IMG/VR virus record: IMGVR_UViG_3300009068_002792
Coordinates: 1 to 55,569 of that record
Length of the DNA stretch: 55,569 nt
Reading direction: 5' to 3' (one strand)
Origin: a virus
Taxonomy: Duplodnaviria; Caudoviricetes
Shown here: piece after piece, positions 1 through 55,569 of the stretch
How positions within the stretch are numbered: position 1 is the stretch's first letter
Layout of the letters: each line of letters begins with the position of its first letter
Position numbers and translations under genes: made by a program
Notes under the pieces: generated by a model
Told to the model about the DNA's origin: nothing
The model's database searches: none
Seen by the model: only the letters and a program-made list of their open reading frames with translations

Positions 1-1
1 C

Positions 2-484
2 AACTTCAGCAAAAATATTAATTGGTATATCATTCTCTGAGTATGCTGATATTTTCTTATTGTAAATATGATCAATCTTACCAATAATTTCATCCATTGA
101 ATCTTCGGAGTTCTTGTTTACATAATCTTTTAGCTTGTCTGCTGTTTGAGATATTTCTCTGCGAACTCTTAACTTAATTAATTCTCTGCAAGCTGTCATT
201 GTAGCTTCTTCTGTGATCTGTGAGAAGCTCAAATTATCAATATAATCAAATATATTAATCTCGTCTTTAAATGTAATACCAAGATTCTTGATCTTTTCAG
301 CTAATAGGACTTTATCTACGTTTTCGCCCTTATGCTTAATATTTTTAAATATAGTATATATTGATGAGTGAACATCATTATAAAAATCATTTTCAGTTAA
401 AAATACATCAATATCAGCAAATAGATCTTGATGCCTTAATAAACCGCTTAGTACATGTCTTTCTACTTGTAAAGAGTATATCAT
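2..484 (-). CDS. dnaB: Replicative DNA helicase DnaB-like, N-terminal part (truncated by window edge)
   Basis: Manual translation MIYSLQVERHVLSGLL...ENDFYNDVHSSIYTIF...VDKVLLAEKI matches the DnaB N-terminal pattern (E..vLg.ll / DFy...H..If). Not in the ORF track because it runs off the window. Confidence 0.8.
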   Translation of the reverse strand, partial: MIYSLQVERHVLSGLLRHQDLFADIDVFLTENDFYNDVHSSIYTIFKNIKHKGENVDKVLLAEKIKNLGITFKDEINIFDYIDNLSFSQITEEATMTACRELIKLRVRREISQTADKLKDYVNKNSEDSMDEIIGKIDHIYNKKISAYSENDIPINIFAEV

Positions 485-494
485 CCAGCTTTAT

Positions 495-523
495 ATGATA
501 CCAAACTAAAAATTAAAAGTCAA
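495..523 (-). promoter_or_regulatory. sigma70-type promoter for dnaB
   Basis: TTGACT-17 nt-TATCAT, ending 10 nt before the ATG at 484. Confidence 0.65.
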
Positions 524-529
524 GTGTTT

Positions 530-808
530 TTAATCTCTATCTTCTTCGGAATCATCAAAATCGTCTTCTTCTAAATTTTTCTTTGCTATTTGATCAGTTG
601 TTGCTTCTAGATTTAATTGGTCTACGCTTTGACTCCAAGTATTAACATAATATAAAAGTGCCATAGCATTTATTTGATTGTCAAATTTTGTATATACTTG
701 AGGTTCGCCTTTGCTTGAAAAATTAAACATTATATATCCACCAAAACTGCATTCATCAATTTGTTTTAAAAGGGATTCTGGAAAATTGAATTTTTTCTTG
801 TTTGTCAC
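530..808 (-). CDS. Hypothetical protein with acidic C-terminus
   Basis: 92 aa ORF with GTG start, preceded by the GTGTAA motif (818-823). Confidence 0.7.
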   Translation of the reverse strand: MTNKKKFNFPESLLKQIDECSFGGYIMFNFSSKGEPQVYTKFDNQINAMALLYYVNTWSQSVDQLNLEATTDQIAKKNLEEDDFDDSEEDRD

Positions 809-823
809 CAGATATTTTTACAC

Positions 824-1243
824 TTAAATAATCAAAATTCCACACTTTTCTTCTATATATTGTGGTGATAAATTCTTAAGATCACTTTCATATAGCTCTA
901 GGAATTTAAATTCATTCATTTCAATCCATTTTTCTTTTTTAACATCTCTTTTAATACTTTGAAGATATTTTAATCTAGAATTATCGTGAAAGAACTTATT
1001 AAAGCTCTCATGTTGATCGCCTTGTATCTCAATTGCTATCTTTTTTGTTGCATTTAATATATCAATTTTAAGCATCGTTCCGTAAACTGGAAACTCCTCA
1101 TATACAATATGATTTTTCCAATAAGGATAAAAGAATTGCTTAAATTTAAATTGCAGTTTACTTCTGCATTTTCCATCCCAATCTACAAGGTAATTTCTTA
1201 CGTTCTTATTAACGAGCGTGCCGTTAATATTTAATAATCTCAT
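824..1243 (-). CDS. PD-(D/E)XK / DUF559-Vsr-like endonuclease
   Basis: EEFPV...IDIL....IAIEIQGDQH....FFH...RDVKKEKW motif pattern. Confidence 0.7.
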   Translation of the reverse strand: MRLLNINGTLVNKNVRNYLVDWDGKCRSKLQFKFKQFFYPYWKNHIVYEEFPVYGTMLKIDILNATKKIAIEIQGDQHESFNKFFHDNSRLKYLQSIKRDVKKEKWIEMNEFKFLELYESDLKNLSPQYIEEKCGILII

Positions 1244-2382
1244 AACGCAAGAGTTTTAATGAATTTATTATAAAAATAATCTACGATTGGTTTATTTTCT
1301 TCTAGATAAGCTCTTAGATTATCAATACCTTGATGTTGCTTTTTTAATTCTAAATTAGCATTTTTAAGTTCTTCAATAATCTCATCTGAGAAAGTAACCC
1401 ATGCACCTTTAGCAGTTGCAAATTCCCAAGAAAGAATTTGATCAATAACTTCATATTCTCTCCAAACAGAAGATCCGTCTTTGCGACCATACTTGATTGG
1501 ATATTGAACCTTGGAGTTTGTAGATTCATTTGTGGACTTTTTAATTACGATCTTAACATTATGTCCAATAATTTTATTCTTAATTGGGTCATATTTGTCA
1601 TTTGGTTTTTCTAGAATTAGATCTTTATTAAACTTTGGCTCAAATTCAAGAATCCAATTAGCAAAATGCAACAATGCATTTCCACCAGTAGCAGTAGTTT
1701 GGCGAATATCTTTATTCGCAGCATAAGGATCAAGTTTAATATCAGATCGAACTTGACTAATAAAAATAGCCATATGTCCACGCTTAGAAAGTGCAAGAGA
1801 AATCTTCTTCATTAACATTGATGAAATAACTGCACCTCCTGCAACCTTTGTAGCTTCTGTCATGCTTTTTTGAGAGTCACCTTTAGTCATTAATCCGTCA
1901 ACTGAATCAAGAATAAATATATACCTCTTGTTCTCATCATTAGATTGAATAAGATCTTTCATCAATTCAGAAACTGTTTCAAAAATATTACATTCAAATA
2001 CGAAGCAAGTTCCATCAACCCATTCTTTAGGATCAGTTACGAACTTAATTCCAGAACGATCTTTAATTTCTTTACTCAATCTTCCTTCCGCTTTAAAAAG
2101 TAAAGCTCTGGAATTTTCTACTGTTTTAAGAAAGTTCTTTGTTACTTCAAGTGCTTCTGATGTTTTTCCGCCTTCATTCATTCCAATAAATCTATGAAGT
2201 CCGGGGCAAAGACCACCGCTAGTAGCGATATCTAAATTCAAGCTACCAGTAGAAACCTTATAATAAATCTCATCTTCAAAATTATAATGATCTTCTTTGT
2301 TATCTTTTAAAAATGATAGTAGTCTATCTGATGCACTTGGACCAGATGATTGTTCGATTTCTTCTTTAGGTTTTCTTGCCAT
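1240..2382 (-). CDS. recA: RecA/UvsX-like recombinase
   Basis: STGSLNLDIATSGG, Walker A GMNEGGKTS, Walker B FILDSV, FISQVR, TGGNALLHFA. Confidence 0.9.
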   Translation of the reverse strand: MARKPKEEIEQSSGPSASDRLLSFLKDNKEDHYNFEDEIYYKVSTGSLNLDIATSGGLCPGLHRFIGMNEGGKTSEALEVTKNFLKTVENSRALLFKAEGRLSKEIKDRSGIKFVTDPKEWVDGTCFVFECNIFETVSELMKDLIQSNDENKRYIFILDSVDGLMTKGDSQKSMTEATKVAGGAVISSMLMKKISLALSKRGHMAIFISQVRSDIKLDPYAANKDIRQTTATGGNALLHFANWILEFEPKFNKDLILEKPNDKYDPIKNKIIGHNVKIVIKKSTNESTNSKVQYPIKYGRKDGSSVWREYEVIDQILSWEFATAKGAWVTFSDEIIEELKNANLELKKQHQGIDNLRAYLEENKPIVDYFYNKFIKTLAL

Positions 2383-2710
2383 ATCTTATAAATTCTAGCA
2401 GAGTTTTAGGTTTTTTGCAAATGTTTTTATCTTCATTTACTTTATTTTCCTCTAGTTCTACTTTCTCCTTATTTAAATTTAAATTAAAACTTTCATATTC
2501 CTTTAATATAAAAGCTTTGCCCTCTGGTTTAAGAAACCAAGCTAGTGAAGGAGGTGGACTTCCTAACTCTTTCAGATTATCCCAAAAATCAAAAGAATTA
2601 AATCTTTTAACTAATCTTTGGGCGATTTTAATCTCTCTTGCCCAATTAATATTTCCTTTAACAAATTTTTTAACTACTAATTGACAAAGTTTATGGTTTA
2701 CTGTTTTCAA
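2366..2710 (-). CDS. Hypothetical phage protein
   Basis: 114 aa ORF overlapping both neighbours in operon fashion. Confidence 0.7.
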   Translation of the reverse strand: MKTVNHKLCQLVVKKFVKGNINWAREIKIAQRLVKRFNSFDFWDNLKELGSPPPSLAWFLKPEGKAFILKEYESFNLNLNKEKVELEENKVNEDKNICKKPKTLLEFIRYGKKT

Positions 2711-3836
2711 TATCCCATCTTACCATTTTTTCAACCAGCTTGTCAAATGAAATTTTTGGTGACCATCCTAATTCTGTTCTTGCTTTATTTGAGTCTCCAA
2801 GAAGAAGCTCTACTTCTGCTGGTCTATAAAATTTTGGATTTATCTGAACAAGAACTTTACTATCATCAGAAATATACATAACATGTTCATTTTCACCAAT
2901 CCATTTACCATTAATTCCAGCGATAGTAAATGCCTTTTCAACAAACTCCTTAATTGTGTGAGTTTCATTTGAAGAGAAAACGTATTCTTGTGGTGTGCCA
3001 CTATAGTTTTTATTATAGTGGTCTTGATTAAGCATCATCCATACGCCTTCTACAAAATCTTCTGCATCACTCCAATCTCTTTTTGCTTCGATATTTCCTA
3101 ATTCTAAAGGAGTGAATTCTTCATGATTTTTAATTGAATTAAAAATTCGAGCTACATTTTTTGTTACTTTTCTGGTAACAAACTCTTCTCCTCGTCTTGT
3201 GCCTTCATGATTAAATAACCATCCTTGGATTGCGTATAAATTATAAGAATCTCTATAAACTTTAATAAGTTGTCTTGAAGCGGCTTTGCTTGCCCCATAT
3301 GGGCTTCTTGGTCTTAATGGATGCTTTTCGTCTTGTGGTGCATAAAGAATATTTCCAAATTCTTCGCTTGAACCAGCTTGATATAAACGACAAGAAGGTT
3401 TGTAAAGTCTAATAGCTTCTAGAATATCTAAAACACTCGTAGAGTTAGCTGCCCAAGTTTGTCTAGCAAAATCCCAACTACTTGCAACAAAACTTTGTGC
3501 AGCAAAATTAATAAAATAATCTGGTTGTATTTTTTCTACTGTTCTAGATATGGCATGAGGGTCAGTTAAATCAAAGTTAATCAAATGAAATCTATCAGAA
3601 TTAATATGCTTAATGTTTTCATGATTATAAACGCTTAATCTTCTGACTCCACCAAAAATAAGATAATCAGTATTCTTAAGCAAAAAGTCTACCATATGAC
3701 TACCATCTTGACCAGTAACTCCTGTAATAACTACGGTTTTTCTTCCATTAATTAATTTACTTGCATCTTCAATATTTAAAATATTCGCTGTATCTATCTT
3801 TTTCCCATGATAAGTTTCTTGAAAATTTTTACTCAT
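2691..3836 (-). CDS. gmd: GDP-mannose 4,6-dehydratase
   Basis: ITGVTGQDGSHM, AAQSFV, YQAGSSEEFG, PRSPYGASK, LFNHE..RRGEEFVTRKVT, GNIEAKRDW, FYRPAEVELLLGD. Confidence 0.95.
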   Translation of the reverse strand: MSKNFQETYHGKKIDTANILNIEDASKLINGRKTVVITGVTGQDGSHMVDFLLKNTDYLIFGGVRRLSVYNHENIKHINSDRFHLINFDLTDPHAISRTVEKIQPDYFINFAAQSFVASSWDFARQTWAANSTSVLDILEAIRLYKPSCRLYQAGSSEEFGNILYAPQDEKHPLRPRSPYGASKAASRQLIKVYRDSYNLYAIQGWLFNHEGTRRGEEFVTRKVTKNVARIFNSIKNHEEFTPLELGNIEAKRDWSDAEDFVEGVWMMLNQDHYNKNYSGTPQEYVFSSNETHTIKEFVEKAFTIAGINGKWIGENEHVMYISDDSKVLVQINPKFYRPAEVELLLGDSNKARTELGWSPKISFDKLVEKMVRWDIENSKP

Positions 3837-3844
3837 ATTATATA

Positions 3845-4819
3845 TTATGATCTATTTTTATAAAATTCAACAGTTTGTTTTAAACCTTCGCTAAAAGAAG
3901 TTTTAGGATGCCAATTTAATTCTTGAGTTATTTTTGCATTATCTATAGCATATCTAAAATCGTGTCCTTTGCGATCTTCTACAAAAGATATATAATCTTG
4001 AGGATTAACATTTAATACTTGGCAAATATCATTAATAATTTCTAGGTTTGTTTTTTCGCAATTTCCACCTACATTATAAGTTTCTCCAATTTTACCATTA
4101 TTTAATACAAACCATACTGCTTCACAATGATCCTCAACAAAAATCCAATCTCTTATATTTTTTCCGTTGCCATAAACAGGTATTTTTTTATTATTTAATA
4201 TAGAGTTTATAACAACTGGTATAAACTTTTCATTATGTTGATTTGGTCCATAATTATTCGAGCAGTTTGAGATAGTGACTAAAGCTTTAAAAGTATGATT
4301 ATAAGCTCTAACTAGCATATCACTAGCGGCTTTTGATGCTGAGTATGGTGAATTTGGAGCATAAGCTGTTGTTTCTGTAAACTTGCCTTCTTCGCCTAAA
4401 CTGCCATAAACTTCATCAGTCGAAACATGATGAAATCTAATTTCTGGAAAATCTCTAATAATTTCTAATAGATTAAATGTACCAAGTATATTAGATTGAA
4501 TAAATCGCCTTGGATCAGATATTGAGTTATCAACATGAGATTCGGCCGCAAAATGAACTATATGAGTTATATTGTATTCTTTTATTATTTGTTTGAATTG
4601 ATCTTTAATAGAAGGATTATCTAACATTTCTAACCAGAAATCATAAAATTTATACTTTGGATTATCTTCAAAATCTTCTGCATTGTTTGTGTTTGATGCC
4701 GAATGTTGTTTTGTTATTGTATCTATGTTTACGACAATATTTATTTCTTTTTTATTAATTATATATTTAATAAAATTAGAACCAATAAACCCAAGTCCAC
4801 CAGTTACAAGTATATTCAT
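3845..4819 (-). CDS. rfbB: dTDP-glucose 4,6-dehydratase (RmlB)
   Basis: TGGLGFIGSN, HFAAESHVDNSI, HVSTDEVYG, PNSPYSASKA, CSNNYGP, DRKGHDFRYA. Confidence 0.95.
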   Translation of the reverse strand: MNILVTGGLGFIGSNFIKYIINKKEINIVVNIDTITKQHSASNTNNAEDFEDNPKYKFYDFWLEMLDNPSIKDQFKQIIKEYNITHIVHFAAESHVDNSISDPRRFIQSNILGTFNLLEIIRDFPEIRFHHVSTDEVYGSLGEEGKFTETTAYAPNSPYSASKAASDMLVRAYNHTFKALVTISNCSNNYGPNQHNEKFIPVVINSILNNKKIPVYGNGKNIRDWIFVEDHCEAVWFVLNNGKIGETYNVGGNCEKTNLEIINDICQVLNVNPQDYISFVEDRKGHDFRYAIDNAKITQELNWHPKTSFSEGLKQTVEFYKNRS

Positions 4820-5583
4820 GAATTAATAATCTTCTCCCAATCTACAAATGGAGCAATAAAAGGTATTTGACAATGAGTTGAAAGAGATGGAATTGGAGTT
4901 AAGAATTTTGTTTGATGCTTTTCAGAGATTTTTCCACAAAATGTATTATCAGACATTCCAAATGACAGCAAATCATAATCTCTATCGAATAATTTTTTAG
5001 ACATAATCCAAGAAGAACATATTAGTGGAACTTCTCTCCAATGCAGATAAGAACTTAAGATTACTTTAGATTTTAAATCTTTATACATTCCCCAATGATC
5101 TACTCGGTTTTCTTGAACAAAAATATATTTATCTAAATGATCGTACAAGGAAATATAATAATTATCGCCAATGTATCTATTAAATAAATCTAAAGTCATT
5201 TCTGCCCAATGATTTTGATGTACATAATCATTTTCTAGAATATAAATCAAACTATCATCTGGTAGATTATCGTTTTTAATGATTTGAGATACCAAAGCTC
5301 CAGATTTAGAAGAGCCATCTGTTTGATAACTTTCGCCTTTAAAGTCTTTTGTATTTATTAATTTAACTTTAAATGGAAATTGATTTTGATACTTGGGAGT
5401 ATAATGCTCATTATAATCTTCTTGAGTTCCATCAAAACAAACAGTAAGCTCACAAAAATTAAAATTGGTTGTTGATAATAAGTTTTTAAAAACTTTTTCA
5501 TAGTCAAACCATTGAGGTCTTCCATTGTTTGGTTTATTCAATTTTGTTTGTCTGAGATAAATGTTTATTTTATTATATTTCAT
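4816..5583 (-). CDS. Putative GT-A fold glycosyltransferase
   Basis: IYILENDYVH (DxD-like) and TPIPSLSTH, within the sugar cluster. Start moved to the second Met, which gives an ATGA overlap. Confidence 0.55.
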   Translation of the reverse strand: MKYNKINIYLRQTKLNKPNNGRPQWFDYEKVFKNLLSTTNFNFCELTVCFDGTQEDYNEHYTPKYQNQFPFKVKLINTKDFKGESYQTDGSSKSGALVSQIIKNDNLPDDSLIYILENDYVHQNHWAEMTLDLFNRYIGDNYYISLYDHLDKYIFVQENRVDHWGMYKDLKSKVILSSYLHWREVPLICSSWIMSKKLFDRDYDLLSFGMSDNTFCGKISEKHQTKFLTPIPSLSTHCQIPFIAPFVDWEKIINS

Positions 5584-6386
5584 TTGCATAATATATTTAA
5601 AGTATCCTCTAAAGAATATTTAGGTTTAAACCCTAAAGATTCTAATTTATCTATATTCATATGGAAATTTTTAGCTTGTACTTGTTGATGAAACTTTGGG
5701 CTTTGTATAACATTAATTTTACTCCTTGAGTTCAATTTATTTTTACAATAATCAATAATATCTATCATTCTTGTACTTTCTTTACTTCCTATATTATATA
5801 TTGTTTCTTTACCATTATCTGTAATTAATTTAATTGCGCGACATGCATCTTCAACATTTAAAAAATTTCTATAATTGTCGCCTTCGTAAACATTAACTTC
5901 TTCGTTATTTCTTAATTTTGAAATCATGTATTCTGTAGCATTCTTTTTAGAGCTAGCGTTTTTATCTTTGCCAATTATATTGCAGAGCCTTAAAATTTTA
6001 TATTTAATATTAAAAGTTTCACAATAAGATTCTAGTAGTTGCTCTTGCGAAAGCTTTGCTATTGAATAAAATCCTTTGGGATTACAGCAATCAGATTCTT
6101 TATTAATTTCACAATTATTCTTGCCATAAACAAACCAACTTGATATTAAGTTAAAAGAATGCGCTGATGTTAAATTTTCAAACATTTCAGTTAATAATAA
6201 AAGGTTTGTTTTAACTTCTAAAGTCGGATCTTTAAAGACTGAATAATTAGAATTCGTGCCACGAAAATAAAGTATATCTTTATATTTTGATAAAATTGAA
6301 GATCTTTCTTCTGCAAAGGATAAGTCCGAATATAACTCCATCCATTTGCTTCCGATAAAACCGCTTGCACCAAAAACGCTTATCAT
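5580..6386 (-). CDS. NAD-dependent epimerase/dehydratase (extended SDR)
   Basis: VFGASGFIG, SSWFVYG, YSIAK (YxxxK). Confidence 0.85.
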   Translation of the reverse strand: MISVFGASGFIGSKWMELYSDLSFAEERSSILSKYKDILYFRGTNSNYSVFKDPTLEVKTNLLLLTEMFENLTSAHSFNLISSWFVYGKNNCEINKESDCCNPKGFYSIAKLSQEQLLESYCETFNIKYKILRLCNIIGKDKNASSKKNATEYMISKLRNNEEVNVYEGDNYRNFLNVEDACRAIKLITDNGKETIYNIGSKESTRMIDIIDYCKNKLNSRSKINVIQSPKFHQQVQAKNFHMNIDKLESLGFKPKYSLEDTLNILCK

Positions 6387-6387
6387 A

Positions 6388-7692
6388 TTAATTCTGATAT
6401 TGCTGTAAAACTTTTTCTATATAATCAATATTTTTATCTGAAATTGTTGGCGCACATCCAACGAAGAATACTAAATCAAGAACTTTATTGGATTCTGGAT
6501 ATAGTTTATAATCATCTAAGTGCTTGTATCCATTATGCATTAATAGATTTCCTGCAAAATAATTTCTTGTTTGTATTCCATTTGATTCAAGATAAGAAAC
6601 AAGCTTTTGTTTCTGTTCTTTATTTTTACAAATTAATGGAACTCCAAAAGGAGTCCAATCTGTTTTATTCAAAACTTCTACAGATCGAATATTGTTTACA
6701 TATTTAATAAACAAATTTGAAATCTTTGAGCAATTTGAGCTTCTTGTTTCGCAAATGAAATTTAGTTTTTTAAGTTGCTCTATTCCAATTGCTCCTTGTA
6801 AATCTAGAGGTTTTAAATTGTATCCGATTCTATTGAAAACGTACTTATGGTCTATAATAATTTCTGGAAAATCAGAAAGCCAATTAGAGAATCTCTTACC
6901 GCAAGAACCATTGGCTAGTAAATTACAAGTTCCTACGCAGTAACAATCACGACCCCAAGTACCATAACTTCGAGCTAGTTGAACTATTTCTTCATGATTA
7001 GAAGAAACCATTCCTCCTTCTAATGTGGTAATTTCATGTGCAGGATAAAATGAGCAAGCTGAAGCCTCTGAGTATTCATTTAAATACTTGCCATTCCATT
7101 TAGATCCTAAAGAATCGCAATTATCTAAAAGTAATTTAATATTATTAGCTTCGAGCATATTAATTAATTGATCCATATCTGGTGGATTACCTAATACTGG
7201 AGATAAAAACGTTGCCACTGTTTTACTTGTTATTTTTTCTTTTATTTTATTGATATCATAATTTAATGTATTCCATTCAATATCAACGAATACTGGTTTA
7301 AGATTGTTCTGGATAATAGCTGAAACGGTTGTTGGAAATCCTACCGCTGATACGATAATCTCATCTCCATCTTTCCATTTGTAGTATTCTTTACAAGCTG
7401 CGACTAGTAATAGATTGGCCGAAGAACCAGAATTTGTGAAGAAAGAAGATTTTTGATTTATCGCTTTACTAAATTGCTTTTCAAATTGAGCGCAAACTTC
7501 TCCACTAGATGACCATTTACCAAATAAAAGAGTTTCAATAGCTGCTGCGATTTCATTATCATCAAAATATGCGCCAGAATAATATACTTTATTATCTGGT
7601 GCGTTTAAATTATGACAGAATTTGGGTAATCTACCATGCTCTTCTTGTAGATTATTTATAAAATCTTTAATTTTTTGTCTGTGTTCGCTCAT
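6388..7692 (-). CDS. rfbH: RfbH/DdhC-like NDP-4-keto-6-deoxyglucose 3-dehydrase (PMP, Fe-S)
   Basis: NSGSSANLL, DNCDSLGS, SFYPAHEITTLEGG (His where aminotransferases have Lys), Cys cluster RDCYC...C....SCGKRF, DHKYVF..IGYNLKPLDLQ, TRNYFAGN. Confidence 0.85.
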   Translation of the reverse strand: MSEHRQKIKDFINNLQEEHGRLPKFCHNLNAPDNKVYYSGAYFDDNEIAAAIETLLFGKWSSSGEVCAQFEKQFSKAINQKSSFFTNSGSSANLLLVAACKEYYKWKDGDEIIVSAVGFPTTVSAIIQNNLKPVFVDIEWNTLNYDINKIKEKITSKTVATFLSPVLGNPPDMDQLINMLEANNIKLLLDNCDSLGSKWNGKYLNEYSEASACSFYPAHEITTLEGGMVSSNHEEIVQLARSYGTWGRDCYCVGTCNLLANGSCGKRFSNWLSDFPEIIIDHKYVFNRIGYNLKPLDLQGAIGIEQLKKLNFICETRSSNCSKISNLFIKYVNNIRSVEVLNKTDWTPFGVPLICKNKEQKQKLVSYLESNGIQTRNYFAGNLLMHNGYKHLDDYKLYPESNKVLDLVFFVGCAPTISDKNIDYIEKVLQQYQN

Positions 7693-8531
7693 TTTATGTT
7701 TAAATAATAATCTCTATAGTTTTGAAATTCATTTATCTTCTTGGGATAATGAAATCCAAAGCTTAATTTATTATTATACTCATTTAATGTGATTGGGTCA
7801 AGTGAAAATTGCATGCATTGTTGGATATTTGCAACTGATCCTTGTTCAAAAATACCATTAATAATATGACTATAAAATAAATCCTCTGCTACTCTTGTTC
7901 CATTTGTGCCATATTCTCTTATTATTGATTTTGAATATCGTCTACTTACTTCTTCGCAAGCAGATCTTAATCTAAAACTAAAGCCTCCATTACCACACCT
8001 GACGCTAGGAAATCCCATGCTTTGCCAATTTCCATTATTATTAATTTCAATGCTTGGACTATGACACCAAGCAGACCCGATATATTTTAATTTATTATTT
8101 AATACGAAACGTTCCCAACCATTTTTAATTAAAAATCCATCTGGATGAAAGAAAAGCAGATTTTCAAATACTTTAGGAAGATACTTCCAAATCTCTTCAA
8201 ACATAAATTGGGAGTATTTATCGTGGCTATCTTGGATTGGTATTTTGATGTGTTCTACTCTAGCATTTTTGTATCTAGGATCATTATTTAATAGATTATT
8301 TGAGTTTGGGCTAAATATAAAAATAGGATAATTATATTCAGAAAAATTCTTAAAACTATGGACTACAGAAAAATCTTCTATAGCATTTATATCTCTATCT
8401 CTGCCTTCAAAATAAATACCACAAAAACTATCTGATTGTTGTTTGATATCTAAATTTGAAGTTAATGTATCAAAACAAATTTTACCAAGAACTTCTAAAT
8501 CTTCTTGATTTTTTTTATTTATAAAATTCAT
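7689..8531 (-). CDS. DUF5672-like glycosyltransferase-related protein
   Basis: HPDGFLI, YIGSAW, GNGGFSFR, AEDLFY, FGFH motifs. Confidence 0.75.
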   Translation of the reverse strand: MNFINKKNQEDLEVLGKICFDTLTSNLDIKQQSDSFCGIYFEGRDRDINAIEDFSVVHSFKNFSEYNYPIFIFSPNSNNLLNNDPRYKNARVEHIKIPIQDSHDKYSQFMFEEIWKYLPKVFENLLFFHPDGFLIKNGWERFVLNNKLKYIGSAWCHSPSIEINNNGNWQSMGFPSVRCGNGGFSFRLRSACEEVSRRYSKSIIREYGTNGTRVAEDLFYSHIINGIFEQGSVANIQQCMQFSLDPITLNEYNNKLSFGFHYPKKINEFQNYRDYYLNIK

Positions 8532-9352
8532 TAATAGTAAAAGCTGAGGTTTTCTTTAAATAATTCTTTATTGTTGAGAATATAATCTGGCATATTCTCT
8601 TTATTCCAATCTACTTGATACAATGGAGTTTTTAGAGGATCAAAAGAAATTTTATTTTTAATACAATTTATTAGACCTTCTTTATCTTTAACACAATTAT
8701 TCATTTCGTTTGCATGACAAAAAAATTTAAATTTATCAACTGTTCTATCTAATCCAGCACAATAGCTAAAATGCCATCCACCATTTTCAATAAAGATAAA
8801 TTTGTTTTTATGATCTATTCCATTGATGGTGTTATTAAGTCTTACTTGTCTAAGCCAAAAGAGTCTATCTTTCGTTAAATGTTCGCCTTTAATCAATATA
8901 GAACCAAAAAAGGGGTCTTCTGATCTTAGATCAAAACATAATTGTCTGCTATCATTAATAAATACATATGGTTTTTCTAAAGCAACGTCAGATAAAATAA
9001 TTTTTTCTAATAACTCTGGTCTTGGAATTTCATCTAAATCGCCATGGATTACTTTATAAGTTGTTTTTAATCCATGTTCTTTAATTAAGATTTCTGCGAT
9101 TACTTCTCTGCCATTCCAATCATTAAAAGTAAAATTCTTATCTTTGCAATAATGTCCTTGATAGTAGTGAATTTTATCTTTAAATTTATAAAATCTATCT
9201 GCTTGTTTTGGATATTCTAGCTCTCTAGGAAGCAAACTATGAGATATAGCTGACTCAACAATAATAAATTTATCGACAATTGGATCTAAAGTATTTAAAC
9301 GAATATCTAAAATATCCTCTTCGCCATTGTACATGAATGTATCAAATATCAT
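8531..9352 (-). CDS. Glycosyltransferase family 17-like
   Basis: IFDTFMYNGEEDILDIRL, VDKFIIVES, GDLDEIP, GGWHFSY. Confidence 0.85.
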   Translation of the reverse strand: MIFDTFMYNGEEDILDIRLNTLDPIVDKFIIVESAISHSLLPRELEYPKQADRFYKFKDKIHYYQGHYCKDKNFTFNDWNGREVIAEILIKEHGLKTTYKVIHGDLDEIPRPELLEKIILSDVALEKPYVFINDSRQLCFDLRSEDPFFGSILIKGEHLTKDRLFWLRQVRLNNTINGIDHKNKFIFIENGGWHFSYCAGLDRTVDKFKFFCHANEMNNCVKDKEGLINCIKNKISFDPLKTPLYQVDWNKENMPDYILNNKELFKENLSFYY

Positions 9353-9353
9353 A

Positions 9354-10457
9354 TTAAAATTTATTTAATACATCGCAAACATATTCTATCTCTGCTTGAA
9401 CCATAAAAGGATGAATTGGTAAACTTAAAATTTGATCGCTAAATTCGCGAGTATTTTCGTTATTAAAATTTAGATTTTTATACATTGGCATTAATTCAAT
9501 CGGTATAGGGTAATGAATTCCACTTTCTATATTATTCTTTTTTAGATATGAAATTAAATCGTCTCTTTGATTTGTCCTAATGCAGAATATATGGTATACA
9601 TGCTCCATGTGTTCAGACTTCTTAGGAAGTATAATCTTTAGATTTTTAATTTTATCAATATAGTGATTAGCGACTTTAATCCTTGCTTCGTTCCATGAAT
9701 CAAGTTTTTTTATTTTTTCAATAAGAGCTGCGGCCTGTATTGAGTCTAATCTATGGTTAAAACCTTTTAATTCATGAACATATTTCTCTTGAGAACCTAG
9801 ATTTCTTAATTTTTTTATTGTCTTAAATATTTCTTCTGAATCTGTTGTGATAATTCCTGCGTCACCCATCGCTCCAAGATTTTTTCCGGGATATAAAGAG
9901 AAAGCTGAAACATGTCCAAATGATCCTGTTTTTTTATTTAAAATAGTAGATCCATGAGATTGAGAAGCATCCTCTACAATATATGATTCATATTTATTAG
10001 CTAAATCAATAATCTTAGCCATATTGCAAGATTTACCATAAAGATGAACTGGCATGATTATGCTGTTTTTATATAATATTCTTGTTCTTTCTAAACGCTC
10101 CTCTAGCTTTTGAACATCTATAAGATAATCCTCATTACAATCAATGAGTTCTACTCTAGCATTTGGTAGAGCTTGTTCTGCACCAAAAATAGTAGCAACA
10201 AAAGTATTCGCTGGAATATAAATGATTGTAGGTTCTTCGATGCATAATCCTTTTACTGCAAGCATAATTGCATCTGTGCCATTTGATACTCCAATTGAGT
10301 ATTTTGTGCCAATATATTTAGAAAATTCTTTTTCGAATTCTTCTACCATTGGTCCACTAATATAAGATGAATCATTAAATAACTTATCAAAGGATTTGGA
10401 TAAATTATCTTTGATTTCTAGATATTGGGCATTTAAATTGTTAAACTTTACTTGCAT
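9354..10457 (-). CDS. DegT/DnrJ/EryC1/StrS sugar aminotransferase
   Basis: VSNGTDA, PANTFVAT, PVHLYG, EDASQSHG, SLYPGKNLGAMGDAG (PLP Lys), GIHYPIP. Confidence 0.92.
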   Translation of the reverse strand: MQVKFNNLNAQYLEIKDNLSKSFDKLFNDSSYISGPMVEEFEKEFSKYIGTKYSIGVSNGTDAIMLAVKGLCIEEPTIIYIPANTFVATIFGAEQALPNARVELIDCNEDYLIDVQKLEERLERTRILYKNSIIMPVHLYGKSCNMAKIIDLANKYESYIVEDASQSHGSTILNKKTGSFGHVSAFSLYPGKNLGAMGDAGIITTDSEEIFKTIKKLRNLGSQEKYVHELKGFNHRLDSIQAAALIEKIKKLDSWNEARIKVANHYIDKIKNLKIILPKKSEHMEHVYHIFCIRTNQRDDLISYLKKNNIESGIHYPIPIELMPMYKNLNFNNENTREFSDQILSLPIHPFMVQAEIEYVCDVLNKF

Positions 10458-11316
10458 TATATTTATTATATATATTTATAATATTTTTCGCTACTTGATT
10501 TTTATTCATTGTTTCTAAATATTTTTTACCATATTCAAGTGCAATTTGCTGATATTGAGAGTAATTTTTATGTATCTCCATCATCTTATCAAAGATTGCT
10601 TGTGGATTTGGATCGCATATAAACTCTTTTGGAGAAAATTCAATAGCAGTTGGATTATCATTACAAGTAATTGGAATCGCGCCAGCAATCATACCTTCGA
10701 TCATAGATAATCCTATTCCTTCAAATTTCGAAGGCAAAAGAACAAATCGCGAAGTATTGTATATATCATTTAATGTTTCATCATCAATAATACCTATATA
10801 ATTACCAAAATTCGGATTTTCTGATCCACAAACAACTAATCCAGTTTCGCCATTAATACTTTCCAACGTATCTCTTATTAAGGAAAATCTTTTATTTGCA
10901 TCATTTGCTCTACCAACATAAAGAAATGGTATAGTTTTTTTTGAATTATTAAAACAAACATCTTTAATTGGATTATAAATTACCTCGGCATCTATATTAA
11001 GGTATTCTTTGATTTGATCTTTTACAGTATTTGATATGCAAGTTATAACATTTGCATGGGCTAGTTGTTCTTTTAATTTTTGTATATCATAATTTGGATT
11101 TCTAACTTGAAGATCTAGTATGTTAAAAATAACAAATGGATTATTTGTGCAGGTTTTTTTGAATTCAATAGCTTCATCAAAGAAGTCTTCGTTTTTATAA
11201 ATTAAATCTGGATTTTCATTTACAAAAATGACACCATTATTCTCCAGCCCTTCTTCGACTCTAGAGACTACGTCTAAAGGCTTACGTCTCCATCCAAATA
11301 CTTTAGCTTTAATCAT
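10441..11316 (-). CDS. Glycosyltransferase family 4 (GT-B)
   Basis: LYVGRA....KR and LPSKFEGIGLSMIEGM (EX7E). Confidence 0.85.
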   Translation of the reverse strand: MIKAKVFGWRRKPLDVVSRVEEGLENNGVIFVNENPDLIYKNEDFFDEAIEFKKTCTNNPFVIFNILDLQVRNPNYDIQKLKEQLAHANVITCISNTVKDQIKEYLNIDAEVIYNPIKDVCFNNSKKTIPFLYVGRANDANKRFSLIRDTLESINGETGLVVCGSENPNFGNYIGIIDDETLNDIYNTSRFVLLPSKFEGIGLSMIEGMIAGAIPITCNDNPTAIEFSPKEFICDPNPQAIFDKMMEIHKNYSQYQQIALEYGKKYLETMNKNQVAKNIINIYNKYNASKV

Positions 11317-12257
11317 TCCATCCCTCGATTTTGTTTGAGTCTATATTGATTAAATAATCCTACAAATCCATCATCCTTTCCTTGAGAAATCTCATTATTA
11401 TAATAAAATTTTCTAAAACTCCAATTAAATCTATTAACTGCGATTTCATTTAGAAAATCTTGCTTAAGGATATACAATCTTACTAAATCTTGCATATTTA
11501 CTTCGAGTTGAATATAGTTGACGATATATTCTGGTAAGTTTTTATTTTTAATTCCTTCTGATATATAATTTATTAGATTTTGAACTGTACATTCAAAACC
11601 TAATTGTTGCTCAACAAAAATCTGAAATGTTAGTCTTTGGTTTTCATGATATTGCCAAATATTGTTTCCAAATTGTTGATAAAGCAATTGAGTGGCATTT
11701 GATCTTTTGTATTCGCAGAAATATTTAATAGGATGAATTATGCCATATCTTAATACCTCTCTGGTATTGATAATATAGTTTTCTCTTTTATAAGATTGAT
11801 CTGAGGTTAAATTGATGATTTTATTTAAAAGATTTGATACTCCCCAATGAGGAGTTGATTCAAAGTATTGATGTCCAGTAAATTTAAACATAAATAGCCT
11901 ATCCAAAAAGATAGAATTTACATGAGTTTCATTCCATTGATTTACTGTTGCTTTTAGATTAATTAAGAAATCATCATTAAATCTATCAGTTGAATCCATT
12001 ACGCAAACATAATCTCCAGATTTAATCAATCCAGAATGAAGCCAATCATTCGCTCGCCAATCATGAGCTTGAGCAAAAGGTCTTACTATATAATGAAACT
12101 TGTCATTAGCTTTCTTTATCTCTTCAAATTTATCAAATAAACTCTTATCTGATTTTTCATCTAAAGTAAAAACTATACCATCAAAGTACGGAAGACTCTT
12201 TTCTATAAGAGGTATTACATCTATTGAGTTCGTTAATCCGCCTAGCCATATTTTCAT
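11313..12257 (-). CDS. Putative glycosyltransferase (GT2-like)
   Basis: Weak motifs (FDGIVF.LD..SD, CVMDSTD) plus cluster context. Confidence 0.45.
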   Translation of the reverse strand: MKIWLGGLTNSIDVIPLIEKSLPYFDGIVFTLDEKSDKSLFDKFEEIKKANDKFHYIVRPFAQAHDWRANDWLHSGLIKSGDYVCVMDSTDRFNDDFLINLKATVNQWNETHVNSIFLDRLFMFKFTGHQYFESTPHWGVSNLLNKIINLTSDQSYKRENYIINTREVLRYGIIHPIKYFCEYKRSNATQLLYQQFGNNIWQYHENQRLTFQIFVEQQLGFECTVQNLINYISEGIKNKNLPEYIVNYIQLEVNMQDLVRLYILKQDFLNEIAVNRFNWSFRKFYYNNEISQGKDDGFVGLFNQYRLKQNRGME

Positions 12258-13132
12258 TTTATAATATTAATAATCTCTTCTTGATTAATGCTATTAATAT
12301 TATCATGTCCACAGAATAAAGTCAAGTTATTTTTATAATTTACTGGAGTCATGGCTTCAAAATTTTGAAAATGATTTGGTTGGTAAGGGGAATATAAGCA
12401 AATTTGATTCATTCCATATGCACCAAAAATATGAGATACTCCCGAATCAGTAGTAATTACTAGATCACATCCTAAAGATATTTTAATTGAATCAAATAAA
12501 GACATATGCCTAAGATCTTGTATTTTGCTTGTCTTTTCTGTAAGAGATTTATTATTGGGATGACCAAATTCTAATAATTTATATCCTTTTAAAACTAAAG
12601 CATCACTTATTACTGACCACCATTCTGCTGAAGGAGATCTTTTTCTTGTAGTTTCTGAATCTCCATATCCAGAGAAAGGCCAAATTGCTATGGTTTTTTG
12701 AGATCTTTGTGTTTTAAAGTATTGATTTAATATAGGCAACTTTTCTTGATTTGTAAGTAGATCATATTCTTTGGGGTTAATTTTAACTAAACCATCTTTG
12801 GTATAAATTTCCGACATTATGAAATTTTCTTTTTGTACATTATGGTAATTGTAATAGTATGGATTTGTTAAATTATTATAAAGATTAAAGATTAAATCAT
12901 AATTCTTATCAATGTCTCTTGGGGTTACTTTATCTTCTTCCAACGAAACTTGAAAACGATCAATTCCGGGATAGTTTAAAAGAAATTGCGTAACTGGCGC
13001 ACAAGTTTTATCTATGAAAAAAGTTACATAAGACTCTGGATAAATCTTTTTTAAATAAGTAATAAAAGGAATAAAGCAAATAATATCTCCATATCTAGAA
13101 GGTTTACCAGTAAAAATTTTAGGATTATTCAT
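12254..13132 (-). CDS. Glycosyltransferase family 9 (heptosyltransferase-like)
   Basis: RYGDII...P and DLVITTDSGVSHI. Start reassigned to MNNPKIF. Confidence 0.75.
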   Translation of the reverse strand: MNNPKIFTGKPSRYGDIICFIPFITYLKKIYPESYVTFFIDKTCAPVTQFLLNYPGIDRFQVSLEEDKVTPRDIDKNYDLIFNLYNNLTNPYYYNYHNVQKENFIMSEIYTKDGLVKINPKEYDLLTNQEKLPILNQYFKTQRSQKTIAIWPFSGYGDSETTRKRSPSAEWWSVISDALVLKGYKLLEFGHPNNKSLTEKTSKIQDLRHMSLFDSIKISLGCDLVITTDSGVSHIFGAYGMNQICLYSPYQPNHFQNFEAMTPVNYKNNLTLFCGHDNINSINQEEIINIIK

Positions 13133-13883
13133 GATAAAGCTTTGGCATTTGTATATGAGGGTTCTTTTTATAAAATTCTTCGTTAAAAGATACTTTACCA
13201 TCTTCAATTTTATAAGAACAAATCCATCCTCTTGATTTTTGATATTGGATTTTCTTTTCACTTGTTTTACCATCTAACCAAGAGTAATGTTTGATTAGAA
13301 GTTCTGGAATAGTAGTCGAAGGAAAGTAGTCATCTTTTATCATTTGCTTTGAGTTCACTTCGTAAAAAATTCCATCATCATCAAATCTTAAACCATTAAA
13401 CAAACAACTTTCATACTGTGCTCGCCAAATTCTCTTTGGTTTGAAACCCAAAATGTAGGTTTTTTTGTTTCCTATATAATTTTTATAATTTATATAAAAT
13501 ACAGGATGTTCTTCATCATTTTTCAAGAAATTAAAAAGATATTTTATATCTTTAGTTTTAAAAATTTCATCTGGTGCAGTAGTTAAAACATGAGTAACAT
13601 CTTCATTTAATAAATATTGAACTCCTATATTTCTTGCTTCATTCTCTTGTAGATTTGGTTCGAGTTTTTGAAAGAAATCTATCTTGCCTTCTTGTAAGTA
13701 TTTTTCAAGTAATTCTATTGTGCCATCATTTGAGTTCGGAGTTTCTCCTTCAAAGTTAGCAAACAAACAATCTACTATTGCAATTTTAATATCTAACTTA
13801 GATCTTAAAGATATCCAATCTTTTAGACATTCTTCTAGGAATTCAATTCCATTGTATACCGAAATAATTACTCCAAGTTTCAT
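13125..13883 (-). CDS. Glycosyltransferase family 2
   Basis: VIISVYNG..FLEECL, S.DGTIE, ARN.G, APDE. Start reassigned to MKLGV. Confidence 0.75.
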   Translation of the reverse strand: MKLGVIISVYNGIEFLEECLKDWISLRSKLDIKIAIVDCLFANFEGETPNSNDGTIELLEKYLQEGKIDFFQKLEPNLQENEARNIGVQYLLNEDVTHVLTTAPDEIFKTKDIKYLFNFLKNDEEHPVFYINYKNYIGNKKTYILGFKPKRIWRAQYESCLFNGLRFDDDGIFYEVNSKQMIKDDYFPSTTIPELLIKHYSWLDGKTSEKKIQYQKSRGWICSYKIEDGKVSFNEEFYKKNPHIQMPKLYHE

Positions 13884-14332
13884 ATTTTTCTTAAGAATTT
13901 TGCTGGTGATCCAACCCATACTTCATTATATGGAACATCTGTTGTTACTAATGAATTTGCGCCAATGATAGAGTTTTCGCCTATTGTAACATTACCCATG
14001 ATGGTTGAGCCTGTACCTATACTTACATTATCTCTAATGGTAATTTTTTCTACTACCCAATTTTCATTATTAACTTTTGGTAAGTTATCGTTAATTGTAT
14101 TTACGTTATGTCCAATAAAAACATTTTTACCAATATCAACTCCTTCACAAATAAAACTATGGCTTTGAATTCTTGAGTTCTCTCCAATTGTGACATTCTT
14201 TTGTACTTCTACGAATGGACCAATAAACACATTATCTTTTAATTCACATCCATAAATATTTGTAAAAGGTGAAATTTTTACATTTTTACCTAGTTTTATA
14301 TTTTTTAAAACTTTTAAAAAGAATTTATTCAT
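13880..14332 (-). CDS. Hexapeptide-repeat sugar N-acetyltransferase (WbpD/WlbB-like)
   Basis: NIYGC...FIGPFVEVQK...IQSHSFICEGV...VGSPAK. Confidence 0.85.
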   Translation of the reverse strand: MNKFFLKVLKNIKLGKNVKISPFTNIYGCELKDNVFIGPFVEVQKNVTIGENSRIQSHSFICEGVDIGKNVFIGHNVNTINDNLPKVNNENWVVEKITIRDNVSIGTGSTIMGNVTIGENSIIGANSLVTTDVPYNEVWVGSPAKFLRKI

Positions 14333-15278
14333 TGACGCTAATATATTCTCCATTGTTTTTGATGGATTGACTAATTTTTTCTAAAACTTTAACAGTCCAA
14401 ACTCCTTCATTTGCGCCACTTAAAGTATTTTTATTTTGTTTGATTGATTCAAAGAAGTGGTTAATTTCTAAATATAATGGGTCAATAAGTTGTTGAGGCT
14501 CATAACTTCTTGGTGTTTGGTTGGGTCTTTCAATTATAAGCTTTGCATCTGGTAAAGCTGAATCATTATGCACAATTCCTAATGTCCCATTTAGGGCAAT
14601 TTTTCTAACTTTATTATGATTAAGAAAGCTAACGTCGATATAAGCTGTAAAGTCATTAGAATAGAATAATGTGGCTCTAGCTTTTTCTATTACATTTTTA
14701 TTTATTTGATTAGAGCCAGTAGCAGAAACTCCTTGAAGAACATATTTGCTTGGTACAATATAATTTAATATGCTAATATCGTGAGTCATTAAATCCCAAA
14801 CTACATCTATATCTTTTTTGAATGGGCCCCAATTTGCCCTAGTTGATTCAAAGTTAGTTATTTTACCTATAAAATCAAAATTAATTACTTGTTTAAGGAA
14901 ATTAACCTCTGGAGTATAGATAAAGGTGTTATCTGTATGTAGGATTTTATTATTGCTTTCTGCTGTTTTCTTTAAATTTAAAGCATCGCTATAAGCCAAT
15001 GTTATTGGTTTCTCTACGAATACATGCTTATTATTCTTAAGAGCTTGGTCTGCTAATTCAAAATGAGTGTGAGGTGGTGTTATAACAAATACTGCATCAA
15101 TATTTGGGTCAGCTATACTTTCATTTAAATTATTAGTAATAGATATATTTTGATTAATTAATTCATCAAGTATCTTTGTATTAGTATCAAAGACCTTGAT
15201 ATTAATATCATTGAACTTCTTAAGTGTGTTTAATATTTTAGCGCCCCAAAATCCTGCGCCAACTAATAATACGTTCAT
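14325..15278 (-). CDS. Gfo/Idh/MocA oxidoreductase (sugar 3-dehydrogenase-like)
   Basis: VGAGFWG, TPPHTH, KHVFVEKP, WDLMTHD. Confidence 0.85.
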   Translation of the reverse strand: MNVLLVGAGFWGAKILNTLKKFNDINIKVFDTNTKILDELINQNISITNNLNESIADPNIDAVFVITPPHTHFELADQALKNNKHVFVEKPITLAYSDALNLKKTAESNNKILHTDNTFIYTPEVNFLKQVINFDFIGKITNFESTRANWGPFKKDIDVVWDLMTHDISILNYIVPSKYVLQGVSATGSNQINKNVIEKARATLFYSNDFTAYIDVSFLNHNKVRKIALNGTLGIVHNDSALPDAKLIIERPNQTPRSYEPQQLIDPLYLEINHFFESIKQNKNTLSGANEGVWTVKVLEKISQSIKNNGEYISVNE

Positions 15279-15280
15279 TA

Positions 15281-16516
15281 TTAAATTATTTCAATTTCTG
15301 GTAATGGAAATAAGAATTTAACGCCCTTTTTGATTGTCTCTTCTTCTCTTTTAAGAATTTCTTCTTTGAAATGATACGGACCGACTAAGTAGACATCTAC
15401 ATTTTTCCTACTTTCTTCTTCACTTACCATTGGTATACCACTAATTGTTTTAGCTCCAAATTTTTCTGGACTTCTTTCAGCAGCGCATTCAATTAAATCT
15501 GTGCTTATGCCGCAATAAGAAAGAATCGTATTTAACTTGGTAGACATTCCATAGATATGGATTCTTTTGCCTTCTGATTTTAATTTCTTCAATAGAGTTA
15601 AAAGATTTTCTTTATGCTTTAAAACTCTATCCATAAATGGAATATAAGTGTTTGAATCTTCTAAAGCCATTTGGAATTCTTTAAGTTTTATTGCTAATGC
15701 TTCTTTTTGAAAAGACTCTTGATCAAATTTATAGTTATTTTCTTTGATAACCCAAGCTTGTAATGATCCTCCATTTGTATCATTTTCTTCAAGTTTAAGA
15801 ATTTTAAGACCTGTTCTTTTCAAGATGTGTTCAAAAGTTGCGACAGAATATAAACACAAATGCTCATGTACCATTCCGTCGTAAGCTAATTTATCATAAA
15901 CTGCTGGAAGATAAGCGAACTCGACAATCCATACACCATTCGGGCTAAGTGCTTTTTCTATTTGTTTGCAGAAATTAGTGGGATCTTCAATATCATAAAA
16001 ACAAGCTATAGAAGAAATCACATCAAATGTTCCAACAACTTTAGAGCTTGGATAGCAGTCGTGAATTGTTTCAATTCCTTCTTTTGGGACTTCGTTAATT
16101 ACATTACTTGGATCAATTCCAATTCTTTTGATATTTGATGGATATTGTTTTAAAGTAAAAAGATCATTTGCGCCAATATCTAAAACTCTAGATACATTCA
16201 CATTATGAAAGTCTAGAAAATCAAGTATATTTTTAACTATTTTACTTAAATGATTTTTCATGGTATTAGAAACAGAACTTCTATAACCATAATTTGAATA
16301 AAGAATTTCTGGCGAAATAGATACTTTATTTTGTATTAAACCACATCCACCAGTTTTAGTTTCACAAATCATAATAGAAGAATCAATTGCTCTTGTAGGA
16401 GGCTTTGGTTTATTTGGATAAACAAAAGAGCCTTGAATTGGTTGACTGCCTAAATCTATAATAGGATTTAAATGATTATGCCCACAAGATCTACAATTTT
16501 GTCTATACTTTATCAT
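15281..16516 (-). CDS. NDP-hexose C-methyltransferase
   Basis: Zn site CRSC...C..GLIQ, YGYRS, LDIGAND, HEHLCLYS, NGGSL, C-terminal C-methyltransferase domain (FLFPLP). Confidence 0.85.
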   Translation of the reverse strand: MIKYRQNCRSCGHNHLNPIIDLGSQPIQGSFVYPNKPKPPTRAIDSSIMICETKTGGCGLIQNKVSISPEILYSNYGYRSSVSNTMKNHLSKIVKNILDFLDFHNVNVSRVLDIGANDLFTLKQYPSNIKRIGIDPSNVINEVPKEGIETIHDCYPSSKVVGTFDVISSIACFYDIEDPTNFCKQIEKALSPNGVWIVEFAYLPAVYDKLAYDGMVHEHLCLYSVATFEHILKRTGLKILKLEENDTNGGSLQAWVIKENNYKFDQESFQKEALAIKLKEFQMALEDSNTYIPFMDRVLKHKENLLTLLKKLKSEGKRIHIYGMSTKLNTILSYCGISTDLIECAAERSPEKFGAKTISGIPMVSEEESRKNVDVYLVGPYHFKEEILKREEETIKKGVKFLFPLPEIEII

Positions 16517-16874
16517 AACCTATTTTAGCTTCTTTTAGAGGATTTTTAAAAAATTTTTTTTGTAATTTATTTTTTAATATAAATCTATCGTAATTCGCCA
16601 TCGCAGTAGTCTTAGCTAAACCTTCTTGATCTTTACCTAAATCTACAAGATCAAAAACTTTGCTATTAATAACTACTAAATTTTTGTATTCTTCACTTTT
16701 AATTACTTGATGCATTTTAATATCAGTAATTTGTTCTGATATTTCATCGTATAAAGTGTCATAGTTTTCAATATGCTTTTGATTATCTTCTTTTCCAGCA
16801 GATTTAGTTCTTTTTAAATCTAGAATGGAAAGCAAATCAAATACATAAGCCTCATCTAATGAGATTTTAATCAT
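16503..16874 (-). CDS. Hypothetical protein (helical)
   Basis: 123 aa ORF translationally coupled within the cluster. Confidence 0.65.
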   Translation of the reverse strand: MIKISLDEAYVFDLLSILDLKRTKSAGKEDNQKHIENYDTLYDEISEQITDIKMHQVIKSEEYKNLVVINSKVFDLVDLGKDQEGLAKTTAMANYDRFILKNKLQKKFFKNPLKEAKIGYDKV

Positions 16875-17497
16875 CGTGGATGTAGGGCGAAGAAGCCTTG
16901 AGCAATTGTAATTACATGAGGAGTATGAGTATTTTTAAATATTTCTGTTGCTTTGCCGATAATTTTTCTATATTCTGGCGGAACGGCATTTGGTCCAAGC
17001 CTAGCGACAGAATCTTCGTAGCGATCTAATTCATCATAAAGCATAGCATCGTCAAGAAGAATAAAGTCTTTTGCTCCTAGATCTGTTCTAAGGCGTTTAA
17101 TAATTCTTAATTCATTTAATGCTGGAAGTCTAATCTCGGCATCTCCTTCTGAATGTTTTACTAAAGGTTTATGGCCAAGATTATAATCACTATTAGAAAA
17201 ATGACTATCTAACCAAAAGAAAATAGGCTTATTTAATGGAATCTTTGGAAGAAGATTTTCCAAAACATTGGGACCTTCATCATGAATAATATGAACTCTT
17301 GTGTCAAAAGAAAATGTTCTTTGAGAGTGTTCGGCCAACTCCTTATCAATATCACAAGATATTAATAGTTCTTGTCCATATTCTGGTTGAATCATTCTCA
17401 TTAATCCAGAACCTAAACCAGTTCCTGTTTCAAAGAAAATTCTTGTGTTGTATTTAAAAATCCAAGGGATTATTTGAATATCTCTTAATGCACTCAT
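16871..17497 (-). CDS. Putative SAM-dependent methyltransferase
   Basis: FFETGTGLG, FFWLDSH, ILLDD. Confidence 0.65.
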   Translation of the reverse strand: MSALRDIQIIPWIFKYNTRIFFETGTGLGSGLMRMIQPEYGQELLISCDIDKELAEHSQRTFSFDTRVHIIHDEGPNVLENLLPKIPLNKPIFFWLDSHFSNSDYNLGHKPLVKHSEGDAEIRLPALNELRIIKRLRTDLGAKDFILLDDAMLYDELDRYEDSVARLGPNAVPPEYRKIIGKATEIFKNTHTPHVITIAQGFFALHPR

Positions 17498-17514
17498 ATT
17501 TTATCCTTTTTATT

Positions 17515-17542
17515 ATTATAATGTATTTATAATAAATGTCAA
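17515..17542 (-). promoter_or_regulatory. Internal sigma70-type promoter in the sugar cluster
   Basis: TTGACA-16 nt-TATAAT, followed by AAGGA and the ATG at 17497. Confidence 0.6.
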
Positions 17543-18129
17543 TTCTTTTCTACAGTTTGAACGAGCATTGTTGCTTTAATTTGATCCTTCTTATATAAAG
17601 CCATCTTGTGGCCAATTGGTGCGGGCCAAGTCATCTCAAGATGATTAGGATATTTAACAGAAAGAATTGTTCCTTTTGAAGAGAAGTCGTCTACAAATAC
17701 TACTGAATTATCTAAATTCATTTTTTCAAAACATTGAACAGTTAAAACTGGATCATCTGAAACATCAAGATAAATTAAATCTGTATTCTCATTATGAAAT
17801 TGTTTTTCCTCTAATACTTTTAACGCATCTCCCACTAAAAAGTTAAGTTTGGGTTTGAGTTCATTAAATTTCGGATGAGTTGATAACATGGTAATACAAT
17901 TTTCCACATTCTCTTTAATAAGGTCTATGGTAGTAAATGAACCACCATATTTACTAATATACTCAAGGAAATGAAAAGATGACCATCCATCACCAAGTCT
18001 AGAATTAAAATCTCTAGCGCAACCCAATTCAAGAATATTGATTGGTTTTCTATTAAATAGACTTAATGTATAATTAAAATATGGATCTCTATTTGATTGT
18101 TGATTTTTGAATTGTTCGTAATAGTTCAT
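17539..18129 (-). CDS. Class I SAM-dependent methyltransferase
   Basis: ILELGCAR, GWSS, TIDL, DLIYLD, VFVDD. Start reassigned to MNYYEQ. Confidence 0.7.
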   Translation of the reverse strand: MNYYEQFKNQQSNRDPYFNYTLSLFNRKPINILELGCARDFNSRLGDGWSSFHFLEYISKYGGSFTTIDLIKENVENCITMLSTHPKFNELKPKLNFLVGDALKVLEEKQFHNENTDLIYLDVSDDPVLTVQCFEKMNLDNSVVFVDDFSSKGTILSVKYPNHLEMTWPAPIGHKMALYKKDQIKATMLVQTVEKN

Positions 18130-18827
18130 TGTATGTTTTCGTCTCCTATGTTTAGAAATGGCTTGCAAGATATTTTGTAATCATTTGATTTAATGATATT
18201 ATCTTTCATTTCTTTAAAAATTTTTTCTCTGTAAGAATTTGATGTTCCAGCTAAATGTAGTATAAAATCTCCATGCTTATAATTTCCATTAGGATGCCAT
18301 TCATGGTAATAAGAATTAAAGAATCTAAGATTCATAATCTTAAAGTGCTTTCTAGCTTCTTCGTTTTGATTGACTTCATCTGATATAGCTGCTTGCTCAA
18401 CCATTTGATGGCTATAATATTCTTTTTTATTTAAAAGATGTTCGAAAAACTTCTTATTCCATTCGCAAGACCTTACTAGCATTGGCCCACAATTTAATTC
18501 AATTGTATTTGGAGTATCAGTTTTGGTCATTATAATATCATGATGATCGTCTATTAAATTTTCTAATCTTATTGTTTGATTCATTACCATGCTGTCACAT
18601 TCTACATAAAACATCCAATCATATTTATCCATATTTTCTAAAAATATTTCAAATTTAGACCATCCTACAGTTCTTCCTTCTGTAAAGTTTTGTGTTTTAC
18701 AATAAAAATCATATCCATGTTTTTCACAATATTCTTTATACGTAGGCATTGTGGTTTTAGCTAATTCATCAAATGAACAGCCATGATGAGCCAATTCGTT
18801 ATAATATGAAAAAATTAAAAATTTCAT
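18126..18827 (-). CDS. Glycosyltransferase family 34 (GMA12/MNN10-like)
   Basis: YCEKHGYDF, WSK, DWMFYVECDSMVMN, LNCG, EQAA, FNSY, GDFILHLAG. Confidence 0.8.
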   Translation of the reverse strand: MKFLIFSYYNELAHHGCSFDELAKTTMPTYKEYCEKHGYDFYCKTQNFTEGRTVGWSKFEIFLENMDKYDWMFYVECDSMVMNQTIRLENLIDDHHDIIMTKTDTPNTIELNCGPMLVRSCEWNKKFFEHLLNKKEYYSHQMVEQAAISDEVNQNEEARKHFKIMNLRFFNSYYHEWHPNGNYKHGDFILHLAGTSNSYREKIFKEMKDNIIKSNDYKISCKPFLNIGDENIQ

Positions 18828-19432
18828 TTTACTCTTCGAAAGACATGATCTACGTCTAATTGATGAATCTTTTTGTATCCTAAAGATTCTATATAAGGTA
18901 TTGGATTTTGAGCTGTGACTTCCACAACGATAATTGGATTGCATTTTTCAATAGTTTTTTCCGCGCCTTTTAAAGCTTGTTCTTCAAATCCTTCAATATC
19001 TAAATGAATTAACGAGACATTTTTTAAATTTAAATCATCTATTTTTAGTATTGGTATATTTCCTTCTCCGTTTAAAATGTATGCACCGCAATTATCATTT
19101 TCTGATAATACTACTGGATCGCCTCCATTTCCCAAAGCAGATTGGTATCTATATATATTTGGACATTCTAAAGTATTTAAAACTAAACAGTTAAAATTTA
19201 AAATATCTGGTTCAAAGGTATAGACATTTTTAAAATGTTTTGAATACTCTTTAGGATAATAACCAGCATTACCTCCAGCTTGAATTACCGTCTGCTTCTT
19301 CTTGCAAAAATCTGCTATAATACTAGGCGCAGAAAGTCTATCGTTATCATGAAGATAATTCCACATGATTTTATCCTTTTTAGGCCAAAAAAATCCATCT
19401 CTAAATTCGATTTGTTGATTATCAATTTGCAT
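18824..19432 (-). CDS. FkbM-family methyltransferase
   Basis: IQAGGNAG, VYTFEP, LIHLDIEGFE..ALKGA..TI..C.PII.VE. Confidence 0.85.
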   Translation of the reverse strand: MQIDNQQIEFRDGFFWPKKDKIMWNYLHDNDRLSAPSIIADFCKKKQTVIQAGGNAGYYPKEYSKHFKNVYTFEPDILNFNCLVLNTLECPNIYRYQSALGNGGDPVVLSENDNCGAYILNGEGNIPILKIDDLNLKNVSLIHLDIEGFEEQALKGAEKTIEKCNPIIVVEVTAQNPIPYIESLGYKKIHQLDVDHVFRRVK

Positions 19433-20207
19433 TTTTATTTATATATTGTATCATACTCTTTAAGCTATCGTCTAATTTAGTGGAGTTTAAGTTATGAATT
19501 TCTTGGAAATTGCCAATATATGAAGTTAATCCTTGCTGTTCTATGGTAATATTACTATTAGAATTGCAAAGGTTTTTAATTAATTCTGCGATCTGACTTA
19601 ATTTATGCTTTTGGGGATAAACACAATCAATTTCTTGATATTCTTTTGTATCATTTTGGATTAATAATTCAATTAACTGAATCAAATCATCCATATAATA
19701 AATATCAAACTCTATATCTTCCCAAATAATAATATCTTCATTTTTTAAAGCTTTCTTGATTGTGGAGTAAACGAAAGAATCTTCCATTCCTAATTGACCA
19801 AAGACATTGTATATTCTTAAATTTTTAATATTATTTTTTTCTTTAATGATATAAGTGCATATCTTTTTACTTAAACCATAAAAATCATTTTGTTTATAAA
19901 ATTCCGCGCCACTTGAAAATGTTATTAACTTACAATCATCATTAACAAAATTCAACAAATTATCCAAGGAACTTATATTGTTATATAAATCTTCAGATGT
20001 ATCTTTTTTCATTCGTCTACCGCCCTTAACTGCACAATTTATTATCCAATCAAATTTCTTATTTGACATCCAAGATTTTAATTGTTCCAATTCTGTTAGA
20101 TTTAATTCTTCGCTACTTGGAGCATGAATTTCATATTTTTTAGATAACTTATCTAATATACTGCGCCCAACAAAACCATACCCACCAGTTAAAAGAATTT
20201 TTTTCAT
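19422..20207 (-). CDS. NAD-dependent epimerase/reductase (extended SDR)
   Basis: LLTGGYGFVG, SSGA, YGLSK. Start reassigned to MKKILL. Confidence 0.85.
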   Translation of the reverse strand: MKKILLTGGYGFVGRSILDKLSKKYEIHAPSSEELNLTELEQLKSWMSNKKFDWIINCAVKGGRRMKKDTSEDLYNNISSLDNLLNFVNDDCKLITFSSGAEFYKQNDFYGLSKKICTYIIKEKNNIKNLRIYNVFGQLGMEDSFVYSTIKKALKNEDIIIWEDIEFDIYYMDDLIQLIELLIQNDTKEYQEIDCVYPQKHKLSQIAELIKNLCNSNSNITIEQQGLTSYIGNFQEIHNLNSTKLDDSLKSMIQYINKNAN

Positions 20208-21115
20208 TGTAGCTTTTTGTAAAATTCTATTGTTTTTTCTAGCCCTTGAGAGATGTCTGTTTTTTGCTTCCATCCAATTCTTTGCAATTTATCATTTTCA
20301 CCTTCTAGATTAAAAACAAAATCTTTTGGATATGGTTTATTATATTTAATATTTAATTTAAAATCAACTACTTTTGCTATTTGCTCTACTATATCCTTAA
20401 CCCTTTTGGGATAAGATCCACAGAAATTGTATATTCCTTCGTGTTGGTTTTCAATTAATAGATTGATGCCATCAACAAAATCATCAATAAACAAGTAACT
20501 AGTAAAATGTTCACATGGATTTAATTCTATTTCTTCACTTTTTAAGCATTTATTAATAACTTGTGGAATAAGTCTTTTTTCAAAGTCTTTATCTCCGTAC
20601 AACCAGAATGGTCTTACCCATGTAAATTTAACGCCATGAATCTTGAGCAATTCATTACAGATTTGATAAGCTATATATTTAGCTGATCCATATGCATTGA
20701 TGGGTTTTGGTGTTTGATCTTCTTTTGGTTTGATATCAAAATTTCCATATTCCCAACCAGCTCCAACTCCCACAAAATGTTTAACATTACAATCTTTAGC
20801 GATTTGGATTAAATCAAGCAAACCGGGAATATTCTCTGTAAATTGTTTTTCGTCAGTTAGTAATAATTGACTACTAGAACCATACCATCCACAATAAAAT
20901 ATTACGTCTGGTCTAAAATCTTTAATTTGATTAATATAGTCTTTAATGTTATTGATCTTGCAGTTTATCGTTTCGATCTTATGTATAAAGTCTTTTATTC
21001 TCCATATGTTTTGTGGATTATTAATTGTGCCTAAAACGCTATGTTTTTTATTTAAAAATGATTCGGCTACTTTTGAACCGATAAAACCATTGATTCCTAT
21101 AATTAGTATATTCAT
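20204..21115 (-). CDS. NAD-dependent epimerase/4-reductase (abequose synthase-like SDR)
   Basis: IIGINGFIG, EYG, YGSAK, WVRPFWLYG, RLIP. Confidence 0.8.
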   Translation of the reverse strand: MNILIIGINGFIGSKVAESFLNKKHSVLGTINNPQNIWRIKDFIHKIETINCKINNIKDYINQIKDFRPDVIFYCGWYGSSSQLLLTDEKQFTENIPGLLDLIQIAKDCNVKHFVGVGAGWEYGNFDIKPKEDQTPKPINAYGSAKYIAYQICNELLKIHGVKFTWVRPFWLYGDKDFEKRLIPQVINKCLKSEEIELNPCEHFTSYLFIDDFVDGINLLIENQHEGIYNFCGSYPKRVKDIVEQIAKVVDFKLNIKYNKPYPKDFVFNLEGENDKLQRIGWKQKTDISQGLEKTIEFYKKLQ

Positions 21116-21116
21116 A

Positions 21117-22121
21117 TTATTTTTTATTTGCTAAGTTTTGAGCAGCTTCTATGATTAAATCTTCTTGAACTGCTATGAGTTTTTTATTTTTTAATTCTTC
21201 AATCAAGTCTATGTAGTTTATATTATAAGTTTTTGCAATCTCAAGAATTGGCTTTTCGAAACCACAGAACAATTTATTTAAACCTGTTAAGATATTGATC
21301 GGAGAAATAGAAGGATTCGTTGGCACTAAATAATCCATCGCTTCATCTGCGCCATTTATAAGTTTTTTGAAATCTATATTTGTGGAGAAATTGTATTTTT
21401 GTAAAACTGGAATTAATACTTCTATTTGAGTATTTCCTGCTCCTGCACCAAATCCTTTAATACAAGCATCAATCATATCTGCCCCATTTTGAACAGCAGT
21501 TATAGAGTTTGCTACAGCTAGTCCAAGATTATTATGTGCATGAAAACCAACTTTTATTGATAAATTATCCTTAAGAGCTTTGATTCTTTCTTCTGTATCT
21601 ATAGTTGTATATGTTCCAGTTGAGTCCATAATGAATATTCCATTAGCTCCATATTCTTGCATCTTCTTTGCTTCTTGAACTAAAGTTTTAGCATCTACTA
21701 AAGCAGTCATCATTAATATACCATAAACATCTTTATTTTTATTTTTAAGATATTCTATGTGAGGTCTTGTAACATTTGCTTCTGTACAATGAGATCCAAC
21801 TCTGAAAATATCTACTCCAATATCAATTGCAGATTCTATATTCTTTTTAATCGTAGCCATTCCGGGGACAATATGTACGGCTAGCTTAGATTTTTTAAGA
21901 TTTTCTCTAGCTGTCTTTAGCATTTGCTCGTCCGAAGTTGGAATTAATCCCATCAATAATGAAGATGCGCCGATCCCTAAACCATGTCCAACTTCTACAG
22001 AATCAATTCCAGCATCATCAGCAAAAGTGCAATATCTTTTAATCTGCTCTAAAGTTATCTTATGCTTTACGAAATGATTACCATCTCTCAAAGAAGAATC
22101 GTTTATAAAGATTTTATTCAT
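21117..22121 (-). CDS. dmpG: 4-hydroxy-2-oxovalerate aldolase
   Basis: DSSLRDGNH, EVGHGLG.GASS, HCTEA, GFHAHNNLGLAVAN, GFGAGAGN, QEDLII. Confidence 0.9.
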   Translation of the reverse strand: MNKIFINDSSLRDGNHFVKHKITLEQIKRYCTFADDAGIDSVEVGHGLGIGASSLLMGLIPTSDEQMLKTARENLKKSKLAVHIVPGMATIKKNIESAIDIGVDIFRVGSHCTEANVTRPHIEYLKNKNKDVYGILMMTALVDAKTLVQEAKKMQEYGANGIFIMDSTGTYTTIDTEERIKALKDNLSIKVGFHAHNNLGLAVANSITAVQNGADMIDACIKGFGAGAGNTQIEVLIPVLQKYNFSTNIDFKKLINGADEAMDYLVPTNPSISPINILTGLNKLFCGFEKPILEIAKTYNINYIDLIEELKNKKLIAVQEDLIIEAAQNLANKK

Positions 22122-23013
22122 AAATATCCTCAACTTTATCATAGATTGTTTGATTGCTATCAATGTATTTAGCTGCTTCAATTGATGCACAAGTTATAAT
22201 ATCTAAATTGCCAGCGTATGCTGGTAAGTAATCGCCAGTACCAATAACTTTGATTCCTAGTATTAGAATGTTCTCTTTGTTTAACATTGGCTTTAATGTT
22301 AGTTCGTAACCCGGAATTATCTTTTTTAATTTTTGGATTCTGAAATCGAGTAATTTTGCAATATAATTTATATCAATAATCTCGCTATTTATTTTTAAAA
22401 ACATCGTAGTTTGCATGTTAACGCATGGTTCTGCTGGATTTAAGTTTAATATTACTTTCGCTTTCTTACAATTAGTGAATTTTTTAATTGCAGATTCTGT
22501 TGTTTCAACATATTCATCTATATTTAGTCTAGTGGCAATCCCTGCGCTTTTAGAAGCAATTTGAGACACTACTTCTATGTATTCTATATCTGGATAAATA
22601 TTTGATATTAAATTTAAAATTGGAATAGAAGCTTGGCCTCCACAAGTTATCATATTTATGTTAGCTGTATCTTTTAATATGTTTCCATTTATAATTGGAA
22701 CGCACAACTCTCCAATTCTAGATGGTGTCAAATCTATAACTTTTATACCTTGCTCTTTCAGCACTTCATTATTTATAATTGCAGAAAAAGCATTTGTACA
22801 GTCGAAAACAATATCACAATAGTTTTTATTCTTAACAAAAAAATCTATTCCTTCATCAGAAGTATTAATGTTATGTTTTTGAGCTAGTTTTATGCCTTGT
22901 GAATCCTTGTTTCTTCCAGAGAAAATAGATAGCTGTATAAAATTACATTTAAGCATTTTAAGTAATAAATCGCATCCTATATTTCCTGTGCCTATTATAC
23001 CAGCCTTAATCAT
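22114..23013 (-). CDS. dmpF: Acetaldehyde dehydrogenase (acylating)
   Basis: IIGTGNIG.DL, IDLTP, NMITCGGQASIP, SKSAG.ATR.NIDEY, G.GDYLPAYAGNLDI. Confidence 0.92.
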   Translation of the reverse strand: MIKAGIIGTGNIGCDLLLKMLKCNFIQLSIFSGRNKDSQGIKLAQKHNINTSDEGIDFFVKNKNYCDIVFDCTNAFSAIINNEVLKEQGIKVIDLTPSRIGELCVPIINGNILKDTANINMITCGGQASIPILNLISNIYPDIEYIEVVSQIASKSAGIATRLNIDEYVETTESAIKKFTNCKKAKVILNLNPAEPCVNMQTTMFLKINSEIIDINYIAKLLDFRIQKLKKIIPGYELTLKPMLNKENILILGIKVIGTGDYLPAYAGNLDIITCASIEAAKYIDSNQTIYDKVEDIYE

Positions 23014-23021
23014 ATAATATA

Positions 23022-23774
23022 TTAATCTTTTATAAACTCTTTTTCCATTTCTTCTTTTGATAGGAATGGATGCATATTCGAGAAGTCATTTTGTATATAT
23101 CTTCCAGTTTCATCTTTAGAAGCGGTTATGCTTGGAGAAATATCTTGGATTTCTTTGCATTTAATTTCGCAAATATATGGGTTTGTATCTTTTAATATTG
23201 AATCTATCTCTTGGTCAAAATCTTTTATTGTTTTTATAAGGCAATATTTAATATCATAAGCATTTGCTATTTTATTGATGCTTGGAAAAAAGATACCATC
23301 ATCTCCACAAGTACCAATTCTTCTGCCTTCATAGAATTTATCTTGGCTATTTTTAATGCTTAGATATCCATTGTTATTCAAGATGAATATCTTAATTGGT
23401 AAATTATGTTTTTTTATTACAGCTAGAGCTTGAGGATTAGTATTGAAACTTCCATCACCTTGAATTACTATAGTTTGTTTTTTGTTTCTTGCGAAGCAAA
23501 CTCCAGAAGCTATACCAAGTGCTGCGCCCATTTCTCCTTGAGATAAGGAGCAAATAATTTTTTGACCTTTCTTTGGTTTGAACCCTTGATTGCAAATATA
23601 AAAAGCTGAACCAGCATCAGTAATAATTGGTTCGTCTTCATTTAAATTGTAATTCATGATCTCTATCACTTTATATAGATCAATACCATTAGAATCATCG
23701 TTATATGATTCTTGGAAAACTGGCCAACTCTTTTTCCAATGTTGGCATTTTTTAATCCATGATTCTTTATTCAT
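23022..23774 (-). CDS. ThDP-dependent enzyme, C-terminal PP domain (YerE/acetolactate synthase-like)
   Basis: GEMG and GDGSF...ILNNNGYLSI ThDP-binding motif. Confidence 0.85.
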   Translation of the reverse strand: MNKESWIKKCQHWKKSWPVFQESYNDDSNGIDLYKVIEIMNYNLNEDEPIITDAGSAFYICNQGFKPKKGQKIICSLSQGEMGAALGIASGVCFARNKKQTIVIQGDGSFNTNPQALAVIKKHNLPIKIFILNNNGYLSIKNSQDKFYEGRRIGTCGDDGIFFPSINKIANAYDIKYCLIKTIKDFDQEIDSILKDTNPYICEIKCKEIQDISPSITASKDETGRYIQNDFSNMHPFLSKEEMEKEFIKD

Positions 23775-24798
23775 TGATATGCTCTAAAAAATTATTTAAA
23801 TCAGACTCTATAAACAAATCGATGTTAATAATATTTTTTCTATGATTTTCTGAATCTATGTCTACAACTATCTTCTTTGCATTTTTTGCAAACTTTTCAC
23901 TTATGTATCCAACTTGAGGAGTATTCAAGCAACATCCTAAACAAATTATTCCATCTGCATTTTGAATAGCAAAATTTCCAGCTCTATCACCTTTTACTCC
24001 AATAATTCCGATTCTTAATGGATGATTGTATTCTAATATATCTGCTCCTCCATATGTAAAAACACAAGGGATTTTATACTTTTGAATAAATTTTTTAAAT
24101 TCATTTTCTGTGTTAGAAAGTTTGATTCCATTTCCTCCAAGAACAATTGGTCGTTTGAATTTCTTTAACATATTCTTAAATTTTGAGATTTGAGAATTAT
24201 TCTTTTTGGGGGTTTTCTTTTTTTGATACTTAATCAAATTTGATTGTTTAATAAATGTTGCGCCAATATCCGCTGGAATATCAATCCATACTGGGCCAAA
24301 TGGAGCAGTTAAGGCTATATCAATTGCTTTGTCTAATTCATGTTCAATTAGTTCGGGATTATCAATTGTTACTGCGTACTTTGTAATTGGCTTTACCATC
24401 TCAATAATATCTGCTTCTTGTGCTCCTAGCTTTTTTAAATTTATCTTTTCTTTCGTTTTAAAGTATCTAGTTGTTTGTTTTAAAGCTACGTTACCAGAAA
24501 GAAATAGAATTGGGGTGTGATCTTGAAACGCTGATAGTAGTGGAGTTAAAACATTAAAACTCGCGCAACCTGTAGTTGGATTACATACTGATATTTTATT
24601 ACTATATTTAGAATAACCAAGACAAAAGTATCCAGCATCTTGTTCGTGATGAACGCAGATTGGTTTTATGTTTTTATTTTTAGCTAAAGCATCATTTAAT
24701 ACCAATGCTCCGTTGCCAGTTATTAAAGATATATATTTGACTTTATACTTTTCATATAATCTATTTATTACAAATTCAGATACTCGAATATCTTTCAT
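23767..24798 (-). CDS. ThDP-dependent enzyme, N-terminal PYR and central domains
   Basis: HHEQ, PILFLSG, GAQEADI, GPVWIDIP.D, RAGNFAIQNAD. Confidence 0.85.
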   Translation of the reverse strand: MKDIRVSEFVINRLYEKYKVKYISLITGNGALVLNDALAKNKNIKPICVHHEQDAGYFCLGYSKYSNKISVCNPTTGCASFNVLTPLLSAFQDHTPILFLSGNVALKQTTRYFKTKEKINLKKLGAQEADIIEMVKPITKYAVTIDNPELIEHELDKAIDIALTAPFGPVWIDIPADIGATFIKQSNLIKYQKKKTPKKNNSQISKFKNMLKKFKRPIVLGGNGIKLSNTENEFKKFIQKYKIPCVFTYGGADILEYNHPLRIGIIGVKGDRAGNFAIQNADGIICLGCCLNTPQVGYISEKFAKNAKKIVVDIDSENHRKNIINIDLFIESDLNNFLEHINE

Positions 24799-24800
24799 AA

Positions 24801-25712
24801 TTAATATTTGAAATAGAATATATCTTTCCAGTTAGTATTTCCACTCTTGATAAACTCTAGAACTTTTTTTCTATCAATTAGTGTTGTCTCTGGATTCTTG
24901 ATGTTTGCTGTGACAAGATTAACCACATCTGTATATTGAGTATTAATATCAATACATTCTTCATAGTCTTCTTTCCACCTGCTCATCCAAGGAATTTTAT
25001 TGAATTGAGGATCAAGAATTAATCTTGGAATACCCATTTGATAAGCTATATGACTTGGTCCATTACAAGTAAATATGCCATAACAGCTTTTCTTTAAGTA
25101 TTCTAAAGAGTCAGAAAAACTAGGGTTATTGTCAATTAATACATTAGGTGGAAAATTAACATCAAAATTTCCAAGATTATCGATAGGTTTATCCCAAGCC
25201 TTGACTAATGGAAAGTATATGGTATAATCTGGCAAAAATTCCGCTAATTGTTTTAATAAGATAGGTATATTATAGTAAACATAACCTTCTGTGGTACTGC
25301 ACAATCCGCAATAGATCATTTTTTGTTTATTAGGAAATTGATTAGTTAAAGATCTTGTTTTTTTAATTAAAGATATGTTTAAATCATACTTCTTATAGTC
25401 TAGGGCTAATGGATTTCTATAAAGCAGATCTGGCACATTATATGTAATATTATTTGAGCTATATTGATCTTCTAATTCTTTCCTTAATGATTCATCTGAG
25501 ATTATAGCATTATTATGTGAATATCTTTCGTCTATTTTATAAAGATCAAATTCATTATGAAAAACACTATATAATGGTTCAAAAACGCTTTGTCTTGTAG
25601 ATATTAAATTGATATGATGAATGTTTTTTTGTTTTAATAAGTAAGATATTTGCAATGATAGGATACAGTCTCCTAGACCATGTCCACCTATATTTATTAA
25701 TTTAGAATCCAC
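24801..25712 (-). CDS. GT9-like glycosyltransferase
   Basis: GHGLGDCIL and FTCNGPSHIA. Confidence 0.55.
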   Translation of the reverse strand: MDSKLINIGGHGLGDCILSLQISYLLKQKNIHHINLISTRQSVFEPLYSVFHNEFDLYKIDERYSHNNAIISDESLRKELEDQYSSNNITYNVPDLLYRNPLALDYKKYDLNISLIKKTRSLTNQFPNKQKMIYCGLCSTTEGYVYYNIPILLKQLAEFLPDYTIYFPLVKAWDKPIDNLGNFDVNFPPNVLIDNNPSFSDSLEYLKKSCYGIFTCNGPSHIAYQMGIPRLILDPQFNKIPWMSRWKEDYEECIDINTQYTDVVNLVTANIKNPETTLIDRKKVLEFIKSGNTNWKDIFYFKY

Positions 25713-25718
25713 CTAAGT

Positions 25719-25747
25719 ATTGTAGGTGAATTTTATAGAGAAGTCAA
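25719..25747 (-). promoter_or_regulatory. sigma70-type promoter heading the sugar cluster (leaderless)
   Basis: TTGACT-17 nt-TACAAT, 6 nt before the GTG at 25712. Confidence 0.65.
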
Positions 25748-25758
25748 CCAATAAATAT

Positions 25759-26469
25759 TTAAACCAGTGTCAAAAGATATTTTAATCTATTTAAACTACC
25801 AAGTATCTCATCTCTAGTATTCAATAGATCTGTATCTCTAGCTGTATCGAGCATATTTGTTAAATTAATTAAGAATTCAATATATGAATCTGTTGCGGTT
25901 GCAAAATTCAAATCAGAATAATTCGACATTTCAAGATTAAATTTAGAAGCAGAAATTACTCTGCCATATTTACCCATATATGTTTCAATAAAAATATCTA
26001 TGTTTTGATCTAAGCTTTCATAAACTTTTGCAAAACTCTTATGTTGAGAAAATGAAGTTGTTTGCCAATGAAAAATTTGATATTGTTTTTGCATTTCTAG
26101 CATTGTTGTTTGAATAAGTTCACCCTTGCCATCAGTTTCAGCTTTGACTTCAATTTTTACTGCTTCTGTTTTTACTTCTGGAGCTGGTGCAGTAACTGCT
26201 GTGTTTGCTGGTGCTTCAATTTTAGCCTCAACTTTTGCGGCTTCTACTTTTACTTCTTGTTGTTTATTCATATTTTTAATATCTTCGGTAAAATCTATTT
26301 CCATTTCATTTGCTTTACTTTTCTTTTTAGGATTTTGAAAAGTGTTCAAACAAATTGCAACTTTTTGATCTTGTGGTCTTTCGGGTTCGCCTTCTTTGTT
26401 TAAAAAAGTCATGCAACGACCCATGTAATCGCTTTCTTTTTCGTTGTCTTTTCTTTGAGGTATAGGCAT
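25759..26469 (-). CDS. Ferritin/Dps-like (DUF5856-like) domain fused to an N-terminal phage motif
   Basis: C-terminal FHWQT.SFSQHK...YE.L...ID.FIE.YMGKYGR...DLLN.RDEI...L..LKYLLTL; N-terminal MPIP...E.ESDYMGRCM...QKVAIC; Ala/Pro/Glu linker. Confidence 0.75.
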   Translation of the reverse strand: MPIPQRKDNEKESDYMGRCMTFLNKEGEPERPQDQKVAICLNTFQNPKKKSKANEMEIDFTEDIKNMNKQQEVKVEAAKVEAKIEAPANTAVTAPAPEVKTEAVKIEVKAETDGKGELIQTTMLEMQKQYQIFHWQTTSFSQHKSFAKVYESLDQNIDIFIETYMGKYGRVISASKFNLEMSNYSDLNFATATDSYIEFLINLTNMLDTARDTDLLNTRDEILGSLNRLKYLLTLV

Positions 26470-26510
26470 ATATAGAATTACACATATTTTAATCTAGTGT
26501 AAGAAAGAAT

Positions 26511-26585
26511 ATGACCATTTCTACTAGTTTAATTTGCTTTGCTGTATTAGTTTATATATATTATTTAGTAGAGAGAGTTAAGTAA
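26511..26585 (+). CDS. Small single-pass membrane peptide (24 aa)
   Basis: Manual translation MTISTSLICFAVLVYIYYLVERVK*, with GTGTAA 8 nt upstream. Confidence 0.45.
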   Translation: MTISTSLICFAVLVYIYYLVERVK

Positions 26586-26598
26586 AATATTAATTAAT

Positions 26599-27216
26599 TT
26601 ACAAGTTTTTTATTACTGTGACATTGGTATTACCTTTAAAAGTTAACCCAGTTCCAGCCGTCCAAGTATCACTAACTGGTCCAGAAGTAGGCACTCGGAT
26701 GGTTAATGTCTCGGCAGTTAAAAGAAATATGTTGGTCCCAACAAAAGCTGATTGTGGAACATAACAAAGAACTGTGGATAGAACGGAGGACTCTTTGAAC
26801 GCATTGTTCCCAATGCTGTTCACGCTATTTGGGATAGTTATGCTGGTTAGGCCGTAGGAAAGGCCGAACGCAGCATTCCCAATACTCGTTACGCTGTTAC
26901 CAATAGTTAAACTGGATAGGTCATAGCAACCATAGAATGCACCAAGCCCAATACTCGTTACGCTATTAGGTATAATGATACTGGTTAGATTGATGCAAAA
27001 CTCAAAAGCCGAGGCTCCAATACTCGTCACGCTGTTATCATTTGCAAAGATAACAGAAGCAACGGAGGTTTGAGAAGATAACCAATTAGAAGGTATATCC
27101 CCTGTATTTGTTGAGCCAACTTGGACACCAGAAGAATTGAAAGCTCTTGAGGTGGTAATGAGCTGGGGCGTTCTTGGAATTTTGAATGTTGTATTTTTTT
27201 TAATTATTAAGCTCAT
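26599..27216 (-). CDS. BspA-type leucine-rich repeat protein (LRR_5)
   Basis: Repeated L.SI.IPNSVTSIG..AF..C units; DNA repeats at 69 bp period. Confidence 0.9.
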   Translation of the reverse strand: MSLIIKKNTTFKIPRTPQLITTSRAFNSSGVQVGSTNTGDIPSNWLSSQTSVASVIFANDNSVTSIGASAFEFCINLTSIIIPNSVTSIGLGAFYGCYDLSSLTIGNSVTSIGNAAFGLSYGLTSITIPNSVNSIGNNAFKESSVLSTVLCYVPQSAFVGTNIFLLTAETLTIRVPTSGPVSDTWTAGTGLTFKGNTNVTVIKNL

Positions 27217-27220
27217 ATTT

Positions 27221-27589
27221 TTAAGCAGCGGTGATGGTGATGCTTGGAGACCAGTTAGTTGTGGGGATAAAGTCTTGATTTGACGATGAATTTTGGGTCA
27301 CAAAACCGTACCCAGTACCTGTGTCACCAAAATCTACTGCACTACCGATTTCCCATTTGTTGCTATTTGTAACAAATACAAGCAACCACCCATTGGGTCC
27401 AGAATATTTTCTAGTTACGTATGTAAAAGGATTGTCTGCAATCGCAATCTGTCCGCCAGCATAATCTTTAGTATATGTTCCATTGATATTTGGATCGGTA
27501 TTGCTAGATATAATTACCTGTTGACCATTGGCACCCACAGGAATATCAACTGGAATTACAATAAGATCTCTTTTAACTATAAAAGCCAT
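27221..27589 (-). CDS. Hypothetical beta-rich protein, possibly virion decoration/fibre
   Basis: 122 aa, rich in G/T/N/S, preceded by the GTGTAA motif. Confidence 0.65.
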   Translation of the reverse strand: MAFIVKRDLIVIPVDIPVGANGQQVIISSNTDPNINGTYTKDYAGGQIAIADNPFTYVTRKYSGPNGWLLVFVTNSNKWEIGSAVDFGDTGTGYGFVTQNSSSNQDFIPTTNWSPSITITAA

Positions 27590-27602
27590 AAACTATATTA
27601 CA

Positions 27603-27869
27603 CTAGTCATTTAAATAGGTTTTGATATCTTTAATTAACTTTTTTCTCTTATTGTGTTCTAGTACAGTTATGAAAGTAGCTATTGATATTGGAAAGAATA
27701 CTCTAAGAAAGAATTGAAGGTGATCTTCTTTACTTAATAAATCAAAGTAATTAATATAAAGGTCACTTAGCCCCCAAAGCGTAAAAAGTATCGCAGGAAT
27801 GAAGGTGATAAAAAAGAACTTATCATAAGTTTTTAAATTACCCCACCAATTTTTTATTTTGATTGCCAT
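27603..27869 (-). CDS. Small membrane protein (2 TM)
   Basis: Two hydrophobic stretches and a basic C-terminus; GTGTAA upstream. Confidence 0.65.
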   Translation of the reverse strand: MAIKIKNWWGNLKTYDKFFFITFIPAILFTLWGLSDLYINYFDLLSKEDHLQFFLRVFFPISIATFITVLEHNKRKKLIKDIKTYLND

Positions 27870-27887
27870 ACATAGGCTTACACAAGA

Positions 27888-28271
27888 TTAAATTGGAGTT
27901 GCTTCTTTAGGGTTTGGATTAGAATTTACTGGAGGTATAAGTAGAGGGTTAAATTGTTGAGATCCAAATGGCTGCGAGATATTGCTCGTGCGATTTTCAG
28001 ATCCGCTTTCAGCATTAACATCTAAAGTAGGATCAACCTCTGTTTCTGTTTTAGATTCAAATCCTTTTGATTCAACTTCTACTGATCCACCACCAGATGG
28101 AACATCATAGTTTTTGCCCATAATATCAAAAGATATTGGAACTGAATGTCCAGAGCTAGTTAATGTTATTTTACCATTTTTATCTTTATTGATTGATATT
28201 TTGATTTTATCTTCAGCATAAGAAGATTGAATTAAAATTGCGGCTAATAATATATATATTAATTTGTGCAT
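27888..28271 (-). CDS. Putative secreted protein
   Basis: MHKLIYILLAAILIQSSYA signal peptide. Start reassigned. Confidence 0.6.
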   Translation of the reverse strand: MHKLIYILLAAILIQSSYAEDKIKISINKDKNGKITLTSSGHSVPISFDIMGKNYDVPSGGGSVEVESKGFESKTETEVDPTLDVNAESGSENRTSNISQPFGSQQFNPLLIPPVNSNPNPKEATPI

Positions 28272-28573
28272 AAATTTGTTATTAATCTTATTCTTTTTCT
28301 CATATAACCTACGCATATATAATGTTCATTTGTATCTATAACTGGTTTTGGTTTTGGTTGCAAGCTTAATATCCAAGGTTGGCTATTCTCGCCTATTGGT
28401 TCTGCTCTGCATATAAAAGATGACCCTTCATCAACTGGCACATATTCAAAATCAAGACCAAGATTATATTGCTTTATGGGTCCAACATTTTTTGTGTAGA
28501 AAAATGCACAAACAGCACCTATTGGAAATAGCATAAAATAAAATAAAACTTCCAATCTTATAAATGATTTCAC
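28259..28573 (-). CDS. Membrane-anchored hypothetical protein
   Basis: N-terminal hydrophobic helix; coupled to neighbours. Confidence 0.6.
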   Translation of the reverse strand: MKSFIRLEVLFYFMLFPIGAVCAFFYTKNVGPIKQYNLGLDFEYVPVDEGSSFICRAEPIGENSQPWILSLQPKPKPVIDTNEHYICVGYMRKRIRLITNLCTN

Positions 28574-28815
28574 TTTTGGACTTGACCAGATGCGGTTTGT
28601 ATATCTAAATTATTTTTAGTTTGTTTGGCCACAATTGATCCTATCATAGTTAATACTAAAATGCAAGCAAAAAGTAATCCATAATGAGTTTTTTCTTGGG
28701 CTTTCTTTTTGACTCTATATTGATGAAAATTACTTATAAAGTCTTCTGTATCCCTTTTGGATGGAAGATTTCTTTCATAATTATTCAATAATAAGTTTCT
28801 CAATTGATTATCCAT
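28570..28815 (-). CDS. Single-pass membrane protein
   Basis: MDNQLRNLL... with TM segment GLLFACILVLTMIGSIV; overlaps the PEP-CTERM gene stop. Confidence 0.6.
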   Translation of the reverse strand: MDNQLRNLLLNNYERNLPSKRDTEDFISNFHQYRVKKKAQEKTHYGLLFACILVLTMIGSIVAKQTKNNLDIQTASGQVQK

Positions 28816-30835
28816 TTCTTTTAGATATTCTACGACAAGCAAGTAAAGAAATCAAACCAATTCCAAATAATTGTATCGCAGATGGTTCTGGAACATTATC
28901 AACAACGCTAACTATTCCATCTGTTGCAAATGAACTAGTATTCCAACTTAAATCACTTGAATTTAAAGTTGGTAATGCAACTTGTAATTTTGTTATATCA
29001 AAATTTGTAGCATCAATACTTCCAAAATTAAATAGATCATATGAATCTCCACTAGAGAAATTATAAGTATCTAATACTTCAAATGTAAAGTTTGTACTTG
29101 CTCCAAGAGTTAATAAATTAGTAACATTGATGGCATCATAGGTAACTCCTCTTGTAGTGGGCGCGCCTATTTGGAATGCAAATGTTCCATTACTTCCATT
29201 TAAATCATAAGCGGTAAGCAGACCCGGACTATTGCCCGGAGCCACAATACCACCATTTAAAGTCAAGCCTTGTACGCTACCAGAGCCACCTAATGTACCT
29301 CCTGTATTTACTATAACATCTCCTGCGCGTCCATTTACGGAAAGTAAACTTCCATTAATTGTGGTACTTCCAATGGTGCCACCTAAATTTACTGTAGCTG
29401 TTCCAGCATTAACTATAGTTGTTCCAGCTGTACCAGAAACTAATAGAGTGCCACCTCCAACTGTTGTAGATCCAACTGTACCACCATTATCTACAAGTAA
29501 ATTTCCGCTATTTAGAGTTACTCCACCTGCAACTCCTTTGACTTGAAGAGTTCCTCCAGAAACTATAGCAGAACTTGATAATATAGAACCAGTTGTATTA
29601 ACTAGTAATTTTCCTTCTTGCACTGTTGTATCTCCATTATAAGAATTAACTCCTTCTAGAGTTACTGTTCCTAATCCTGTTTTTGTAAGCCCTCTGATTG
29701 CGGAACCAGTATTAAGCAAAGATCCTTTAAATAAGAAATCTCCAACACCTCCAACAACATTATAATCTGCTGTAGTAGATCCAACATCTAATGTGCCATC
29801 AAATTGCACTAGTAAGTTTGTGCTATTGTTGAACATTCTTCTACCACCACTATTACCAGTAGATACAGTTAATGTATTAGCAGAATTAGTAAATTGAAGC
29901 AATGTTTTACCTCCGCCATGATTCGTAAAATTCATATTATTACCTTGATACTGATTCATGATAAAAGTAGTAACAGCATCAGGATTTGATCCTAACAAAT
30001 CTAGCGTTCCCATCGTAGATAAACTAGTTGATCCCTTCAAACTACTAAGAGTAGATAAACCATTTGCAGTATTAATTTTTAATATAGGTACATTTGTTGT
30101 TCCACTTGCTCCACCTAATGTTACCAATCCTTGTCCAACACCAGTTCCACCATTTACATTAACAGTGCCACTTCCTGTTATATCAAAACCACCTCCACCA
30201 GAACCTCCAATTACGTTTGTACCATTAAATGTAATACTGCCATTACCTGTATAAATTACTTTAGCAGCAGGAGCTAAACTTGTACCATTGTTTATAAGAT
30301 TATTATTAAATATATATGCACCATCTCCAGCAAGAGTAAGAGTCCTAGAAGTACTAGATGCATCTGTGGTTAATCCTACTTGTTGATTAAACGTAAGACC
30401 TCCACCAGCAGCAGTAAACCAAGTATAATTACCACCGCTGTTATTAACTCGTAAATTAAAAGTTTGTATAGATGATGAAGCGTTAGTGATTCCGCCAGAT
30501 GCTATTTCAAGTAACTTACTGCTTGCAGTTGTAAATGTATAAGCATTTGCTCCACTAAAAAACTCAAGTTTTTGAGCTGTTCTTGTAGAAGTTAAATCTA
30601 CAGTATTAAAATTTGCACCATAGTTACTAAACTGAACAACATCTGTACCAGTTGTAGTGGTAGAGGTTGGTTGAGCGTTATTTGTCCAGCTAGTTGGAGA
30701 TGTCCATTGCGTGCCAGTATTATTCCATAAGAAATTTACTGCTTGTGATTCTTGGACGGCTCCAGACATTAAAAAAGCCGCAATTAATTTTGCGGCTGTG
30801 CTTCTTAGTAACCCTTTTAGTAGGTTTATTTTCAT
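28808..30835 (-). CDS. PEP-CTERM surface protein with autotransporter-associated beta-strand repeats
   Basis: Signal peptide (...QESQA), GLTKTGLGTVTLEGVNSYNGDTTVQEGKL repeat, GGTLGGSG, VAPGNSPG, C-terminal VPEPS + TM + RR..KR. Confidence 0.92.
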   Translation of the reverse strand: MKINLLKGLLRSTAAKLIAAFLMSGAVQESQAVNFLWNNTGTQWTSPTSWTNNAQPTSTTTTGTDVVQFSNYGANFNTVDLTSTRTAQKLEFFSGANAYTFTTASSKLLEIASGGITNASSSIQTFNLRVNNSGGNYTWFTAAGGGLTFNQQVGLTTDASSTSRTLTLAGDGAYIFNNNLINNGTSLAPAAKVIYTGNGSITFNGTNVIGGSGGGGFDITGSGTVNVNGGTGVGQGLVTLGGASGTTNVPILKINTANGLSTLSSLKGSTSLSTMGTLDLLGSNPDAVTTFIMNQYQGNNMNFTNHGGGKTLLQFTNSANTLTVSTGNSGGRRMFNNSTNLLVQFDGTLDVGSTTADYNVVGGVGDFLFKGSLLNTGSAIRGLTKTGLGTVTLEGVNSYNGDTTVQEGKLLVNTTGSILSSSAIVSGGTLQVKGVAGGVTLNSGNLLVDNGGTVGSTTVGGGTLLVSGTAGTTIVNAGTATVNLGGTIGSTTINGSLLSVNGRAGDVIVNTGGTLGGSGSVQGLTLNGGIVAPGNSPGLLTAYDLNGSNGTFAFQIGAPTTRGVTYDAINVTNLLTLGASTNFTFEVLDTYNFSSGDSYDLFNFGSIDATNFDITKLQVALPTLNSSDLSWNTSSFATDGIVSVVDNVPEPSAIQLFGIGLISLLACRRISKRNG

Positions 30836-30844
30836 ATTATTAGT

Positions 30845-31375
30845 TTACTCCTTCTTGTCTTCATCTAAATGTATAGACACCTCTTTATAAGTTTTGTTCA
30901 TTTTATTTTTCTTTGTTTTTTGAACATATGTCCAATCATTTAACATAAAATCCTCTATTACTATTATAGGGTAAGTTTTGTTTATATACAATCTTATTTT
31001 TTCTTTGTATCTTTTTCTATCTCCAATTTTGCATACAGGAGATGTGCCCCAATTAGGATCGTACATCCATAAGTTATTATTATACTCAAAAACGCAAACT
31101 GCATGACCAAGTATAGCTTCTTTGTCATCTTTATAACCAAATGTAAAACCATAAACACTATTCCAAGAATCAGAACTACTTATTAAAAGAAGATTACATC
31201 TAGAGGCATATATCATTGAATCAACAAAACAAGAATTAGGAAGATTTGTTATTGAGTTATATTTCTTTAATTCAAAACCAATTTTTAAACAGGCGACCCA
31301 AGATACGATTAATGCTAACCCAACAGATATTGTTTTCGATTTCCAATTCCAAAGTTTATTCTTCTCTTTGAGCAT
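30845..31375 (-). CDS. Membrane-anchored transglutaminase-like/papain-fold cysteine peptidase candidate
   Basis: N-terminal TM, then NSCFVDS, GHAVCVF, MYDPN (ordered Cys-His-Asp). Confidence 0.55.
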   Translation of the reverse strand: MLKEKNKLWNWKSKTISVGLALIVSWVACLKIGFELKKYNSITNLPNSCFVDSMIYASRCNLLLISSSDSWNSVYGFTFGYKDDKEAILGHAVCVFEYNNNLWMYDPNWGTSPVCKIGDRKRYKEKIRLYINKTYPIIVIEDFMLNDWTYVQKTKKNKMNKTYKEVSIHLDEDKKE

Positions 31376-32465
31376 CCTCGTTTATTTTTCTTAACTGAAT
31401 CTCTGTTTTACCAATCATGTCACCTTTTTTCCAAGATGAGCCATCATTACTGCATTCATAAATTACTGCATAACCCATATCTTCTGGAAGATCTCTAATT
31501 TCTTTAACTTCACCTTCGCTACCATAATGCTTGCAATATGGATTAATATTTCTGACTTTATCGCCTACTTTGAAAATTGAATTTGATTGAGTATATTCGT
31601 TAATTGGAGTTGACCAATTATTTGTTTTTTTAGATTCCTTAGAAACATAATCATCAATTGGCCCTGTCATTTGAGCTACAGATTCATCTTCTTTATTAAA
31701 CATAACAAAATTATGAATTGTAATCATATAATCTTCGGCCAGAGCAGCCATTTGTTGTAAGAATGGTTCTGTAAGATTTTCTTTTACCATTGGGTCATTG
31801 AGTTTATCTAAAATATTTTTTGCATGTTGTTGAATTGAATTAATTGAACCAACTATCATTTCATAAAAATCTTCTTTATATTCTTGCAATTCTTCTTCTG
31901 GAGTTTCTGGCATTTCTTCAGCTTGAGCAAGAGTTGGATCTAATTTTAAAAGTTCAGCTTGATCAAATTCTGTTTCACCATCCCATTCGTATTCTTCTGC
32001 TTGAGCTTTTTTAAGTGCCTCTGGACTTGGACGATCTGGTGATCCAACTGGTGCTGGGCGATAATTTTTGCCCATTCTTTTTTTCTTTTGTTGAATATTG
32101 TACCAAAGACCTTTATTTTTAGCTTGGATATCAGCTTCTAAGGTTATCTCTTCTTCACTTCCAGTAATTTTGCTAACTGGTTTTGCACTCCACATTTTGC
32201 AAGACCAATAATTAGCTTTATATTTTGGGCCGGGATTGTCACAACCATGCCTTGATCTATAAGCTTTGCGTCTAGCTGGATTATCTCTTTTAATAGACAT
32301 ATTTGGATCGCCAAAAGTAACTTTTACAATATTACCTTTATCATTCTTGACGTAAACGCCAAATTTCTTTTTACTTCCAGAAGGAAGACGAAATGGTTTA
32401 TTAAGTGGCGCTTTGCCTTTTTTGGCTGTTATTTGAGAACTAAAATCTATCTCTAGTTCTTTCAT
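31356..32465 (-). CDS. Multidomain phage protein (DUF6321-like N-terminus, KOW/SH3-like C-terminus)
   Basis: LNKPFR...KKFGVYVK...VKVTFGD...RRKAYRSRHGC...ANYWSC; FKVGDKVRN...HYGSEGEV. Confidence 0.7.
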   Translation of the reverse strand: MKELEIDFSSQITAKKGKAPLNKPFRLPSGSKKKFGVYVKNDKGNIVKVTFGDPNMSIKRDNPARRKAYRSRHGCDNPGPKYKANYWSCKMWSAKPVSKITGSEEEITLEADIQAKNKGLWYNIQQKKKRMGKNYRPAPVGSPDRPSPEALKKAQAEEYEWDGETEFDQAELLKLDPTLAQAEEMPETPEEELQEYKEDFYEMIVGSINSIQQHAKNILDKLNDPMVKENLTEPFLQQMAALAEDYMITIHNFVMFNKEDESVAQMTGPIDDYVSKESKKTNNWSTPINEYTQSNSIFKVGDKVRNINPYCKHYGSEGEVKEIRDLPEDMGYAVIYECSNDGSSWKKGDMIGKTEIQLRKINEDAQREE

Positions 32466-32469
32466 AAGA

Positions 32470-32769
32470 TTATAATGCTACACCAGATTCAACGTAGTAG
32501 AAAATTGAAGTCGAATCATTTGCTGATGAAAAGATATGTTTATTTCCAGTTATTGGTATTGTTGCTGGAAAACTAGCATTGCCTGCACCAACATAGGCTA
32601 TTACTGAACCATTATTATTGTTTTCTTTTAATGTTGTATTAATATGAGTATTTACCCCTAGTAAATAAGTTATTGTGTTTGAGCCTTGTCCAGATAATAC
32701 TACTCCAGATAATACTTGGCTTGCTACTGATGCTATGTTTTCAAATCCTGCTTCTCTAAAAAGTTTCAT
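32470..32769 (-). CDS. Small beta-rich protein, possibly virion; paralog of 32789-33085
   Basis: MKLFREAGFENI...IFYY; GTGTAA 13 nt upstream. Confidence 0.65.
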   Translation of the reverse strand: MKLFREAGFENIASVASQVLSGVVLSGQGSNTITYLLGVNTHINTTLKENNNNGSVIAYVGAGNASFPATIPITGNKHIFSSANDSTSIFYYVESGVAL

Positions 32770-32788
32770 AAATTTATATTATTTACAC

Positions 32789-33085
32789 TTAAACAACGTC
32801 TATGTAATAAAAAACTGTTGCACCAGTACCATTACCAATAAGATGAACTGCTGTATTTTCTTTAACTTTTACTGTAGCTGAAAAATCAGCTATTCCTGCG
32901 TTAGATGTAACTATAAGTGCTCCAGAAGCATTAGTTTCAGTTAATCTAATGTCATCATAACTAGAAGTCCCAAGTATATGTATGCTTAGTCCTGCTCCGG
33001 GTGCAGGGATAATAACTCCGTCAGCTAAAATAGATGCTGTTAAAGATATATTTTCAAAACCTGTATATCTATAAAGTTTAGGCAT
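32789..33085 (-). CDS. Small beta-rich protein, possibly virion; paralog of 32470-32769
   Basis: MPKLYRYTGFENI...VFYY; GTGTAA 8 nt upstream. Confidence 0.65.
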   Translation of the reverse strand: MPKLYRYTGFENISLTASILADGVIIPAPGAGLSIHILGTSSYDDIRLTETNASGALIVTSNAGIADFSATVKVKENTAVHLIGNGTGATVFYYIDVV

Positions 33086-33129
33086 AATAATTATTACACT
33101 TTAAAATATAAAGTTAAGACTATAATAAA

Positions 33130-33903
33130 TTAATTATTAATTTCAAATAAATAATCTAAAAATGAACCTTTATTGGGATGAATATTCTTATTTATCTCTT
33201 TTGAGAGTATTTCGTTCCATAAATGACATACATACGAATCTTTAACTAAAGATTTTAAAGACTTTGTATATCTTGGATTATTCATTAATCTTGTTTGAGT
33301 ATAATGAATGGGATAAAATGTGTTCTTATTTAGAACCTCTTTTAATAAGTTATTTTTAGTAAACCAATTGGTTAGTAATCTAGGGCATAAATCACCCCAT
33401 ATTAAATTAACTTTATTATTTGTAATATTTTTTTGTTCTGAAACTAAATCTAAACCAATTTTATTGTCTATGAAATTTAAGCAAGCGCCATTCAAAAAAT
33501 TAGAATCTTCCCATGCTACTATAATTTTTTTATCTTTTTTTAGTTGTTTAAATTTTTTTTCGTTTTTTAAACATATGCAATCAATATCAAACCACCATTC
33601 CCCATTTCTTTCTGATAATAATTTAAATCTAAATACATCAGAAAATGGCGCCAAGTGATTATATTTATGTAAATCCGTCTTAGGTGAATGACCAGAAAAA
33701 GGTGCCAAATAGTTATATTTATGTAAATCTACTTTAGGTAAAATTTTTTCTGCATCCATAAGTTCAATCCCATTTGGTAAATCAAGCTTATCATAACTCC
33801 ATACTCTAACTATAAAATTGTTTAATAAAAATGATTTTAATGATAATTGTTCGTATATAGATAACGAATTTCCTGCCCAAAAAAAGTTTGCAATTTCACT
33901 CAT
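33130..33903 (-). CDS. Glycosyltransferase family 32-like (DxD)
   Basis: FFW.G..LS.YE.LSLKSF, FSDVFRF.LL...G.WWFDIDCICLK, CHLWNE. Confidence 0.8.
   Translation of the reverse strand: MSEIANFFWAGNSLSIYEQLSLKSFLLNNFIVRVWSYDKLDLPNGIELMDAEKILPKVDLHKYNYLAPFSGHSPKTDLHKYNHLAPFSDVFRFKLLSERNGEWWFDIDCICLKNEKKFKQLKKDKKIIVAWEDSNFLNGACLNFIDNKIGLDLVSEQKNITNNKVNLIWGDLCPRLLTNWFTKNNLLKEVLNKNTFYPIHYTQTRLMNNPRYTKSLKSLVKDSYVCHLWNEILSKEINKNIHPNKGSFLDYLFEINN
33639..33739. repeat. Imperfect 54 bp in-frame tandem duplication in the GT32 gene
   Basis: Encodes PKVDLHKYNYLAPFS / PKTDLHKYNHLAPFS. Confidence 0.85.
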
Positions 33904-33920
33904 TTTATAAATGAGCTATA

Positions 33921-34346
33921 TTAGCGCTGGATTATTCTAGCGTTTTCAACCCTAGCTCTTAGTTCACTTGATGAAAATACATGCTTTCTTTTATGGTAGT
34001 GTATTTCAATGCCGTTGTCTAAGCAGTATTGCTTTGCTGTAAATTCTTTATTAATATATTCTTCGCTCAAGAATCTGATGTCTATTTTTTGAGTTTTAAT
34101 TAATTGTTCGAGATCATATTCAGTATTATATAATAAAATTTCATCAACATACTTACAAGCCTGTAATTGAACATATCTTTCGTAAACGCTTTGAACTGGT
34201 TTATTCTTAACATCTGGCCTATCAATTGTTGGATCAATTTGTAATCCTACTTTCAAGTAATCGCATAAATCTTTTTCCATTCTTAACATTGTGACATGGC
34301 CAGCATGAAACAAATCGAAGCTACTGCAATTAAAACCTATTTTCAT
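33921..34346 (-). CDS. Cytidylyltransferase (glycerol-3-phosphate CTase/TagD-like)
   Basis: SSFDLFHAGH (HxGH), KPVQSVYER, YVDEI, FSSSELR. Confidence 0.88.
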   Translation of the reverse strand: MKIGFNCSSFDLFHAGHVTMLRMEKDLCDYLKVGLQIDPTIDRPDVKNKPVQSVYERYVQLQACKYVDEILLYNTEYDLEQLIKTQKIDIRFLSEEYINKEFTAKQYCLDNGIEIHYHKRKHVFSSSELRARVENARIIQR

Positions 34347-34358
34347 AATATATTATAT

Positions 34359-34985
34359 TTAAATTTTCTTATTATTTCTATCTGAAATTGATTCACCAAA
34401 AGTAAAAGGAAGAACTATTGGTCTATAAATTTTTAAATTTACAGATTCAATTGTAAGTTTTAATATATTTTCAGTCATCCAACTATCAGGACCTTCTTTA
34501 GGAAAAAAAAATAAATTCCTCCAAGCATTTTGAAGGAATTTTGTTTTATGTATAATTGGCATATATATTACTGCGTGTGACCCAAAGAATGGTTTGTCTA
34601 CTTGAGTCCAAGATTGTATTCTTTCTGGCAGTTCCCATCCTATAGCGCTTCCCCAAGGATGATCGCCTCCTCCAAGTAATATGATTCCACAATCTTCTGG
34701 CGGATTGCCTAAAGATAAAAATTGTTTATATTTTTGTTTATCAATAACAGCATCATCCTCAAGAACAAGAAGTGGTTTATCTGTATTTGATTTTTCTACT
34801 GCCATTAAATGCGAAGCTGAACATCCTGCGCCAAAATTACAATTCTCATTTGGCATATTCGCATTCTTTGCTGTGATTGCATCTAATATTTTTATTCTAA
34901 TAAAATAATCTTTAATATCATCAATGAATTTTTGCCTATCAGTTCTTTCTGGTCTATGTATAATTGTTGGGATTAAATTTTTCAT
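34359..34985 (-). CDS. Glycosyltransferase family 25-like
   Basis: R.DR, GCSASH, LVLEDDA, GSHA..Y. Confidence 0.7.
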   Translation of the reverse strand: MKNLIPTIIHRPERTDRQKFIDDIKDYFIRIKILDAITAKNANMPNENCNFGAGCSASHLMAVEKSNTDKPLLVLEDDAVIDKQKYKQFLSLGNPPEDCGIILLGGGDHPWGSAIGWELPERIQSWTQVDKPFFGSHAVIYMPIIHKTKFLQNAWRNLFFFPKEGPDSWMTENILKLTIESVNLKIYRPIVLPFTFGESISDRNNKKI

Positions 34986-35533
34986 TTTTTAATTTGATTT
35001 ATAAAATCAACCATTTGATCTTTCGTAAAATCATTTTTCATTACATTAACGCAATAACATACAAACTCAACATTGCCTACAATATATCCTTTATTTGGAT
35101 CAATTCTATCGAGGCTTGCTTTTGTAGGAGTTTTCTTAATATCTTCATCTCCGCTTGTTCTGCTTAATTCCATCTGTATTTTTGTATATGGACAAGTTCC
35201 ATTTTGTTTATCCCAAATTTCTTTTAAATATTCTGTGGTTAAATCTGTTATGTATCCTTTTTGTTTACTTCGTGATCTTGCTTTATTTGCATGATACTTA
35301 AATGGACTATATTGATCTAACCTATTAGCTTCATGTCCTTTTAGTAAAGATATATTACCTTTATTTTTTTCTAGTTTACTTGGATTGTTTTTATAATCAG
35401 CTTTTCCAGAACATTTTAAACTGCAATAAAATTTATTTTGACCAACTTTAATTTTTCTATTGTAATCACTCTGTCTTATTTCATGTTCATTACTGCAAGT
35501 AGCGCAAATTATTTTTGTATTTTTTATACTCAT
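34982..35533 (-). CDS. HNH-type (His-Me finger) homing endonuclease with N-terminal Zn ribbon
   Basis: CATC...FYCSLKC; Q.G.CPYT...ASLDRID...GY..GNV.FVC..VN.MK. Confidence 0.8.
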   Translation of the reverse strand: MSIKNTKIICATCSNEHEIRQSDYNRKIKVGQNKFYCSLKCSGKADYKNNPSKLEKNKGNISLLKGHEANRLDQYSPFKYHANKARSRSKQKGYITDLTTEYLKEIWDKQNGTCPYTKIQMELSRTSGDEDIKKTPTKASLDRIDPNKGYIVGNVEFVCYCVNVMKNDFTKDQMVDFINQIKK

Positions 35534-35599
35534 ATTAAGATCATACATGATACTGATCTAATTGTCTAATAAAAATGCAGACAGAGGGATTCGTTTACT

Positions 35600-35989
35600 T
35601 GGACCCGGAAGGAGTTGAACCTTCGTGTTTTAAAAATCTAAATTAAAATACTACAAGTTTAGTTCTTTTTGTTTTTTAGCTTTGTATAGATATAAGAACA
35701 AACATACTCAGCGTATTCTATCTTGAATATTATTACTTAAAGAACAGAAAAACTATTAAATAATAAACATCTAATTACGCAATATTCCAGTAGATGCGTC
35801 GTGGATATCACGCTGTAGAACTTAGGCTACAGAAGCGGTCATCTCAACAAGAGAAACTCTTGCAGAAATATGACCTTTATATTTTGCTGTTTTGGCAGTT
35901 AATATAAATGAAACTTTTTTAGGAGTCCTCGATTCAACCTCCACTTGCATTTTAATTTATTTTCTTAAAATCGAAACCAGTACGGGCCA
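35600..35989 (-). ncRNA. ssrA: tmRNA (one-piece)
   Basis: 5' TGGCCCGTACTGGTTTCGA, TGCAAGT...ACTTGTA P2 pairing, resume context TAACT-GCC, tag AKTAKYKGHISARVSLVEMTASVA*, T-arm GAAGG-TTCAACT-CCTTC, 3' CGGGTCCA with G3-U70. Confidence 0.92.
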
Positions 35990-36009
35990 AATAAGAAAGA
36001 ACTAATAGA

Positions 36010-36038
36010 ATTATAATATAATATTATTAAAAAATCAA
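36010..36038 (-). promoter_or_regulatory. sigma70-type promoter for tmRNA
   Basis: TTGATT-17 nt-TATAAT, ~20 nt upstream of the tmRNA 5' end. Confidence 0.6.
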
Positions 36039-36082
36039 ATATATTTAATGGATTTTATTTGTTTAAAATATATAATATATAA

Positions 36083-36514
36083 ATGTATACTGTAGAAAAA
36101 ATTCATAAATACTTAAGGGTTTTAGTAGGAGTGGATGAATCATTTCAAATTCTTACGAAAAATTTTCCAGATTTATTAGAGGATCTTGTATCTGCAAAAA
36201 ATAGTTCATCTTGTTCTTGCAATGATAGAGTAATACAAGGTTTGACACAAAAATATCAAGAGAATGACGAAGCAAGAATGATAATTGATGATATATTTTC
36301 TAGAGTAAAAATTGTTAAAGCTATAAAAGCTTGGGATGAAATGATGGAAGGATTGGAAAATCAAGAGAAAGAAATTTTTGAAAAAGTACATAAAGTAGGC
36401 AAAACAAGCGAAGATTGGAAAGCTTTCCGCAAAATGGTGAAAGCTTCAAGTGTAAATATTCAAGGGTTTTCTGTGATAGAAAAGAAAGATAGACTTGAAG
36501 TAAGATTCATTTAA
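36083..36514 (+). CDS. Hypothetical protein
   Basis: 143 aa ORF with a CSC motif. Confidence 0.7.
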   Translation: MYTVEKIHKYLRVLVGVDESFQILTKNFPDLLEDLVSAKNSSSCSCNDRVIQGLTQKYQENDEARMIIDDIFSRVKIVKAIKAWDEMMEGLENQEKEIFEKVHKVGKTSEDWKAFRKMVKASSVNIQGFSVIEKKDRLEVRFI

Positions 36515-36707
36515 GTTTTTCAGCGTCTCGTTTATAAACGAAATTAAATTTAACTCTTGCGCCATTAATATCTGAAATTAATTGAGGTATGGCGATACAT
36601 GGATACTCGTTTGGTTCATCATAAATATTCTCATTAGAGATATTATAATGCTTTACGCACTTACTAGCGTAAACTGTCCATCTGGCTTTATTTTTAATAA
36701 TTTCCAT
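36507..36707 (-). CDS. Hypothetical protein
   Basis: 66 aa ORF with P.EYPCIA motif. Confidence 0.6.
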   Translation of the reverse strand: MEIIKNKARWTVYASKCVKHYNISNENIYDEPNEYPCIAIPQLISDINGARVKFNFVYKRDAEKLK

Positions 36708-36729
36708 TTCTATGTATTATAAATAAAAT

Positions 36730-36758
36730 TTGACAAAAAAGCAAACTTAATATAATAT
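36730..36758 (+). promoter_or_regulatory. sigma70-type promoter pointing into a non-coding region
   Basis: TTGACA-17 nt-TAATAT with no credible plus-strand ORF downstream. Confidence 0.6.
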
Positions 36759-36764
36759 AAGTTA

Positions 36765-37072
36765 ACATAGTTCCCAATTAGAGCAGTTTGTTGATGTCAA
36801 AAAATCAACTATCAATCCTTGAGATAGCAACGTCCCAAGGGCTGACGACTATTAAAACCTTTATATGTACATTATATGGCTAATAAAGGGAATGTAGCTA
36901 TAGGCATCGCAGAATGTAGTGATCGAAGCTACCTCTGATCCGTAAGTGCGATGGCCCGTTTACTGCTGAGATCGCAGTAAAATTTGGAGTCAAAAGAAAA
37001 GTTGGATTGATAATACTTAACTTCGGATATATTACATCTGGAGGTAAAGCCCTTTTGGATATCAAAGAAAAG
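36765..37072 (+). ncRNA. Candidate structured ncRNA of unrecognised family
   Basis: GC-enriched relative to its flanks, with multiple hairpins and long-range helices (see findings); lies downstream of a promoter. Confidence 0.6.
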
Positions 37073-37100
37073 TTATAATAATAAGAATACAATACTATAA

Positions 37101-37439
37101 TTAGTTCTTATTATTTTTATTAAAATGATTCTGTATTATATCAAAGTTACGATCTAATTTAGCTTCTATTCTATCAAAGTAATCATCAAAAGATTCTTTA
37201 GTTACATAAGTAGTTGAAATTTTTAATGCTAAATCTGAAATTTCTTGTTGATGTTTTCTACTTTCTGATTCCATTTCTTTTCTTAAAGTTATGAAGTCAC
37301 TAAAAGTTTTGTCGTTAATTTCTTTCATAAGATTCTCTTGTTTATCAAAAAGTGAGAATACTCTAGTAAATAACCATCCTCCAAGAAAGGATAGCGCTCC
37401 TAAAATCAAATTAAATAATAGTGTAATATCTAAATTCAC
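37101..37439 (-). CDS. Single-TM coiled-coil protein (holin/anti-holin-like architecture)
   Basis: N-terminal TM, ..TYVTKESF...FDRIEAKLD; GTGTAA 8 nt upstream. Confidence 0.6.
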   Translation of the reverse strand: MNLDITLLFNLILGALSFLGGWLFTRVFSLFDKQENLMKEINDKTFSDFITLRKEMESESRKHQQEISDLALKISTTYVTKESFDDYFDRIEAKLDRNFDIIQNHFNKNNKN

Positions 37440-37468
37440 ATAGATAATTACACATTAATATATAATTA

Positions 37469-38533
37469 TTATAGTTTTAAATCACCAAAATCATCATCAG
37501 AGATATCAGTTTTCCTTGCTCCGACCTTATAACTGGATATCTCTGTTTCTTGAGGAGCTACTTGAACTTTACTGCTATCTAGATAACTATCAAGCCAGCC
37601 AGCGATAGGATTATCCTTTTGATTAAAGATTTTCTTATAACCAAGGCTTCTGAGTCTAGAATCGCATAACCATTTAGAGTAACCATCGAGAACTTCTGCA
37701 TTCAAACCAAGTAAATTACCTTTACTAAATAGATATTTAGACCATTCGCTTTCATTTTTAGCTGCTTGTTCATAAAAAGCGTATATCTTGTCTTCGCTTT
37801 TCTTAACGATAGAAGTAAAACCTTCTTTATCTTCGTCTCTCAAAATTTTAAGTAAGTTTTGACTGACGGCAAAATGAAGTGCTTCATCTCTTTGAATAAA
37901 TTTAATAATTTTTGAATTACCTTCCATCTTACCACGATATCCAAAATAAAAAGAGCAAGCGAATGAAACATAAAATACAAGACCTTCCATTACATTAATA
38001 GAAAGAATAGCATCAAAAATCTTTTGTTTAGGATCTTTCTTTTCATCATCACCAAGAATTTTATCAAAGTTATTTCTAATTAACTCGGCGCGACTTGTAA
38101 TTTCTTTATCTTCCATAATACTATCAAAGAATTTAGTTGGGTCTGGATAAACATTATTTAATAGATAAGAATAAGAATAACTATGAATGCCTTCAAATTG
38201 AGCCCAAGTATTCATGCAAATTTCAAGTTCTGGATTACTCACATAATCTTTAAGAGAATGAATACTACGAGAAAGCATACTATCTCCAAGAGTTTGAAAT
38301 CTTAAATTACTATCAAATACAAATCTTTCTGTATCTGTTAAATTTTTATAATCGCTTCTATCTTTACCTAAAGCAATTTCATGTGGCCACCAGAAATTTT
38401 CATTTTGCTTTTTAAACAATTCAAAAAATATAGGATATTTAAAACGATCATATCTTTGTAGATTAAGATCTTCACCAAGAAATAATGGTTGTTTAGTAGT
38501 ATCTACATTTTTAAAATTTAAAACTGTTTTCAT
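37469..38533 (-). CDS. nrdB: Ribonucleotide reductase class Ia beta subunit
   Basis: FWWPHE, QTLGDS, FEGIHSYSY (E, H, radical Tyr), EGLVFYVSFACSF, RDEALH, VQVAPQETE. Confidence 0.96.
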   Translation of the reverse strand: MKTVLNFKNVDTTKQPLFLGEDLNLQRYDRFKYPIFFELFKKQNENFWWPHEIALGKDRSDYKNLTDTERFVFDSNLRFQTLGDSMLSRSIHSLKDYVSNPELEICMNTWAQFEGIHSYSYSYLLNNVYPDPTKFFDSIMEDKEITSRAELIRNNFDKILGDDEKKDPKQKIFDAILSINVMEGLVFYVSFACSFYFGYRGKMEGNSKIIKFIQRDEALHFAVSQNLLKILRDEDKEGFTSIVKKSEDKIYAFYEQAAKNESEWSKYLFSKGNLLGLNAEVLDGYSKWLCDSRLRSLGYKKIFNQKDNPIAGWLDSYLDSSKVQVAPQETEISSYKVGARKTDISDDDFGDLKL

Positions 38534-38536
38534 GGA

Positions 38537-40792
38537 CTATAATTTACACGCTCCACTTGAACAATCTCTATCTTCTTTTTGATTAAGTGATTGTTCTTTA
38601 TCTCCATCATCAGTATTATTATAATACAAACTAATTAAACCAAGGCTATATGCATACATTAGCTCTTTCATTACTTTAGCATCTGGTAATACATTGTTTT
38701 CATAATGACTATAATTGTAGTATACATTAGTTGATATGGCCATGTCAATATATTTTTGAATAACTGCATTAATTTTTAATAATCCAGTATTATCTTTAAG
38801 ATCATATGCTAGTTCATAATTTTCATCATACTTTCCAATTCCCGGAACTAGTACTGGTAGCTTGCCCATTTTGCTAGTTTTATAAGTAATAAGACTACGA
38901 ATTGGTTCAACTCCATTTGTTGATGATTGAATTACAGAACTACTTTCGCAAGGCATACAAGAAGATAATGTAGAATGTCTTAATCCAAATTCTTTGATAT
39001 CTTTTCTTAACTTATCCCAATCAAGAGATAATTTTCTTTTTACAATTTCATCAATCTTATTTTTGTAAGTATCAATTGGAAGAATGCCTTTAGAATATTT
39101 AGTATGATTAAATTTTTCGCACTTGCCTTTTTCTTTAGCTAATTCAACGCTACTTTTTAAGAGATAGTATTGAAAATGTTCCATCCATTCATCTATAATA
39201 TTTAATGATTTATCTGATGAATATTTTAATTCATTTTTAGCAAGAAAAGCTGCAAGATTAGTAATTCCAATCCCAAGGCTTCTACGTTTTTTAGCAAAAT
39301 TTTCAGCAGCAACATTAAAGTAATCTTGAAGTTCAATGATTTCATCAAGAAATCTTACGATAAGATCGCAAGTCTTTTCAAGATCTTGCCAGTTTTTTAT
39401 TTCTAGCATATTTACTGCCGAAAGAATACACATTCCAATTTCACCATCTTTATCGTGATAATCATTCAATGGAATGGTTGGATGAATAACTTCTGTGCAA
39501 AGATTACTCATAGTAACTTTATCAGACCAAGCTCCGTGTTCATTAGCATGATCTACATTAAGAATATAAATACGACCAGTTTCGACTCTTTCTTTAACTA
39601 TGAGAGAAAATAATTTACGAGCAGATACTTTCTTTTTAAGTTTTAGTTTCTTAGATTCACATTCCTTGTATACTTTATCAAAGTCTTTTGTTCCCCATGC
39701 TTCATAAAGTTCTGGAACTTCTGCATTATTAAATAGAGTAATATCTTCGTCTTTCAATACTCTATCGTAAAATAGTTTACTCATACCAACTGTATAATCA
39801 AGTTTGCGAACTCTGTTATCATCTGTTCCAGCGTTGTTCTTTAATACAACGACATCTTCAATCTCATAATGCCACCATTGAATATTACAAGTTGCGCTTC
39901 CACCTCGTAATCCATTTTGTTGCCAAGCTTTTACGCTACTTTCATAGATTTTTAAAAATGGAATTAAGCCAGTATGAACAACTTCGCCATTCTTAATAGG
40001 AGAACCAATAGCTCTGATTTTACTTATATCAATGCCAATTCCACATCTATTAGCAGTAGCCATACTAACAGCAGTAGCACTAGCTGTAATACTATCTTTA
40101 GTATCATCAACCCCAATCAAACAGCAACTAGCATAATTTCTACTTGAAGTTCTAACTCCTGCCATTACTGGAGTTGGTAAATTAATTTTATGCTTGCTAA
40201 TAGCATCGTAAAATTTTCTTACATAAGATAGTCTTGTCTCTACTGGATATTTAGCAAAAGCATATGCAGCAATTAATATATAAGCAAATTGTGGTGTTTC
40301 GTAAATCTTTCCAGTCACTCTATCTTTAATAAGATATTTATCGCATAATTGTTTTATACCAGCATATGTAAAATTATAATCTCTTTCGTGATCAATAAAT
40401 TCACCAAGTTTATTTATTTCATCTTCAGAATAATTTTCTAAAATAATAGGATCATATACTTTGTTCTTGATTCCTTGAGTTAAGAATTCTGATAGTCTTG
40501 GAGCATGTTTGCCTTTCCAAACATCTTTTCTTAATTGATAATTTAATAATCTTCCAGCAACAAATTGATAATTTGGTTTTTCAACAGAAATTAAATTCGC
40601 AGCACTTTCAATTAATAGATTATGAATTTCTTTTGTGGTAATACCTTCGTGAATATTTATTTTAGCGTTAATCTCAACATCAGTAAGACTTACATCACTC
40701 AAATCATTAACAGCCCATTCAATTACTTTGTTTATTTTTTCTATATTAAACTTTTCAGATGATCCATTTCTTTTTTTAATTTTTATATTCAT
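38537..40792 (-). CDS. nrdA: Ribonucleotide reductase class Ia alpha subunit with ATP cone
   Basis: IKKRNG ATP cone, YETPQ, PTPVMAG, SCCL, QNGLRGGSA, SNLCTE, MPCESSS, SLYY, C-terminal CSSGAC. Confidence 0.97.
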   Translation of the reverse strand: MNIKIKKRNGSSEKFNIEKINKVIEWAVNDLSDVSLTDVEINAKINIHEGITTKEIHNLLIESAANLISVEKPNYQFVAGRLLNYQLRKDVWKGKHAPRLSEFLTQGIKNKVYDPIILENYSEDEINKLGEFIDHERDYNFTYAGIKQLCDKYLIKDRVTGKIYETPQFAYILIAAYAFAKYPVETRLSYVRKFYDAISKHKINLPTPVMAGVRTSSRNYASCCLIGVDDTKDSITASATAVSMATANRCGIGIDISKIRAIGSPIKNGEVVHTGLIPFLKIYESSVKAWQQNGLRGGSATCNIQWWHYEIEDVVVLKNNAGTDDNRVRKLDYTVGMSKLFYDRVLKDEDITLFNNAEVPELYEAWGTKDFDKVYKECESKKLKLKKKVSARKLFSLIVKERVETGRIYILNVDHANEHGAWSDKVTMSNLCTEVIHPTIPLNDYHDKDGEIGMCILSAVNMLEIKNWQDLEKTCDLIVRFLDEIIELQDYFNVAAENFAKKRRSLGIGITNLAAFLAKNELKYSSDKSLNIIDEWMEHFQYYLLKSSVELAKEKGKCEKFNHTKYSKGILPIDTYKNKIDEIVKRKLSLDWDKLRKDIKEFGLRHSTLSSCMPCESSSVIQSSTNGVEPIRSLITYKTSKMGKLPVLVPGIGKYDENYELAYDLKDNTGLLKINAVIQKYIDMAISTNVYYNYSHYENNVLPDAKVMKELMYAYSLGLISLYYNNTDDGDKEQSLNQKEDRDCSSGACKL

Positions 40793-40873
40793 ACTTCAAT
40801 GTAACTAGTGTGAATCTTATATTACATTGATTTTGTTCTTCTGGAAAGAAAAAACCAGAAACTTACTAACAAT

Positions 40874-41224
40874 TTATTCAGAACGAGCTTTTGGGTGTAC
40901 TTTACCTTTTCGTTTTTTAGACCAATCTTTATAATATTTCTTTTTCACTGGATCTTCACCACCATAAAGTTTTTTTCTTTTATCAGAAAGCTCTTGACTT
41001 CTATCCCAAAGATCACCCATCGTACCTTTTTGTTTGCCAGTTAATTCAGAGAATTGTCTTGCAGTAGATTCAGCATGTAGTTTATCATGAGTATTAACTT
41101 CTGGAGCAGTAAAAACTCTGTCCCATTTAATTCCATCTTCAGAATATTCATGAATATCATGCACACTTTGTATAATTTCTTTTACTTTACCAGTTTTAGG
41201 ATTTTGATATAAATAGATTGGCAT
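40874..41224 (-). CDS. FmdB-like small protein (no Cys)
   Basis: MPIYLY...G...E..QSVHD...WDRVFTAP pattern. Confidence 0.55.
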   Translation of the reverse strand: MPIYLYQNPKTGKVKEIIQSVHDIHEYSEDGIKWDRVFTAPEVNTHDKLHAESTARQFSELTGKQKGTMGDLWDRSQELSDKRKKLYGGEDPVKKKYYKDWSKKRKGKVHPKARSE

Positions 41225-41225
41225 A

Positions 41226-42317
41226 TTAGCTATTGATGATATTTAGAACATCATTTGCAAATTTTTCAGAGGTAAATTTATCTTGTAATTTTAATCCTTC
41301 AGAATTTAGTTTATTTGATTTAACTCTTTCGATTGCTTTTTCACATCCAGCAATAAATTCTTCATCATCAAATATAAAAATATTACCTTGATTAAATGGT
41401 TGGCCTTTATGAAAAAACATATTGTCTACTGCTTCAATCTTCGAAGAAGGTTCAACAAGAATTGAATTATCTTTATTAGCCCAATCTTTATATGAATGAG
41501 CATTTAAAATAATTGCATGTTTACCGATAGCAACAGAATGAAATTCTGGTAATCCCCAACCTTCTCCACCACTCATTCCAATAATAATATCTGCACTATT
41601 GAGATAATCATTATACATAGCATTTTTAGGCATATGTCCAATAAATGAAATATTAAAATATTGTTTACCCTCTAAAATGGAATTTAGTAAAGCCTTATTA
41701 TCTTCTTCTTTTAAGAATGGATTATAAATAGAACATTGCAAATGATATCTGGAATCATTACCAAATTTCTTAACCCAAGCTTGAATTACTTTCTTATGAT
41801 TTTTCCTTTTCTCTAGCTTACCTACAAGGTTAAAAACTATACGATCATCAGAGAAATATTTCTTTTCTAATCTTTTAAAATTATATTTATCAAAAGCTAA
41901 TGGTAAGAATTCTACATTAGAACATCCAAACATTTTGAATGTGTCAACAGTATAATTAGAAGAAAACAAAACCTTGTCTTGATTCTTAACAATATTTATT
42001 TCTTCTTTAGTAGGATTATCTAATTCATAAAATGAAAGAAGATATCTTTTATTTGATGGTGCGTCCAATGATCCATTTAGATGCCAAAGTTTAAATGCTG
42101 GGTCAGTTCTTTTTATCTTAGAAATAAAATCCGCTGTACGAGCTTGAATGAAATTGAAAAAACCTTCATCCGATTCTTGAGTAGATAGGTCATATCTATC
42201 GCCAATCGGATAAAGGATAAAATCGTTTAAATTTTTTTTATACAACTCTCTTAAAAGAAGAGTTGAAACTTGTCCAAAACTAACAGAGTTTACAGGCAAG
42301 TTTAGAGTGAAACTCAT
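41226..42317 (-). CDS. Glycosyltransferase family 4
   Basis: VGKLEKRKN and SGGEGWGLPEF. Confidence 0.85.
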   Translation of the reverse strand: MSFTLNLPVNSVSFGQVSTLLLRELYKKNLNDFILYPIGDRYDLSTQESDEGFFNFIQARTADFISKIKRTDPAFKLWHLNGSLDAPSNKRYLLSFYELDNPTKEEINIVKNQDKVLFSSNYTVDTFKMFGCSNVEFLPLAFDKYNFKRLEKKYFSDDRIVFNLVGKLEKRKNHKKVIQAWVKKFGNDSRYHLQCSIYNPFLKEEDNKALLNSILEGKQYFNISFIGHMPKNAMYNDYLNSADIIIGMSGGEGWGLPEFHSVAIGKHAIILNAHSYKDWANKDNSILVEPSSKIEAVDNMFFHKGQPFNQGNIFIFDDEEFIAGCEKAIERVKSNKLNSEGLKLQDKFTSEKFANDVLNIINS

Positions 42318-42613
42318 AGAATATCGTCTTCGACCTCTTCTATTACTGGTTTACTCTTTTGAACTGGCTTAACTGGAGCTTTAGCTTGAGTTGGGGCTGA
42401 AGTTTTAGATTCTAGAGGTTTAGAAACATAGAGTCTATAATCTGGAGCCTTTTCATTGGTCTTCTTGCTATTAGCGAAAACTACAACATCAATTCTTTGT
42501 CCATCGTGATCATTTATATAACCAGATAGAAAAGACATTCCTGTTTTACTTTTCTTTTTCCAAAGTGCGCCAAGTTCATTTTGGTTTTTATTTGTGTTTG
42601 TATTTGTACTCAT
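42314..42613 (-). CDS. DUF736-like putative ssDNA-binding protein
   Basis: GALWKK.SK.G..FLSG.I, KAPDYR, flexible linker, acidic tail EEVEDDIL. Confidence 0.6.
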   Translation of the reverse strand: MSTNTNTNKNQNELGALWKKKSKTGMSFLSGYINDHDGQRIDVVVFANSKKTNEKAPDYRLYVSKPLESKTSAPTQAKAPVKPVQKSKPVIEEVEDDIL

Positions 42614-42634
42614 AGAAATATTATAGATTATTTA

Positions 42635-43225
42635 TTATATTTTGTCAGACGAAATATCACTAGATATTTTTTTATTAAGAAAGGATAACGCTTTATTATG
42701 AATATTAATGACTGTTTGGGTGCTTATATGCATTTTCTTACCTATCTTATTCCAAGGTTGAATTTTCCTATCAGAGAAATATCTTAAATTAAATATCTCT
42801 TTAACTCTAGAATCTGACATTTGATCAAGAATATTGAAAATTAAATCTACTTTTTCTTTATTAAGTAATGCATTATCAATTTGTTTGGATTGATTGTTTT
42901 CAGTAATATATTTGATATTTTCATTTTCCATAGATACATCTTTGCTCTGTTTATTAAATGTATTTAAACAATGATATCTCATTTGATTGCCTAACCAAGT
43001 AGAGAATTTAATCTTTTTATTACTTTTAAAACTTAAAGCAGACCTATATACTACATAAATTTTTTCAGAATTGAGATCTTCTAAAGATACTCCAATATCA
43101 TAACAGACCTTACAGTATTTTTGAAGCATTTTATTGCAGATACCTTGATGTCTTGAATAAAGTTCTAGCAAACTTTGTTCGCAATTATTTTTCTTGATCT
43201 TTTGAACTAGCTGTAAGTCTGTCAT
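42635..43225 (-). CDS. sigma70-family RNA polymerase sigma factor
   Basis: TD.QLV..., region 2 (SLEDL...F......KFSTW), region 4 HTH (KEIFNLRYF...W.KIG..MHIS.QTV..IH.KAL..L). Confidence 0.8.
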   Translation of the reverse strand: MTDLQLVQKIKKNNCEQSLLELYSRHQGICNKMLQKYCKVCYDIGVSLEDLNSEKIYVVYRSALSFKSNKKIKFSTWLGNQMRYHCLNTFNKQSKDVSMENENIKYITENNQSKQIDNALLNKEKVDLIFNILDQMSDSRVKEIFNLRYFSDRKIQPWNKIGKKMHISTQTVINIHNKALSFLNKKISSDISSDKI

Positions 43226-43787
43226 ATATATTCCTTAAATTCTTTTGAATCAACTCGTATAAGAAGTTTGTATCTTGACAAGTTTCCCAACATATAGCAA
43301 AATCAGCGACAGCTTTTAATTTATTGTCGTTAGATTTTTCTTCTATATTAGCTGGAGGTACTAAGCTACCATCATCAAGCTTTCTAGACAAGTGAATCAA
43401 AATGCCATTATGAGATTTAATCCATGAATATTCATCTTCTTTATATTCTATATATCTCACATCAGTTATAATTGGAACAATGTTTTCTTCTTTAAGTTCT
43501 TTTACTTTATCATCTAATAAAGAGGTCCAATACTTTCCTTCAGTTTGAACTCTTCTGCATTTTCCATAAGCTACCATTAAAGGTCTTACTAACTCTTTTT
43601 CTTGACCTTCACATTTAAATAAGTCAATTTTAAATTTTTCTTTAGTGAACTCATTAAGCTCTTTTTTCAAGTCATCAGCAAAAGCTAATCTTTGAGACTT
43701 AATTTGTCTTTCTTCTAGGTATTTTTTCAAAATAGAGTAGAATGTGTCTTTACCACATCTGGCTACACCCGTTATGCCTATAATCAT
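43185..43787 (-). CDS. Deoxynucleoside monophosphate kinase
   Basis: IIGITGVARCGKDT P-loop, AFADDLK, RPLMV.YG, IITDVRY. Start reassigned. Confidence 0.85.
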   Translation of the reverse strand: MIIGITGVARCGKDTFYSILKKYLEERQIKSQRLAFADDLKKELNEFTKEKFKIDLFKCEGQEKELVRPLMVAYGKCRRVQTEGKYWTSLLDDKVKELKEENIVPIITDVRYIEYKEDEYSWIKSHNGILIHLSRKLDDGSLVPPANIEEKSNDNKLKAVADFAICWETCQDTNFLYELIQKNLRNIYDRLTASSKDQEK

Positions 43788-43793
43788 AACTCC

Positions 43794-43822
43794 CACATTA
43801 CCATACATAAATATACTTGTCA
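43794..43822 (-). promoter_or_regulatory. sigma70-type promoter at the strand-switch point
   Basis: TTGACA-17 nt-TAATGT, 6 nt before the ATG at 43787. Confidence 0.6.
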
Positions 43823-43851
43823 AGGTTTTTATTATATTATATAATATTATT

Positions 43852-44202
43852 ATGGATTTAATATTAGCAGGCTCATTATCAGCTTTTGCACTATTTGTAT
43901 GGTTTAAGACTAATTTCTTATATGAATATGTTAAATTATTTAAATTAAATAAATCAAAATTAATTCAAGAGTACGAAGCGTTTATTAAGATAACTCAACT
44001 TAATTTCTCTGAATTTCTTGGTTTCAAGAATACTTTCTTTTTTAAACTTATAAGTTGCCCATTATGTTTGAATTTTTGGTTTAATTTATCTCTAGTATTA
44101 TTTTTTGAATTTCCATTATACTATATTGGGTTATTATATGTAATATCTATTATGGAATATATGATATTGAGTATAGTTTTATCTAAATATGAAAACAACT
44201 GA
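43852..44202 (+). CDS. Membrane protein with CxxC (DUF1360-like)
   Basis: Hydrophobic, LISCPLCLNFW. Start reassigned. Confidence 0.6.
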   Translation: MDLILAGSLSAFALFVWFKTNFLYEYVKLFKLNKSKLIQEYEAFIKITQLNFSEFLGFKNTFFFKLISCPLCLNFWFNLSLVLFFEFPLYYIGLLYVISIMEYMILSIVLSKYENN

Positions 44203-44476
44203 ATTTAAGACAATTAAAGATTTTGTTGATTTTTTAAGTAAAAATATAGCTAATTCCAAATTATCAGATTTAATTTCAATAATAGATTATTATAATGGTA
44301 GTTTAGGTGGTTGCGGTTGCAGTAGAAATAAAAGAGTCCAAACACTAATAGACATATTTAATTACAAGATATTGAATTTAAATGCAGATTCTGCTCAAGA
44401 AATTAAAATATTAACCACTTCAGATATACTTATTTTCTATAAAGATAATACTCAAGAAATTCTAAAACAATTTTAA
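44189..44476 (+). CDS. Hypothetical protein (GCGC..R motif)
   Basis: 95 aa ORF. Confidence 0.6.
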   Translation: MKTTEFKTIKDFVDFLSKNIANSKLSDLISIIDYYNGSLGGCGCSRNKRVQTLIDIFNYKILNLNADSAQEIKILTTSDILIFYKDNTQEILKQF

Positions 44477-44505
44477 TTGACAAGTATATATAAGTCATTT
44501 AATAT
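44477..44505 (+). promoter_or_regulatory. sigma70-type promoter (leaderless)
   Basis: TTGACA-17 nt-TAATAT, 6 nt before the ATG at 44512. Confidence 0.7.
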
Positions 44506-44511
44506 TAGGTT

Positions 44512-45609
44512 ATGTTTAAAACCGCTTTAAGTTACGATGATATATCTTTGCTACCCAATTTCTCTGATATCAATTCAAGAAAAGAAGTAGATACAACCAC
44601 TAAAATTTCAAGACATTTCCAAATCAAACTTCCAATTATATTATCTCCGATGGATACAGTATCATCTGTAAAATCATGTATTAAGTTAAATAAACTTGGG
44701 GGCGCTGGAGTTCTTCATCGTTTCATGTCGGTAGAAGATCAAAGAAGCAAAGCTAAATTCATTAAAGATGAAAGCAATCTTTGCATAACAGCAATTGGAT
44801 TAAGGGATGCCGAGGAAAGAATTCGTGCGACTAGCACTTATACAGATATTTACTTTTTAGATACAGCAAATGGTTTAGCTAAGAATGTGGAAGATTTTCT
44901 TAGATGGTATAAAACATCTGGATTTTCACAAGATGTAATTGTTGGAAATACCTTAACAAAAGAAAGCGTTTATAGATTAGCAAACCTTAAAGCAGATGGT
45001 TTTAGGCATCTTATTGGGCCGGGGTCAATGTGTCTTACTCAAGTTAAAACTGGTATTTGGTGTCCAAGTTTAACTGGTAATTTTTATGCATGGAAAGCAG
45101 TAAGAAACTGGGAGTTATCTCAAGTAGATTTATTTAAACAAGATAAACCAAATCCAGAAAATCGCCCAAGTATTCTTGCAGATGGAGGTATTCGTTATCC
45201 TAAAGATCTTGTTAAAGCTATTGCTAGTGGTTGCGATGCTGTAATTTGTGGAAGAATATTCGCTGGACTACTTGATGTTGTAGATGATGAAAATATTATT
45301 GAAAAAGATGGAAAGCTATTCGCTAAATACAGAGGAATGGCAAGTAAGGATGTAGTAGAGGATTATGAACTTCACGATGGAACAAAGAAAAATCTTTTTG
45401 TTGAAGGTGATAATACCTTGATTCCAATCAATCAAAGTGTTACAATAGAGGATGTTGTATATGATTTTATTAATGGACTTAGAAGCGCTATGAGTTATCT
45501 AGGGTTTAGATCTTTACAAGATATGCGAGGAGGATTATGGCTTGATACAATCAAAGCCGTTCAAGTAACATCTAATGCGATGTATGAAGGAGTAGCTCAT
45601 GGAAAATAA
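44512..45609 (+). CDS. GMP reductase / IMP dehydrogenase family, no CBS domains
   Basis: LSYDDI.LLP, SPMDTV, GVLHRF, IGPGSMCLT (catalytic Cys), LADGGIR...D.VKA, YRGMAS, VEG, GLRSAMSY.G. Confidence 0.9.
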   Translation: MFKTALSYDDISLLPNFSDINSRKEVDTTTKISRHFQIKLPIILSPMDTVSSVKSCIKLNKLGGAGVLHRFMSVEDQRSKAKFIKDESNLCITAIGLRDAEERIRATSTYTDIYFLDTANGLAKNVEDFLRWYKTSGFSQDVIVGNTLTKESVYRLANLKADGFRHLIGPGSMCLTQVKTGIWCPSLTGNFYAWKAVRNWELSQVDLFKQDKPNPENRPSILADGGIRYPKDLVKAIASGCDAVICGRIFAGLLDVVDDENIIEKDGKLFAKYRGMASKDVVEDYELHDGTKKNLFVEGDNTLIPINQSVTIEDVVYDFINGLRSAMSYLGFRSLQDMRGGLWLDTIKAVQVTSNAMYEGVAHGK

Positions 45610-45919
45610 AGAAATTAAATTCTACGATATTATTAAATATATTATTATAATTTTTATTTTTGCTTGGAGTAACTCCTCAGCAAAAGCACAAGCATGCAAA
45701 CCTCAGTCGTGTTTAGAGAGAGGCATGGATTATCATATTTTAAAAACTCAATATAATTCCAATTTTCAAATGGTCAAAATGCTGGAAAATCAAAAAAGCT
45801 CTTTAACAGTTATGAAACCAAACGAATCTATTCAAAGGTCTAGAATTCAAGCTGTGATCGGTGCAAAAGAACAAGAGAATTTTAGATTACAAAGAAAAAT
45901 GGATTATTTGACGAAATGA
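45599..45919 (+). CDS. Putative secreted/membrane protein
   Basis: N-terminal hydrophobic signal-like segment ending AKA. Confidence 0.55.
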   Translation: MENKEIKFYDIIKYIIIIFIFAWSNSSAKAQACKPQSCLERGMDYHILKTQYNSNFQMVKMLENQKSSLTVMKPNESIQRSRIQAVIGAKEQENFRLQRKMDYLTK

Positions 45920-45920
45920 T

Positions 45921-46577
45921 ATGTATGATTATTTGATAATATCTGATATCCATCTTGGAGATAAAGATTGCAAATCAGAAGATTTACTTAAAGTTTTTAA
46001 AAAGTATAAAGCAAAAACAATTATAATTGCTGGTGATCTTTTTGATCATCATAATTTGCACAGATTAAAAGGCAGTCATTGGAAAGTTCTTTCTAAATTA
46101 AGAAAGCTTTCAAAGAAACACAAGGTAATTTACTTAATTGGCAATCATTGTTTTTTAAAAGCAGAGTTTATGAGCATACTTCTTGGATTCTATTGTGCAA
46201 ATGAGCATATTATAGAATATAATGATCAAAAGATTTTAGTTGTTCATGGAGATATTTTCGACATTTATTTCACAAAATATAAAGCAATTACTAATTTTAT
46301 AATTAAATTATATTATCTTGTTAGAAAATTCACACCATATGCAGATAACTTTTTTAGATTCTTTAAAGCCAGAACTAATGATTTTGTAGAAAAAAGTGGA
46401 GATGTTAAAAAGAATGCTTTGAAATATATTGAACTTAATGGTTATGATAAAGTCATTTGCGGTCACACTCATATGCCTAATCAAGATGAAAATTATATAA
46501 ATCTTGGAAGTTTTTGTGAATCAAAATCTTCTTTTGTTACAATAAAGAAAAAAGAAATAAAATTAAATTATATATGA
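45921..46577 (+). CDS. Calcineurin-like metallophosphoesterase (LpxH-related)
   Basis: ISDIHLG, GDLFD, GNH, HGD.FD, CGHTH, Y.NLGS. Confidence 0.85.
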   Translation: MYDYLIISDIHLGDKDCKSEDLLKVFKKYKAKTIIIAGDLFDHHNLHRLKGSHWKVLSKLRKLSKKHKVIYLIGNHCFLKAEFMSILLGFYCANEHIIEYNDQKILVVHGDIFDIYFTKYKAITNFIIKLYYLVRKFTPYADNFFRFFKARTNDFVEKSGDVKKNALKYIELNGYDKVICGHTHMPNQDENYINLGSFCESKSSFVTIKKKEIKLNYI

Positions 46578-46987
46578 GAATTTCATTTGAACATATGGCA
46601 GTTAAATTTGCGCTAGATGCTTCTTTAAGATCAGAAGATCCACATAAAAAAGTTGGTTGCTCTATATTAAATAACGAAGGTAGATTATTGAGTATTGGAT
46701 ATAATGGATTACTTCCAAAGCAAGAGGTATCTCAAGATTTTTGGGAAAATAGAGATGAAAGAAGAAAATACGTTATTCATGCAGAAACAAATGCATTAGC
46801 TTGTATATCTAGATATGAACAACCTTATATTATGGCTTGCACATTATTACCTTGCCCAAGCTGTGCAATTAACGTTATCTCTCATGGGATTAAAAAAGTT
46901 TTGTATATTGAAGAATATGAAAGAGATAATTTAGCTCACGAAATATTTGATTTTCATAAAGTTTCTTTAAAAAAGATCAGTATTTGA
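46574..46987 (+). CDS. dCMP deaminase
   Basis: RSED...KVGC, GYNG, HAE.NAL, PC.SC. Confidence 0.9.
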   Translation: MRISFEHMAVKFALDASLRSEDPHKKVGCSILNNEGRLLSIGYNGLLPKQEVSQDFWENRDERRKYVIHAETNALACISRYEQPYIMACTLLPCPSCAINVISHGIKKVLYIEEYERDNLAHEIFDFHKVSLKKISI

Positions 46988-46999
46988 GTATAATATATT

Positions 47000-47170
47000 A
47001 TGACAGAAGATAAACAGCAGCAAATCATTCATTTACTTAATCAAATTATTGAAGCAGCTTTATTTCAAGATTTAATTGATAATGGTAAAAAAATGGACGG
47101 TGAAACTTGGCAAGTTCATCACTTAAGACTTTTAAGAGGATTGATACAAGATTATTTTAATGAAAAATAA
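47000..47170 (+). CDS. Small hypothetical protein (56 aa)
   Basis: Manual translation MTEDKQQQIIHLL...YFNEK*; fills a gap between genes. Confidence 0.55.
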   Translation: MTEDKQQQIIHLLNQIIEAALFQDLIDNGKKMDGETWQVHHLRLLRGLIQDYFNEK

Positions 47171-47315
47171 AAACAAATATTATGGCATTTACTCAAAGAA
47201 TGATAATTTCTTATATGGAGTATTTCCACTAAGTAAAGATGGCCACGAAAAAGCTAAAAATTATATCTCAAAAATTTCTAAAAATAAAAATGACTACTAC
47301 ATCAAGAAGAAATAA
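47160..47315 (+). CDS. Small basic hypothetical protein (51 aa)
   Basis: Manual translation MKNKNKYYGIYSK...YGVFPLSKDG...*. Confidence 0.5.
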   Translation: MKNKNKYYGIYSKNDNFLYGVFPLSKDGHEKAKNYISKISKNKNDYYIKKK

Positions 47316-48305
47316 TTAATTATTTTCTGGTAAATTTGGATCGGCTAATCTAGGATTATGTACTCTTTTAGTTCCTCTTTTAAAGTTTTTAAAAACAGTT
47401 TTTACAATCTCAACTGGTTTCTCTATGATTTTTTCTACAATCTTTTCAACTATGATTGGTTCAGAATTGCTTTCTGTTTTGTTATTCTTTACAAGTGAAT
47501 TGTAAGCGATAACCAAACATACTGCTAGTGGATCAAAAACAATAACAATTAATACAATAAATATTCTTACTGCTGTTTCTATTTTTAATCCAAAAGCATC
47601 TGCTACAAATTTAAATGTTCCTATTTCCCCTTTAGTATTATCACTTTCAAGTTCTAGGATAGTTTGATTATTTTCTGTATTCTTTTTAGTTAAATCATCT
47701 AACTCTTTATTTACGAATGATATTTGTTCAAATAATGAATTGATATTTTGTTGAGAACCAGTAACAATCTTCTCTCTGCTTTGTATGAGTTTAGAATCAG
47801 TTACTTTTTCAGTTTTGCCACTACTGAATATTCCTCCTTCTGTTGTTTTAGTGATAGTAACATCTTGCTTAACTGCACTATCTAATGATGCTTGGTAAGT
47901 CTTTTGAAGTTCAATTAGGTCTTTTAATTTACTTTTATTGAAATCTATTTGGGAAATATAAAAAACTTGTTGAGATTTTAAACCCTGTATTTTATTTTGA
48001 TTTAAACTATATTGCGAAAAGTTTCTTTGAAATGCGTCCGAAAGAAACCCAAATATACCAAGACTTGTTATGCCCATTAAAAGTAAAGTTGCACCAAGCA
48101 TATATTTTTTAAGAATTTTATTTGTATCATTCCAATAGCGGTATAGATAACTCGCACTAATAAGTTTAGCTAATTCCATTGTTCCAGCCATAACAGCTAC
48201 GCTCCAAAAACTCGCTGCAAATAGTAGAGCTATTCCCTTAACAGAGAAAAAAGCTGCACAAGAAGCTAGCGCAAATGCTGAAAATCCTAATATATACTTA
48301 AACAT
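47316..48305 (-). CDS. Multi-TM coiled-coil membrane protein
   Basis: AAFFSV.G...LF, MELAKL, ITSLGIFGFLS, EIG.FKFVA, IVFDPLAV.L; GTGTAA 7 nt upstream of reassigned start. Confidence 0.75.
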   Translation of the reverse strand: MFKYILGFSAFALASCAAFFSVKGIALLFAASFWSVAVMAGTMELAKLISASYLYRYWNDTNKILKKYMLGATLLLMGITSLGIFGFLSDAFQRNFSQYSLNQNKIQGLKSQQVFYISQIDFNKSKLKDLIELQKTYQASLDSAVKQDVTITKTTEGGIFSSGKTEKVTDSKLIQSREKIVTGSQQNINSLFEQISFVNKELDDLTKKNTENNQTILELESDNTKGEIGTFKFVADAFGLKIETAVRIFIVLIVIVFDPLAVCLVIAYNSLVKNNKTESNSEPIIVEKIVEKIIEKPVEIVKTVFKNFKRGTKRVHNPRLADPNLPENN

Positions 48306-48363
48306 AATATAATTACACAATCTTTTTTCTTTACTTTTACCAATAATATATTATAATCAATAT

Positions 48364-48627
48364 ATGGAAGAAAATACACAAAATACATCAAATACAGAAG
48401 ATAAGAGAATTGTATTACCAAATAATTCGTATGCCAGAGCAACTCCATTTTCTCCAGTAGTAAGAGTATTACCTAAAATATCAAGAAACTCTTATTGTCC
48501 ACTTAATAATGTTAAATTTAAAAAGTGCTGTGGCGCATCTGGACAAGATTATTGCACAAAGGCTAAAGAAAATCTAGAGAATTATGTCAATGATTTGAGA
48601 ACGAAAGATAATGATAAAAGCAGTTGA
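48364..48627 (+). CDS. SEC-C motif protein
   Basis: KISRNSYCP....KFKKCCG. Confidence 0.65.
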   Translation: MEENTQNTSNTEDKRIVLPNNSYARATPFSPVVRVLPKISRNSYCPLNNVKFKKCCGASGQDYCTKAKENLENYVNDLRTKDNDKSS

Positions 48628-49597
48628 TATTATTTTTGGTTTAGCTTGGGGCGATGAAGGCAAAGGTAAAATAAGTAATGCAATTAGCAAAAACTATGAC
48701 ATTGTTTGTCGTTGGAATGGTGGCCCCAATGCAGGTCACACAGTTTATCTCAATGATAAAAAATATAAAACTCATATTATTCCTTGTGGAGTTTTTCAAA
48801 ATAAACTTAGCGTCATTGGTCCAAATTGCGTTATCAATGTTGATAAATTTTTTGATGAAATAGAGTATTTACAAAAAGAAGGATTTGATACTTCTTTAAT
48901 TAAGGTTAGTCCAAAAGCTCATATTATTACTGAAAGACATATTCAGTATGATCTTAAATTCTTAAAACCTAAACTCGGCACAACTGGTCAAGGAATTGCA
49001 CCAGCTTATTCAGACAAAATGTTACGAGTAGGAAAATTAGCGGGAGATTATATTGATAAAAAATATCTTTGGGATGGAAATCTTGAAGGAGAAATTCTTT
49101 GCGAAGGGGCACAGAGTTTTTGGCTTGATATTAATTATGGTGATTATCCTTACGTTACAAGTAGCGAAACATTACCTTACAATGCTTGCTCTCTTGGCTT
49201 TAGTCCAAAGAAGATCAGAGAAATAATTGGCGTTGCAAAAATTTACGATACAAAAAGTGGAGTCGATCCATTGTTTCCAGAATCTTTATGGCAAGACGAT
49301 GAGCTTAATCAAATTATTGATCTTGGTCAAGAGTATGGTTCAACTACTGGTAGAAAAAGATTAGTAAATTGGTTGAATCTAAATAAATTAAAAGAAGCAG
49401 TTAAAATTTCTGGCGTAACAAAACTCATTATTAATAAATGCGACATCTTACAGAAACTTAACAAATATAAACTTTTCTTAAATCAGAATTTATATAATAC
49501 AAATGATTTTATACAAATGAAAAATATGATAAAAAATTATATAAACGATACAGAATATTGTGAAATAGTATTTTCTGGAAACAAATCAGACATTTAA
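48611..49597 (+). CDS. purA: Adenylosuccinate synthetase (short form)
   Basis: GLAWGDEGKGK, GGPNAGHT, GTTGQGI.PAY.DK, EGAQ, YPYVTSS, EYGSTTGRKR. Confidence 0.95.
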   Translation: MIKAVDIIFGLAWGDEGKGKISNAISKNYDIVCRWNGGPNAGHTVYLNDKKYKTHIIPCGVFQNKLSVIGPNCVINVDKFFDEIEYLQKEGFDTSLIKVSPKAHIITERHIQYDLKFLKPKLGTTGQGIAPAYSDKMLRVGKLAGDYIDKKYLWDGNLEGEILCEGAQSFWLDINYGDYPYVTSSETLPYNACSLGFSPKKIREIIGVAKIYDTKSGVDPLFPESLWQDDELNQIIDLGQEYGSTTGRKRLVNWLNLNKLKEAVKISGVTKLIINKCDILQKLNKYKLFLNQNLYNTNDFIQMKNMIKNYINDTEYCEIVFSGNKSDI

Positions 49598-49612
49598 TAG
49601 TGTAAACTATTA

Positions 49613-49846
49613 GTGAGTAATCAAAATCAAGCATTAGCTATTTGTTCTGAATTTGCCGATGAATATGGAATTGATACTCACGACAATGAAACAATTGTTG
49701 TCTATATAAATAGCAAATACGTAAATGAATTAAAAAATATGCTAGATAAAAAAGATTATAAACTTTCAACTTTTCAAGTATATGGCAAAGATGCCTTAGT
49801 TAATTTTATACCTAAATCTAGAAAAGAAAAAGATTCAGATATATAA
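49613..49846 (+). CDS. Hypothetical protein
   Basis: 77 aa ORF with GTG start and GTGTAA 7 nt upstream. Confidence 0.6.
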   Translation: MSNQNQALAICSEFADEYGIDTHDNETIVVYINSKYVNELKNMLDKKDYKLSTFQVYGKDALVNFIPKSRKEKDSDI

Positions 49847-49852
49847 TATAAT

Positions 49853-50386
49853 ATGCATCCAGTAATATCAAGACTTTTAATTGTTAAAGGTTTCTTTTTA
49901 GGAGGATTTGTAAGAGATTTTTTAATTAGAGGAGAAAAATTTCAAGATATAGATTATTCATTTCATTATCCATTCGCTCTTTCAGATTCAGACGCTACCA
50001 TTTTAAATCAAAATGAAACTATTCGTTTGGATGATTCAGAAGAACCTAAAAGACGGATAAATGGTTTATATTTTCACTATTGTCCTACATCTTATTATTA
50101 TGATTTATCTTGCAATCTTTTCGGTTTTGACAAAGATGGATTTTTCCCTTTGCCATCTTATCACTTATTTGATTTAAATAAAGCTTGGGAACTTATATTA
50201 GATAAAAAGTTTTATAAACTATGTGATGGAAAATTAACTACGCAAAAAATGTTAAGACAAAATTGGGAAATGGTTGGAGAAATTCAAGATAAAAAAAATC
50301 AAATCATACATCACGATAGAAATGGGATATGGAATGATTATAATAAAATAGCCAAGCAAAAATTAAATGAACTTGTTTACCGATAA
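49853..50386 (+). CDS. Nucleotidyltransferase, CCA/poly(A) polymerase head-like
   Basis: FLGGFVRD...DIDY (GG.VRD..DxD), later DLSCN. Confidence 0.65.
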   Translation: MHPVISRLLIVKGFFLGGFVRDFLIRGEKFQDIDYSFHYPFALSDSDATILNQNETIRLDDSEEPKRRINGLYFHYCPTSYYYDLSCNLFGFDKDGFFPLPSYHLFDLNKAWELILDKKFYKLCDGKLTTQKMLRQNWEMVGEIQDKKNQIIHHDRNGIWNDYNKIAKQKLNELVYR

Positions 50387-50987
50387 AGAATTCTATTGCG
50401 AAAAGAATAAAGAATTAGCTTCGATATTAAGTGATGTAATTAATACTAAAAAATTTTACATTCTTCGAGGGTCTTTAGCTATAGCTTTATATTTTAAAAA
50501 ATTCTATAGATGTTATAAAGATATTGATTTCTACATGGACGATAAAGATATAGACTTCTGGATAAACTTTTTTTCTAAAAAATACATTGTTAAAAAATGC
50601 TTCATACCAATATCTAGAAGTCAAAAAATGTTTCAATTAGTTAAAAACCAAGAGCATATGGGACATTTAGTTTTTATTGAAGATCCGTATGATAAAAAAA
50701 ATATGTTAAAACAAATATATACCCAAAGATTTCTTGATGAAAGAAATGATATTATTGCAAAATACTCTAAATATATTCCTGTAACACAAAACGAAAGAAA
50801 TAAAGCATTAGAAAGCAAAGAAGATATAATTACAGAAATAGAAATAGACAATATTAAAATTAACATTTTAAACATTAAATACTTGAAAGAACAAAAAATT
50901 TTCGCTAAAATATATAATGAAGATAAATTAGCTCCAATAGACAATGATTTAGAATTTTATTTTAATATTAAATGGGGCGATGGTTGA
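50367..50987 (+). CDS. Pol-beta-family nucleotidyltransferase
   Basis: ILRGSLA...R.YKDIDF (hG[GS]x9-13DhD). Confidence 0.65.
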   Translation: MNLFTDKEFYCEKNKELASILSDVINTKKFYILRGSLAIALYFKKFYRCYKDIDFYMDDKDIDFWINFFSKKYIVKKCFIPISRSQKMFQLVKNQEHMGHLVFIEDPYDKKNMLKQIYTQRFLDERNDIIAKYSKYIPVTQNERNKALESKEDIITEIEIDNIKINILNIKYLKEQKIFAKIYNEDKLAPIDNDLEFYFNIKWGDG

Positions 50988-51060
50988 GTGGTTGAAAACA
51001 GCAGTTTACTAAACTGCCGATGGAGAAATTCATTCGTAGGTTCGAATCCTACTCGCCCCG
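50974..51060 (+). tRNA. tRNA-Ser(ACU)
   Basis: Acceptor GGGGCGA/TCGCCCC, anticodon arm GCAGT-TTACTAA-ACTGC, long variable arm, T-arm GTAGG-TTCGAAT-CCTAC, G73, no encoded CCA. Confidence 0.92.
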
Positions 51061-51103
51061 AAATTTATTAGACATTCTTAAAATAAACACTATAATATAT
51101 ATT

Positions 51104-51394
51104 ATGAATAAAATTAAAGCTCTATTATTGTCTATGACATTTGCCTCAGTTAGTCTTGCTGATGTTGGAGCATCAAATGAAAATACTCCAGTAGCAGATG
51201 GTTTCTTATCCGCTGGAGATCTCGTAATTGTTCGTCCAATTTCAACCGCAGCTACAATTGGTGCTTTTGGAATTTTCGCAGTAGTCGCACCATTTACTGA
51301 AATGGCTGGATGCACAGAAGAAACTTACGAAGGTCTTGTAGAAAAGACTGGCAAGTTTTCTTTTGATCGTGATCTTGGTGATTTTACAAAGTAA
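51104..51394 (+). CDS. Putative exported/membrane protein
   Basis: Signal peptide ending SLA; D.VIVRP...ATI.....F....PF...LV.....F.F.R.LGDF. Start reassigned because the ORF-track start overlaps the tRNA. Confidence 0.7.
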   Translation: MNKIKALLLSMTFASVSLADVGASNENTPVADGFLSAGDLVIVRPISTAATIGAFGIFAVVAPFTEMAGCTEETYEGLVEKTGKFSFDRDLGDFTK

Positions 51395-51428
51395 TATTTA
51401 CTAACGAAAAAATCCCAAATATATAAAC

Positions 51429-51456
51429 TTGACATAGTTTATATGTTGAATATAAT
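51429..51456 (+). promoter_or_regulatory. sigma70-type promoter (leaderless)
   Basis: TTGACA-16 nt-TATAAT, 6 nt before the ATG at 51463. Confidence 0.7.
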
Positions 51457-51462
51457 GGTCTT

Positions 51463-52014
51463 ATGAGCAAAGAACTTTTTCTTGAATGTGATTGTTATTC
51501 AGAAGGTATTAAATTCAATTATGATGAAGATGGACTACTATACATCTCTCTTTATCAAAGAGGATTTAAACCAAGAACTAAAACTTGGCGTGAAAAGCTA
51601 AGATGGATCTGGCAAATAATTATTAAAGATGTTCCTTACGATGATGAAGTGATTATTTCAAAAGATAAAATCAAACAATTAAGTGAATTTGTGAACGAGA
51701 TTTCACCAAATAAGAATGTATTTGCTAACGAAAATTCGCCAAATATAGAACTGAAAAGAGGAACACTTTACAAAATCCAAGGCGAAGATATGCCATTTAG
51801 GTATGTTGAATATACAAAATTAGTGAATACTAAAGATGACGGACTTTATCATTTTAAATATCATCAGTTAAAAACTCACACTCTTTCAAAGAAATATTTG
51901 AATAGAGTAGAAAGAGAAGCAACTTCAGAAGAAATAAGAATATATAATTTAACAAAAAAAGAAGCAGACAGATTATGGGAGGAGCAAAATTCTAGAAATT
52001 ATAATTTCTATTGA
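51463..52014 (+). CDS. Hypothetical protein, apparently two modules joined by the repeat pair
   Basis: 183 aa with central FVNEISPNKNVFANENSPNIE encoded by the repeats. Confidence 0.65.
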   Translation: MSKELFLECDCYSEGIKFNYDEDGLLYISLYQRGFKPRTKTWREKLRWIWQIIIKDVPYDDEVIISKDKIKQLSEFVNEISPNKNVFANENSPNIELKRGTLYKIQGEDMPFRYVEYTKLVNTKDDGLYHFKYHQLKTHTLSKKYLNRVEREATSEEIRIYNLTKKEADRLWEEQNSRNYNFY

Positions 52015-52073
52015 TTTGCTAACGAGATCAAGCCAAATATAGTCATATTTGCTAACGAAAAAAAGCCAAATAT

Positions 52074-52250
52074 ATGAACGAAAAAAGTGCAAATAATGGT
52101 GCTGGAAAAGGTGATAAACCAAGAAATTGTTTCTCTAATAGGTTTAAGGAAAACTATGATAGTATAAACTGGTCAGACGAAAAAGATAAGTCGTTGATTA
52201 AAAAAGAATTAAAAAACAAAGATGGTTCAGCTACATATATTTACAAATAA
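52074..52250 (+). CDS. Small hypothetical phage protein (58 aa)
   Basis: Manual translation MNEKSANNGAGKGDKPRNCFSNRFKENYDSINW... Confidence 0.6.
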   Translation: MNEKSANNGAGKGDKPRNCFSNRFKENYDSINWSDEKDKSLIKKELKNKDGSATYIYK

Positions 52251-52261
52251 TATATAGAGTA

Positions 52262-52290
52262 TTGACAGATTTAACAAAGAGTAATATACT
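52262..52290 (+). promoter_or_regulatory. sigma70-type promoter (leaderless)
   Basis: TTGACA-17 nt-TATACT, 6 nt before the ATG at 52297. Confidence 0.7.
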
Positions 52291-52296
52291 CTTACT

Positions 52297-53196
52297 ATGA
52301 GAAAAGGAGTTTGTTGTATTGTATTAAGTCTAACTGAACAAGATAATCCTATCAAGTTCAATACTATGACTTATGCTCGTTTCTCATCTATGGATAGAAA
52401 GGAAGCTCTTTCTACCCTTTCCTCTAGAATATTAAACAATATGCTTACTACATATCACTATATCAAGTATTGTGCAGACCATAATCATACTTATAGAATT
52501 TCTTCTGATCTATTTCCTCTTATCACTTATGATAAAGCAGATGTTAAGCTGGAAAACTTACCAGATTATACCAGAATACTAGCATCATTTGATAGTATCA
52601 AGAAACTAATACAATCTAGAAATGTTAGAGTATCTTGCCATCCCTCTGAATTTAATGTTCTTGCAAGTGATAACGATAATGCAGTAACTAAAACAATCAA
52701 AGAATTAAATCATTATGGTTGGTTTATGACGCAAATTGGTTGTCCTCTTAACTATGATTCTCCTATGAATATGCACATACATAATTCTAAAGGCGATTTA
52801 AATAATATAATAAAAAAGTTTATGAGCAACTTTCAAAGACTATCAGATGATGTTAAATCTAGATTAGTTATTGAGAATGACGATAAGGACACTTGCTGGT
52901 CAGTTAAGAAACTTATCAAGCATTTTCATTCTGTTTCTAATATTCCTATTACTTTCGATTATCTTCATCACAAATGTCATCCAGATAATTTAACAGAAGA
53001 AGAAGCATTTCATCTCGCCCGAATTACTTGGGGTAATCATACTCCACTATTTCATTATTCAGAAAGCATTGATGGTCATAAGAATCCTAGAAAACACGCC
53101 GACTACGCAAAGTTCTTGCCAAATACTTATGGTTATGATAACATAGATGTAGACTTTGAATTAAAGATGAAAGAACAATCATTCGCTAAACTATGA
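52297..53196 (+). CDS. uvsE: UV DNA damage endonuclease
   Basis: YRISSDLFP, RVSCHP..F.VLAS, HIH, RLVIENDD, PITFDYLHH, PLFHYSE, HADY, ELKMKE. Confidence 0.92.
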   Translation: MRKGVCCIVLSLTEQDNPIKFNTMTYARFSSMDRKEALSTLSSRILNNMLTTYHYIKYCADHNHTYRISSDLFPLITYDKADVKLENLPDYTRILASFDSIKKLIQSRNVRVSCHPSEFNVLASDNDNAVTKTIKELNHYGWFMTQIGCPLNYDSPMNMHIHNSKGDLNNIIKKFMSNFQRLSDDVKSRLVIENDDKDTCWSVKKLIKHFHSVSNIPITFDYLHHKCHPDNLTEEEAFHLARITWGNHTPLFHYSESIDGHKNPRKHADYAKFLPNTYGYDNIDVDFELKMKEQSFAKL

Positions 53197-53282
53197 CACA
53201 TAAATTATATGAATTATTTGTAGTTGTTTTAGGCGTGATAGCCAATATTGTGCTTATCATAAATGCAATTCATCATTGGTAA
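53193..53282 (+). CDS. Small membrane peptide (29 aa)
   Basis: MTHKLYELFVVVLGVIANIVLIINAIHHW*, ATGA overlap with the uvsE stop. Confidence 0.45.
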   Translation: MTHKLYELFVVVLGVIANIVLIINAIHHW

Positions 53283-53287
53283 TACTT

Positions 53288-53764
53288 ATGATAGAATTAC
53301 AAGTATCAAATAAAATCTTAACAGAAGCAAAGTTAAGAGCAACAAAACTTGGCAAATTAAATAATTCTATTACAGAAGGTGCGGGAAATATTGCTGGTTA
53401 TATTGGGCAATTAATTGTTGCAGAATATTTAAATGCAGAAGAACCAGACAATTACAATTTTGATGTTAAGAAAGATCATACTACTTACGAAGTGAAAACA
53501 AAGCGTTGCACTTCAAGGCCAAGGCGAGAATACGATTGTAGCGTTTCAGATTTTAATACAAAACAAAATTGTGACTATTATCTTTTTGTAAGAGTATTAG
53601 AGGATTTTTCTAAAGCGTGGATTCTTGGCAAGAAAAAGAAAGCAGATTATTTCAATGAAGCACGATTTTGTGAAAAAGGCAAGGTCGATGAAAAATCTAC
53701 TTTTGGTTGGAGATTTAAAGCAGATTGTTATAATCTAGAAATATCTAAATTGGAGACTATATGA
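53288..53764 (+). CDS. PD-(D/E)XK-type nuclease-like protein
   Basis: G.IGQ, YNFDV......YEVKTK, DYYLFVRV, AWILG. Confidence 0.6.
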   Translation: MIELQVSNKILTEAKLRATKLGKLNNSITEGAGNIAGYIGQLIVAEYLNAEEPDNYNFDVKKDHTTYEVKTKRCTSRPRREYDCSVSDFNTKQNCDYYLFVRVLEDFSKAWILGKKKKADYFNEARFCEKGKVDEKSTFGWRFKADCYNLEISKLETI

Positions 53765-53869
53765 ACATAATTAAACTTGCATTATCAATCGGTATGGTAT
53801 ATAATGTATGCAAAGGAAACATACAAACTGCAACATTAATTGGAGTTTGTTTAATTTTAACTAATTTTT

Positions 53870-54139
53870 ATGGAAGAACACGATAGACTATTAAATCTAG
53901 TAATTAAAAAGCCAGAAGATTACGAACCTTTTGGAGAATTAAAAAAATGGGAAAAGGAAAATATGGATTATCCAGATTGTTCTTGTGGATGTGGATATTT
54001 TATTCCCCTTCGTGGAAGTTTAGGTGAGGATTGGGGAATTTGTAGTAATCCAGAAAGTCATAGAAATGGATTATTAACTAACGAACATCAAGGATGCCTC
54101 AAGTTTAATAATATTGACAAGAAAAGAGATTATTTGTAA
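53870..54139 (+). CDS. DUF3027-like Cys-rich protein
   Basis: DCSCGCGYFIPL.G.LG.DWGICSNP.S...GLLT.EHQGC. Confidence 0.7.
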   Translation: MEEHDRLLNLVIKKPEDYEPFGELKKWEKENMDYPDCSCGCGYFIPLRGSLGEDWGICSNPESHRNGLLTNEHQGCLKFNNIDKKRDYL

Positions 54140-54149
54140 TATAAATTAT

Positions 54150-54797
54150 ATGGGAATGTTTAATTATATCAAGGTTGAGCAAGATTTACCTATTAATGAT
54201 GAGTTAAAAGCTCTTAATATTGACTTCAAGAAAGAAGAATTTCAAACAAAAGAATTAGAAGATAATGTAATGGCTACTTATATTATCCGTGATTATAGGT
54301 TGTTTGAATTAAAAATAACTAGCCATTGGGAAGATAATCCAGATTATGTAAAAGATGGTAGTAGATTTGGTGAATTTTTTAATAAGAATAAATTGGTAGA
54401 AGATAGTAGAGAAGAAATCTTTAGGGATGATTATACTGGAACATTTACTTTTGGAACTTATGTTCTTGGTCAAGATAAAGAAAGCTATGATTGGTTTCCA
54501 GATTGGAAATGTGTTGTAGTTAAAGGTTTATTAACAGAAATATCCTTAATTAAGCCCATAGAAAAAAATTCATCTGGAACAAGAATAGAATTAGACGAAC
54601 AATTTAAAAAACAATTAGACGATCACGAAAGAAAAATGAAATGTCCAGTTTATAGTTTTTACTTTAAATATTATGTTAAGACTATGAATCTTATTGAATG
54701 GAAACTTGATGCTCTAATAGGTCGTATTATACGATTATTAGATTGGCTACGATGGAAAGGTATTAGAAAATTAATAAGGATTTTAACACCAAGATGA
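54150..54797 (+). CDS. Hypothetical phage protein
   Basis: MGMFNYI...FQTKEL; preceded by TTGACA-17 nt-TAATAT (54114-54142). Start reassigned. Confidence 0.7.
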   Translation: MGMFNYIKVEQDLPINDELKALNIDFKKEEFQTKELEDNVMATYIIRDYRLFELKITSHWEDNPDYVKDGSRFGEFFNKNKLVEDSREEIFRDDYTGTFTFGTYVLGQDKESYDWFPDWKCVVVKGLLTEISLIKPIEKNSSGTRIELDEQFKKQLDDHERKMKCPVYSFYFKYYVKTMNLIEWKLDALIGRIIRLLDWLRWKGIRKLIRILTPR

Positions 54798-55399
54798 AGA
54801 AAAATAATAAAAATAAAATTGATTGTCTCATAAAAAATCTGTGGGCTTCAGTCGAAGAAATGAATAAAGATTTATTTATAGATTTAGAAAAACAAGAGAT
54901 ATTTAAAGTTTCTTCTGGAGAAAAATGCAAATTTTTTTCAAGTGGTAGTAAGAAAAACGATAGTATATATTATGTAATAAATTTTAACGGAACAAAATTG
55001 AAAGTCCATCGTTTATTTTTCTATTACCATCACGGATATTTACCACCTCTAGTAGATCATAAAGACAGAAATTCTCAAAATAATAATATAGAAAATTTAA
55101 GAGAATTAACTAAGAGTGAGAATGGTAGAAATACAGATAAAAGAAGTGGTTTAACATCAAGACATAAAGGAGTATTTTGGTCTATTAAAAGAAAAAAATG
55201 GGAAACAAGGATTACGCTGAATGGAAAAGGTAAGTTTTTAGGTTATTATGAAAACGAAGATTATGCTGGTCAAGTAGTCAATGACGCAATAAGAAAATAT
55301 GGTTTAGAAGAAGTATCAGTAATGAATGATACTCCTCAAGAAAGAGCAAGGAAATTAAGTTTATTTGACAACCTAGAACCTATTACAGATTTAAAATGA
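54794..55399 (+). CDS. HNH endonuclease with AP2 DNA-binding domain
   Basis: VHRL...VDHKDRN..NN.IENLR..T..EN..N; S..KGV.W...KKW..RI...GK..FLGYY. Confidence 0.9.
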   Translation: MKKNNKNKIDCLIKNLWASVEEMNKDLFIDLEKQEIFKVSSGEKCKFFSSGSKKNDSIYYVINFNGTKLKVHRLFFYYHHGYLPPLVDHKDRNSQNNNIENLRELTKSENGRNTDKRSGLTSRHKGVFWSIKRKKWETRITLNGKGKFLGYYENEDYAGQVVNDAIRKYGLEEVSVMNDTPQERARKLSLFDNLEPITDLK

Positions 55400-55569
55400 A
55401 GAAAAAACCTCATATTTTAGAAGTCAAAGAGCAAGATGGATACCAATATATCGAATTACCAGATTCTCTTTTAAAGAAGATGGGATGGAAAATTGGTGAT
55501 ACGATTGATTGGCAAGACAACAAAGATGGTAGTTGGACTTTATTGAAAGTCGCAAGTCCTTGTAAATCA
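55396..55569 (+). CDS. AbrB/MazE-like DNA-binding protein (runs off window)
   Basis: IELPDSLLKKMGWKIGDTIDW...DGSW.L. Confidence 0.6.
   Translation, partial: MKKKPHILEVKEQDGYQYIELPDSLLKKMGWKIGDTIDWQDNKDGSWTLLKVASPCKS

What the first reader, a model, noticed from the sequence alone, without database searches (positions are those of the whole stretch)
36730..37072. Promoter-led, highly structured ~300 nt non-coding RNA candidate
Seen: the longest unexplained intergenic stretch in the window, GC-enriched, following TTGACA-17-TAATAT. Local helices: GTTGAT/ATCAAC (36790/36804), CCTTG/CAAGG (36817/36836), CCTTTAT/ATAAAGG (36858/36883), CATCGCA/TGCGATG (36905/36947, enclosing GTAG/CTAC), TTTACTGC/GCAGTAAA (36959/36974). 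TATCAATCC/GGATTGATA (36810/37004) closes these into a multi-way junction. Crossing or alternative pairings are AAGGGCT/AGCCCTT (36837/37048) and TACCTC/GAGGTA (36930/37041). I see no RNase P, SRP, tRNA or intron hallmarks. Inference: an undescribed phage ncRNA, ribozyme or switch located near tmRNA.
Basis: partly seen in the sequence, partly recalled or inferred. Interest (0 to 1): 0.8.

Follow-up and report, generated by a model that had tools for sequence, protein, structure and literature searches.

The report
New structured RNA gene of lake phages
This stretch is a real gene for a roughly 310-base, intricately folded non-coding RNA, found once per genome in a group of uncultured freshwater phages, that matches no described RNA family and carries two identical exposed sequence elements that change together across the family.

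Summary
The finding holds. Window 36765-37077 (+) is a stand-alone gene for a ~310-nt structured RNA behind a TTGACA-17-TAATAT promoter. That promoter pattern is present in 62 of 63 distinct upstream flanks.

- **Spread:** homologues sit in 52 of 80 related phage loci, in 33 of 33 further IMG/VR loci tested and in 71 of 80 metagenome loci. Four long records each hold one copy, one of them a complete 172-kb genome.
- **Fold:** comparative analysis supports ten helices and two pseudoknots. On the family alignment 87.6% of cells pair, against 34-49% in slid controls. In the divergent clade the figures are 96.2% against 33-48%.
six of nine are conserved and three are not.
- **Known families:** no Rfam family matches, even at E<=10.
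- **Position:** its neighbours vary, so it is not a fixed leader of one gene.
- **Oddest feature:** two single-stranded 12-13-nt elements are identical in 68 of 71 distinct sequences, through nine variants.

My best reading is a trans-acting scaffold that shows two copies of one recognition element to an unknown partner. The function is inferred, not shown.

The parts
36730..36758 (+). Sigma-70-type promoter: TTGACA, 17-nt spacer, TAATAT
   Evidence: Found by the scan. TTGACA plus TAnnnT is present in 62 of 63 distinct upstream flanks of family members, with a 17-nt spacer in 61.
36765..37077 (+). Conserved body of the ncRNA, about 310 nt. The 5' end is inferred from the promoter and from where conservation begins (ACAUAG). 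The 3' end is where conservation stops. Neither end is mapped.
   Evidence: Covariance model R1 matches 36762-37082 at 315.8 bits. Alignments.
36770..36784 (+). H1 hairpin (GUUC / GAGC) with loop CCAAUUA
   Evidence: Clade 1: 91.8% paired, all 4 pairs change on both sides. Clade 2: 83% on the MAFFT alignment. Misaligned in A2.
36790..36809 (+). H2 hairpin (GUUGAU / AUCAAC)
   Evidence: Clade 2: 5 pairs, 100% paired, 3 with changes on both sides. RNAalifold finds it in both clades.
36810..36818 (+). H3 5' strand (UAUCAAUCC), the long-range helix that closes the multi-helix junction
   Evidence: Pairs with 37004-37012. Clade 2: 14 pairs, 97.4% paired, 8 with changes on both sides. Clade 1: 91.5%, 8 of 9.
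36825..36851 (+). H4 hairpin: H4a (UAG/CUA), conserved internal loop CAA/A, H4b (CGUC/GACG). Its loop carries PK1 5' strand AAGGGCU (36837-36843).
   Evidence: H4a is 100% paired and 2 of 3 pairs change on both sides. H4b has 2 of 4 such pairs.
37048..37054 (+). PK1 3' strand (AGCCCUU), pairing with the H4 loop at 36837-36843
   Evidence: 6 pairs, 100% of cells paired, 4 pairs with changes on both sides. This helix was not in the model used to align. RNAalifold picks it as the best-supported helix.
36858..36889 (+). H5 hairpin (CCUUUAU / AUAAAGG). In clade 2 it is shortened and capped by a GNRA loop.
   Evidence: 5 of 7 pairs change on both sides. Clade 2: 98.5% paired.
36894..36952 (+). PK2/H6 domain: PK2 5' GUAGCU (36894-36899); H6 AUCGCA/UGCGAU (36906-36911 / 36947-36952); H6b GAUC/GAUC (36921-36924 / 36937-36940); PK2 3' AGCUAC (36927-36932) in the H6b loop
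   Evidence: PK2 92% paired with 2 pairs changed on both sides. H6 92%. H6b 98% with 3 of 4 changed on both sides. All 94-100% in clade 2.
36959..36981 (+). H8 hairpin (UUUACUGC / GCAGUAAA). In clade 2 it is a 4-bp stem with a GAAA loop.
   Evidence: 96% paired, 6 of 8 pairs change on both sides.
36990..37002 (+). Element A: single-stranded UCAAAAGAAAAGU
   Evidence: Not in any supported helix. Identical to element B, apart from one extra A, in 68 of 71 distinct sequences through 9 variants.
37004..37012 (+). H3 3' strand (GGAUUGAUA)
   Evidence: See the H3 5' strand.
37021..37043 (+). H9 hairpin (CUUCGGAU / AUCUGGAG), followed by the conserved G(U/G)AAAG linker into PK1
   Evidence: Clade 1: 91.9% paired, 5 of 8 pairs change on both sides. 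The register is shifted by 2 nt in clade 2, where support is weaker at 79.5%.
37062..37073 (+). Element B: single-stranded UCAAAGAAAAGU in the 3' tail
37077..37118 (+). A+U-rich hairpin followed by a short U run. It may be a weak two-way terminator and overlaps the end of ORF 37101-37439 (-).
   Evidence: Folds at -8.2 kcal/mol, z -1.5. The terminator scan does not report it. It is not conserved in the second arrangement. Inference only.

Best explanation
Shown:
- Window ~36765-37077 (+) is a stand-alone gene for a ~310-nt non-coding RNA, transcribed from its own strong sigma-70-type promoter, which fits early host-polymerase transcription.
- It is present once per genome in a lineage of uncultured, low-G+C freshwater phages of about 170 kb.
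- It folds into a compact core. A long-range helix (H3) closes a junction holding H4, H5, the H6/H6b domain and H8.
- Two pseudoknots lock the fold: PK2 (upstream strand with the H6b loop) and PK1 (H4 loop with the 3' tail behind H9).

Inferred:
- The RNA acts in trans, not as a leader of one gene.
- The folded core is a rigid scaffold that holds out two copies of one single-stranded 12-13-nt element. Element A lies between H8 and the 3' strand of H3. Element B lies in the 3' tail.
- The two copies bind two units of the same partner: a dimeric or cooperative RNA-binding protein of phage or host, or a nucleic acid.
- The RNA therefore works as a decoy or sponge, or as the RNA part of a ribonucleoprotein.
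- The joint change of both copies reflects changes in that partner's specificity.
For: Real gene:
- CM matches in the window plus 52 of 80 nrdB-anchored loci, 33 of 33 further IMG/VR loci tested and 71 of 80 metagenome loci.
- 83 hits give 71 distinct sequences.
- One copy in each of the 4 long records searched, one of them 100% complete.
- Promoter pattern in 62 of 63 distinct flanks.

Fold:
- 87.6% of cells paired against 34-49% when slid; 44 pairs changed on both sides; 0 of 500 shuffles reach the score.
- In clade 2, on an alignment not fitted to the structure: 96.2% against 33-48%, with 24 such pairs.
- The pseudoknots were not part of the aligning model, yet PK1 is 100% paired.
- G-U pairs fix the + strand as the RNA strand: 178/220 GU:18, 180/218 UG:18 and 10/26 UG:12.

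Trans action:
- Downstream neighbours differ. They are a convergent 110-aa ORF, a 171-aa ORF, a same-strand 320-aa ORF or nrdA.
- The nrdA promoter region is kept whether or not the RNA is beside it.

Twin elements:
- A (minus one A) equals B in 68 of 71 distinct sequences through 9 variants.
- Single-base changes occur in both copies together: C>U, U>C, G>A and G>U.

Presence in RNA libraries:
- Lake metatranscriptome contigs from 4 studies cover 36776-37075, including a 445-nt contig and a 201-nt contig made only of it.
Against: - No partner is identified.
- No complementary sequence that covaries with the elements was found, either inside the RNA or in three long phage records.
- Joint change of the two copies could also come from gene conversion, or from both being read by the RNA's own core.
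- Contig depth in RNA libraries is like that of nrdB and far below the tmRNA, which is not what an abundant sponge would show. Those contigs cannot give strand, ends or level, and DNA carry-over is not excluded.
- In the second arrangement the RNA is always 90-130 nt upstream of nrdA on the same strand, which leaves room for a cis role.
- Neither RNA end is mapped.
Confidence: 0.42

Rival explanations
1. It is a cis-acting leader, a riboswitch or another sensor, that controls the ribonucleotide reductase operon. It would act in sense where it lies upstream of nrdA, and by read-through antisense transcription where it converges on the 110-aa/nrdB/nrdA operon.
For: - In clades 1b and 2 the RNA lies 90-130 nt upstream of nrdA on the same strand.
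- In the window it faces the 3' end of the same operon.
- Some RNA-library contigs bridge the RNA and the 110-aa/nrdB genes (records 9 and 21).
- In several members the 3' tail can form a small hairpin that competes with PK1. I saw this by reading the alignment and did not count it.
Against: - Neighbours differ in other members. L095 and L155 have a 320-aa ORF of no known family downstream. L139 has an IMP dehydrogenase-family gene two small ORFs further downstream on the other strand.
- nrdA keeps the same promoter region in both arrangements.
- Sense and antisense control would act in opposite directions.
- No conserved terminator or anti-terminator was found.
- No match to cobalamin, purine/2'-dG or any other riboswitch model at E<=10.
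Confidence: 0.13
2. It is a large ribozyme. The twin elements are two substrate sites, read by one catalytic core, for cutting, joining or circularising.
For: - Its size, two pseudoknots and many invariant nucleotides in junctions and loops are typical of complex tertiary folds. Examples are GCAA.G, GU.G.U..AGG, UAAG.G and AGG.AAAG.
- Two identical sites that change together would fit recognition by one active site.
- The G(G/U)AAAG linker into a pseudoknot strand recalls the J3/4-P4 region of RNase P RNA. That resemblance is from memory.
Against: - No internal guide complementary to the elements exists, as judged by reading the alignments.
- Cutting at A and B would remove strands of H3 and PK1 and break the fold.
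- No match to any ribozyme model in Rfam.
- The order of the P4-like strands is the reverse of RNase P, and the 5' one sits in a hairpin loop.
Confidence: 0.12
3. It is an RNA-only assembly like ROOL, GOLLD or phi29 pRNA. PK1, or the elements, would pair between molecules to build rings or cages.
For: - PK1 joins a hairpin loop to a 3' tail. Covariation cannot tell pairing within a molecule from pairing between molecules.
- Large phage-borne RNAs are reported to form homo-oligomers. I saw only the search listing and the start of the abstract of PMC12286853.
Against: - There is no direct evidence.
- The RNA is half the size of ROOL or less. That size is from memory.
- The twin elements are not self-complementary in clade 1.
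Confidence: 0.08
4. It is a diverged member of a described RNA family that the models missed, or a DNA-level or coding feature rather than an RNA.
For: - Rfam models can miss very diverged or permuted members.
- A 2023 catalogue of 8,495 viral structured-RNA candidates from IMG/VR could hold pieces of it.
Against: - Three diverse members were scanned at E<=10 with only chance hits: snoRNA, miRNA, an rpsL leader, SymR and a CRISPR repeat, all far below gathering scores.
- That catalogue's candidates are 29-151 nt long.
- Compensating changes that include G-U pairs, together with an oriented promoter, argue for an RNA on the + strand.
- No reading frame is kept.
Confidence: 0.05

Closest known systems
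GOLLD and ROOL RNAs (large ornate RNAs, often in phages or prophages, function unknown)
   Same: - Stand-alone, promoter-led, complex-fold RNA carried by phages.
- Found in lake metagenomes.
- In the window it lies near a tRNA-like gene, the tmRNA.
- Function unknown.
   Different: - No match to their Rfam models at E<=10.
- About 310 nt against roughly 580-800 nt (sizes from memory).
- Different helices.
- Carries twin elements that change together.
Bacterial RNase P RNA (P3 - J3/4 - P4 region)
   Same: A hairpin (H9) is followed by G(G/U)AAAG and then by a strand that forms a long-range pseudoknot whose partner reads ..GCUU/GCUG. The RNase P consensus is from memory.
   Different: - The order of the two pseudoknot strands is reversed.
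- The 5' strand sits in a hairpin loop.
- There is no P1/P2 and no specificity domain.
- No RNase P model matches at E<=10.
Protein-sponge RNAs (CsrB/RsmZ type; 6S RNA as a decoy)
   Same: A trans-acting RNA that shows repeated copies of one short element. This is the working model here.
   Different: - Only two copies, on a pseudoknotted core rather than on many small hairpins.
- The elements are not GGA hairpin loops.
- No partner is known.
Cobalamin and 2'-deoxyguanosine riboswitches upstream of ribonucleotide reductase genes
   Same: In clades 1b and 2 the RNA lies directly upstream of nrdA. It is large and has a long-range loop pairing.
   Different: - No model match.
- No conserved B12 box. 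The nearest string, CCACUAG, is in a variable stem. The box itself is from memory.
- In the window and most clade-1 members it is not upstream of nrd genes.

Membership tests
Any Rfam 15 family (4227 models) | Covariance-model match at or near the gathering score | tested here: not met
   At gathering score the window yields only a tmRNA and a tRNA. At E<=10 the window member, L037 and L042 give only chance hits at 11-23 bits against cut-offs of 40-79.
RNase P RNA | P4 pseudoknot with the CR-I strand 5' of the CR-V strand, both flanked by P1/P2/P3 | tested here: not met
   The GNAAAG-led strand is 3' (37043-37054) and its partner is 5', inside the H4 loop (36837-36843). The consensus is from memory.
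RNase P RNA | Cleaves pre-tRNA 5' leaders | not testable with these tools
   Needs a biochemical assay.
Cobalamin riboswitch | Conserved B12 box and core junction; model RF00174 | tested here: not met
   No hit at E<=10. No conserved GCCACUG-like box in the alignments. The box is from memory.
Cis-regulatory leader (riboswitch in general) | Fixed position upstream of the regulated gene, with an expression platform | tested here: not met
   Downstream neighbours vary and are often convergent. No conserved terminator. nrdA keeps its own promoter region.
Group I intron | Inserted in a gene, with flanking exons | tested here: not met
   It is intergenic and has its own promoter in 62 of 63 flanks. 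No Intron_gpI hit.
Retron / DRT-type template RNA | A reverse transcriptase gene in the same element | tested here: not met
   PF00078 is absent from the window and from 5 related records, one of them complete.
HEARO / omega RNA of IscB or TnpB | Adjacent IscB or TnpB nuclease gene | tested here: not met
   The tested neighbours are a 66-aa ORF, a 110-aa ORF, nrdA/B, glycosyltransferases and a 188-aa HNH/EndoVII-like ORF. No HEARO hit.
GOLLD / ROOL | Model match and size of 580 nt or more | tested here: not met
   No hit at E<=10. The conserved body is 289-330 nt in all members.
Csr/Rsm-type sponge | Many GGA motifs in hairpin loops; binds CsrA | tested here: inconclusive
   There are two single-stranded elements, not GGA loops, as seen by reading. 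Binding cannot be tested here.

The most novel reading that the evidence does not exclude
This is a new class of large catalytic or ribonucleoprotein RNA of phages. Its double-pseudoknotted core reads, or presents, two identical single-stranded elements that co-evolve with a phage or host partner. It could be an early-expressed host-takeover RNA that captures a dimeric host RNA-binding factor, or a ribozyme that acts at two matched sites. Either would be a mechanism without precedent among phage RNAs.
Probability: 0.25. Interest if true: 0.88.

Novelty: new variant of a known kind. Interest (0 to 1): 0.72.

Why it matters
Large RNAs with complex conserved folds are rare, and several have turned out to be ribozymes, ribonucleoprotein cores or self-assembling cages. 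This one has clear practical advantages:
- It is compact, at about 310 nt.
- It has over 70 distinct natural sequences, in two deep clades, with clean covariation.
- It carries two pseudoknots.
- It carries a pair of exposed elements that change in step, which points directly at a testable binding or reaction site.

It belongs to an abundant but uncultured group of freshwater phages of about 170 kb. These phages also encode a tmRNA, ribonucleotide reductase and a PurZ-like enzyme. Its role could reveal a new way in which such phages handle the host. It is ready for structure probing, cryo-EM and pull-down work with synthetic RNA.

Tried and rejected
- **Single-sequence folding.** z was -1.5 and -2.1 on the two strands, so it decided nothing.
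- **Other genetic codes.** Code 4 and TAG=Q open no convincing frame.
- **Cultured phages.** blastn of the stretch found no match. The nearest nrdB in cultured phages is 42% identical, in Pelagibacter phage HTVC008M, so no host can be named.
- **RNAalifold on the whole-family MAFFT alignment.** It recovered only PK1, H5 and PK2, because the clades are misaligned elsewhere. I therefore used a covariance model and per-clade alignments.
- **Unbiased scan of column pairs.** It gave many short spurious stacks caused by the two-clade structure.
- **RNase P in circular permutation.** I thought this through against the helix order and rejected it. It would need the junction helices to lie 3' of the P4-like strand, and they do not.
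- **Search for a target of the twin elements:**
  - The window holds only chance-level near-matches.
  - An 11-mer search in 4 records (a 5th was not held) found the RNA's own copy plus one exact copy inside a 735-aa ORF and one 1-mismatch site.
  - A permissive G-U scan was too noisy to use.
  - A conserved mRNA leader carries the clade-2 form of the element, but it is unchanged in clade-1 phages, so it does not covary.
  - The H1 loop's complementarity to AAUUGGG is not kept in clade 2b, and I take it as possibly chance.
- **Bacterial and archaeal genomes.** The pattern gave 12 stretches, about the number I estimated beforehand from the pattern's degeneracy. None of the 12 matched the model at E<=10. 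The pattern is strict, so diverged cellular relatives are not excluded.
- **RNA-library contigs.** They cannot show strand, ends or level. No cover of 36042-36683 in four runs is noted here only.
- **Sequencing-run listing.** It gave only small shares, 0.05-0.28 of sampled words. I name no habitat beyond what the four laid runs show.
- **Supplements of PMC10690425.** These alignments and models of 8,495 viral candidates were closed. They may hold fragments of this RNA.
Full report
**What is in the window.**
- The stretch lies between ORF 36507-36707 (-) and ORF 37101-37439 (-). The second ORF gives a weak PHROG 'lipoprotein' hit.
- Next to these come nrdB (37469-38533, -) and nrdA (38537-40792, -).
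- A tmRNA lies at 35599-35988 (-), scoring 92 bits.
- The record is an IMG/VR phage contig of 55.6 kb, estimated 30% complete, with about 29% G+C.
- Other genes are a UvsX-like recombinase and a PurZ-like enzyme.
- G+C rises to 0.40 inside the stretch.
- No credible ORF exists under code 11, code 4 or TAG=Q.
- Folding the single sequence is not significant, so the case had to be made from relatives.

**Relatives.**
- Using nrdB as an anchor, 80 related phage loci were fetched.
- nhmmer found a homologue in 52 of the 80.
- A covariance model built from 49 sequences matched the window and 52 of the 80 loci. Of these matches, 51 are full length and 2 are cut by contig ends.
- A strict pattern taken from invariant positions matched all 51 full-length members. 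It found 86 stretches in IMG/VR. I gave the model 33 of the 80 listed loci, those from contigs not yet known to hold the RNA, and all 33 matched.
- The same pattern found 108 stretches in JGI metagenomes, and 71 of the 80 listed matched the model. Many of these are the same contigs as in IMG/VR.
- In one genome per bacterial and archaeal species the pattern found 12 stretches, about the number I had estimated beforehand. None of the 12 matched the model at E<=10.
- Four long records each hold exactly one copy, one of them a 171,916-bp genome rated complete. A fifth record was not held.
- In all, 83 hits give 71 distinct sequences.

**It is an RNA gene on the + strand.**
- TTGACA, a spacer and TAnnnT precede the conserved body in 62 of 63 distinct upstream flanks. 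The spacer is 17 nt in 61 of them.
- Conservation starts at ACAUAG, about 7 nt behind the -10 box, and stops behind element B.
- No reading frame is kept. The longest stop-free run ranges from 35 to 98 aa, and the clades differ by indels that are not multiples of three.
- Many pairs alternate between G-C or A-U and G-U. This works only for an RNA of this strand.

**The fold.**
- On the model-based alignment of 53 sequences (49 distinct), my structure of ten helices plus two pseudoknots has 87.6% of 2,894 cells paired. The six slid controls give 34-49%. Forty-four of 66 pairs change on both sides, and no shuffle in 500 reaches the covariation score.
- PK1 and PK2 were not in the aligning model. 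Even so, PK1 is 100% paired, with 4 of 6 pairs changed on both sides (AAGGGCU/AGCCCUU, GGAGCU/AGCUCC, CAGGCU/AGCCUG, AAGACU/AGUCUU and others).
- Helices H1, H2, H3, H5 and H9 are misaligned between the two deep clades in that alignment, so I counted each clade separately.
- Clade 2 comprises 22 distinct sequences in a MAFFT alignment not fitted to any structure. It gives 96.2% paired against 33-48% when slid, with 24 pairs changed on both sides. H3 has 14 bp, 8 of them compensated.
- Clade 1 gives 87-100% for every helix except H5, at 83%. The script located H2's 3' strand wrongly there, so its 87% is unreliable. That set also contained some misaligned subclade-1c rows.
- RNAalifold run on each clade alone recovers most of the nested helices in each clade and the same overall layout.
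CCTTG/CAAGG is 57% paired. The inner GTAG/CTAC is 69% paired and clashes with the well-supported H6b. TACCTC/GAGGTA is 76% paired with no excess covariation.

**Not a known family.**
- Rfam 15 at gathering score gives only the tmRNA and a tRNA in the window.
- Permissive scans (E<=10) of the window member and of two diverged members give only chance hits.
- The linker G(G/U)AAAG leading into PK1 recalls J3/4-P4 of RNase P, as far as I remember that consensus. But the strand order is reversed and the partner strand sits in a hairpin loop, so the topology does not fit.
- No reverse transcriptase gene is present in the window or in five related records. This removes retron- or DRT-like readings.
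- Four literature searches found no description of this RNA.
- I read passages of the 2023 catalogue of viral structured-RNA candidates (PMC10690425). Its candidates are 29-151 nt long and the text never mentions nrd genes.

**Context.** There are two arrangements.
- **Type I** covers the window, clade 1a and clade 1c.
  - The RNA is transcribed divergently from a 66-83-aa ORF. In many members an HNH/EndoVII-like ORF lies a few hundred bases beyond that ORF. In the window the tmRNA fills this gap; I did not scan the relatives for it.
  - The downstream neighbour varies. It is a convergent 110-aa ORF followed by nrdB and nrdA, a 171-aa ORF, or, in L095 and L155, a same-strand 320-aa ORF of no known family.
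- **Type II** covers clades 1b and 2.
  - The RNA lies 90-130 nt upstream of nrdA on the same strand.
- The nrdA upstream region (TGTTAnTAAG ... TTTTTCTTT ... TGTAAYAT) is present between the RNA and nrdA in type II. It is also present upstream of nrdA in the window, where the RNA is elsewhere.
- So nrdA has its own control region and the RNA is a separate unit. This weakens, but does not remove, a cis-regulatory reading.

**Presence in RNA libraries.**
- Contigs of four lake metatranscriptome runs from four studies, laid at 85% likeness or more, cover 36776-37075. One is a 445-nt contig and another a 201-nt contig made of the RNA alone.
- Other contigs bridge into the 110-aa ORF and nrdB. Depth is similar to nrdB.
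- These are assembled contigs. They show presence in RNA libraries, not strand, ends or level, and DNA carry-over is possible.

**The twin elements.**
- Two stretches that belong to no supported helix are near-copies of each other. Element A is at 36990-37002, between H8 and the 3' strand of H3. Element B is at 37062-37073, in the 3' tail.
- Across 71 distinct sequences, A without its extra A is identical to B over 12 nt in 68. One of the three misses is a parsing error of my own regex.
- They run through nine variants:

| Variant | Note |
|---|---|
| UCAAAGAAAAGU | window form |
| UUAAAGAAAAGU | |
| UCAUUGGGAAGU | |
| UCACUGGGAAGU | |
| ..GGGAAAU | |
| ..GGGAAAA | |
| ..GGGAAGA | |
| ..GGAAAGU | |
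| ..GGGAAUU | |

- Single-base changes have therefore occurred in both copies together, several times.
- The spacing between the copies is 66-76 nt, mostly 72, with one outlier from the parsing error.
- I found no complementary strand inside the RNA, and no covarying complementary site in three long phage records.
- The plain readings are that both copies are read by one partner whose specificity drifts, that they are read by the RNA's own core, or that they are homogenised by conversion.

**Verdict.**
- I put the odds that this is a genuine, structured, previously undescribed RNA gene above 0.9.
- How it works is inferred:
  - trans-acting scaffold showing two copies of one recognition element to a partner (decoy or ribonucleoprotein): 0.42
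  - cis regulator of nrd genes: 0.13
  - ribozyme: 0.12
  - self-assembling RNA: 0.08
  - missed known family, or not an RNA at all: 0.05
  - none of these: the remainder
- As a family it is new. As a kind of thing, a large phage-borne structured RNA of unknown role, it has precedents in GOLLD and ROOL. For that reason I rate it a new variant of a known kind rather than categorically new.

Noticed in passing
window 48611-49597 (+): A 328-aa ORF matches PHROG 1211, '2-aminooxy adenylosuccinate synthetase' (PurZ-like), at E 9e-68. The phage may make 2-aminoadenine (Z) DNA.
   Followed up: no
window 35599-35988 (-): Phage-encoded tmRNA at 92 bits, with tag peptide AKTAKYKGHISARVSLVEMTASVA. Lake RNA-library contigs laid on it reach depths in the thousands in one run, but at 85% likeness these may come from other organisms.
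   Followed up: partly
G005:C1 8298 and 8874 (- strand); L014 9767; L016 9210: A conserved ~60-nt leader...AAACAAANCAAUUGGGAAAYUUUAAAAARGGAAUA...AUG, precedes two adjacent genes. It contains the clade-2 form of the ncRNA's twin element. It is the same in clade-1 phages, so it does not track the ncRNA's element.
   Followed up: partly
window 40793-40873 (- strand); loci: The nrdA upstream region has conserved blocks (TGTTAnTAAG, TTTTTCTTT, TGTAAYAT) across the phage group. They are probably its promoter or operator. In type II loci a conserved GTACACT block lies between the ncRNA and these blocks.
   Followed up: partly
window 1-27000 (- strand): A long run of same-strand ORFs. The only one tested here is an aminotransferase. 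Glycosyltransferase-like ORFs lie at 34359-34985 and 41226-42317 and beside the RNA in relatives. This may be a sugar-modification cluster.
   Followed up: no
window 36774-36780 (H1 loop CCAAUUA): The loop, with flanking bases (UUCCCAAUU in the window), is complementary to AAUUGGGAA, which occurs in the clade-2 twin elements and in the conserved leader above. It is kept in clades 1a and 2a, kept with changes in 1b and 1c, and lost in 2b. It may be chance.
   Followed up: partly
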